From contig JBCBWU010000026.1 of the NCBI GenBank assembly GCA_039816955.1, positions 4,089 to 36,088 of the forward strand: a stretch of 32,000 nucleotides of DNA, read 5' to 3'. How positions within the stretch are numbered: position 1 is the stretch's first letter; the number at the start of each line of letters is the position of its first letter. Below, in pieces: positions 1-32,000 of this stretch. The notes under the pieces were generated by a model that saw only the letters and a list, made by a program, of their open reading frames with translations, had not been told where the DNA came from and searched no databases. Position numbers and translations under genes: made by a program. Source of the stretch: Bacteroidota bacterium. GTDB taxonomy: Bacteria; Bacteroidota; Bacteroidia; Chitinophagales; Saprospiraceae.

Positions 1-433
1 GCATCACCGGCAAATAACGTCCGGGCGGATAACTGGCTACTTGGCTAAAAGTGGCGAAGCCCTGCCTTTGGTAAAAGGCTTCGGCGTGGGGGTCGGCTTC
101 TACTAGAATAGGTTTATCAGCAGCAGTAAAGCTGCTTAATGCCTGTTCCAGAAGCCGTTTCCCATAGCCTTTACCTATGTGTTTCGGTAGCAACCAAAGG
201 TGCTCGACTTCATATTGAGTAGTCGCCTCCGAAATGGCGCAAAAGCCGATAATCTCTCCGTCAACTTCTGCTAGAAGAATCTTTAATTCCTCGAACTGTT
301 TTTCTCGTAAGAGCATATCATCTTTCCAATGCTCCAACCATTCCTTTGGGTAGCCCCAATGTGCTTTGGAGGTCAAACTGATCTGGTTAAGGGCTGGGAG
401 GTCTCTCGTAGTGGCTAGTCGGAAAGCAATCAT
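1..433 (-). CDS. GNAT family N-acetyltransferase (C-terminal end runs off the window edge)
   Basis: Absent from the ORF track because it is open at the window edge. Manual minus-strand translation from the ATG (complement of 431-433) gives MIAFRLATTRDLPALNQISLTSKAHWGYPKEWLEHWKDDMLLREKQFEELKILLAEVDGEIIGFCAISE..VEHLWLLPKHIGKGYGKRLLEQAL..VEADPHAEAFYQRQGF. The HIGKGYGKRLL acetyl-CoA-binding motif-A-like segment and the FYxxxGF tail are typical of the GNAT fold. Confidence 0.75.
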   Translation of the reverse strand, partial: MIAFRLATTRDLPALNQISLTSKAHWGYPKEWLEHWKDDMLLREKQFEELKILLAEVDGEIIGFCAISEATTQYEVEHLWLLPKHIGKGYGKRLLEQALSSFTAADKPILVEADPHAEAFYQRQGFATFSQVASYPPGRYLPVM

Positions 434-670
434 TCTTAGCAATTTTTTATTGTCCATAGGTGATTCCTGTACGGCTTATTTCCGGGGTTGGAATGTATCT
501 CAGCAAGGGGTGCGAGTTCTCGGAGAACCCCGAAGTTCTCCAAGAGTTATCGAGATTTTTGTTAGCAAAATTATAAAGGCTAAAGTATCCGCTTCTAATC
601 CCTCCTAAAGTATTGTTAAGACCTTGCTTGATTGCATTAAGGGCAGCATTTTTAAGGAGAATTCTTACCA

Positions 671-1132
671 ATGAAACATGCTCTTATGAATCGAATCTTT
701 CTTCTTCCCTTTTTCCTTTTTGTGCTAACCACAATTTCTGCTCAAAGCCTCCTTGAACAAATGGGGGGGATAAGTACTAATTTCACGATTATGATCGACG
801 ATGAACCTATAGAGGTGGCCAGTCAGTACATCATTGAACGGATGGAAAGAAGCTCGGAGTCGGCTGGGAAATCGTACCATCTTGAATTTACCTTGTACAA
901 TGTCCCATTAAATGACAACAACCGCCGTTTGCGCATTCCTATGACTAATCGTATTTCATTTTTGGATGAAAATGGTAAAACCTTGGGCTTTACCAATAGG
1001 TCAATTAGTCAACTGCGGATACCATTGGACATGGAGTCTTCCCCGCTATCTAGCTTTAATTTTGATTTACACCAGATTCCGTTAAGTGTCTTACAGCATT
1101 GTCGAACTATTAAATTAAGTTCCAGGCAATAA
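671..1132 (+). CDS. hypothetical secreted protein, paralog A of a tandem pair (no recognisable family)
   Basis: 153-aa ORF with a hydrophobic N-terminal signal-like segment ending ISAQS. It is clearly homologous to the next ORF, sharing AQSL, FTI, EVAxQYIIxR, YHLEF, FLDENGKxLGF, IPL and CxTIKL. The start could be 671 or the internal Met at 686. Confidence 0.6.
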   Translation: MKHALMNRIFLLPFFLFVLTTISAQSLLEQMGGISTNFTIMIDDEPIEVASQYIIERMERSSESAGKSYHLEFTLYNVPLNDNNRRLRIPMTNRISFLDENGKTLGFTNRSISQLRIPLDMESSPLSSFNFDLHQIPLSVLQHCRTIKLSSRQ

Positions 1133-1170
1133 GATTCACCTTCCTAATTGCCCATAAAAAACGCGCTCTC

Positions 1171-1656
1171 ATGAATCGGTTCTTTTTATTTATTAGCCTT
1201 TGTTTTTGTCTATCCACGGCCACCGCACAGTCACTCATTCAGCAGTTGGGCGGTACTCCTACACAGTTTACTATTGTGCTTGACGACCAACCGCTAGAGG
1301 TGGCGGAGCAGTATATCATCAAACGCGCCGTATCCCGTTACAAGTCTGGCTCTAAGCTTGATGGTGGCTATGGCTATGGTTACGGATATGAATCTTATCA
1401 CCTTGAATTTTCTCTAGAAGCTGTTCGGCTCGACAAAGAATCGCGCCGTAAGCGTAGTACTTCAGCTAGTTATCGTTTGGCGTTCCTGGACGAAAACGGT
1501 AAAGTGCTCGGTTTTTCTACCCGTACGGTCAAAGCCTTATTGCGATTTTCCAATTCGGATACAGAACGACTCAATTGCTACAATATCGATCTAAAGGGAA
1601 TTCCGTTAACCATTTTGGGAAACTGCAAAACCATCAAATTAACAATTAGAGATTGA
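1171..1656 (+). CDS. hypothetical secreted protein, paralog B of a tandem pair, with a GYGYGYGY insert
   Basis: 161-aa ORF with signal-like N-terminus MNRFFLFISLCFCLSTATAQS. It is collinear with ORF 671-1132 except for an extra KLDGGYGYGYGYES segment. Confidence 0.6.
   Translation: MNRFFLFISLCFCLSTATAQSLIQQLGGTPTQFTIVLDDQPLEVAEQYIIKRAVSRYKSGSKLDGGYGYGYGYESYHLEFSLEAVRLDKESRRKRSTSASYRLAFLDENGKVLGFSTRTVKALLRFSNSDTERLNCYNIDLKGIPLTILGNCKTIKLTIRD
1366..1389 (+). repeat. short in-frame tandem repeat (GGY TAY)x4 encoding (Gly-Tyr)4
   Basis: The sequence ggc tat ggc tat ggt tac gga tat was read directly. It lies in paralog B at the position where paralog A has no counterpart. Confidence 0.8.
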
Positions 1657-1664
1657 AGCCAGGA

Positions 1665-3218
1665 CTATTCCAATTTTGGTGAGCGATAATAGTTCACATC
1701 CAAGGCATCTAATTGGGCTTGATAAACCTGAAAGCGCCGCTTAAAGTCCTCCCAATTTCGATGTTTCGGTGCCGACCAACCTAACTCTGCGTGCGCCAGC
1801 AGGCGCGGAAAAACCATATACTCAATTTCGTCAATGTTAGTAACCGTCTCACTCCATAGTGGCGACTCAATGCCAAGTATTGCCTCGGGATCTAAACCTT
1901 CTGCTATGGCTTCAGGATCCCATAGATAAGCACTATCCGCTTCAATGTAGGCCGCCCAGTGTAGACCTAATTCAGTAGTGGAATCGTACTGCATATCCAG
2001 GTAAACTTTATGAGCAGGTGATAGAAGAACTTTAGCTCCTTTTTCAACCCCTCTTAAGGCGTTTTCCGCGTGGCGCCAGTACTGCACAACAGCTTCGCTC
2101 AGGTAATCAGCGTGGGAGATTTCATCCCAGCCTATCATTTTCTTATCCGCCTTTTTTACGAAGCCATTCACCTTGGATATAAACGGTATGTAGTCTTCCA
2201 GTGCCGTCACGTGTGATTCATCACCGCCTATATGGATATAGGGACCAGGTGTCATGCGGGCCAAATCGTCAATAACGTTGGCAACAAACGAAAGTACTTC
2301 CGGCTTGTCGGTGCAGAGCGTGCTAAAACCTACCTCGGTGCCGGTATACAATTCTGGCGATACGCCACTACAATTTAGCTCAGGATAAGAGGCCAGAGCG
2401 GCATTGGTGTGGCCGGGCATATCGATCTCTGGTACAATAGTGATGTAGCGCTCCTGCGCATAGCGAATGATTTCTTGATAATCTTCTTCCGTATAAAATC
2501 CACCGGGGCCGCCACCTACTTCCGTACTACCACCGATTTCCGTGAGTAATGGATAGCGCTTTATTTCAATGCGCCAACCCTGATCATCTGCTAAATGCAG
2601 GTGCAGATAATTGATTTTACAAAGCGCCAATAAATCAATTACCCGTTTCACATCCTCAACTTCAAAGAAATGCCGCGCTACGTCGAGCATCATGCCCCGG
2701 TAGGCGTATTGCGGCTGGTCTTTGATGGTGCCAGTAGGGATTTTTCGAATATCTTTCTCCGTATCACTTGGTTCCCCCGAAATCAACTGTATCAGGGTTT
2801 GTATACCGCGAAAGAGGCCCTCCGATTCAAAGGCGGTTAGTAATATATCCCGTTTGAAAATATCTAGGTCATAGTCTTCTACCCCTCGTTTGGGTACCTC
2901 AGCGCCCCAATAACGGAGATAGATATTGCCACGCCCGACTTGATCATTTCCAATTTCGATGGGTAACTCCAGTCCAGTTTTCTCGAGAATGGCTTCCTGT
3001 AGATATTCTGCAAGTGCCCTTAACTTCGGCTCGTCTAATACATGGATGACAGTTTTAGTTGACAGCACAAAATTGCTGCTATCCGCAATCACCTGCCTAG
3101 GGTAGGGGATGAGGGCTTCTTGGCTAAGGTTCGTGGCTGGTTCGGATTGGCAGCTGAGGAGGGAGGTAAGAAGTAGAATCAGGCCGATCGTCGGGAGGCG
3201 GTTAGCAAAAAAACACAT
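1665..3218 (-). CDS. beta-N-acetylhexosaminidase, glycoside hydrolase family 20 (probable lipoprotein)
   Basis: 517 aa with GH20 catalytic-domain signatures: RGMMLDVARHF, HLHLADDQGWRIEIKRYPLLT and the HIGGDE catalytic Asp-Glu pair. The N-terminus LLLTSLLSCQ resembles a lipobox. Confidence 0.9.
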   Translation of the reverse strand: MCFFANRLPTIGLILLLTSLLSCQSEPATNLSQEALIPYPRQVIADSSNFVLSTKTVIHVLDEPKLRALAEYLQEAILEKTGLELPIEIGNDQVGRGNIYLRYWGAEVPKRGVEDYDLDIFKRDILLTAFESEGLFRGIQTLIQLISGEPSDTEKDIRKIPTGTIKDQPQYAYRGMMLDVARHFFEVEDVKRVIDLLALCKINYLHLHLADDQGWRIEIKRYPLLTEIGGSTEVGGGPGGFYTEEDYQEIIRYAQERYITIVPEIDMPGHTNAALASYPELNCSGVSPELYTGTEVGFSTLCTDKPEVLSFVANVIDDLARMTPGPYIHIGGDESHVTALEDYIPFISKVNGFVKKADKKMIGWDEISHADYLSEAVVQYWRHAENALRGVEKGAKVLLSPAHKVYLDMQYDSTTELGLHWAAYIEADSAYLWDPEAIAEGLDPEAILGIESPLWSETVTNIDEIEYMVFPRLLAHAELGWSAPKHRNWEDFKRRFQVYQAQLDALDVNYYRSPKLE

Positions 3219-3262
3219 GATAGAGGTGGTGATGTTGGTCTCGGATTAAAGATAAGCAGTTC

Positions 3263-4399
3263 TTATTTCACCCCCCGATTCCGCACCGGATTCGCATACA
3301 TCCCCAACAAATACTCCTTTCCTTCTTCATACTGCCCCTTTGGTACTTGCGTCAATAAGTCCTTGAAATAGGTAATAGCAGTTTCGCGATCTTGATTAGA
3401 ATAGTGCTGATCGAAATCAGCCCGGCCTTCCATCAGATCCAGGGCAGCGTAGTTGATGGCGTGTAGACCATAATTTTGGTGGATGGATTGATCTATCATT
3501 CCCACCATAGCGGCTAACCGCTTCTTATCGTTGGGTAGTTCGTTGAGTTGATCGATCGATGCGTTGAGCGGTTTGCCGAAGTGGAGGTGTACCTGCCCTT
3601 TTGGGCCAAAGATGCCCATGATAATGTGTTGAATATCTGCTTTGAAAGACTTTTTGTAATCTGGATTCTCCAGTTTTTGTAGGTGCTCCAGTGTCTTGGC
3701 AAGTGCCGTGGGGTCGTACTCGTAAGAGATGGCCACGGGGACGATATTCAGTTCTTTGAAGTGGGCTACTAAGTCGTCCTGCTTGCTCAGACTAAGCATT
3801 TTTAGGATACCTACTTGTGTAAAGTCATTCCCATCTTTAGCCCGACCTTCCCGCTGGGCAATCCAAATAGAATCTTGTCCGGATTGGATCATTTCGTGGA
3901 TGTAGCTCGACATCCGGATAGAATGTGAGTACAGCTCCCGTGGCGTGCCGGAGCGCAGTACCGCAAAGCTCTTATTGATCCGGAAAATGAGCTCCGCCAG
4001 ACGGTGCGTCATTAGGTTATCGCCAATAGCAATTTGGGTGGTGGTAAATCCAGCATCGTAAAGCGCTTTGTTGAGAAAAGCAGAGTCCAGGCCAATGTCC
4101 CGGTGGTTAGAAATGAAGAGGTATTTCTGTTGAGGATCCAACTGTTCCAAGCCGTTTACGGAAATGCCCGTCATGCTATACCGCTCAACAAAGCGCAAAA
4201 AGGGCAGCATCATCTTCTCTTGGAAATCAGCAGTGCTGTGTACCTCTGCTTTGGCCGCCAATAGCAAGTTGTGTATCTCCGTTGGCAATGCCCTTTGCAT
4301 ATGTTCCAGCAGACTAGGGCTGCTAAATAACTCCTGTACCGCAGCCTGTACCTCGGCATCCTCCAATACGCTTAAGCGAATTTCCTGGCCCTCCTTCAT
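3263..4399 (-). CDS. PlsC-family (glycerolipid/lysophospholipid) acyltransferase-like protein
   Basis: Contains FISNHRDIGLDSAF, an acyltransferase block I-like (NHxxxxD-type) motif, and a later IAQREGRAKDG block resembling the family. The ORF extends to 4459, but the Met at 4399 (MKEGQEI) is the more likely start. Confidence 0.65.
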   Translation of the reverse strand: MKEGQEIRLSVLEDAEVQAAVQELFSSPSLLEHMQRALPTEIHNLLLAAKAEVHSTADFQEKMMLPFLRFVERYSMTGISVNGLEQLDPQQKYLFISNHRDIGLDSAFLNKALYDAGFTTTQIAIGDNLMTHRLAELIFRINKSFAVLRSGTPRELYSHSIRMSSYIHEMIQSGQDSIWIAQREGRAKDGNDFTQVGILKMLSLSKQDDLVAHFKELNIVPVAISYEYDPTALAKTLEHLQKLENPDYKKSFKADIQHIIMGIFGPKGQVHLHFGKPLNASIDQLNELPNDKKRLAAMVGMIDQSIHQNYGLHAINYAALDLMEGRADFDQHYSNQDRETAITYFKDLLTQVPKGQYEEGKEYLLGMYANPVRNRGVK

Positions 4400-4594
4400 A
4401 CTTGTTTTTTGCTTGTTGGACTGGGCGCAAAGGTAAGTGGAAAAGCTGGAGCACTCCACACGGACCGGATGAAATTAGTGGGTGTAAGAGTAAACGACCA
4501 GTAGTCTGATACGAGAAAGGCAGAGGCTGACACTAATGGTCAACTTCTGCCCTTACCTAAGTCGCTAACAAGCTAGAGCTTAAAATAGCGGGTA

Positions 4595-5875
4595 TTAAGC
4601 AACCACTACTTTCTCCAACAACTGCCGCCTGCCTGGTCCCGTAGAAACCATCGCCACTGGTACGTTCAGGCGTGCTTCAATTTCTTCTACGTACTGCTGT
4701 GCCGCTTCCGGTAGCATGCCGTAGGTAGCCACTCTTTCCAAGCCGGACTTCCAGCCGCCAAATGATTCGTAAACGGGCTTACAATCCTCATCGCAGAGGT
4801 CGTAAGGGAGCTGTTCAGTCTGCTGGCCATTATTTTCGTAGGCTGTAGCCATCTTGATTTCGCCCAGCTTGTTCAGGACATCAATCTTGGTGACAACTAG
4901 CTGTGTGACGCCGTTGAGCATGATGGTGTAGCGCAGTTGCGGTAGGTCAATCCAGCCACAGCGGCGTGGGCGTCCGGTAGTAGCACCAAATTCGGCCCCT
5001 TCTTTCTGAAGGAACTCACCCATCTCATCAAATAGCTCGGTAGGGAAGGGGCCAGAGCCAACCCGCGTACAGTAAGCCTTGGTGATACCAATGACCTCAC
5101 CAATTTTTTGTGGGCTTACGCCCAAACCGGTACAAACTCCAGCGGTGATGGTGTTGGAAGAGGTTACAAAGGGATAAGTACCGTAGTCAATATCGAGCAT
5201 AGAACCCTGAGCACCTTCGGCCAGGATCCGCTTACCGGTGCGTAAGGCCTCATTGATGAAGTATTCCCCATTTACCAGTTTTAGCTGCCGCAAGCGTTCG
5301 ATAGCGGCCATCCACTTCTCTTCTTCGCCCGCCAGGTCAAATTCTACTTCTGGATAGATCTTCAGCAATTCCAGGTGCTTTGCCTTAAGGGCATTGTAGC
5401 GGTCCTGAAAATCACTGGCTTCCAAATCGCCTACCCGCAGACCATTGCGGCCTGTTTTATCCATGTAGGTAGGGCCAATTCCTTTCAGGGTAGAACCAAT
5501 CTTAGCTTTACCCTTGGCGTTTTCACTGGCTTTATCCAGGTAGCGGTGGGTGGGCAGGATAAGGTGTGCTTTGCGCGCTACAAACAGCCGCTCTGCGTAG
5601 TCTACTCCAGCAGCATCCAGCTCGTTCAGTTCTCGTTCCAATGTGATTGGGTCGATAACTACGCCGTTGCCGATGAGGTTGAGTTGTGCTTCTCGGAATA
5701 TACCCGATGGAATGGTGTGGAGCACGTGTTTTTTATCTTCAAAAACGAGGGTGTGTCCAGCGTTTGGGCCACCTTGGAAGCGGGCAATGATATCGTAGCG
5801 AGGGGCCAGATAATCAACCACTTTTCCTTTTCCTTCGTCGCCCCATTGGAGGCCGAGTAGTACATCTACCGTCAT
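4595..5875 (-). CDS. purA: adenylosuccinate synthase
   Basis: 426 aa with the P-loop-like QWGDEGKGK, then GGPNAGHT and GTTGRPRRCGW. These are canonical PurA signatures. Confidence 0.95.
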   Translation of the reverse strand: MTVDVLLGLQWGDEGKGKVVDYLAPRYDIIARFQGGPNAGHTLVFEDKKHVLHTIPSGIFREAQLNLIGNGVVIDPITLERELNELDAAGVDYAERLFVARKAHLILPTHRYLDKASENAKGKAKIGSTLKGIGPTYMDKTGRNGLRVGDLEASDFQDRYNALKAKHLELLKIYPEVEFDLAGEEEKWMAAIERLRQLKLVNGEYFINEALRTGKRILAEGAQGSMLDIDYGTYPFVTSSNTITAGVCTGLGVSPQKIGEVIGITKAYCTRVGSGPFPTELFDEMGEFLQKEGAEFGATTGRPRRCGWIDLPQLRYTIMLNGVTQLVVTKIDVLNKLGEIKMATAYENNGQQTEQLPYDLCDEDCKPVYESFGGWKSGLERVATYGMLPEAAQQYVEEIEARLNVPVAMVSTGPGRRQLLEKVVVA

Positions 5876-5940
5876 GCGGTGAATCTGTTTGTAAGAATGC
5901 TAGTGCCGCCGGTAGCTATTGGTTCGCCGATCCGCTGGCA

Positions 5941-6288
5941 TTACAATTCGTTGATCAGAGCAAGGGCTTCCTCCTCTGATTGGGTTATCGTAAATAACGG
6001 CCGGAGTTTAGTAACCTCCAGCAGTTGAATGATCTTATCTGAAATCTGCGACACAACGACCGCACCCGCTTGGTCTTGGCAGCGTGCCTGAAGGGAAATT
6101 AGAAAATTTAATCCGACACTATTGGTATAAGGCATCCCTCCTAAATTCACGACAAATTTAGTAAAACCCTGATCAATGCAATCTTGTGCAAGCTGAAGAA
6201 TTTCCCGGTTGGTGAATTCACTGAGCAGGCTATTCACCCGCAGGACTTTAATGTTGCCGACTTGGCTGATGGCGTAGGCTTGATCCAT
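5941..6288 (-). CDS. STAS domain protein (anti-sigma-factor antagonist-like)
   Basis: 115 aa with the SpoIIAA-like layout: KFVVNLGGMPYTNSVGLNFLISL contains the conserved Ser position, followed by LLEVTKLRPLF. Confidence 0.7.
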   Translation of the reverse strand: MDQAYAISQVGNIKVLRVNSLLSEFTNREILQLAQDCIDQGFTKFVVNLGGMPYTNSVGLNFLISLQARCQDQAGAVVVSQISDKIIQLLEVTKLRPLFTITQSEEEALALINEL

Positions 6289-6297
6289 GCCGCAAAA

Positions 6298-6804
6298 TTA
6301 GCGAACTTCCTCCACTTTGCTGTCGGTGGTACCTGCTTTACGGGTACGCTCACAAGCGCCCTGGCATTCGCCGTATAGGTTAAGAGAATGGTGAGTAATA
6401 TTGAACTGTAGTAGATCCCCCATCATACTCTTGATTTGCTGGATACGAGGGTCACAAAACTCCAGCACTTTACCACAGTCCACACAAATGATGTGATCAT
6501 GCTGCTTGTACCCGTAAGACTTCTCGTACTGGGCCAAGTTTTTGCCGAATTGGTGCTTGGTGACCAAATCACAGTTCACCAATAGTTCTAGCGTATTGTA
6601 TACTGTAGCCCGGCTGACGCGGTAGTTTTGCGTCTTCATGTGAATGTACAGCGCCTCGGCATCGAAATGGTCGGTGCGCTTGTATATTTCTTCCAGAATA
6701 GCGTAGCGCTCCGGCGTCTTGCGCAGGCCATTCTTCTCCAGGTGTGAGGAAAAGATATTCTTAACCGCCTCAATCGTACTCTTACTAGCTTCTTCTTTGA
6801 TCAT
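6298..6804 (-). CDS. fur: Fur family transcriptional regulator
   Basis: 168 aa with a winged-helix segment ([26 protein letters not shown]). It has the [15 protein letters not shown] CxxC metal site and a second Cys pair, CQGAC. Confidence 0.85.
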
Positions 6805-6813
6805 ATTGCAAAC

Positions 6814-9033
6814 TTACTCTATTCTAGTAACAGTTGAGATGTTCGACAAGTTTTTAAGTGCCCGTGTGGCTTGGTTCAGCTGGTCGGTATTGGCTACGAT
6901 TAAGCTGAGTTCTGATTCGAAAAAACCTTCCTTACCGGCGATGTTCATCGAACGAATGTTCAGCCCCATGAGCGATAACTGATGCGTCAGTCGCTCAATT
7001 ACACCAGGACCATCATCAATACCTGTGATCTTAAGTTTGGTCACAAAATTGGTCTGTGGCATATCATTTGCCCAATCGGCCTTCATAATCCGATAGCCGT
7101 AGTTGACCATCAGGTTGGTGGCATTAGGGCAGTTGATACGGTGAATCTTCAGACCCGCATTCGCCGTGAGGTAGGCAAATACCTTGTCTCCTTGCACAGG
7201 GTTGCAGCAAGTGGCCAGTGCGTAGTCGTACTGTTCACCTGGTTCACCGTTGATCAGTAAGCGTGGGGAAGTTGTATTTTCCTTGCGGGGGCGCTTGATT
7301 GGGATTTCCCGTTTTGGCACCTCTTGTACGGGCGGCTCCTCTACCAACTTCAATTTGCCGTGCTCTGCCTTGAACTTGCGGAAAATATCTACAATGCTGA
7401 TACTGTTCATGGCAATCGCATAGTACAGATCAACGTGGCTAACGAGCTTGTAATACTTTACTAGCGTGTCCATGGCTTCTTCGGGCACCTGAATCCGTAA
7501 GTTCTTAAACTTACGCTCTAGTGCTTCGCGACCTAATTCGCCTTGGCGTCTCCGATCCTCCTTCATGGCGGAGCGGATTTTTGCTTTAGCCTTGCCCGTA
7601 GTTACGAGCTTCAACCAGCTTTCAGAGGGCTTCTGATTATTACTGGTTACGACCTCAATTCGATCACCATTTTTGAGTAAGCGCCCCATGGGCACAATCT
7701 GGTTATCGATCTTAATGGCCGTACAGTGATAGCCTACATCAGAGTGGATACTGAAGGCAAAATCCAATGCTGTTGCGCCTTTCGGCAAAACGCGCATATC
7801 GCCCATAGGGGTGTATACGTAGACCTCCTCGTTGAAGAGGCTGTTAGATTTGAAGCTATCCAGGAACTCTACCGGACTGCCTTCCGGGTCTTCTAGGATT
7901 TCCCGTACACTATCGAGCCAGCGCTCGAAGACATCATCGGAATTGTTGACACCCTTGTATTTCCAGTGCGCTGCGAAACCGCGTTCGGCAATTTCGTCCA
8001 TGCGCTCGGTCCGAATTTGTACTTCCACGAAACGTCCGCTGGGGCCCACTACAGTTGTATGCAGTGATTCATAACCGTTGGCCTTGGGCGTGGTTATCCA
8101 ATCCTTGAGGCGTTCGGTAATGGGCTTGTGTACATCAGTGACGATACTGTACACTTGCCAGCAATATAATTTCTCCTTCTTCGGCGGAACATCCATGATG
8201 ATGCGGACGGCAAAGAGGTCATAAATTTCTTCGAAAGGAACCTGCTTATTCTTGAGCTTATTCCAAATGGAGTAGATCGACTTGGCCCGGCCAAAAATAC
8301 GGTACTTGATGCCAATTTCGTCAAGCTGCTCTTTCAAAGGCTCAATGAACGATTCAATATACGACTCGCGGCTTTTCTTGGTTTCTTGCAGCTTCTTGGC
8401 AATAGAAAAATAGTCTTCTGAATCGGTGATCTTCATACATAGATCCAGAAACTCCGTACGGAAAGCGTACAAGCCTAAGCGATGCGCCAGTGGGGCGTAG
8501 ATATAGCTGGTTTCGGCAGCAATCTTCAACTGCTTGTGCGGAGGCATGGCACCTAGTGTACGCATATTGTGCAGGCGGTCGGCCATTTTGATCAGCACAA
8601 TACGTACATCTTCTACCAGCGTACTAAGTACCTTCTTAAAATTCTCCGCTTGTGGGCTATCAGAATTGTAAGCACCGTCAAGTTTGGTTAAGCCATCTAC
8701 CATTTTGGCGATGCGCGTACCAAACTGTTTATGCAAGTCCGGTAAGGTGACGTCGGTATCTTCTACTACATCGTGAAGTAAAGCGGCTACGATTGCCGTA
8801 GGCCCCAAACCAATTTCTTCGGCACAGATTCGCGCTACCGCAATGGGATGCAGAATGTAGGGCTCCCCCGACTTACGTCGCTGAGAAGAGTGCGCTTCTA
8901 CCGCCAATTCGTAGGCCATACGAATGTTCTTACGGTCGGTATCATCCATTTTTTTGATTGACCGTAGCAATTGCCGGTAGGCATTCTGAATCAGTTTTTT
9001 TTCCTCCTCGGTTGAAGTTATTTCTCTTACCAT
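6814..9033 (-). CDS. bifunctional (p)ppGpp synthetase/hydrolase, RelA/SpoT homolog
   Basis: 739 aa with an HD hydrolase domain (HPIAVA..LLHDVVEDT). It has a synthetase core (YESLHTTV..EVQIRT), a TGS region (VYVYTPMGD) and a C-terminal ACT-like domain. Confidence 0.95.
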   Translation of the reverse strand: MVREITSTEEEKKLIQNAYRQLLRSIKKMDDTDRKNIRMAYELAVEAHSSQRRKSGEPYILHPIAVARICAEEIGLGPTAIVAALLHDVVEDTDVTLPDLHKQFGTRIAKMVDGLTKLDGAYNSDSPQAENFKKVLSTLVEDVRIVLIKMADRLHNMRTLGAMPPHKQLKIAAETSYIYAPLAHRLGLYAFRTEFLDLCMKITDSEDYFSIAKKLQETKKSRESYIESFIEPLKEQLDEIGIKYRIFGRAKSIYSIWNKLKNKQVPFEEIYDLFAVRIIMDVPPKKEKLYCWQVYSIVTDVHKPITERLKDWITTPKANGYESLHTTVVGPSGRFVEVQIRTERMDEIAERGFAAHWKYKGVNNSDDVFERWLDSVREILEDPEGSPVEFLDSFKSNSLFNEEVYVYTPMGDMRVLPKGATALDFAFSIHSDVGYHCTAIKIDNQIVPMGRLLKNGDRIEVVTSNNQKPSESWLKLVTTGKAKAKIRSAMKEDRRRQGELGREALERKFKNLRIQVPEEAMDTLVKYYKLVSHVDLYYAIAMNSISIVDIFRKFKAEHGKLKLVEEPPVQEVPKREIPIKRPRKENTTSPRLLINGEPGEQYDYALATCCNPVQGDKVFAYLTANAGLKIHRINCPNATNLMVNYGYRIMKADWANDMPQTNFVTKLKITGIDDGPGVIERLTHQLSLMGLNIRSMNIAGKEGFFESELSLIVANTDQLNQATRALKNLSNISTVTRIE

Positions 9034-9116
9034 AATTACTCCTGCTATTGTGCAGTAGCCATTTCGCTCTTTTGTGGTGCGATCAAAAACGCCCTTAATA
9101 CAATCCCATATACTAA

Positions 9117-9147
9117 TAATGGGTTAAGGGAATCCCAGAACCCATTA
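9117..9147 (-). terminator. hairpin downstream of the amidohydrolase gene (terminator-like, weak U-tract)
   Basis: A 9-bp perfect stem taatgggtt (9117-9125) / aacccatta (9139-9147), read directly. It lies 75 nt after the stop of the 9222-10505 gene on the minus strand. No clean U-run follows. Confidence 0.3.
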
Positions 9148-9221
9148 TAACAAATATAACGATTGAAAAGATTAAATGTGACAATCTACGCGAGGGAATT
9201 CGTTGATAGTCAGCAAAAAAG

Positions 9222-10505
9222 CTATTCTTGACGCTCGTATTTTGTCTTAAAACGTCTGTAAAGTTGATCTTGCTTGTTGTCAAGACTAATCTCACGGCCA
9301 CTAATGAAAGCGTGTTCTACTTGATTGGTGCGCATATCGAGGGCATCACCGCTTGTAATAATCAAAGAAGCATGCTTGCCTTCTTCAAGAGAACCCACTA
9401 ACTCATTAATGCCAAGGATACGGGCTGTGCTAAGGGTTAATGCCTCGACAGCTGCTTCGTAGGGTAAACCATAGCCTACCGCTGAACCCGCCTGGAAAGG
9501 CAGATTGCGCTGCTGCCAAAAGCCTTCGTTGCTGAGGCAAAACTCCACTCCCGCTTCGTGCAACGCGGCCGGGGTTTTGAAGGTCTGATCCACATCGCTA
9601 TCCAGGGTGTTGGGCAAGTCGTGGGTGGGTCCGTAAATGACGGGTACTTCGTATTCCGCAAGCATGTCGGCAATAAGGTAGCTTTCTGCGCCGCCTACCA
9701 GCACCATATCTACTCCAAAGGTTTTGGCTATTAAAACTGCTTGTTGAATATCCGGTGCAAGATTAGCGTGCACAAAGAGCTTTTGCTCACCATTAAATAG
9801 CCCGCAAGCAGAGGCTAGACGGAGATTGCGCTTGGTATTATCTGCTTCGCAGTAAGCCTTGGCTTGGAGCAAGAAATCCTCCACGGCTTCTACATCCTTT
9901 CCGTAGTTTTTGTTGGCTGACCATTTACCCTGCCGCCAGTTGTACGTACGGCGACGTGGCCAGCGCAAGTGGTGGCCATCATCGGTTTTTACCGCAGCGT
10001 CTTCCCAGTTCCAGGCGTCAAGCTGTACGACACTTGACTGGCCAGAAAGACGGCCTCCTTCGGGTACAATCTGGGCGTACAATACCCCACGCGCACGCAC
10101 GGTAGGCGTCACGTGCGAGTCCGTATTGTAAGCAATGATAGAACGGGCATTCGGATTCAGGCTCCCCACTTCAGCAATATCCCGGGTGGCACGTACCGCG
10201 CTGATCTCTACTATGCCCAGCGTGGTGTTGGGGGCGATAAAGCCCGGATAAATATGCTTACCCTCGGCATTGACTTGGCGGTGGTCACTGATGTCAACTT
10301 TTGCGGTAGCCTGGTCAACACGGGTGATTTTACCATCCTCAAAAGTGATGAGGGCATTTTCAATTACTTCCCCGTTACCCAAATGAGCCGTTCCACCTAC
10401 GATGGCTATCGGGCCATCCTGCGCAGGAGCAGGTATGGGCGGTTGCCCCAACAATAGCGTGCTAGCGCCAAGGGTGAGGAATAAAATATATATAGTCTGT
10501 TTCAT
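9222..10505 (-). CDS. amidohydrolase-family protein (secreted; lacks the canonical HxH metal motif)
   Basis: 427 aa with signal-like MKQTIYILFLTLGASTLLLGQ. It has the amidohydrolase N-terminal beta-sandwich pattern (ITFEDGKITRV..GKHIYPGFIAPNT) and the C-terminal EEGKHASLIITSGDALD pattern. The position where HxH normally sits reads APNTTLG. Confidence 0.7.
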   Translation of the reverse strand: MKQTIYILFLTLGASTLLLGQPPIPAPAQDGPIAIVGGTAHLGNGEVIENALITFEDGKITRVDQATAKVDISDHRQVNAEGKHIYPGFIAPNTTLGIVEISAVRATRDIAEVGSLNPNARSIIAYNTDSHVTPTVRARGVLYAQIVPEGGRLSGQSSVVQLDAWNWEDAAVKTDDGHHLRWPRRRTYNWRQGKWSANKNYGKDVEAVEDFLLQAKAYCEADNTKRNLRLASACGLFNGEQKLFVHANLAPDIQQAVLIAKTFGVDMVLVGGAESYLIADMLAEYEVPVIYGPTHDLPNTLDSDVDQTFKTPAALHEAGVEFCLSNEGFWQQRNLPFQAGSAVGYGLPYEAAVEALTLSTARILGINELVGSLEEGKHASLIITSGDALDMRTNQVEHAFISGREISLDNKQDQLYRRFKTKYERQE

Positions 10506-10572
10506 TTTTTGATGGATTGAGACGCTTGCTAAGCGCCTTTAAACAAGGTTTAAGTTCAAAAAGGGGCGCTTC

Positions 10573-13545
10573 TTATTGCGCCTCATCATCTTCGGTGTCA
10601 CAGTGGTAATGGCGTTGTCCACGGCCACGAGCTTGCTGAGTTTTTGCTCCGCCTTCTTTGGCCTTTAGCATAGCTTGGATGAGCGCATTACGCTCCGTTT
10701 GGAGCTCCTCGCGGCGCTGTACATCTTCGTCCATATCGTAGAACTTGATTCCGTCGATGTAGGTGTGCTTAGCACGAGCGTACACCGATAAGGGGTGATC
10801 GGTCCAAAGGACGATATCTGCATCTTTGCCCACTTTCAGGCTTCCTACCTGATCATCAATGTGTAGCAGTTTTGCTGGGTTGAGGGTCACAAATTTCAGG
10901 GCTTCTTCTTCGGATACCCCGCCAAACAGTACCGCTTTGGCAGCCTCCTGGTTTAAGCGGCGAGCCATTTCTGCGTCGTCGGAATTGAAGGCCACCGTTA
11001 CACCCTGTTCGTGCATAATGGCACCATTGTGAGGAATGGCATCCACTACCTCGTATTTGTAGGCCCACCAGTCGGAGAAAGAAGAACCACCAGCTCCGTG
11101 CTCGGCCATCTTGTTAGCAACTTTGTAGCCCTCGAGAATGTGTGTGAAGGTATTCACCCGAAAATCAAAACGTTCGGCTACCTTCATCAACATGTTGATC
11201 TCACCTTGCTGGTAGGAGTGGCAAGTGATAAAGCGCTCGCTCTCCAGAATTTCCAGAATGGCCTCCAGCTCTAAGTCGCGCCGCACAGCTTCACCTCTTT
11301 GTAAAGCTTCCCCGTATTGGCGAGCTTCGGTAAAGTAGTTATCGAAAACTTGCTCCACACCCATTCGTGTTTGGGGGTAGCGCGTGCGCCAGGTATTGCT
11401 GCGATTAGATTGCTTTACGTTTTCGCCCAAAGCAAACTTGATGAAGCCAGGTGCTCCGGCAAATTTCATCGCTTCGGCACTGTAGCCCCAGCGGAGTTTG
11501 ATAATGGCAGATTGGCCACCAATAGGGTTGGCCGAACCGTGTAGTAATTGTGAAGTAGTCACGCCACCAGAAAGTTGGCGATAGATATCGATATCTGTAG
11601 CATCAACCACATCGCCAATGCGTACTTCAGCCGTACTTTCTTGGGAACTTTCGTTAACACCACGGTTAATGGCAATATGGCTGTGCTCGTCTATAACGCC
11701 TGGTGTGACGTGCATGCCACTACCATCAATTTCAACTGCTCCGCGTGGTCCGCGAATGCTGCCACCTACTTGGGCAATTTTGCCGTCTTGTAGCATGATG
11801 TCGGCGTTTTCCAATTTGCCGTCCTCTTCGTTGGTCCAAAGAGTGGCATTGCGGATAATTACCGTTTGCGCGCCAGGCGCTTCCTCCCAACCAAAAGCTC
11901 CGTAGGGATAAGTGTTGCGACTGACGTAAGATGGAGCTTCCATCGTTTTTTCGCGACTATCAGTAGCTCCAACACCGGCATTGTTGCGTTCAGCTTCCCA
12001 GTCGATCCAGTTGCCATCACCATCTTGTCCACGGCCGGTCCAGGTATTGCCGTCAATGATGCCACTGAGGCGCATCATAGGGCCACCTTCATCTTGTGGG
12101 AAAGAAAGGCTAATTGTGCCGCCTTTGCTCTTGTACTTGACTTTTAATTTAGTCTCTTCACTGATCTGTATCGATGCTCCTTTATCGTCGATGCTCATAT
12201 TGTAAGTACGAGCACCTGCTTTAAGTTGGTAGGTGCCGATTAGGTCTGGCGTATCCAATGCTTTGAGTACAAAAGGCCTACCCTGCACCCAATTGTGGTG
12301 GATTTCGCAGCCTTTAGTAAATAGTGGCTTGGAGGTAATGAGTAGATTGGCCCACTTACCCGCAGCAAGTGTACCCACATGATCAGCTACGCCAATGAAT
12401 TCTGCTGGGGTACTGGTTAGGGCGGCTAGGGCTTCGTCGGCACTTAGGCCGTGCTCAATAGTTTGGCGTAAAGCCGCAAAAAAGTCTTTGGCCTTCGTAT
12501 GCCCGTCAGCCGTAATGGCGAAAGTCAGATTCGCATTCGCCAGGTGACCAGGGTTGGTCGGCGCCATCTCCCAGTGACGAAGTTGAGTCAAACTAAGTTG
12601 ATGGGCCTCGTAAGGATCTGCCACATCGTAGGCGTCCGGGAATTTAACGGGAATGATGAAGGATGCTCCACTTGTCTTTAGGTCTTCCAGGCGTTGGTAC
12701 TCATCGCCATTTCCCTTGATGATATAGGTTTGGTCAAACTCTTCGGCAATGCGCTGAGCCCTTAAGGCTTCTTGCCAGTCGCCAACCGCGAAAATTTGCG
12801 GTAGCTCCTGAACTTCATTCCACGCTGCCAATGATAGGTTGGTGTCGTCTACTTCGTTGTTGTTGTACCAATTGGCATCCAAATACGTTTGCCGCAATAG
12901 CGCAATAATTCCCATTAGTGAGTTGGGGTAAGATTGCGTAGAAACACCCTTGCGGAAAGACATGTAATGACCACCCTGGGCCTTAAGGATGAGTTCGTGC
13001 GGGCGACCATCTCCTAAACTCACAATTGTCGAAGAGCCTCGGCTAATACCATCTTGTTGATGAGAGGAAAGCGTACCATAGCCCATAGCACGCAGGCTTC
13101 CAGCCGCTTTGCCGTCGGGTTGAAAATGCTCGTGGGCACGGAACTCTGGTTTCAGGGCCTCGTTCCAAGAGTAGGCCCCCTCTTTGTTAGAAATCATTTG
13201 CGGCTGCAGGCGGGGACGATCTCCTGCAGGCTTGGCTTCGGGCAGACCATATTCTGCGTAAGCATCAACAAAGGAAGGGTAAATGTACTTGCCCGCCACG
13301 TTAATTTCAATTGCTCCGGCAGGCACAGCACCACCAGCTTTAAGGCTTATGATGCGGCCTTCTTTGATTATTAAAGTGGCGTTGTCAATTCGCTCGCCGG
13401 CTTGTGGTATTACGGTGGCGTTGGTGAAGGCGTACCAGCCGTCGCGCTGGTCTTTGATTCCGTTGTAGGGGAAGGTCTCCTGAGCCTGTAGACTAATGAA
13501 GCCAAAGGCGAAGACCACTCCTAACAGGAGAAGTGCTTTTTTCAT
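10573..13545 (-). CDS. large two-module amidohydrolase-family protein (secreted)
   Basis: The ORF runs to 13659, but the signal-peptide Met (MKKALLLLGVVFAFGFISLQAQ) is at 13545. The N-half resembles the neighbouring 427-aa protein (GKYIYPSFVDAYAEYG, no HxH). The C-half is canonical (GMHVTPGVIDEHSHIA, later VGKDADIVLW). Confidence 0.8.
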   Translation of the reverse strand: MKKALLLLGVVFAFGFISLQAQETFPYNGIKDQRDGWYAFTNATVIPQAGERIDNATLIIKEGRIISLKAGGAVPAGAIEINVAGKYIYPSFVDAYAEYGLPEAKPAGDRPRLQPQMISNKEGAYSWNEALKPEFRAHEHFQPDGKAAGSLRAMGYGTLSSHQQDGISRGSSTIVSLGDGRPHELILKAQGGHYMSFRKGVSTQSYPNSLMGIIALLRQTYLDANWYNNNEVDDTNLSLAAWNEVQELPQIFAVGDWQEALRAQRIAEEFDQTYIIKGNGDEYQRLEDLKTSGASFIIPVKFPDAYDVADPYEAHQLSLTQLRHWEMAPTNPGHLANANLTFAITADGHTKAKDFFAALRQTIEHGLSADEALAALTSTPAEFIGVADHVGTLAAGKWANLLITSKPLFTKGCEIHHNWVQGRPFVLKALDTPDLIGTYQLKAGARTYNMSIDDKGASIQISEETKLKVKYKSKGGTISLSFPQDEGGPMMRLSGIIDGNTWTGRGQDGDGNWIDWEAERNNAGVGATDSREKTMEAPSYVSRNTYPYGAFGWEEAPGAQTVIIRNATLWTNEEDGKLENADIMLQDGKIAQVGGSIRGPRGAVEIDGSGMHVTPGVIDEHSHIAINRGVNESSQESTAEVRIGDVVDATDIDIYRQLSGGVTTSQLLHGSANPIGGQSAIIKLRWGYSAEAMKFAGAPGFIKFALGENVKQSNRSNTWRTRYPQTRMGVEQVFDNYFTEARQYGEALQRGEAVRRDLELEAILEILESERFITCHSYQQGEINMLMKVAERFDFRVNTFTHILEGYKVANKMAEHGAGGSSFSDWWAYKYEVVDAIPHNGAIMHEQGVTVAFNSDDAEMARRLNQEAAKAVLFGGVSEEEALKFVTLNPAKLLHIDDQVGSLKVGKDADIVLWTDHPLSVYARAKHTYIDGIKFYDMDEDVQRREELQTERNALIQAMLKAKEGGAKTQQARGRGQRHYHCDTEDDEAQ

Positions 13546-13744
13546 ACTAGTCAGAACTTGTAACGCAAAAAATTGGCGAGCAATCTTTTGTGCTATGCTT
13601 GAAATGGTAGAATGCTTTGAGGACGTAATGCCGATCCTCAGAAAAAGTTGCAATTGCAAGGTAAGAAAGCTATTTTTAAGGTGATATAGCTTAGACCATC
13701 TCTACGGAATTAGGCTTGCGCTCTAACACTAAACTTGAATAATA

Positions 13745-15724
13745 ATGTTTTGCCCATACCTTAGCTTAACAGTCTTACTGTTTTGTTCTACTCTCACATT
13801 TACCCAAGATGTTTATCAAGACCTAGAATGGGGAGAGATCAGCCCTGTTGATTTGCATATGACTGTTTACTCTAAGGACTCTACTGCTCAGGCTGTAGTA
13901 CTAGGAGATCAGGGCTACGTTGTGGTTGGCTATGATCAATCTGGGCGTTACGAATATGTATTAAGACGTCACCGGCGAGTGAAAATTTTGCACGAGGCTG
14001 CAGTCGATGATTACGGTGATGTTCAAATTTATTTCTACCACAAGGATCGGCTGGACAACTTGAGAAATATCAACGCCCAAACTATTGCTCCGGACGGTAC
14101 TGTTGCATCCATTAAGAAGGATGATGTTTATTTTGAGCAGCTAAACGAATATTGGTCAAGGGCTACCTTTAGCTTTCCTAATGTAGCAGTTGGAAGTGTT
14201 TTGGAATACCGCTACGTGCACGAGAGTAAACGGCTGTTAGTACCCGATGAGTGGACTTTTCGTGAACCTATTCCAGTACGTTCTTCCTATTATACATTTG
14301 CCTGTAATGTTCCCCTAGTGTACTCCTATCTTTTGCGTGGTGCAGAATATATGGATAGTGAAGTAGTGGATGAAGGCCAGGAAATTTTTCGGCTTGAGGA
14401 TACGGAGATTCACGTGAATGGAGCAAGTTTCTGGATGAAAAATGGTGCGGCAGTGAAAGAGGAGCCATTCATGACTACAGTAGAAGATTATTACATCAAA
14501 GTACGCTTCCAAGCTAGTGAAGAGATTATATCAAGTGGCTACTCTAGATCTTTTTACAGCACTTGGAAAGAAGCCTGCCGTGATTTACTTAATCTGGATA
14601 ATCTCGGGGGAGCTTTTTCGAAAAAACGCTACTTCAAGAATTTATTAGAAGCCGCTCAATCAGCAATCAATACAGAAGTAAAGCAAAGTGAAATTGTTTA
14701 TCAAGTGACTCAGTTTATAGCTGAGCAAATTAAATGGTCAGGCCGGAGAGGGGTTCGTACTGATATTACTTTGGATGAAGCCTTTGCGAGACATGAGGCT
14801 GACTTGCCAGAAATACAATATGCGGGTTTAGTACTACTCCGAGAATTTGGTATAGAGGCGCACCCAGTGCTACTTTCCACCCGCGACAATGGAGCTATGA
14901 TTCGGGCCTTTCCATTCTTGGATCAATTTAACTACGTAATTCTCTTGGTAGAGGTGGATGGTCACGAGCAATTATTGGACCTAAGTGATCCCCTGCTGAG
15001 GCCAGGTGTTGTTCAAGTACAGGCCTTAAATAGCCATGGTTTTCTACTGGATAAAGATCGTCCTCAATGGATTGACTTGGACCTTCCTGTTCTACAAGAT
15101 GTACTGGTTTGGCGTGGCCTTATTAGTAGTAACGGCTTATTGAAAGGTGACATGACGTGTACTTTTTCCACTTTTAGTGCTCGTAATGAACGACTGGCAA
15201 TTGCTGAAGATAAATTAAATGCAAGTTGGAGTGATCGACTCCCGGAGGGGGGGACGATTACGGGGCTTGAGGTTCAAGATGTTACGGATCTTCGTAAGCC
15301 GTTAAAAATACAAGGGCAGTTCGAAGTTCCTAATGCTGGTTTTGTGAACGATGACTTTCTATATCTTACCCCAACTATCTACGCAAGGATTAATGAAAAT
15401 CCTTTTACCCTAAATAAACGTGACTATCCTATTGACTTTCCCTACCCCTTTGAGGAAAAATCAATTTATACTTACGACCTGCCCGAAGACTATGTTGTGG
15501 AGTCTTTGCCAGAAAGTCTTGATCTAAACTTACCCAATGGAGATGCCAGCTTGCATTACCTATGCCAGGAGAAGAACGGAAAGGTTAATATGATCATCCA
15601 ATTTCGGGTGCAGAAAACGCTATTTCCACCCGAAGAATACCCAGCTTTACGCGATCTCTTTGAAGAGCTGGAAAATAAAATGCAAGAACAAATTGTATTG
15701 CGCAAAACAGAAACCTCAAACTAG
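13745..15724 (+). CDS. DUF3857-domain protein with a degenerate transglutaminase-like core
   Basis: 659 aa with a signal-like N-terminus. It has the DUF3857-like N-domain pattern (AQAVVLGDQG..RRVKIL..VGSVLEYRY). The central region aligns to the next gene's transglutaminase core but reads ADLPEIQYAGLVLLREFGIEAHPV and FNYVILL, so the Cys and His positions are not conserved. Confidence 0.7.
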   Translation: MFCPYLSLTVLLFCSTLTFTQDVYQDLEWGEISPVDLHMTVYSKDSTAQAVVLGDQGYVVVGYDQSGRYEYVLRRHRRVKILHEAAVDDYGDVQIYFYHKDRLDNLRNINAQTIAPDGTVASIKKDDVYFEQLNEYWSRATFSFPNVAVGSVLEYRYVHESKRLLVPDEWTFREPIPVRSSYYTFACNVPLVYSYLLRGAEYMDSEVVDEGQEIFRLEDTEIHVNGASFWMKNGAAVKEEPFMTTVEDYYIKVRFQASEEIISSGYSRSFYSTWKEACRDLLNLDNLGGAFSKKRYFKNLLEAAQSAINTEVKQSEIVYQVTQFIAEQIKWSGRRGVRTDITLDEAFARHEADLPEIQYAGLVLLREFGIEAHPVLLSTRDNGAMIRAFPFLDQFNYVILLVEVDGHEQLLDLSDPLLRPGVVQVQALNSHGFLLDKDRPQWIDLDLPVLQDVLVWRGLISSNGLLKGDMTCTFSTFSARNERLAIAEDKLNASWSDRLPEGGTITGLEVQDVTDLRKPLKIQGQFEVPNAGFVNDDFLYLTPTIYARINENPFTLNKRDYPIDFPYPFEEKSIYTYDLPEDYVVESLPESLDLNLPNGDASLHYLCQEKNGKVNMIIQFRVQKTLFPPEEYPALRDLFEELENKMQEQIVLRKTETSN

Positions 15725-15730
15725 TATACC

Positions 15731-17608
15731 ATGCGTCAGATTTCATTTTTTATAGCTCTCTTTCTGATTATTTGTCAGTTGCCGCTCTTAGGCCAGTTGG
15801 ACCAAAATTTTCTTGGCGTAGCGAACGAAATCGTCGAGTCCGAAGGCGAATTAGAGCTCCTGAGTGCGGAAGAAGCTCGCTACTACGAGCGTAAGCGAAT
15901 CACCATCCTGAACGAAGACAGTAAGGCCAATTTATTCTATGTGTTCTACAATGATGAGAACAAAATATTAGACCTGGATGCCGACATCTATGATATGGCC
16001 GGTAAACAGATTCGTAAAGTGAAGAAGTCAGAAATACGTGATGAAGCCGCCGTAGGAGGTGGGACTATTTACAGCGACCAACGGGTGAAGTATATTGAGC
16101 TCAACCATGCTCAGTATCCCTATATTTTGGAGTTTACCTACACCCAACGCATCAAGGGTATTGCGTTGGCCAGTATGCCCAATTGGTACTTTCAGGAGGC
16201 GTCTTCTTCGGCGGTTAAGTCATCAACTTTTACGGTAAAGGCCCGTCAAGGTTTGGGTTTTCAGCACCAGCTCTACAATATAGATATCAAGCCAATAATT
16301 AGTAGAAGTGGCGATGTAACCAGCCACAAATGGGCGGTCCAGAATATAGCTGCCTATACTCCTGAGCCCTACAGCCCCTCTTTTCACGAGAAGGCTCCCA
16401 TTTTGCGTTTGACGCCAAGCCAATTTCAGATTGGTAAGCTTGAGGGGAGCATGGAAAGTTGGGAGTCCTACGGGGTGTTTATAAATCAACTTTGGGAAGG
16501 GCGCGATCAACTGCCAGAAGAGCTAGCCGTCCAAGTACGGGAACTCACCGCAGGTGCTAGCACCAACGAAGAAAAGATCGCCAGCTTGTACCGCTACATG
16601 CAAGAGAATAAGCGCTATGTGAGCGTGCAATTGGGCATTGGCGGCTGGCAGCCCTTTACCGCTAATTACGTAGAAGAGAAAGGGTACGGTGATTGTAAAG
16701 CCTTGAGTAATTACATGAAGGCCATGCTGCGCGAGATTGGCATTCAGAGTTACCCCGTAATCATCTATTCGGGCAAAAGCCCTTACAAGATAGAAGACGA
16801 CTTTGTGGACCCTGCTTTTAATCATGCCATCCTCTATTTACCGGAAGAGGATATGTGGTTGGAGTGCACGAGCCGCACTAGTCCGGCTGGGTATTTGGGA
16901 AGCTCCACTGCAGATCGTAGGGTTTTACTGGTTACGCCGGAGGGGGGACAACTGGCCAGAACGCCAAAGCTGGGAGTGGAGGAAAATACGAAAGCAGAAC
17001 GCCTAACAGTACAACTAGCGGCCGATGGAAGTGCAGTGCTCGATTATACTGCTGATATGCGCGGAGCACTGCAAGAACGTTGGCGTTGGTACGAATTTGA
17101 GCTATCAACCGAAGACTTGAAAGAGGAGGTCATGGACATTGGTAAGCTACCCAGTATGAATTTAGGGGAGGTGGAATTGCAAAGTGATCCCGACCAACCA
17201 CAGGTTAGATTGGCCTTCCAGGCAGATACCAAACGCTATGCTTCGCCGGCGGGTAAGCGACTTTTCGTACCACTCAACTTGATTTGCCCACGCACTAGTG
17301 TGCCTGATCTCGCAGAGGGGCGTGAGCAGCCAGTGGTATTGTCTTACGGCTATAGCCAAACTGCTACGATTGACTTTTTAGTACCGGAGGGCTATCGGGT
17401 AGAGAGTACCCCAAAACCAACCGAACTGGACACACCCTTTGGTACCTACTCACTGATGGTTGAGGAGACAGAAACAGGAATACAAGTGCAGCGCTCCCTG
17501 GTATGGAACGGGGAGGAACAACCCGCTGAGAACTACGAATCTTTCCGCGAATTCCTTCAGCAGATCGTGAAATCCGACGGGAGTAAGATGGTCTTGGTTA
17601 GTGAATAG
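15731..17608 (+). CDS. DUF3857-domain / transglutaminase-like cysteine protease superfamily protein
   Basis: 625 aa with a signal-like N-terminus and a DUF3857-like N-domain. The transglutaminase-like core is GYGDCKALSNYMKAMLREIGIQSYPV (nucleophile Cys), then FNHAILYLP (His) and MWLECT. It starts 6 nt after the previous gene. Confidence 0.8.
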   Translation: MRQISFFIALFLIICQLPLLGQLDQNFLGVANEIVESEGELELLSAEEARYYERKRITILNEDSKANLFYVFYNDENKILDLDADIYDMAGKQIRKVKKSEIRDEAAVGGGTIYSDQRVKYIELNHAQYPYILEFTYTQRIKGIALASMPNWYFQEASSSAVKSSTFTVKARQGLGFQHQLYNIDIKPIISRSGDVTSHKWAVQNIAAYTPEPYSPSFHEKAPILRLTPSQFQIGKLEGSMESWESYGVFINQLWEGRDQLPEELAVQVRELTAGASTNEEKIASLYRYMQENKRYVSVQLGIGGWQPFTANYVEEKGYGDCKALSNYMKAMLREIGIQSYPVIIYSGKSPYKIEDDFVDPAFNHAILYLPEEDMWLECTSRTSPAGYLGSSTADRRVLLVTPEGGQLARTPKLGVEENTKAERLTVQLAADGSAVLDYTADMRGALQERWRWYEFELSTEDLKEEVMDIGKLPSMNLGEVELQSDPDQPQVRLAFQADTKRYASPAGKRLFVPLNLICPRTSVPDLAEGREQPVVLSYGYSQTATIDFLVPEGYRVESTPKPTELDTPFGTYSLMVEETETGIQVQRSLVWNGEEQPAENYESFREFLQQIVKSDGSKMVLVSE

Positions 17609-17623
17609 TTTCTGCTATCTTTG
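17594..17623 (+). promoter_or_regulatory. candidate Bacteroidota-type promoter (TTG -33 / TAnnTTTG -7)
   Basis: TTG at 17594-17596 and TATCTTTG at 17616-17623 (exact TAnnTTTG) are 19 nt apart. They lie about 70 nt upstream of the 17694 start codon. Confidence 0.3.
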
Positions 17624-17693
17624 TTTCAAAGGGGTAATATTTTAATGTATTACTCCAGAGAGCTATACACTACATCGCCAAAAGGCAAATCCG

Positions 17694-18443
17694 ATGATCT
17701 ATCCTTCCCTCTTGCGTGCCTGTCAACGGGGCGAAAAACAATTGGCTGTGCTGATTGACCCCGATAAAACCAATCGTAAAGCCATTATTCGCCTTTGTGA
17801 GTTGGCTAATCAAGGAGGGGTAAACTATTTCCTTTGGGGTGGTAGCCTGGTCAACGAAACCCAGGCGGAGTATTATCTCTCGTTGCTTCGTGCGCATACG
17901 CAGCTTCCAATCATTCTCTTTCCCGGCAGTATCTATCAGCTTTCCGCGCAGGCGGATGCGTTGCTATTCTTATCCTTAATTTCGGGCCGTAATCCTGAGC
18001 TGCTCATTGGGCAGCACGTACTGGCGGCGCCACGGATAAAGCGGATGCAATTAGAAGTGATTCCTACCGGTTACTTGTACATTGATGGTGGTGCACTATC
18101 CTCCGTTGGTTATATGAGTAATACCCAGCCTATCCCTGGTAATAAGCCAGAGATTGCTAGGGCAACCGCCTTGGCTGGGAAGTATATGGGCCACAAGTTG
18201 ATCTATCTTGATGCGGGCAGCGGTGCTGAAAAGCCCGTCTCTCAAGCTATGATCGAGGCCGTCCGGTCGGAAATCGAAGAGCTACCGCTAATTGTGGGAG
18301 GTGGTATCCGTTCGCAAAAAGAAGCTGCAGCTGCACTACAAGCCGGTGCGGATTGCATTGTGGTAGGGAATAGCCTGGAAGAACAGCCTGAGCTCCTGGG
18401 TGAGTTGGCGGCTGTGGTGAAAGGGATGGCCTTGCAACCATGA
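17694..18443 (+). CDS. geranylgeranylglyceryl/heptaprenylglyceryl phosphate synthase family protein (PcrB/GGGPS family)
   Basis: 249 aa with a TIM-barrel prenyltransferase pattern. Visible motifs are VLIDPDK, FPGS, IPTGYLYI, IYLDAGSGA and LIVGGGIRS..GADCIVVGN, typical of the PcrB/GGGPS family. Confidence 0.8.
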   Translation: MIYPSLLRACQRGEKQLAVLIDPDKTNRKAIIRLCELANQGGVNYFLWGGSLVNETQAEYYLSLLRAHTQLPIILFPGSIYQLSAQADALLFLSLISGRNPELLIGQHVLAAPRIKRMQLEVIPTGYLYIDGGALSSVGYMSNTQPIPGNKPEIARATALAGKYMGHKLIYLDAGSGAEKPVSQAMIEAVRSEIEELPLIVGGGIRSQKEAAAALQAGADCIVVGNSLEEQPELLGELAAVVKGMALQP

Positions 18444-19564
18444 GCAATGACCAGGACCAACATCTCCAGAAATGGCGCCTGATTCTGGGTGCTAAGGCAG
18501 ACCCCGATGGGGAAGTGGATATGGGGGAGGAGATGCGAGGTATGAGTGATACGCTCGACGTGCTCTACGACAGTGAAAAAAAAGGAGGCCTGGGAGCCTC
18601 TGCTCCTAATGTAAATCGATGGTTAGGCGATATTCGCCGCTATTTCCCTAGTCCTGTGGTGCAGATCATGCAACGCGATGCCCTGGATAAACTAGGCCTG
18701 GACCGGATGCTGCTAGAGCCAGAGTTGTTGTCCTCGGTAGTGCCGGATGTTCATTTGGTGGGCACCTTGCTCAGCTTATCGAAAATCTTGCCGGATCGAA
18801 GCCGGGAAACGGCTCGCCAGCTGGTACGGCAGGTGACGGAGGACTTAGAAAAGCGACTACGGCAACCTCTCTTGCAAGCCGTGCGCGGAAGCCTGCATCG
18901 TGCTGCCCGTACGCGCCGTCCCCGTCCGGGTGATATTGATTGGCGACAGACCATTCAGAGAAATCTCAAACATTACCAGCCTGAGTTTAAGAGTATTATT
19001 CCGGTGGAGCTGCGGGGCTACGCTCGCCGTCAGCATCAATTGCGGCATCTGGTATTGTTGATAGATCAAAGTGGCTCCATGGCCGAAAGTGTAGTGTACG
19101 CCGGAGTGATCAGTTGTATTATGGCCAGTCTGCGCAGCATTCGCACCCAGGTCATTGCTTTTGATACCAGCGTAGTAGATCTTACGGAGCATTTGCATGA
19201 TCCTGTTGATTTACTCTTCGCAACTCAACTAGGAGGTGGCACCGATATCAATCGAGTGCTGACCTACGCTGAAGGCATTGTAAGCCACCCGCAGGATACC
19301 ATTATGATCTTGCTGAGTGATTTGTTTGAAGGGGGCAATCCTGCCGAAATGTTCCAGCGCATAGCGCGTCTGCAAGCTAGTGGCGTACAATTCATCAGCT
19401 TGCTGGCACTGAGTGACGAGGGTGTGGGCTCTTACGATCACGGTCACGCTCAGCAGTTGGTGGAAATGGGTATTCCTGCTTTTGCCTGTACACCAGATCA
19501 ATTTGCGGAGGTGATGGCCGCAGCGATTCAGAAAGAGTCGCTCTCACGTTTCAAAATGGGCTAG
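18440..19564 (+). CDS. VWA (von Willebrand factor A) domain protein, CoxE/YehP-like
   Basis: 374 aa. The N-terminal WRLILG motif region is followed by a VWA domain with a complete MIDAS set: DQSGSM (DxSxS), GGGTD (Thr) and LLSDLFEG (Asp). Its ATG overlaps the upstream stop codon (ATGA at 18440-18443). Confidence 0.8.
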   Translation: MSNDQDQHLQKWRLILGAKADPDGEVDMGEEMRGMSDTLDVLYDSEKKGGLGASAPNVNRWLGDIRRYFPSPVVQIMQRDALDKLGLDRMLLEPELLSSVVPDVHLVGTLLSLSKILPDRSRETARQLVRQVTEDLEKRLRQPLLQAVRGSLHRAARTRRPRPGDIDWRQTIQRNLKHYQPEFKSIIPVELRGYARRQHQLRHLVLLIDQSGSMAESVVYAGVISCIMASLRSIRTQVIAFDTSVVDLTEHLHDPVDLLFATQLGGGTDINRVLTYAEGIVSHPQDTIMILLSDLFEGGNPAEMFQRIARLQASGVQFISLLALSDEGVGSYDHGHAQQLVEMGIPAFACTPDQFAEVMAAAIQKESLSRFKMG

Positions 19565-19570
19565 TAGTTT

Positions 19571-19981
19571 ATGCGCGCTTCTGGGGCATTACTGCCGGAG
19601 GAAATCGAATTTATTGAGTCTGGTGGGGGACAGCTGCTATTCATTCCGATGGGAGAACATGGACAAATCTTTGAAGATGAGTACCAGGAGCAGGTGGCAG
19701 CATTCATTCGTGGTGATCAGTTGATAAGTAGTACGGTTCCTGCCCCCTTGAGTACACGGGCCCGAATCTACCCAACCGTGGCAACTGATTGGGCCCTGCT
19801 GGAAGCCGATCAAGTGTGTACCGCCCTGATTTTTGATAGCACAGGGAGGTTAGTCTATGAAGCAGTTCATGTAAATAGACAAACCAGGATAGACGTTTCC
19901 CGATTTAATAGTGGTTACTATTATGTGGTCTTACACTCAGCGGTTGCTTCGCAGACCATAAGTCGCTTTATCGTACGTTAA
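19571..19981 (+). CDS. small protein with a T9SS C-terminal sorting domain-like tail but no signal peptide
   Basis: 136 aa. The C-terminal ~70 aa (IYPTVATDWALLEA..ALIFDSTGRLVYEAV..RIDVSRFNSGYYYVVLHS..ISRFIVR) follow the Por-secretion-tail pattern: YPNP-like start, v.D..Gr.v, idvs.l..G.Y.v, and a terminal basic residue. The N-terminus MRASGALLPEEIEFIESGGG is not hydrophobic. Confidence 0.55.
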   Translation: MRASGALLPEEIEFIESGGGQLLFIPMGEHGQIFEDEYQEQVAAFIRGDQLISSTVPAPLSTRARIYPTVATDWALLEADQVCTALIFDSTGRLVYEAVHVNRQTRIDVSRFNSGYYYVVLHSAVASQTISRFIVR

Positions 19982-19989
19982 AGTCAAGT

Positions 19990-20988
19990 TTAGATAACCT
20001 TAAGCACCAACTTCCCTTTCTTCTCTCCACTAAACAACCGAAGAAATGTAGGATGGAAATTCTCGATTCCCTCGTAGACATCCTCTTTTGACTTGAGTTT
20101 ACCTTGCATCATCCACTGCCCCATTTCCATGGCGGCTTTTCCGTAGCCTTTGGCGTAATCCATGACCACCATGCCTTGCATAGTAGCGCGGTTGACTAGA
20201 AGTGAGAGGTAGTTGCTAGGACCTTGAATTTTATCGGTATTGTTGTACTGCGAGATGGCACCACAAATTACCACCCGAGCGTGCATGCGCAAACGGGCAA
20301 GGGCCATGTCCAGAATATCGCCACCAACATTGTCGAAGTACACATCAATGCCCTTTGGGCAGTGTTCTTTCAAGGCGCGACCAACATTTTCGTTCTTGTA
20401 GTCAATGGCGGCATCAAAGCCCAGTTCTTCCGTTAGATATTGACATTTTTCCGGTCCACCGGCAATGCCTACAACTGTACAGCCTTTGATTTTAGCAATC
20501 TGCCCAACCACACTACCTACCGCACCGGCTGCTCCTGAAACTAGCACGATATCTCCTTCTGTGATCTTACCCACCTCTAGGATACCAAAATAGGCAGTCA
20601 TACCTGGCATGCCGAGGGTGCCGATGTAGGCGGTCATTGGGGCTAAGCTAGCGTCCACTTTGTACCAATTGGTGCCGTCCGTTAGACAGTATTCTTGTAC
20701 GCCACCCCAGCCGGAAACCACGTCTCCTTCTTGGAATTTATCGTGTTTTGAAGCGACTACTTCGCCGATGGAGCCGGCGCGCATGACTGCTCCTAACTCA
20801 ATGGGAGGGATGTAGGAACGGGTAGCATTCATCCAACCGCGCATGGCGGGGTCGAGGGAGATGTAGTGATGGCGTACAAGCAGTTGGCCATCTTCGAGTT
20901 CTGGTACCGCTGTTTCTTCTAGGCTCCAGGTATCTGCTTCGGGTAAGCCTACGGGGCGTTTGCGGAGGATGAGTTGCTTATTGGTCAT
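19990..20988 (-). CDS. NADP-dependent oxidoreductase, zinc-independent medium-chain dehydrogenase/reductase (YncB/CurA/PTGR1-like)
   Basis: 332 aa with LRKRPVGLP..YISLDPAMRGWM at the N-terminus. It has the Rossmann motif GAAGAVGSVVGQIAK and the GKLVLKV tail typical of this MDR subgroup. Confidence 0.85.
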   Translation of the reverse strand: MTNKQLILRKRPVGLPEADTWSLEETAVPELEDGQLLVRHHYISLDPAMRGWMNATRSYIPPIELGAVMRAGSIGEVVASKHDKFQEGDVVSGWGGVQEYCLTDGTNWYKVDASLAPMTAYIGTLGMPGMTAYFGILEVGKITEGDIVLVSGAAGAVGSVVGQIAKIKGCTVVGIAGGPEKCQYLTEELGFDAAIDYKNENVGRALKEHCPKGIDVYFDNVGGDILDMALARLRMHARVVICGAISQYNNTDKIQGPSNYLSLLVNRATMQGMVVMDYAKGYGKAAMEMGQWMMQGKLKSKEDVYEGIENFHPTFLRLFSGEKKGKLVLKVI

Positions 20989-21060
20989 GGCTTGATGGTT
21001 AAGAGGTTATTTGAATGTGTTCAAATTTCGACCTAAGGTAGCTTTTACTAGCGTGAAAAC

Positions 21061-21087
21061 AAAAAAGCCCCTGCTGTACACAGGGGC
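21061..21087 (-). terminator. rho-independent terminator (minus strand)
   Basis: GC-rich stem gcccctg (21067-21073) / caggggc (21081-21087) with a 7-nt loop. On the minus strand it is followed by TTTTTT (21061-21066) and then gttttc. Confidence 0.7.
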
Positions 21088-21468
21088 TCAACAAATGTGC
21101 TAGTATACCGCTTACGAAGTGGTTTGCCCTTTGGCAAACGACTTCTCGCGAGTATATACTCGAGGCGAAGATGTTTTGGCTTCCCAAAACTCTTCGGCCT
21201 CGGTATATAAAAATCCCAAACTGGTGCGTCCACGCACCCGACTGTTACTTACTTCAGGTTTACCTTAATCAGTTACCTCAAAATCGTTTAGTACACCAGT
21301 AAACCTTCTGGTAGAATGTAGTAGGTAGAAAGTAGAAGGACACTTACTTCTTTCTACTCCTCGCCTGCCATAGTACTTTGTACGGGCGCCTGCGCCAGAG
21401 GCTATGCCGACGGTGCGCGGGCAGGTTTACTCTCTACAGGTAAGGCTGGTTGCAACCTTATCTTCTTA
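21061..21468 (-). ncRNA. candidate structured RNA or long structured 3' region downstream of hsp20 (unclassified)
   Basis: About 400 nt with no credible ORF, closed by the terminator above. It holds consecutive strong hairpins: 21116-21145 (12 bp), 21161-21203 (18 bp, tetraloop) and 21223-21238 (7 bp). It also has a 14-bp palindrome (21149-21162) and an 8-nt three-way alternative pairing set. I found no RNase P, tmRNA, SRP or 6S signature. Confidence 0.3.
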
Positions 21469-21864
21469 CTACTCGACAGTCACCTCCCGACGTTGGGTGA
21501 CTTTGTCTTCGTGCTTAGGCAGGACGATGGTGAGAATTCCAGCATCGTAGCTGGCGCTAATGGCCTCGCTATTGATTTTGTCACTCAGCTGGAAGCTGCG
21601 CTCAAAATCGCGGAAGCGGAATTCGCGTTTTTGCCATTGTCCTTCTTCTTCGCTGCTAGCGGGAGCGGAGGCGTGGATCGTCAATACATCATTAGCGATG
21701 TCTAAGCGAAAGTCCTCACGGGTGCGGCCCACAGCAATTAAGTAAATTTCGTAACGGTCATCCATTTCGCGAATGCTAACCTGCGCACCTGGGCGGCGCA
21801 TTCCTGGGTGACGGTGACCATAGTGGCGGCCGTGGCCGCGGTGATATTTCATTCCTCTACACAT
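21469..21864 (-). CDS. Hsp20/alpha-crystallin family small heat-shock protein with a His/Arg/Gly-rich N-terminus
   Basis: Alpha-crystallin domain: DDRYEIYLIAVGRTREDFRLDIANDVLTI..FERSFQL..ISASYDAGILTIVLPK. The start is either 21864 (MCRGM) or 21852 (MKYHRGHGRHYGHRHPG). Confidence 0.85.
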   Translation of the reverse strand: MCRGMKYHRGHGRHYGHRHPGMRRPGAQVSIREMDDRYEIYLIAVGRTREDFRLDIANDVLTIHASAPASSEEEGQWQKREFRFRDFERSFQLSDKINSEAISASYDAGILTIVLPKHEDKVTQRREVTVE

Positions 21865-22036
21865 AGTTTGTTAAGTTTGATTTGAGTAAATAGTGGAGCA
21901 GTGTCAGCTATACACTAAATGATAGTAAGCTTGAATACTCAGGAGTTTGAGAGTGGAAGCCTGAAGCTGGAAAGGAACAATTCACTCCTGGCCTCCGACA
22001 CTCTCCTATATTTCTGACTTCCTATTTTTAATTATT

Positions 22037-22312
22037 CTACAGTACCCGAATAGTCCGATACTTGTAGAGTCCGTCTTCCGTTAATTCCGGAAAGGCTTGT
22101 ACCGCTGGATAACTGTACCCTGTATGGGCATGTTCTGTGCCAAAACGGTGCTGGTGCCAGCGACCGTAACGGACTCTTTTCAGTTTACGCATGAAGAAGG
22201 CAAAGACCGCCAGCCCCAGTGCGAAGAAGAGCCCAGCCACCAAAAGCTTGGCAAAAAGAAAGAACAATACTACCCCTGCCGCGAACGACAGAGCGCCGAA
22301 TACAACGCGCAT
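22037..22312 (-). CDS. small hypothetical membrane protein (two predicted TM helices)
   Basis: 91 aa. It has two hydrophobic stretches (VVFGALSFAAGVVLFFLFAKLLV and GLFFALGLAVFAFF) followed by a basic/His-rich tail (RKLKRVRYGRWHQHRFGTEHAH). No family is recognised. Confidence 0.5.
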   Translation of the reverse strand: MRVVFGALSFAAGVVLFFLFAKLLVAGLFFALGLAVFAFFMRKLKRVRYGRWHQHRFGTEHAHTGYSYPAVQAFPELTEDGLYKYRTIRVL

Positions 22313-22627
22313 AATCGTGTGATTTTGGGCAGCAGTCAGGTGTGATGCTGTACTGCTGTGTGGTTATTAAACTTGCCTGCTGTAGTTTTCAGCAGTGCTT
22401 TCAATAAGGTAGACGGGTGAGGGGGAGAATTACTTTAAGGAGAAGGAAGATTTTTTGAAGAAAAAATAAAAATGAGTCTTAATTATCTGGTTATCAGTTG
22501 ATTGTTTTTAAATTTTTTCTGAAAAATTGACTCATTTGTATAAACACGTTAACACATAGACGCATTAATACCAAAATTTTCCCACCCCCAAGCAACCCCT
22601 CTTGCACCAAGAAACAGTACTTAGAAG

Positions 22628-23650
22628 CTAGTCCCAACTCAAAATCACCTTCCCACAGTTCTTTTCCTCCATCACATCAAAACCCTTTTGGAAGTCATCA
22701 ATATGGAAGCGGTGTGTGATCATGGGTGAAAGGTCGAGGCCAGACATGAGCATCTGCTCCATGAAGTACCAAGTTTCGTACATCTCTCGGCCGTATATGC
22801 CTTTTAGAGTCAGCCCCTTAAAGATGATTTTGTTCCAGTCTACATTTGTGTCCTTAGGTAAAATGCCTAGGAGTGATACTTTACCAGAGTTGTACATATG
22901 GTCAATCAACTGATTGAAGGCTGGTGGAGCTCCGGAGCATTCTAATCCGATATCAAATCCGCGAATACCCAGTTTCTGCATCACCTCGTCTAGACTTTCT
23001 TCTATAGGATTGACCACCTGAGTGGCTCCCATTTTTTGGGCGAGGGTAATCCGATACGGGCTGGTTTCGGTGGCAATGACATAACGAGCACCGGCAAACT
23101 TAGCTATCGCAATGGCCATGCTACCAATGAGCCCAGCTCCAGTGATGAGTACGTCCTCACCAATTAAAGGAAAGGATAGCGCGGTATGTGTAGCGTTTCC
23201 AAAAGGATCCATGATGGCCATGATCTCATCCGGAATGCTCTCATTTATTTTCATGACATTGGAGGCCGGAACTTTTAAATATTCCGCGAAAGCGCCATTG
23301 ATATTCACACCCACACCTAGTGTATTCTCGCAGATGTGCTTTCGTCCACGACGGCAGTTGCGACAGTGATTGCAGGCAATATGACCCTCGCTAGTGACCC
23401 GGTCCCCTTCTTTAAATTCTTTGACCAATGAGCCCACTTTAGCTACGTGGCCCATGTATTCGTGGCCAATGGTAAGGCCGATTGGAATGGTTTGTTGGGC
23501 CCAGTGGTCCCAAAGATAGATGTGCAAATCGGTGCCGCAGATGGCGGTTTTTGACACTTTGATCAGTACTTCATCGTGTCCAACTTCGGGCATGGGGACA
23601 TCCTGCAGCCATATCCCTTTTTCGGACTTAGCTTTGACTAATGCCTTCAT
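22628..23650 (-). CDS. tdh: L-threonine 3-dehydrogenase
   Basis: Near-collinear with E. coli Tdh from [15 protein letters not shown] to GKVILSWD. Shared segments include [32 protein letters not shown] and GAGLIG. The ORF extends 8 codons upstream to 23674, but MKAL at 23650 matches the family N-terminus. Confidence 0.95.
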
Positions 23651-23849
23651 ATTTGTCAACTGGTTGTATACCAAGGCCTAAGCGATTTGGAAATCCAAAC
23701 TGCTTCGTCAGTGGTATTTTTGGTTAAGGGCAAATTTTGCTCAAAGGTATTTTCTTCCATTAAGCCTTGCAACAGAAGCAGCAATTGGCGGACAAGTTTG
23801 TAATTTTACGCGGCCTAACCGAATACTCAAATTAAAGCAACGTAGAGCA

Positions 23850-25040
23850 ATGTATACCGATTTTCAGCAGCATTTAAAAGACGAGCTAGTAGCCATCACC
23901 GAAGCTGGTCTTTACAAGAACGAGCGTATCATCGTTTCGCCACAAGGAGCAGAAGTAACTTTGGATTCAGGACAAACCGTCCTTAATTTTTGTGCAAATA
24001 ATTACTTAGGGCTCTCCAATAATCCACAGTTAGTAGAATCGGCGAAAGCCGCTTTGGATTCTCATGGTTACGGAATGTCTTCCGTGCGTTTCATATGTGG
24101 CACCACGGATATCCACCGCCAGCTGGAGCGAAAAATTGCTGAGTTTTTTGGCACGGAGGATACTATCCTTTACGCCGCCTGCTTTGACGCCAATGGTGGT
24201 GTCTTCGAGCCACTCTTGACTAAAGAGGATGCTATCATCTCCGACTCTTTAAACCACGCTTCCATTATCGACGGGGTACGCCTCTGCAAAGCTGCTCGCT
24301 ACCGCTTCAAAACGGCTGATATGGAAGATTTGGAGCAACAGCTCATCAAAGCTCAGGAGCAGCGCTTCCGCCTGATTGTCACGGATGCCGTCTTTTCTAT
24401 GGATGGTCACGTAGCACCCTTGGACAAGATTGTTGAGCTGGCCAATAAGTACAACGCCATGGTCATGATCGATGAGTGCCATTCGGCCGGCGTAGTAGGT
24501 GAGACTGGTAGAGGAGTAACTGAGCTATACGATATGCTGGGGCAGGTGGAGATTATTACTGGCACCTTGGGTAAAGCCTTTGGCGGTGCTATCGGCGGCT
24601 TTACAACTGGTAAAAAAGAGATCATTGACATCCTGCGCCAACGCAGCCGTCCTTACCTATTCTCTAATTCTATCCCCCCACTCATCGCTGCTGCCGGCAT
24701 TGAGATGATCGATATGATGAATGCTTCCAACGGCCTAATGAATAAGCTACGGGAGAATATTGCCCACTTTAACCAGGGCATGCAAGCAGCTGGCTTTGAT
24801 ATGAAGCCTACTCAATCTGCAATTTGCGCCGTCATGCTGTATGATGCGAAGCTATCGCAGGAGTTTGCCGCCAAGCTGCTAGAGGAAGGTATTTACGTGA
24901 TCGGTTTCTATTACCCGGTAGTGCCCAAAGAGCAGGCCCGTATCCGTGTCCAGTTGTCTGCGGCTCACGAGCGCGAGCATTTGGATAAGGCGATTGCGGC
25001 CTTTACGAAGGTGGGTAAAGAGTTGGGGGTAATTGATTAA
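23850..25040 (+). CDS. kbl: glycine C-acetyltransferase (2-amino-3-ketobutyrate CoA ligase)
   Basis: 396 aa, collinear with E. coli Kbl. Shared segments are NFCANNYLGL, SVRFICGT, FDANGG, AIISDSLNHASIIDGVRLCKA, DAVFSMDG and the PLP-Lys region GTLGKA. It is divergent from tdh. Confidence 0.95.
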   Translation: MYTDFQQHLKDELVAITEAGLYKNERIIVSPQGAEVTLDSGQTVLNFCANNYLGLSNNPQLVESAKAALDSHGYGMSSVRFICGTTDIHRQLERKIAEFFGTEDTILYAACFDANGGVFEPLLTKEDAIISDSLNHASIIDGVRLCKAARYRFKTADMEDLEQQLIKAQEQRFRLIVTDAVFSMDGHVAPLDKIVELANKYNAMVMIDECHSAGVVGETGRGVTELYDMLGQVEIITGTLGKAFGGAIGGFTTGKKEIIDILRQRSRPYLFSNSIPPLIAAAGIEMIDMMNASNGLMNKLRENIAHFNQGMQAAGFDMKPTQSAICAVMLYDAKLSQEFAAKLLEEGIYVIGFYYPVVPKEQARIRVQLSAAHEREHLDKAIAAFTKVGKELGVID

Positions 25041-25048
25041 TGCTCATT

Positions 25049-25465
25049 TTAGAGTAACGAACTGATATAATTTAGGTATCCAGTTTTACCATTGTTCTTT
25101 CGCCAGAATTTGACGGACTTTAGAAGAATTTTTAGGCAAGTAGCATAGAACGATGGAAGAGAAGGAATAGGATTTCCGTTAGGTCGAATATCAGGATTGT
25201 TGATGAACGAGAGGTCCGCTTCTATTTCCTCTCGTTCATCAATGATGTTCAGAATTTCATCTATTAGCACCTGCCGGCGTTCAATTGTAGATAAGGGTTC
25301 TTCAGGAGCCTTTCCCTTGGCAACGAGCTGAAAATAGGTTGTGAGTCGGTCAAGTGCAAAAGCAACGTCATCGTCTTTTAATTGCGTAAATTCTTCCCTA
25401 ACTATTAGTACAACAGTTTCAATGGATTGCATGAAGGCTTGTTGATAAAAGGCAGGCTCTTTCAT
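25049..25465 (-). CDS. hypothetical protein
   Basis: 138-aa ORF starting 9 nt after the mnmE stop on the same strand. No family is recognised. It is acidic and probably helical, with no signal peptide. Confidence 0.45.
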   Translation of the reverse strand: MKEPAFYQQAFMQSIETVVLIVREEFTQLKDDDVAFALDRLTTYFQLVAKGKAPEEPLSTIERRQVLIDEILNIIDEREEIEADLSFINNPDIRPNGNPIPSLPSFYATCLKILLKSVKFWRKNNGKTGYLNYISSLL

Positions 25466-25474
25466 TAGTATTAG

Positions 25475-27337
25475 TTATTTTCCAATACAAAACTTCCCAA
25501 AAATATTTCCCAACAACTCATCCGTACTGATCTCCCCAGTGATCTCCCCGAGGTGATGCAAAGACCGCCGGATATCCATGGCGATAAAGTCAGAGGTAAT
25601 ACCACTATCCATTCCGGTGAGCACTGCATCCAGTGCTTCATAAGACTTCTCCAGCGCTTCGTAGTGGCGGGCATTACTCACAATGGTGCTATCTGTATTT
25701 ACTTTTTCGGAGACGACGGCCTCGTACAGTTTTTCTTTGAGGTAAGGCACATTCATGCCTTCTTTGGCGATGAGGGGAACCCAGGCATTCGGCTCAACCC
25801 CTAGCCCCTTCTCGCGAGAAGGGGTATCTGTGTGCTGCGGGAGTAGGGCTTGGCGTATCTGCTCAATCACACTCGCCAAATCATCGTAAATATCTTCGTT
25901 ACGGAACCGCAGCACTTGGTAACCCATCTCTTCTAATACCTCAGTCCTTTCTTCGTCCTTTAGTTTTACCTCAGGAAGCTGATGGTACCCGCCATCAATT
26001 TCTAGAATCAGTTTACGATCCAAACAGACAAAATCAGGAATAAAATGCCCAATCACATGCTGGCGCCGGAATTCACACCCCTCAATCTGCCGCTTTCTAA
26101 TATGTGGCCAAAGCTCCGCCTCCGCCTGCGTCGGATTATTTCGCAATTCCCTGGCCCTCTCTTTAAGTATGGAGTAGGTGTTTCGATCTGCAGTCAACCA
26201 CTTCCCAAGCGTAGTAGGAGCGCTTGCGCTACCTGCAATCTCCCCTCCTTGAGAGGAGGGGCCAGGGGAGGAGCGAAAATACTGCTCATACTTCGTATAC
26301 GGATTCAAATCCATCTTATTCGCCACTACCAACACGTGCATCCCTTCCTGCACTAGCTTGTTCAAATCTGCCCGTACTTCTTCCGGGGAGGTTTCAATGA
26401 CATCAAAGACGTACACCAGGAGGCTACTTTGCCGTACCTTCTCTAGCGTCTTCTCCACGCCGATGGCTTCAATGGTGTCTTCTGCTTCGCGAATACCGGC
26501 CGTATCGATGAGGCGGAACTGGATGCCTTCGATATTCAGGATTTCTTCAATGGTGTCGCGGGTGGTGCCGGCGATATCACTAACGATGGCACGTTCTTCG
26601 TTGAGCAGTGCGTTGAGGAGGGTGCTTTTGCCGGCATTGGGCCGACCAGCGATGACCGTACTTACTCCTTGCTTGATAACATTGCCGAGCTGAAAACTGT
26701 GAATCAACTGCCGGAGTACCCGTTGTATTTTTTCTACCAGCTGGCGTAAGTCGTCCCGGTTGGCAAATTCTACGTCTTCTTCACCAAAATCTAGTTCCAG
26801 TTCAATCAAGCTGGCAAAGTCGACTAGTTGCTGGCGGAGGGCAGCAATTTCATCACTGAAGCCACCGCGCATTTGTTGCATAGCCAAATCATGACTGCCG
26901 GCGGAGGAAGAGGCAATCAAATCCGCCACTGCTTCAGCCTGACTCAGGTCCATACGGCCGTTGAGGAAGGCGCGCATCGTAAATTCCCCGGCTTGGGCCA
27001 AACGTGCACCTTGGCGAATAAAGAGCCTGATGATCTCCTGGATGATATAATCGCTCCCGTGACAGCTTACCTCCACAACGTTTTCGCCGGTGTAGGATTT
27101 TGGACCTACAAAAAGGGTGACCAGTACCTCGTCTAGTATCTTGTCCTTCTCATCGCGGATGGTGCCGAAATGTACGGTGTGGGTGGCTTGCTGACTAAGG
27201 TCTTTGCCGCGGAATACACCGTTCACAATACTAATAGCCTTCGGGCCGGATAGGCGAATTACTCCAATTGCGCCCACTCCTTGCGGAGTAGCCAAGGCTA
27301 CAATCGTATCTGCTAAATTATGTGCGTTATAAGCCAT
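25475..27337 (-). CDS. mnmE: tRNA modification GTPase MnmE carrying an in-frame ~157-aa DUF559 endonuclease-domain insertion
   Basis: MnmE hallmarks are present. The N-terminal domain reads DTIVALATPQG.GAIGVIRLSG. The GTPase motifs are G1 GRPNAGKST, G2 region GTTRD, G3 DTAG and G4 NKMD. The C-terminal tetrapeptide motif is FCIGK. The length is 620 aa against about 454 aa for E. coli MnmE, and the excess lies between G4 and the G5-region LIAKEG. Confidence 0.9.
   Translation of the reverse strand: MAYNAHNLADTIVALATPQGVGAIGVIRLSGPKAISIVNGVFRGKDLSQQATHTVHFGTIRDEKDKILDEVLVTLFVGPKSYTGENVVEVSCHGSDYIIQEIIRLFIRQGARLAQAGEFTMRAFLNGRMDLSQAEAVADLIASSSAGSHDLAMQQMRGGFSDEIAALRQQLVDFASLIELELDFGEEDVEFANRDDLRQLVEKIQRVLRQLIHSFQLGNVIKQGVSTVIAGRPNAGKSTLLNALLNEERAIVSDIAGTTRDTIEEILNIEGIQFRLIDTAGIREAEDTIEAIGVEKTLEKVRQSSLLVYVFDVIETSPEEVRADLNKLVQEGMHVLVVANKMDLNPYTKYEQYFRSSPGPSSQGGEIAGSASAPTTLGKWLTADRNTYSILKERARELRNNPTQAEAELWPHIRKRQIEGCEFRRQHVIGHFIPDFVCLDRKLILEIDGGYHQLPEVKLKDEERTEVLEEMGYQVLRFRNEDIYDDLASVIEQIRQALLPQHTDTPSREKGLGVEPNAWVPLIAKEGMNVPYLKEKLYEAVVSEKVNTDSTIVSNARHYEALEKSYEALDAVLTGMDSGITSDFIAMDIRRSLHHLGEITGEISTDELLGNIFGKFCIGK
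25798..25824. repeat. terminal inverted repeat (promoter-distal end), containing a 10+10 palindrome
   Basis: The sequence is CCCCTAGCCCCTTCTCGCGAGAAGGGG. Its internal perfect palindrome ccccttctcg/cgagaagggg is at 25805-25824. It matches the reverse complement of 26242-26268 at 22 of 27 positions. Confidence 0.7.
26242..26268. repeat. terminal inverted repeat (promoter-proximal end), containing a 7-bp hairpin
   Basis: The sequence is CCCCTCCTTGAGAGGAGGGGCCAGGGG. Its internal hairpin is cccctcc (26242-26248) / ggagggg (26255-26261). It is the inverted partner of 25798-25824. Confidence 0.7.
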
Positions 27338-28104
27338 TATTCCTCAAATATGCGCTCTACCAGTGTGGGGTCCATTACAAAAGGGTTGGCCTTGCCATCT
27401 TGGTAGCGTCCTATCGACTGGCTGCGCTCTATTTCCCATTGATCGGGTGGGTCAAGAACGTGCCAATAGCGTAGTGTAAACAACTGATCGCTCAAAAAGC
27501 TTACTTCTACCTGATCATTGTACATCACGTATACGTAAAACATGGCGCGCGCCACGTCTCCTTTCTTGTCTTCCGGAGGCTCAAAGTAGCCTTGACCTAG
27601 TTCACTATAGCGATCGCGAACATCTGCTGTCGGAACGCGCCGCAGGTTTTGTTGACGGTAGTACCAGTGGGTAGCCTGCTCATCATCTACCTCGCCGAAG
27701 GGGTGATTACCACGCGCTTGGTTTACGCTGGCTAGTACAGCAAATAAATGATGCATGTCGCTTTTGGCATTTCCCTGTTTGGTGCCTTTGCTTTGTGGCC
27801 AAATGTGCTCACAGTTCATGCCGGTATCAGCGCCATCGTCAAAAATATACTTGGTAGGATCGTGCCGGTCTGATAAGTGATGGGCATAGCCAGTGTAAGG
27901 GCAGTAGATACTGTCTTGCTGGCGGTCGATGAGTGCATAAAGCGTATCGCGCGCCTGGCCATAGCTCAATACCGTTCTGGGGCGATAGGCTTCTTGTAGT
28001 GCTATCGCTAATTCGGTGCCACGGAGGTTCGAAAAAATTGTTCCGTCCTGTGCCACAACAGGTTTGGTTAACACGATAAGGAGGATACACCAAAGTGCTC
28101 GCAT
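27337..28104 (-). CDS. endonuclease I family extracellular/periplasmic nuclease
   Basis: It shows the CEHIWPQSKG and DMHHLFAVLASVNQARGNHPFG motifs typical of the Endonuclease_1 (EndA/Vvn-like) family. The signal peptide MRALWCILLIVLTKPVVAQ begins at 28104, while the ORF-track start at 28149 would overlap the MFS gene. Its stop overlaps the mnmE ATG (TAATG). Confidence 0.75.
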   Translation of the reverse strand: MRALWCILLIVLTKPVVAQDGTIFSNLRGTELAIALQEAYRPRTVLSYGQARDTLYALIDRQQDSIYCPYTGYAHHLSDRHDPTKYIFDDGADTGMNCEHIWPQSKGTKQGNAKSDMHHLFAVLASVNQARGNHPFGEVDDEQATHWYYRQQNLRRVPTADVRDRYSELGQGYFEPPEDKKGDVARAMFYVYVMYNDQVEVSFLSDQLFTLRYWHVLDPPDQWEIERSQSIGRYQDGKANPFVMDPTLVERIFEE

Positions 28105-28105
28105 C

Positions 28106-29338
28106 TTAGCTTTTTTCTTTTTGACGACCGAAAAATATAATGAATACAATCCAGCCCGCTAGAACCAATCCACTACCCACGATGATCGGCAGGCTACTAA
28201 AGAAAGTGATCAGATAACCGCCTACCAGTGAAGGGATCAATTGCCCTAAAGACTGCATGGATTGATTGATTCCTAATATCTCTCCCTGCTGATCTTCGTT
28301 CGCCTGCATGGAAATTGTAGCAGTTAGGTTAGGAGAGGTGATGCCTTGTGCAACGGCAATTAAAGGATTAAGCATATATAATCCCAAGGTGGTATCTGGT
28401 AGCAATACAAAAACAAGGGAAGCACTTAACGCCAGTATACTGTAAGTGAGAATACGCTGTGGCGGAAAACGTTTTCCCAAGAAGCGTACGAGTACACCTT
28501 GGGTAAGAGCTAACCAAATCCCTACCCAGCCAAAAAGAAAGCCGATGTCTTTTTCCGAATACGAAAAATCTTGGATCAGGTATACCGAATAAAACTGTGT
28601 AAAGAAGGTAAAACCAAGGGAGAGTAGTAAAACTACAATGAAGATCCGTCGCAAGTTAGGGGTGCCAAAAGAGATCGCCAGATTGCGAAAGCCCGTAAAT
28701 GGATTAACCGCCACTGTTCGTCGCTGCTTGAGCGTTTCAGGGAAGGCGTAAATAATAAACAGCACATTAAATGCTGTCAAAATCGCAGTAAACCAGAAGG
28801 GAGTGGAGGCGGTAAACCAGGATACAATGCTTTCGTCGGCTAAAACTCCGCCTAGAGTGGGGCCTAGAATAAAACCGATACCAAATGCCATTCCTACTAG
28901 CCCAAAATTGCGCGCCTTGTCTTTATCATTGCTCACATCTGCGATGCTAGATAGAATAACGGCGATATTCCCCCCCGTAAAACCAGGAATCATGCGGGAG
29001 ATAAATAACAATGGAATATTCTGCCAAAGGATGGCCACCGCTAGCAAAAGATAGCCGAGTAAAGTGCCGGCCTGGGTAACAAGTAGAACCGGTTTTCGAC
29101 CATAACGATCGGACAGACTTCCCAACATCGGGGCCCCAAAGAACTGCATTAGGGGAAACACCCCTAGTAATGCACCATACAGGAAGGAACGTTCCGACTC
29201 AGACATAGTGAGGGGAACAATACTGGTTTCGGGTTCAAAAAATAAAGCGGGGAGAACAGGAATGATAATTCCTACTCCAAGCATATCAATGAATACCGTC
29301 AGGAAAATGGTAAAGAGTGGCGAACGAGAGTTCTTCAT
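28106..29338 (-). CDS. MFS transporter (drug:H+ antiporter / TCR-Tet-like)
   Basis: 410 aa with about 12 hydrophobic segments. MFS motif A reads GSLSDRYGRKPVLL after TM2, and the N-terminus FLTVFIDMLGVGIIIPVLP is typical of Tet-like MFS proteins. Confidence 0.85.
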   Translation of the reverse strand: MKNSRSPLFTIFLTVFIDMLGVGIIIPVLPALFFEPETSIVPLTMSESERSFLYGALLGVFPLMQFFGAPMLGSLSDRYGRKPVLLVTQAGTLLGYLLLAVAILWQNIPLLFISRMIPGFTGGNIAVILSSIADVSNDKDKARNFGLVGMAFGIGFILGPTLGGVLADESIVSWFTASTPFWFTAILTAFNVLFIIYAFPETLKQRRTVAVNPFTGFRNLAISFGTPNLRRIFIVVLLLSLGFTFFTQFYSVYLIQDFSYSEKDIGFLFGWVGIWLALTQGVLVRFLGKRFPPQRILTYSILALSASLVFVLLPDTTLGLYMLNPLIAVAQGITSPNLTATISMQANEDQQGEILGINQSMQSLGQLIPSLVGGYLITFFSSLPIIVGSGLVLAGWIVFIIFFGRQKEKS

Positions 29339-29347
29339 GCACCCACT

Positions 29348-30643
29348 TTAGTCTTTTGTTTTTCGACTCATTACACGCACCAAAGGTAACAACCAATTTG
29401 GAGCTCCGGCTAACAAATCTTGCCACTGGAGCAATAGTATAGCACGTTGCCGTGGCCATTCGCGTTTCCACCAAACGATGGCCATGCGGTACTGTCGTTT
29501 AAACCAGTTCGGTATTTGTCCGTACCAAATTTGGCGCAAGGGCTCAATGTGCCGGATGAGCATAATGTGCGCAAAAACGAAGACGACTGCTCCAATGATA
29601 CAAGGAACAGGAGCCAGGGTACGATAGCCGATTGTTTGTGATAAGCCCAACCCTAGCCAGGTGCCATATAGAATGATATAGTGCACCCCGTAAATAGTAA
29701 GTGTCTCACCACCAATCTTAGTAATCAGGCTGGGAATCTTACCAATACGAGGAATACTCCACATAAAAATGGCCATTACAATAAATACGTGGCCGAGCCG
29801 CCAGAATAAGTAGTTGTTGTTGAAAAGTACTGGTAAGTACTCCCATCCGGTCAACTCATACAAGTTGACCAGCATCTGCCAGGAACCTATGGTCAGCGTG
29901 ATACCAAAAGCCAACAGCAAGATGGGCATCAAATGCGAGAAGGCCCACTGTGGGCGCTTATTGATTATGGCACCTATAGCACCGCCGAAAAAGGCAAAGC
30001 CTAACCAAGGGACTATGGTAAAGTTAGAACCAAAGTCACGAGTGAGGTAATGGGCAAAGAAACGTGGTGTTTCTGCCCAGCTGTTTTCGGTGAAAAAAGG
30101 ATCAATTAAAAAAGTACCCGCACCGAAGGCCAGCATCCAGACTACCAGTGATCCACCGATGAATTCTCGAAGCGCACAGATTGCAATCAGCCCAATGAGT
30201 GCTAAGCCAATAATGTGAAGGACATCAATGGCTAAAATCCAAGGGCTCAGATAGCCCACCAGTAAGGCCGGAAAGTTGACCTTGAGGAGATAGCCGATGT
30301 ATAAGAGGAAGAAGCCGCGGCGAATACCTTTTTTCATGCGCGTGTTTTCCCGCATGGGGCGACCATCGCGTAAGAGCAAAAACACAAACACCAGACCCGT
30401 TACCGTAAAAAAGATGGGGGCGGTCATCCCGCGCATAAAGGACCACACATAGTACAGTGTCGACTCTGGATTGCGGAACTGCTCCGCCAGTAGTGTGTCC
30501 ACAAAGTGCCCTTGCAACATCATCAAGATGGCGTAGGCGCGCAACACATCAATGAATACTATTCGTCCGGCTTTGGGGGCCTTAGCTACGGTTTGATCCA
30601 AGGTTTGCAATGGCTTGAAAAGTGGATAATCAACCCTCAGCAT
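29348..30643 (-). CDS. DUF1624 / heparan-alpha-glucosaminide N-acetyltransferase-like membrane acyltransferase
   Basis: 431-aa polytopic membrane protein. The N-terminal RIVFIDVLRAYAILMMLQGHF matches the conserved R..D.lRg.a...M...H opening motif of the DUF1624 family. Confidence 0.65.
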   Translation of the reverse strand: MLRVDYPLFKPLQTLDQTVAKAPKAGRIVFIDVLRAYAILMMLQGHFVDTLLAEQFRNPESTLYYVWSFMRGMTAPIFFTVTGLVFVFLLLRDGRPMRENTRMKKGIRRGFFLLYIGYLLKVNFPALLVGYLSPWILAIDVLHIIGLALIGLIAICALREFIGGSLVVWMLAFGAGTFLIDPFFTENSWAETPRFFAHYLTRDFGSNFTIVPWLGFAFFGGAIGAIINKRPQWAFSHLMPILLLAFGITLTIGSWQMLVNLYELTGWEYLPVLFNNNYLFWRLGHVFIVMAIFMWSIPRIGKIPSLITKIGGETLTIYGVHYIILYGTWLGLGLSQTIGYRTLAPVPCIIGAVVFVFAHIMLIRHIEPLRQIWYGQIPNWFKRQYRMAIVWWKREWPRQRAILLLQWQDLLAGAPNWLLPLVRVMSRKTKD

Positions 30644-31158
30644 ACCAGCTGCTGGTTGTAACAGTACTAATTGGTCTTATCGGGTAGAGGTAAACTGGAG
30701 ATAGTGTGGAATTATAGAATGAAAGCTAGCATTCTATAACCGATGCAAAGGTAAGGCAAAATTATATGGGATGCACCTAATTTTTTGATTTTCAGGGCTT
30801 ACGCACCATTATAGCCAGTGTTGCCAAAAAATATTTGCCGCTCTAGGCAATAGACCGAAAGGCAAATCGTTTTTCTATCATCCTAGCAAACATAAATTTC
30901 CGCTTTTTATAGCATCGAATTTTTTACTTTGTTTTTCACTGAGTAAGCTACACCAAATAACATCAGCGATTGTACAATGCTAAGGCGTAGTCCGCTGTTG
31001 TGCTACATGCTCAGAGGTGGTAGTCGTACGTGTAAACAAAGAATAATATCCCCAAAAGACCGGTCGATGGAATCATTATCGACCACACCCTAAAACGAAC
31101 ATACTTTTTAAAAGTATACACGAGGTACAAACCATTGAGAGAGTAGTTTGAATCATCA

Positions 31159-31201
31159 GCAGCAGGCGCAATTCAGAGGAATAGCCCTGCTGCCTTTTTT
31201 T
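31159..31201 (+). terminator. rho-independent terminator with no annotated upstream gene (orphan, or a leader attenuator)
   Basis: Stem gcagcagg (31159-31166) / cctgctgc (31086+100 = 31186-31193), plus an inner gc/gc pair. It is followed by c and T7 (31195-31201) and sits 80 nt upstream of the DUF937 start codon. Confidence 0.6.
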
Positions 31202-31281
31202 GTGCTAGCTCAAAAAAATTCTATCTTACGTATGACTTTTTTGTAGAACCTACGTCCTATAAGCAAAATAATAACTTACAC

Positions 31282-31899
31282 ATGGATTTATCTAGCCTCA
31301 TTCAAGGCCAAGTATCAGAAGCATTAATTGATCAATTGGCTGGCCAACTAGGTGGTGCCGACCGCGGGCAAACTGCTGCTGCTACATCTGGCATTCTTTC
31401 AACCCTATTAGGTGCTATGGCACGTAATGCCTCTACACCTGATGGTGCTACTGCATTGAACAACGCACTGGAGCGTGACCACGATGGCAGTATTCTTGAT
31501 GATGTAATGGGGATGGTAACCGGACAAAATTCTGCCGCCAGTGCGCGTACCACTAACGGTTCAGGCATTCTAGGCCACATTCTAGGCAACCGCCAGAGCG
31601 GTGCTGTTGATATGATTAGCAAAATGAGCGGTCTTGACTCAGGTCAAACTGGCAACTTGATGGCCATGCTAGCACCTATGGTAATGGGTATGCTAGGTAA
31701 GGCTAAGCAACAGAACGGTTTGGATGCTGGAGGGATCTCCGATCTGCTTGGTGGCTTCGCTAAGCAAGAGCAAGCGCAGAACCCTGCTATGAGCTTGATC
31801 ACTGGCTTCTTGGATGCCGACGGTGATGGTAGCATCATTGACGACGTTGCAGGTATGTTGGGCAAGGGCCTTTTGGGTGGCTTGTTCAAGCGTCGCTAG
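31282..31899 (+). CDS. DUF937 domain-containing protein
   Basis: 205-aa Gly/Ala/Leu-rich protein with repeated ...DGSI(L/I)DDV(M/A)GM... motifs. The opening LIDQLAGQLG..AAATSGILSTLLGAMARN is characteristic of DUF937 proteins. Confidence 0.7.
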   Translation: MDLSSLIQGQVSEALIDQLAGQLGGADRGQTAAATSGILSTLLGAMARNASTPDGATALNNALERDHDGSILDDVMGMVTGQNSAASARTTNGSGILGHILGNRQSGAVDMISKMSGLDSGQTGNLMAMLAPMVMGMLGKAKQQNGLDAGGISDLLGGFAKQEQAQNPAMSLITGFLDADGDGSIIDDVAGMLGKGLLGGLFKRR

Positions 31900-31936
31900 A
31901 ACTGAAAAGATAGGTCTTTGGGCCTGACACATAAAG

Positions 31937-31972
31937 AGCCGGAAGGGAATGATATTCCTCTTCCGGCTTTTT
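31937..31972 (+). terminator. rho-independent terminator of the DUF937 gene
   Basis: Stem agccggaag (31937-31945) / cttccggct (31960-31968) with nested ggaat/attcc. It is followed by a T-run through 31972. Confidence 0.8.
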
Positions 31973-32000
31973 AGTTAGAATGAAACCAGGCAATCAAAAT

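Follow-up and report, generated by a model that had tools for sequence, protein, structure and literature searches.

An in-frame DUF559 nuclease module with terminal inverted repeats inside MnmE, and its recurrence in housekeeping genes of Bacteroidota and Ignavibacteriota

The mnmE gene in the 32-kb window examined here (the whole stretch of DNA that was analysed, 32,000 nucleotides from a Bacteroidota bacterium) raises the question of how a nuclease domain comes to lie inside the G domain of MnmE, and whether it is there as part of the enzyme, as a passenger or as a mobile element. The 620-aa ORF and the order of MnmE landmarks reported in the initial annotation were all found where it had placed them, with GRPNAGKST at residues 231-239, DTAG at 278-281, NKMD at 340-343 and LIAKEG at 522-527, followed by the C-terminal FCIGK; the G1, G3 and G4 motifs and the C-terminal C-I-G-K are conserved in an alignment of orthologs. 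Pfam matches comprise TrmE_N (residues 11-128), MMR_HSR1 (228-341) and MnmE_helical (across 131-617), while the NCBIfam model for MnmE, TIGR00450, is matched with 408.8 bits (cut-off 252.6), a break at residue ~351 dividing the match into two stretches. A Foldseek search with the full structural model recovered the three-domain MnmE fold (1xzp, 3gei and 9hip, E about 1e-26).

The reading that we consider probable is that the extra segment of this protein is a selfish mobile-element cassette, comprising a DUF559 nuclease gene without start or stop codon, bounded by terminal inverted repeats and lying in frame in the loop between G4 and G5 of MnmE.

An insertion with defined ends

The segment that separates the G4 motif from the G5-region strand is an insertion with defined ends (Table 1). 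It had initially been assigned to 25798-26268, which gave the right place but slightly too small an extent, as the terminal inverted repeats set its limits at 25792-26274. The 483 bp between the outer repeat ends are a multiple of three and the reading frame runs on unbroken; in agreement with the earlier description, there is no Met from residue 345 to the module interior and no stop codon. The junctions read ...YF R/SSPG... and ...GVE/PNAW, and the GC content of the module (0.48-0.51) is that of its host.

Table 1. Coordinates of the mnmE gene and of the parts of the inserted element, in window positions
Feature	Position	Strand	Remarks
mnmE ORF, host gene, stop codon included	25475..27337	-	620 aa; TIGR00450 match
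Host G4 motif NKMD (aa 340-343)	26309..26320	-	Directly upstream of the insertion loop
Inserted element, outer repeat end to outer repeat end	25792..26274	-	483 bp, 161 codons
5' terminal inverted repeat, gene orientation GCTCCTCCCCTGGCCCCTCCTCTCAAGGAGGGG	26242..26274	-	Encodes SSPGPSSQGGE, part of the N-side linker
Hairpin within 5' repeat, CCCCTCCTC-TCAA-GGAGGGG	26242..26261	-	
Remaining N-side linker, about aa 366-378, EIAGSASAPTTL	26204..26241	-	Predicted disordered
Module N-terminal extension, GKWLTADRNTYS...	26168..26203	-	First helix starts; Y/W-x-T-A-D...Y..LKE motif conserved
DUF559 / Vsr-like PD-(D/E)xK nuclease core, aa 391-498	25844..26167	-	Pfam E 3.6e-35
C-side linker, about aa 499-504	25825..25843	-	Predicted disordered
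3' terminal inverted repeat, gene orientation CCCCTTCTCGCGAGAAGGGGCTAGGGGTTGAGC	25792..25824	-	Encodes PSREKGLGVE
Hairpin within 3' repeat, CCCCTTCTC-GCGA-GAAGGGG	25805..25824	-	Perfect palindrome; DNA fold -8 kcal/mol
Host strand WVPLIAK (aa 519-525), G5-region	25763..25783	-	Resumes past the insert; strand 519-521 in model

The repeat arms, each of which holds a C-run/G-run hairpin, are 33 nt long and 79% complementary in the window element, and near perfect in the copy of Lewinella cohaerens (GCTCCACCCCYGGCCCCTCCTC-N4-GAGGAGGGG), in locus L007 and in many other loci. Folded as DNA, the hairpin within the 5' repeat has an 8-bp stem and a 4-nt loop (-9 kcal/mol), and the pattern CCCCTYCTC-N4-GARGGGG matches only the two module-flanking hairpins in the 32-kb window, where 0.03 matches would be expected by chance. 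The window holds no second DUF559 copy. When the exact repeat GCTCCNCCCCNGGCCCCTCCTC was scanned for in metagenomes, only those of its 18 matches that lie in the window itself and in the L006 contig were real, the others being chance matches in GC-rich DNA; the repeat sequence is therefore lineage-specific. No target-site duplication is visible at 21 well-defined element ends, and DUF559 is the sole domain that the element encodes, with no recombinase or transposase of the DDE, HUH or serine/tyrosine kind. An origin of the inverted repeats as a duplicated palindromic target was rejected, because the hairpin loops of the two ends (GAA vs TTC) are not direct copies but each other's reverse complement. 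At the RNA level, the minimum-free-energy fold pairs the two repeats as a long closing stem (z = -2.2).

Two readings would make the insertion apparent rather than real, or absent from the mature protein. The window derives from a metagenome-assembled genome, and an assembly chimera, which the initial annotation had named as a possible refutation, or a mis-called ORF might be suspected; however, the identical protein is found on two contigs, the reading frame is continuous over a length that is a multiple of three, and 25 further clusters (NCBI, JGI, ENA and Logan assemblies) share the arrangement, making 26 protein clusters from independent assemblies in which the MnmE site is occupied, among them the isolate genome of Lewinella cohaerens DSM 23179. 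We regard the probability of an artefact as negligible. It is also highly improbable that the segment is lost on the way to the mature protein, whether by intein splicing, by excision of a repeat-paired mRNA loop or by ribosome bypass. The in-frame position in a conserved gene is indeed intein-like, and the paired RNA stem described above would suit an excised or bypassed loop. An intein was nonetheless rejected, as neither Pfam nor NCBIfam matches include a Hint or intein domain, and the junctions R/SSPG ... GVE/P lack a Cys/Ser/Thr at +1 and the His-Asn signature; moreover, the nuclease core leaves only about 50 residues of the insert, too few for splicing blocks. Against RNA excision, the frame is open through linkers and module in 62 loci, which is expected for translation and unneeded if the segment is removed from the RNA.

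The encoded nuclease and its predicted fold

The initial annotation had recognised a complete DUF559 domain in frame within MnmE, and the Pfam search bears this out with a full-length match, in which DUF559 (PF04480) is covered over profile positions 3-108 of 109 at 120.6 bits (cut-off 20.6). Free-standing relatives start at the Y/W-x-T-A-D motif of the module's N-terminal extension. The D-F, E-x-D-G and H positions that had been described as retained are present and invariant in the alignments: module residues D57, E68, D70, G71 and H74 do not vary across 35 sequences, and the PDF Asp, the E-x-D-G and the His are likewise invariant in 10/10 sequences of a mixed alignment (nine in-frame modules and one free-standing protein). 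By sequence, the module matches 3HRL at E 1e-19 and 3R3P at E 0.02; in the fold comparison 3HRL is again best (TM 0.86, rmsd 1.8-2.2 over 97 columns), followed by 3R3P (the homing endonuclease I-Bth0305I, TM 0.76) and 1VSR.

Purifying selection keeps the nuclease core conserved. In every pair compared, pN lies far below pS; the core has a dN/dS of 0.07 between L107 and L007, a ratio that saturation of the synonymous sites puts out of reach in most pairs.

The full-length AlphaFold2 model is of moderate confidence (mean pLDDT 68, pTM 0.43). In this model, which provides the structure prediction proposed at the outset, the insert appears as a separate lobe on low-confidence linkers, with pLDDT of 70-91 for the module, which has a helix at 385-400, and about 30 for the linkers (27-34 for residues 356-382 and about 32 for 501-511). 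The nuclease core is thus predicted to fold as a lobe of its own, joined to the G domain by disordered Pro/Gly linkers.

As a separate matter, the anti-phage defence models of PADLOC gave only weak matches (DpdF, E 8.5e-5 over 50 residues; a 'homing endonuclease' model, E 0.0026), and on these grounds a component of a defence system was rejected as an identity for the module.

States of the MnmE insertion site in close relatives

In close relatives the site is found empty or occupied, as well as in a replaced, a truncated and a repeat-only form. Besides the occupied clusters already mentioned, the site is empty in P0028 (466 aa), P0041 and P0096, and also in the 462-aa MnmE of Phaeodactylibacter xiamenensis; L003 provides the empty-site allele, without the element, at the DNA level. 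A repeat-only remnant is found in P0026 (locus L005), and a truncated module with an intact left repeat in P0031 (L146). Empty and occupied alleles coexist at ~85% host identity. The comparison with orthologs suggested by the initial annotation therefore shows a clean gap in proteins as close as P0028 and that of Phaeodactylibacter xiamenensis, and its view of the segment as an insertion, rather than a lineage-wide domain, holds, as the segment is absent from close orthologs and has terminal repeats.

Beyond presence and absence, the MnmE site has seen at least two module lineages take each other's place, which had gone unnoticed in the initial annotation. The hosts of P0001 and P0008 are 98% identical and their modules 54%; for P0011 and P0019 the values are 96% and 55%, and for P0005 and P0029 they are 93% and 53%. 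Type-B modules of different host sublineages, by contrast, are closer to each other (58-67% identical). Between the window and its syntenic relative L001, DNA identity of about 92% drops to about 58% precisely where the element begins and ends, and the host dS of 0.58 contrasts with a saturated module whose pN is 0.32. L006 carries a type-B element, with its own repeats, nested in the remains of type-A repeats, and L001 retains a remnant of the type-A left repeat. Such divergent modules in hosts 93-98% identical, together with the nested element, therefore point to turnover rather than to an ancestral domain.

These data bear directly on the possibility that the module is an inert relic, in which an ancestor of this Saprospiria lineage acquired the cassette in a single ancient insertion and passed it on vertically as a harmless passenger with no remaining mobility, and the differences between modules reflect fast divergence in situ and occasional loss. 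Modules do cluster mostly by site and taxon, the nearest module neighbour sharing the insertion site in 40 of 55 cases, and this clustering fits long vertical residence as well as it fits homing. The saturated synonymous sites, the lack of identical copies and of target-site duplications among the elements seen, and the match in GC content between module and host would likewise suit such a passenger. However, a relic does not readily account for the discordance between hosts and modules and the closer kinship of type-B modules across host sublineages, for the gap between host and module divergence in the comparison with L001, or for type-B elements nested in type-A repeats. Moreover, the nuclease residues are under strong purifying selection, where a passenger would be expected to decay, as the copies in P0026 and P0031 have. 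We therefore judge an inert relic unlikely.

Direct evidence of current mobility was not found, and near-identical modules at different sites were not seen among the loci compared, which counts against a mobile cassette. The 77% identity that Flavobacterium modules share across different MetH sites counts in its favour. A word-index protein search found no donor copy for the type-B module; searches of this kind with the two insert types returned 123 and 67 candidates, mostly free-standing proteins ~50% identical. Viral contigs yielded only distant relatives, at 40% identity or less, and there is therefore no sign of phages carrying this DUF559 subfamily.

A family of elements and its relation to known systems

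The same architecture recurs in many unrelated housekeeping genes of Bacteroidota and Ignavibacteriota. We found 24,641 relatives of the module; the 150 best representatives include 57 proteins of 300 aa or more, with the module internal in most of these and tandem or terminal in some. The 80 genome loci with the greatest similarity to this insert, a sample that is not representative of DUF559 in general, include 62 in which the module is in frame and the ORF extends by more than 60 aa on either side. The host proteins include MetH (at several sites), IleRS, MetRS, ValRS, LeuRS and a methylmalonyl-CoA mutase-MeaB fusion, as well as CinA, RibD, AcsA, adenine deaminase, GH2 and SpoIID, and their Pfam domain models are interrupted by the module. 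One MetH holds two divergent modules, and solo-repeat footprints lie in frame at other places in host ORFs. In all, more than 15 enzymes of unrelated function contain the module with like repeat ends, and it is also found free-standing between genes; embedded and free-standing copies alike have such repeat or hairpin ends on both sides. Since the repeats of different loci resemble each other, a cross-locus control for repeat scores was inflated, and hairpin density was therefore compared with the rest of each locus instead; C-rich hairpins number 2.86 per kb in module flanks vs 0.041 per kb elsewhere in the loci.

The MnmE element belongs to a large, apparently undescribed family inside Bacteroidota housekeeping genes. 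The initial annotation knew of no description of the arrangement, and our full-text literature search likewise found no published account of in-frame DUF559 elements; the DUF559 fusions mentioned in the literature found are with SF1 helicases. Two observations may be added on annotation. The first description of this locus missed both the 33-nt hairpin-bearing terminal inverted repeats and the fact that MnmE is one of many host proteins, and public records carry free DUF559 proteins under the names 'guanylate kinase' or 'methionine synthase'.

This distribution also weighs on the idea that MnmE has recruited the nuclease fold for its own benefit, for example in nucleic acid or tRNA binding or in GTPase regulation. 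Purifying selection on the core and retention of the module across 26 MnmE clusters are what a domesticated domain would show, and apicomplexan and ciliate mitoribosomal proteins of similar fold show that co-option is possible. Yet the occurrence of like modules and repeat ends in so many unrelated enzymes and between genes, the patchy presence in MnmE among relatives 85% identical and the mutual replacement of two module lineages all speak against it, as does the model, in which the module is predicted to hang on disordered linkers and not to pack on the G domain. Domestication is accordingly a very unlikely explanation.

Returning to a selfish mobile cassette, one near parallel is with inteins that carry homing endonucleases. 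On this reading, both are in-frame selfish inserts in conserved housekeeping proteins, encode an endonuclease and are expressed through the host gene, and in both there is presence/absence polymorphism and disagreement between the phylogenies of element and host. Unlike inteins, the element lacks a Hint splicing domain as well as the residues needed at splice junctions, and it apparently remains in the mature protein on a flexible tether; it has terminal inverted repeats, and it lies in variable loops where inteins lie in active-site motifs. With homing endonuclease genes in general it shares polymorphism among close relatives and incongruence with the host (98/54, 96/55 and 93/53% host/module identity), but it is neither housed in a self-splicing intron or intein nor free-standing, being fused in frame. 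The Vsr-like/EDxHD homing endonucleases (I-Bth0305I, 3R3P) share its nuclease fold and superfamily, and their mobility and their invasion of protein-coding genes are established (Dassa et al. 2009, PMC2677866). These are free-standing ORFs with their own start and stop, located either within group I introns or between the two halves of a split intein ('fractured genes') (PMC2677866), whereas the present element is fused in frame to its host on both sides and belongs to DUF559 proper, of the 3HRL-like kind.

Free-standing DUF559 proteins (E. coli YcjD type, PRK09767; N. gonorrhoeae NGO0050, 3HRL) match the domain end to end, and those of Bacteroidales start at the Y-x-TAD motif and have repeat or hairpin flanks as the element does, although they differ from it in having start and stop codons of their own and in lying between genes. 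Short inverted-repeat or hairpin ends around a small nuclease gene, and repeat-only derivatives without cargo, also recall MITEs and REP-RAYT (REPIN) systems. The terminal inverted repeats of a transposon or MITE are present, but no target-site duplication is seen, the enzyme belongs to neither the DDE nor the HUH transposases, and ORF interiors are preferred over intergenic DNA.

The likeness to in-frame Rickettsia palindromic elements 'but carrying an enzyme' that was drawn in the initial annotation is an apt one. Those elements, which reportedly encode no enzyme and measure about 100-150 bp, are also palindromic-ended in-frame inserts in host proteins, translation in the present case being suggested by the open frame, and the repeat-only footprints in P0026 and elsewhere resemble them. 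The differences are that the element described here has a complete nuclease under purifying selection and that it occurs in a different phylum.

These features probably reflect an intein-like selfish element that does without splicing. In this model, the cassette entered the MnmE G domain in frame, at the variable loop that separates G4 (NKMD) from the G5 strand, and, as its open frame suggests, would be translated as part of MnmE. The C/G-rich repeats, stop-free in the frame used here, would be read as flexible linkers rich in Pro, Gly and Ser, which may let the nuclease fold as an independent lobe; the GTPase would therefore stay functional. Persistence would follow an intein logic without protein splicing, because only precise deletion would restore the essential gene. 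The nuclease, expressed from the host gene, may then cut DNA at empty or repeat-bearing sites, and repair-mediated copying of the cut would spread the element in a homing-like manner. Strand transfer is, to our knowledge, beyond any nuclease acting alone.

More tentatively, and with slightly less than even confidence, we suggest that these cassettes form a distinct and unrecognised class of autonomous bacterial mobile element, an 'unspliced intein' that is translated inside essential genes, moves by nuclease-driven homing or transposition and leaves footprints like the Rickettsia palindromic elements. The host gene would provide promoter, start and stop, and the repeats would double as Pro/Gly linkers; the nuclease, as an extra lobe of the host enzyme, would drive homing or transposition, and decay would leave the in-frame footprints.

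If this is correct, nuclease-encoding selfish DNA would have, in addition to introns and inteins, a third mode of residence within essential genes, in which nothing is spliced and the element supplies its own flexible linkers. Such elements would offer a source for the unexplained in-frame inserts, Pro/Gly-rich and palindromic, of many bacterial proteins, and an autonomous counterpart to the Rickettsia-type palindromic elements, for which we know of no identified mobilising enzyme. They would also give DUF559, a very large family, a concrete and testable biological role. In practical terms, embedded modules already mislead annotation, and the insertions mark sites in MnmE, MetH and aminoacyl-tRNA synthetases that tolerate a folded domain of 120 aa, which may be of use in protein engineering. 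Should the cassettes prove to be unspliced inteins, they would have shaped MetH, aminoacyl-tRNA synthetases, MnmE and other proteins across Bacteroidota and Ignavibacteriota.

The element and its MnmE host

The 620-aa ORF is MnmE, scoring 408.8 bits against TIGR00450 (cut-off 252.6) and containing TrmE_N, MMR_HSR1 and MnmE_helical by Pfam, with both MnmE profiles broken by a gap after residue ~350. The initial annotation had placed a full DUF559 nuclease module in frame within this protein, and Pfam bears this out, as a full-length DUF559 match fills the gap (aa 391-498, profile positions 3-108 of 109, E 3.6e-35). The residues it gave for the NKMD and LIAKEG motifs are correct, and the ORF confirms that the segment has neither a Met near its start nor a stop codon. 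The element is bounded by an imperfect inverted repeat and measures 483 bp between its outer ends, exactly 161 codons. Inside each arm lies one 8-bp-stem hairpin, CCCCTYCTC-N4-GARGGGG; these two hairpins are the sole matches to the pattern in the window, with 0.03 expected by chance. In the mnmE ortholog of Lewinella cohaerens DSM 23179 the same element is found, and its repeats are near perfect (GCTCCACCCCYGGCCCCTCCTC-N4-GAGGAGGGG). In an RNA fold of the element the window's two repeats pair with each other, yet there was no sign of excision.

Coordinates of features in the window and at related loci (L-numbers)
Feature	Location	Detail
mnmE ORF	25475-27337	minus strand, 620 aa
Inverted repeat, 33 nt per arm	26242-26274 and 25792-25824	arms 79% complementary
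NKMD	aa 340-343 of MnmE	
LIAKEG	aa 522-527 of MnmE	
138-aa ORF	25049-25465	unknown family
508-aa ORF of L001	8042-9568	no Pfam match
270-aa ORF upstream of mnmE	27337-28149	
Genes 3' of mnmE in relatives	L105:3115-3866, L106:3097-3456, L107:3183-3929, L145:2250-2488	
Solo footprints	L018 ~5983-5999 (aa 882), L028 aa 879, L025 aa 639, L065 aa 634, L075 aa 834, L029 5041-5174, L083 aa 241	

Synteny between the window and its relative L001 stops directly past the mnmE stop codon, where DNA identity collapses (below ~25460) and the 138-aa ORF of the window takes the position of the 508-aa ORF in L001; an aminotransferase gene comes next in both. Upstream, the last base of the 270-aa ORF is the first of mnmE, a 1-base overlap by ORF coordinates, and the relative's ortholog of this ORF matches Endonuclease_1 (PF04231). 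Several relatives have an excisionase-like HTH_17 gene directly downstream of mnmE, accompanied in two of them by a phage-integrase gene, which suggests that in this lineage the 3' side of mnmE is an integration site for another mobile element.

Turnover at the MnmE site

The 120 best MnmE relatives are Saprospiria-like throughout (Lewinellaceae, Saprospiraceae) and include 26 clusters with DUF559. DUF559-free MnmE occurs at ~85% identity in cluster P0028 (466 aa) and Phaeodactylibacter xiamenensis (462 aa), while P0026 has only degenerate repeat ends and P0031 keeps the left repeat and 45 module residues, followed by a deletion. Host and module identities diverge sharply between the clusters P0001 and P0008 (98% and 54%, respectively), P0011 and P0019 (96% and 55%), and P0005 and P0029 (93% and 53%), and the modules of P0008, P0019 and P0029, which belong to a second lineage (type B), share 58-67% mutual identity. 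DNA identity between the window and L001 is ~92% as far as the element ends and ~58% within the element, with a host dS of 0.58 and a saturated module (pN 0.32). In L001 a fragment of a type-A left repeat persists next to a type-B element, and at locus L006 the remains of type-A repeats enclose a nested type-B element that has repeats of its own. The empty and remnant site states, the host-module mismatch and the nested repeats together rule out both a lineage-wide domain of ancestral origin and a chimeric assembly. The original claim of an insertion is upheld by the empty sites and by site turnover, and its overall interpretation, an in-frame nuclease insert in MnmE, is supported as a real finding.

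The loop after NKMD is a hotspot where translated palindromic elements of more than one family have inserted. The MnmE of a Lewinellaceae MAG (GCA_020636095.1, L145:501-1988) carries a different in-frame palindromic insert there, in which tandem GGAAGTC heptamers precede their inverted complement (GACTTCC)n, translated as GKSEVGSRK...TSDFQLPTSDFP, and similar repetitive inserts occupy this loop in P0038, P0049, P0054, P0089, P0114 and P0117.

Hosts and ends across loci

An exhaustive search with the module returned 24,641 relatives; among the top 150 representatives, 57 have a length of 300 aa or more, and in most of these the module is internal. Pfam analysis of ten long representatives identified aminoacyl-tRNA synthetase, CinA, RibD, SpoIID, SpoIIE, glycosyltransferase and DNA methyltransferase hosts. 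When one genome from each GTDB species was scanned, the 80 best loci all lay in Bacteroidota or Ignavibacteriota except for one 'Chloroflexia' MAG, and in 62 of them the module was in frame and flanked on each side by more than 60 aa of ORF; free-standing copies reside mainly in Bacteroidales. MetH is interrupted at a major site between its cap and B12 domains (n=27) and at least five others, and further hosts include IleRS, MetRS, ValRS, LeuRS, a B12-MeaB-mutase fusion, CinA, AcsA, adenine deaminase, Aldedh-MaoC and GH2, with a C-terminal fusion in GcpE. The module often cuts host Pfam domain models into two stretches.

Some proteins hold several modules: one Flavobacterium MetH (L035:1277-4792) has two, just 51% identical and with separate repeats, and P0206, P0209 and P0218 comprise a 377-aa protein with three in tandem and restriction-modification methylase-type proteins with two. 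Short free-standing DUF559 proteins (P0144, P0175, P0388, P0402) bear the names 'guanylate kinase', 'adenine-specific DNA-methyltransferase', '5-methyltetrahydrofolate--homocysteine methyltransferase' and 'cyclase', probably propagated from hosts with embedded modules.

Elements range from 420 to 650 bp and their ends are alike everywhere, comprising a terminal GCCCCC, a 2-4-nt spacer and a C-run/loop/G-run hairpin, inverted at the opposite end. Within the 200-nt flanks the density of C-rich perfect hairpins is 2.86 per kb, compared with 0.041 per kb elsewhere in the loci, and no target-site duplication is visible at element ends. Several of these host ORFs (mutase fusion, MetH, AcsA and an aminoacyl-tRNA synthetase) also carry, in frame at a second position, a solo repeat or hairpin footprint without the nuclease, encoding peptides such as SPKGGDLEGA; L029 has a left and right repeat pair of about 150 bp without cargo.

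Mean module identity is 66.8% at the same site within a class, 59.0% at the same site across classes, 55.6% at different sites within a class and 53.4% when both differ, and the nearest neighbour lies at the same site for 40 of 55 modules. This clustering fits either long residence or site-specific homing. In Flavobacterium, modules from two separate MetH sites share 77% identity, and a Chitinophagaceae MAG has an AcsA module whose closest relatives are Chitinophagaceae MetRS modules, exceptions that point to occasional jumps to new sites; judged from sequence, vertical and mobile signals are both present.

Nuclease conservation and proposed spread

In every pair compared, pN of the DUF559 core is far below pS (dN/dS 0.07 for L107 versus L007), and the P-D-F aspartate, E-x-D-G and histidine, which align with Vsr catalytic residues, are invariant; by these sequence signatures the nuclease is maintained. 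The module resembles N. gonorrhoeae NGO0050 (3HRL) in sequence (E 1e-19) and, in an AlphaFold2 model of the 620-aa protein, its fold matches 3HRL (TM 0.86), the homing endonuclease I-Bth0305I (3R3P, TM 0.76) and Vsr, in that order. In this model the insert forms a separate lobe: the module is placed with confidence (pLDDT 70-91), pLDDT falls to about 30 in the repeat-encoded segments (356-382 and 501-511), and the host strands on both sides are preserved. Confidence in the model as a whole is no more than moderate (mean pLDDT 68). The fold also matches several mitoribosomal proteins of the large subunit from Toxoplasma gondii and Tetrahymena (9i05, 6z1p, 9g6k), and DUF559-like domains may have been co-opted there as structural ribosomal proteins.

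Our proposed mechanism starts from the established anatomy, polymorphism, lineage replacement, nuclease conservation and generality of the element. The cassette would be translated together with its host, the repeats, read as Pro/Gly/Ser-rich peptides, serving as flexible linkers, and residence in an essential gene would guard it from imprecise deletion. DNA cleavage by the nuclease followed by host repair would promote its spread. Because strand transfer is beyond the reach of a nuclease alone, we consider a homing-like route likelier than classical transposition; the inverted repeats could act as recognition site, RNA structure or recombination substrate.

Such a route would resemble that of intein-borne homing endonucleases, although an intein is rejected for want of a Hint domain and junction residues. 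The module shares its fold family with Vsr-like/EDxHD homing endonucleases, which are free-standing, in introns or 'fractured genes' (PMC2677866; bioRxiv 10.1101/2025.01.02.630785), and as a translated in-frame palindromic insert the element recalls Rickettsia palindromic elements, but it encodes an enzyme. In the papers found, DUF559 figures only as one of the Vsr-clan families without an assigned function (PMC3424549) or in SF1 helicase fusions; the full-text literature searched, whose coverage is incomplete, gave no description of in-frame DUF559 elements, so that earlier notice is possible. We rate the element as a variant of in-frame selfish elements and homing endonuclease genes, both already known, and consider it slightly short of an even chance that such elements form a distinct class of mobile element. 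The MnmE case generalises to a widespread element family.

Follow-up and report, generated by a model that had tools for sequence, protein, structure and literature searches.

Structured inverted repeats in a bacterial mnmE gene as probable termini of a DUF559 nuclease cassette

The mnmE gene in the window analyzed here, a 32,000-nt stretch of DNA from a Saprospiraceae bacterium, carries an in-frame insert bounded by structured inverted repeats. We consider it probable, at roughly two chances in three, that these repeats mark the two ends of a selfish DNA cassette whose gene encodes DUF559, a Vsr-like PD-(D/E)xK nuclease. Each terminus has a pyrimidine arm joined by a short loop to a purine arm; a spacer of 3 nt then leads to a run of purines in which that arm is mirrored. 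Because the outer runs point outward, the two ends form inverted repeats of 33 nt. A surface loop of the MnmE G domain accommodates the cassette in frame, so the nuclease is translated as part of MnmE; the cassette's GC-rich ends are read as flexible linkers rich in Pro/Ser/Leu and in Gly/Glu/Arg, and MnmE therefore tolerates the insert. The same architecture recurs across many genes and phyla in a large family that is apparently undescribed.

Results

The features that carry the argument are as follows, numbered on the window.

25475..27337, minus strand: host gene mnmE, 620 aa (from the ORF list)
25792..26274, minus strand: whole cassette, 483 nt or 161 codons (inverted-repeat arms and allele alignment)
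26262..26274, minus strand: 5' outer run GCTCCTCCCCTGG (sequence; mirror and triple-compatibility tests)
26242..26261, no strand assigned: 5' hairpin CCCCTCCT-CTCA-AGGAGGGG, 8 bp (repeat search, folding, 11 orthologues)
26168..26241, minus strand: variable linker, then a conserved N-terminal helix (W..TA...Y..LKE.A) before the Pfam core
25844..26167, minus strand: DUF559 (PF04480), Vsr-like PD-(D/E)xK nuclease domain (Pfam)
25825..25843, minus strand: C-terminal linker (pLDDT <50, residues 501–511)
25805..25824, no strand assigned: 3' hairpin CCCCTTCTCG/CGAGAAGGGG (repeat search, folding, 11 orthologues)
25792..25804, minus strand: 3' spacer CTA and outer run GGGGTTGAGC (sequence)

The host protein is identical to P0086, named MnmE by NCBI, and contains TrmE_N, MMR_HSR1 and a split MnmE_helical domain in Pfam; minus the cassette it is 459 aa long. 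The cassette boundaries were set by alignment to three other alleles, L084 (type B), L081 (empty) and L083 (remnant), and place the unit in frame between the G4 (N340-K341-x-D343) and G5 (A524) motifs of MnmE. Excising it in silico leaves EQYF-P-NAWVP with the frame kept, and the reconstructed empty site reads …GAGCAGTATTTTC|CGAATGCCTGG…. The initial annotation had put the unit at 471 bp from repeat to repeat, 3 × 157, as a mark of frame-preserving insertion. The measured length is 483 nt; the frame multiple is genuine, though any intact host ORF would yield it trivially. The peptides assigned to the repeats, SSPGPSSQGGE and PSREKGLGVE, are indeed found in the MnmE translation. The linker region at 26168..26241 is weakly conserved at every codon position, and its pLDDT is below 50 at residues 357–382. 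The AlphaFold model has low confidence (pLDDT 66, pTM 0.37) and was used only for the linkers, which it predicts to be disordered, and for DUF559, which it predicts to fold as a separate domain.

Positions 25798–25824 read CCCCTAGCCCCTTCTCGCGAGAAGGGG, and the reverse complement of 26242–26268 reads CCCCTGGCCCCTCCTCTCAAGGAGGGG. Both had been quoted exactly. They match at 22 of 27 positions, and the mismatches at 13 and 22 are, as claimed, the two partners of a single stem pair. A repeat search showed that the inverted repeat is longer than the 27 nt first described, with 33-nt arms (25792–25824 and 26242–26274) that are 79% complementary. The pattern CCCCT-N10-AGGGG occurs twice in the 32 kb, where 0.08 occurrences are expected, and both are the cassette hairpins. 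In the shuffling that had been proposed as a check, the score of 19, which is the best ungapped inverted match between the cassette ends, was reached in 0 of 5000 mononucleotide shuffles and in 1 of 5000 shuffles that preserved purine/pyrimidine identity.

Single-sequence DNA folding of the ends gave −8 to −9 kcal/mol (z −1.4 to −2.1). These energies are unremarkable, and thus the support for the hairpins is comparative, not thermodynamic. Across 11 mnmE orthologues the 5' hairpin is 96% paired and the 3' hairpin 99% paired. The proposed compensatory exchange is seen again there: one pair of the 3' hairpin is CG in six orthologues, UA in four and UG in one, so that T–A and C–G recur with one T·G intermediate. 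Between lineages the stem sequences differ yet remain complementary. Covariation inside these 11 orthologues alone is thin, amounting to one compensatory pair and probably one event. In mnmE orthologues with saturated synonymous sites, identity at third codon positions is 0.83 in the termini versus 0.46–0.54 in MnmE and the DUF559 core, which supports the earlier suggestion of nucleotide-level selection on the ends. The DUF559 core itself has dN of 0.08–0.13 with dS saturated, indicating purifying selection.

Beyond the hairpin that had been recognized, each end has a third component, an outer run of 13 nt in which the neighboring hairpin arm is mirrored. The 5' outer run contains TCCTCCCC, the mirror image of the adjoining arm CCCCTCCT; the 3' outer run GGGGTTGAGC is a mirror of the purine arm GAGAAGGGG in which T stands opposite A. 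The 3' end of the cassette fits the layout of an intrastrand triplex motif, CCCCTTCTC-gc-GAGAAGGGG-cta-GGGGTTGAG, and the other end has the equivalent on the other strand. Family-wide, with the 3-nt spacer, 80% of arm/outer-run positions are triple-compatible. This share drops to 45–56% in slid registers and to 61 ± 1.2% with permuted partners, none of 2000 permutations reaching 80%. In 11 of 11 mnmE orthologues, T/G in the outer run and A/G in the arm covary, and in the type-B cassette, whose two ends have different arms, each arm comes with its own matching outer run. The termini have the architecture of purine-motif intrastrand triplex motifs of the BoxC/PIT/TMECO type, and judging from their sequence they could fold into a hairpin plus a third strand.

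These published repeats (Hoyne et al. 2000, via PMC4666352; Holder et al. 2015, PMC4666352) include 23 TMECO copies in Escherichia coli K-12, and the TMECO motif forms a triplex in vitro (PMC4666352). The TMECO consensus, CCCTCNCCC-N3-6-GGGNGAGGG-N3-GGGNGAGGG, has no match in the window; among the loci it matches only L070 and E. coli L093. In L070, exact matches to the pattern flank the DUF559 gene, and in E. coli one TMECO copy, no. 9, is found 170 nt downstream of ycjD, a DUF559 gene. A clean empty site at ycjD was considered and rejected, as ycjD-less genomes carry efflux genes there.

Pfam confirms DUF559 as the cargo of the insert: PF04480 matches residues 391–498 with E = 3.6e-35 and 120.6 bits, against a gathering cut-off of 20.6. 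No other domain was found in the insert with Pfam, and no transposase of a known class. Among PDB entries, DUF559 matches 3hrl (E = 1.4e-19) and, weakly and distantly, 3r3p (I-Bth0305I; E = 0.025). The D...ExD...H signature is invariant in 83 sequences, and the corresponding D435, E446, D448 and H452 are intact in the window copy. We know of no lone PD-(D/E)xK nuclease that catalyzes strand transfer.

The association of such ends with DUF559 extends well beyond mnmE. In 80 loci sampled by DUF559 similarity alone, a GC-rich hairpin of pyrimidine and purine arms, a 3-nt spacer and an arm-mirroring run are found on both sides of DUF559, and 136 of 270 hairpins fall in the 4.5% of bases that adjoin it, versus 12 expected. 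The reverse test, on 816 kb picked by the end motif alone, agrees: 9 of 10 DUF559 genes lie within 250 nt of a motif, all 9 on its interior side. Together these results bear out the prediction of a family of elements with DUF559 as cargo. Of the end motifs, only about 9% adjoin DUF559, and some Flavobacterium DUF559 genes have no such ends. The architecture is common to free-standing DUF559 genes, whose start is preceded and whose stop is followed by hairpins, and to in-frame copies. The latter occur inside IleRS, LeuRS, an IcmF-like mutase, IspG, acetyl-CoA synthetase, GH31, RecQ, MetH, RibD, CinA, adenine deaminase, SpoIIE phosphatases and DNA methylases; in many cases the copy interrupts a host domain, and the reading frame is open through the insert in every host gene. 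Lengths of at least 250 aa were found for 68 of the 149 sequences retrieved from the best 150 cluster representatives. The IleRS insertion site follows HYPFE in four lineages and is filled in different Bacteroidota classes; in a comparison of vertical with horizontal descent, host identity for the IleRS cassettes is 63–74% and DUF559 identity 59–64%. Related cassettes or ends also occur in different genes, in LeuRS and IcmF in Mucilaginibacter and with unrelated flanks in Ignavibacteria. A search for phage carriage gave one distant match in 2.9 million viral contigs.

MITE-like behavior, which had been suggested from the window alone, is supported by short multi-copy derivatives that lack cargo. 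We found 25 cargo-less units with the same kind of ends, 10 of them inside ORFs and some in frame. In Prevotellaceae, locus L057 has three near-identical cargo-less copies, and the cargo-less unit of L026 has its left end in common with a DUF559 cassette at that locus; multi-copy units and a DUF559 partner with shared ends were thus both seen in loci of this family.

Cassette turnover is observed at the mnmE site. Type-A and type-B cassettes occupy the same mnmE loop with flanks 97–100% identical, insides 40–60% identical and sharp breaks between them; the replacement of A by B could reflect nothing more than homologous exchange among strains. Other mnmE alleles are empty (P0103), a remnant (P0102), partially deleted (P0139) or nested (P0108, P0096), and all MnmE proteins of the clade at 86% identity or more carry the insert. 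The search for target-site duplications and target motifs that had been proposed came out negative: neither the mnmE junctions nor the multi-copy cargo-less units show a duplication of 2 nt or more or share a target motif. The expectation of related copies held for the DUF559 family and the cargo-less units, which occur elsewhere, and failed for the type-A cassette, which is found only at mnmE as a single copy; it has no second copy in the window, and Lewinella cohaerens yielded one locus. Since type A is single-copy at mnmE and synonymous sites are saturated, the window copy may no longer move. It is an old resident, mostly vertically inherited.

Two further ideas about the ends were rejected. 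That they are ORF-friendly by design was suggested by 82% of their frames being stop-free, compared with 66.5% for genomic segments, but composition-matched shuffles reach 81%; the stop-free ends are thus a by-product of GC content, not of arrangement. That the outermost ends pair as CCCCTGG/CTAGGGG into a Vsr substrate, with a T:G mismatch in CCWGG context, was dropped because the outermost bases vary freely among orthologues. An Rfam scan gave no family match; its sole ZMP-ZTP match is below threshold (22 bits vs. 39, E = 0.46) and was treated as chance.

Discussion

From these comparisons we infer that the cassette is, or was, mobile and that DUF559 is an active nuclease and the mobilizing enzyme. 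The nuclease would recognize or cut the structured ends, or the unoccupied site, after which host recombination or repair would copy or exchange the cassette; cargo-less units would be mobilized in trans. A wider proposal, which we put forward tentatively, is that DUF559 nucleases might be the missing mobilizers of intrastrand-triplex repeats (BoxC/PIT/TMECO and relatives). They would then define a previously unrecognized class of mobile element whose ends are recognized as non-B DNA (a hairpin plus a third strand), whose autonomous copies sit in frame in essential genes and whose cargo-less copies are MITE-like.

It is useful to contrast the cassettes with known systems. BoxC/PIT/TMECO repeats share with them a C-rich stem, a short loop, a G-rich stem, a 3-nt loop and a mirroring second G-rich stem; T is often opposite A, as at the cassette ends, and the repeats are multi-copy and also occur as inverted pairs. 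However, the published repeats are described as always intergenic and as having no associated mobility gene (PMC4666352), whereas the motifs here delimit a nuclease cassette and occur in frame within genes; the cassette ends in the window do not match the TMECO consensus. Also, the outer runs of E. coli TMECO pairs face each other, and the cassette units have the opposite orientation. REP/REPIN-RAYT systems resemble the cassettes in placing a single-copy gene between inverted hairpin repeats, with short doublets spread through the genome, but that gene encodes an HUH Y1 transposase; the cassette instead has a Vsr-like PD-(D/E)xK nuclease, a mirror run and copies inside coding sequences. Elements of the IS200/IS605 family likewise have subterminal hairpins at both ends and make no target-site duplication. 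They differ in having an HUH transposase and no terminal inverted repeats, and the cassette data show no sign of single-strand "peel and paste." Like MITEs and other TIR transposons, the cassette has terminal inverted repeats (33-nt arms), but it lacks their target-site duplication.

Other parallels come from in-frame insertions and from the nuclease fold. Rickettsia palindromic elements (PMC10969869) also lie in frame in unrelated genes, tolerated as extra peptide, but they have no known autonomous partner or encoded enzyme, and their sequences and host phylum are unrelated. Vsr-like (EDxHD) homing endonucleases such as I-Bth0305I are, like DUF559, small selfish Vsr-fold nucleases in conserved genes (PMC2677866, PMC3239194). 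They differ in residing in group I introns, inteins or free-standing gene-splitting ORFs, in having N-terminal DNA-binding modules, and in lacking structured inverted ends and in-frame read-through. Inteins and "ShiLan" likewise interrupt a conserved host protein in frame and bring an endonuclease with them, and ShiLan, neither intein nor intron, is predicted to loop out (PMC11855218). Unlike inteins, the cassette has no splicing domain; unlike ShiLan, whose HNH gene is out of frame, it holds its nuclease in the host frame, and ShiLan has neither structured inverted ends nor cargo-less derivatives.

Several of these findings would also suit a pure site-specific homing endonuclease gene, with DUF559 cutting only the unoccupied allele, double-strand-break repair copying the cassette, and the ends playing no part in mobility beyond serving as flexible linkers or limiting co-conversion. 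The same IleRS site is filled across different Bacteroidota classes and the same mnmE site throughout an entire clade, the mnmE loop is polymorphic for filled, empty and remnant alleles, target-site duplications are absent, copies per genome are few, DUF559 distantly matches the I-Bth0305I catalytic domain, and a Vsr-like homing family is documented (PMC2677866, PMC3239194). We nevertheless judge this unlikely. It leaves unexplained the inverted ends conserved at third codon positions, the covariation of arm and outer run, the multi-copy cargo-less units at unrelated sites and the related cassettes in different genes; moreover, homing genes are housed in self-splicing introns or inteins or stand free between genes, whereas this one is read through in frame. 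A fixed, domesticated domain serving MnmE or the cell, such as a repair nuclease tethered to a tRNA-modification GTPase with the repeats as fossils of an ancient insertion, seems improbable. Long residence with dS saturated between orthologues, strong purifying selection on the nuclease and the presence of the insert throughout the clade at at least 86% identity all fit it. Against it, the cassette is swapped for another type in strains with 97–100% identical flanks, remnant, truncated and empty alleles exist, fossil ends would not hold a third-position identity of 0.83, and the architecture recurs in dozens of unrelated host proteins.

The remaining readings concern RNA or protein processing. 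Hairpins acting in RNA (on mRNA stability, processing or translational pausing), or generic repeats or terminators with DUF559 nearby by chance, are highly improbable, even though hairpins precede the start and follow the stop of free-standing copies and the T·G intermediate would be a G·U wobble in RNA. There is no Rfam match, termination within essential coding regions would be harmful, these are the only two such hairpins in the 32-kb window, and the mirror outer run suits triples of the purine motif, a kind that RNA does not form (PMC4666352). The ends are also inverted, so that no strand is singled out. We give almost no credence to an intein or intron removed after transcription or translation. 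An in-frame insert at a conserved site of a conserved protein with an endonuclease inside is what such an element would look like; yet no Hint or intein domain was found with Pfam (E ≤ 0.01), the roughly 25 residues on either side of the nuclease are too short for an intein, the residue after the insert is Pro rather than Ser, Thr or Cys, no Rfam intron matches, and in none of the host genes does the insert interrupt the open frame.

If the cassette reading and the wider proposal are correct, DUF559 would acquire a function and a genomic logic, and the BoxC/PIT/TMECO triplex repeats their missing partner. Known since the 1990s, these repeats have been shown to fold in vitro and have links to genome instability, and a mobility function for them had not been found (PMC4666352). 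Selfish nuclease genes could then colonize essential proteins without protein or RNA splicing, which would bear on the evolution of protein domains and on the annotation of oversized IleRS, LeuRS, MnmE and MetH genes, now unexplained. The cassettes would also offer compact, naturally tolerated insertion sites and linkers, and a nuclease that reads hairpin or triplex DNA would be of biochemical and biotechnological interest. The DUF559 family comprises more than 24,000 cluster representatives at 50% identity. Its genes are still annotated merely as "endonuclease domain-containing protein."

Cassette ends and limits in mnmE

The DUF559 insert of mnmE is bounded by two inverted, structured ends. 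The initial annotation had proposed terminal inverted repeats of ~27 nt, quoting end sequences that proved exact when re-read from the window. The repeat is present, with 33-nt rather than ~27-nt arms, and the hairpin claimed for each end was located in both cases:

25475–27337, minus strand: host gene mnmE, 620 aa
25792–26274: type-A cassette
25792–25824 and 26242–26274: inverted-repeat arms, 79% complementarity (repeat search of the window)
25805–25824 and 26242–26261: hairpins of the ends (repeat search)
27337–28149, minus strand: Endonuclease_1 (PF04231) gene, ending where mnmE starts (base 27337 is common)

The pattern CCCCT-N10-AGGGG has two sites in the 32-kb window (0.08 expected), both in the cassette ends. 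The top ungapped inverted-match score, 19, was equalled in 0 of 5000 mononucleotide shuffles and in 1 of 5000 that kept the purine/pyrimidine pattern; thus the reservation attached to the repeat, that shuffled sequence might match as well, falls away. Hairpin folding energies (−8 to −9 kcal/mol, z −1.4 to −2.1) are unremarkable on their own. The DUF559 domain (residues 391–498 of the window MnmE, E 3.6e-35) lies between the G4 motif NKxD and the G5 region, and a low-confidence AlphaFold model (pLDDT 66) places it, separately folded, between two disordered linkers. Synteny of the Endonuclease_1 gene with mnmE is kept in related contigs (L084, L087, L088 and L092) and is unrelated to the cassette.

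Alleles gathered by searching with MnmE minus its insert reveal turnover at this site. One protein from an NCBI Bacteroidota MAG (P0086) is exactly that of the window, and a MnmE clade at ≥83% identity carries a DUF559 insert. Close relatives have no insert (P0103, 466 aa, with the loop YEHYFPENEQLIPEENWVP), P0102 retains both outer ends in a 90-nt remnant from which the nuclease is absent, and P0139 is partially deleted. The same loop hosts a second cassette, type B, whose ends are unlike those of type A and whose DUF559 is 40–60% identical at the DNA level. Between a type-A locus (L085) and a type-B locus (L084), mnmE DNA is 97–100% identical either side of the insert, and identity breaks sharply after GAGCAGTACTT and before AAGACAACTGGG. 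In P0108 and P0096, type B is nested within remnants of type-A ends; in P0097 the left end is duplicated in tandem. These comparisons set the type-A unit at 25792–26274, 483 nt in place of the 471 nt first proposed. Excision of the unit leaves EQYF-P-NAWVP in frame. Allele alignment gave no target-site duplication at the mnmE junctions. In general, the MnmE G4–G5 loop is a hot spot where insertions are tolerated. In Lewinellaceae and Phaeodactylibacter it carries other low-complexity inserts of 20–60 aa without DUF559 (P0175, P0183, P0191, P0199, P0203, P0157 and P0124), with repeats such as GSRKSE and SDFPLP.

Selection on the nuclease and its ends

Synonymous divergence between the window and type-A orthologues has reached saturation (dS ~2 or undefined). 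Even so, amino acid identity in the DUF559 core is 82–89% among the closest type-A orthologues (window, L085 and L001) and 57–70% against L002 and L003, with a dN of 0.08–0.13 versus 0.03–0.05 for MnmE; D435, E446, D448 and H452 are invariant in 83 family members. Across the 24 terminus codons of mnmE orthologues, all three codon positions are conserved equally, and the linkers adjoining the termini are poorly conserved. The constraint on the ends is therefore at the nucleotide level, not on protein. Third-position identity, 0.83 in the termini versus 0.46–0.54 in MnmE and the DUF559 core, bears out the earlier argument for selection on end structure in the nucleic acid. In 11 orthologues, pairing reaches 99% in the 3′ hairpin and 96% in the 5′ hairpin, where no double change is seen. 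The compensatory change first noticed in the window recurs among them (C-G in 6, T-A in 4, T.G in 1); taken alone, it is probably a single event.

The ends have a third component. Past a 3-nt spacer outside the hairpin, a run mirrors the adjacent arm:

Window 5′ end: TCCTCCCC-tgg-CCCCTCCT-ctca-AGGAGGGG
Window 3′ end: CCCCTTCTC-gc-GAGAAGGGG-cta-GGGGTTGAG

The mirror match is better than the direct-repeat match in 74 ends, and the reverse holds in 6. Scored by purine-motif triple rules (G.G-C, A.A-T, T.A-T), 80% of positions are triple-compatible at spacer 3, versus 45–56% at other spacers and 60% in direct orientation. Permuting outer runs among ends gave 61 ± 1.2%, and the observed 80% was reached in 0 of 2000 permutations. 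The outer run also covaries with the variable stem pair in the 11 mnmE orthologues (T-A with T in 4, C-G with G in 6, T.G with G in 1). In type B, the arms differ between the two ends, each paired with its own matching outer run.

A family of cassettes and cargo-less units

A genome scan with the 160-aa insert as query gave 80 loci, mostly in Bacteroidota and some in Ignavibacteria, Chloroflexota and Patescibacteria. At many, DUF559 lies in frame within a long ORF with host Pfam domains on both sides: in IleRS (a common site after HYPFE, in four lineages), LeuRS, an IcmF-like MeaB-mutase fusion (two different sites), IspG, acetyl-CoA synthetase, GH31 and RecQ. An exhaustive search without a profile returned 24,481 cluster representatives; 68 of 149 sequences fetched from the best 150 are at least 250 aa long. 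Twenty long representatives that were checked add MetH, RibD, CinA, adenine deaminase, SpoIIE phosphatases, DNA methylases and others, the host domain often being split in two by DUF559. Related cassettes with related ends occur in LeuRS and IcmF of Mucilaginibacter; such related sets also occur in Prevotellaceae, in IspG and as free-standing genes, and in Ignavibacteria within unrelated flanks, including two in one MAG. An RNase H domain protein carries DUF559 as an in-frame N-terminal fusion (L032, L033 and L039 4890–5843), and IspG carries it at the C-terminus (L010 and L012); thus, terminal fusions exist besides internal ones. Two or three tandem DUF559 domains occur in P0206, P0207, P0209 and P0210, of which P0206 (377 aa) has three and P0210, an Eco57I-like methylase, has two.

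At nearly every locus, embedded or free-standing, DUF559 is set between two GC-rich hairpins whose 5′ arm is pyrimidine and whose 3′ arm is purine. Over the 80 loci, the 4.5% of bases adjoining DUF559 take in 136 of 270 hairpins, where 12 are expected, in agreement with the suggestion of an element family with DUF559 as cargo. Stem sequences vary by lineage while arm complementarity is retained, and each end is a true inverted copy of the other, loop asymmetries included. No pyrimidine/purine hairpins lie near the free-standing DUF559 of a Flavobacterium subgroup (L052, L056, L058, L061, L068 and L069), so the association concerns a large subfamily, not all DUF559 genes. It also holds in the other direction. 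From metagenomes (816 kb), 133 end motifs were sampled on their DNA pattern only; DUF559 was present in 10 of these loci, in 9 of them within 250 nt of the motif and each time (9/9) on the predicted element-interior side.

The DUF559 loci also contain 25 cargo-less units of 85–225 nt, each made up of a left and a right end with no DUF559, 10 of them within ORFs of at least 200 aa. In L026, the 31-nt left end of such a unit is identical to that of a DUF559 cassette at the same locus. Multi-copy, cargo-less units with shared ends fit the proposed MITE-like behavior in Prevotellaceae loci; the type-A element of the window was found in single copy, and multi-copy units, like the mnmE junctions, gave no target-site duplication. 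Tolerance of in-frame selfish DNA is extreme in L057. One unit is present there in three near-identical copies (one base different in one copy), in frame once in a GH31 gene and twice in a 754-aa ORF, where both copies encode the peptide SPTSLPPxPSCRGGESTAQKASPTGGGLEGAGGLEGA. Three insertions lie in frame in the GH31 ORF (3390–6494), namely a DUF559 cassette and two cargo-less units; the 754-aa ORF is its neighbor (8105–10369). Prevotellaceae units of 130–150 nt with AT-rich interiors (L026 3561–3705; L027 2796–2945, 3575–3704 and 6534–6663; L028 2658–2808 and 6534–6663) end 3–5 nt before the ATG of the downstream gene, and might be a source of promoters or 5′ leaders.

Mechanism and precedents

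We favor, at a probability of about 0.65, a cassette with functional ends. The substrate of the nuclease would be either the structured ends or the empty site, copying or exchange would be completed by host recombination, and cargo-less units would be mobilized in trans. We put these steps conditionally because target-site duplication is absent, autonomous forms occur in few copies, the window's type-A copy is an old resident and we know of no strand-transfer chemistry for a PD-(D/E)xK nuclease. Vsr-like homing endonucleases and the ShiLan in-frame homing insertion (PMC11855218) are among the nearest precedents, as are REPIN-RAYT systems, Rickettsia palindromic elements and the triplex-repeat papers (BoxC/PIT/TMECO). 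Pure homing seems unlikely. Domestication, RNA-level roles and splicing carry still smaller weights, and the cassette matched no known RNA family in Rfam. An intein was rejected (Hint domain absent, flanks of ~25 residues, Pro after the insert), as was a phage-borne origin (one distant match in 2.9 million viral contigs). The components of the cassette are known and their combination is not: full-text searches gave no paper that connects DUF559 with mobile elements, in-frame insertion or triplex repeats.

Relation to triplex repeats

The cassette ends have the architecture published for the BoxC/PIT/TMECO intrastrand triplex motifs. The TMECO-type motif, CCCTCNCCC-N3-6-GGGNGAGGG-N3-GGGNGAGGG, forms a triplex in vitro, is multi-copy in >260 genomes and is tied to local rearrangement; its authors say outright that they found no mobility function for it (PMC4666352). 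Exact matches to the TMECO pattern flank an Anaerolineales DUF559 (L070). The DUF559 gene ycjD of E. coli K-12 is followed, 170 nt downstream and on the same strand, by TMECO no. 9 of 23, a proximity with a chance of ~0.002. Of 5426 complete genomes, 3377 carry the ycjD region. Among 24 chromosomes listed, ycjD-positive ones have 10–23 query-matching places (mostly the triplex motif) and ycjD-negative ones 1–10, a difference that hints at a link of copy number with DUF559 and is confounded by phylogroup.

In this stretch of E. coli K-12 (L093 6206–6240 and 6310–6430, minus strand), the final ~50 nt of ycjD are repeated between the gene and TMECO no. 9, as though a second or older copy had left them there, and a degenerate hairpin overlaps the ycjD stop codon. 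The E. coli TMECO pairs 1+2, 7+8, 10+11, 12+13 and 17+18 are inverted (Table 1 of PMC4666352). Their outer runs face each other ~16–30 nt apart (right end, then left end), an orientation opposite to that of Bacteroidota cargo-less units; such pairs may mark where two elements abut, or may reflect an element of another design.
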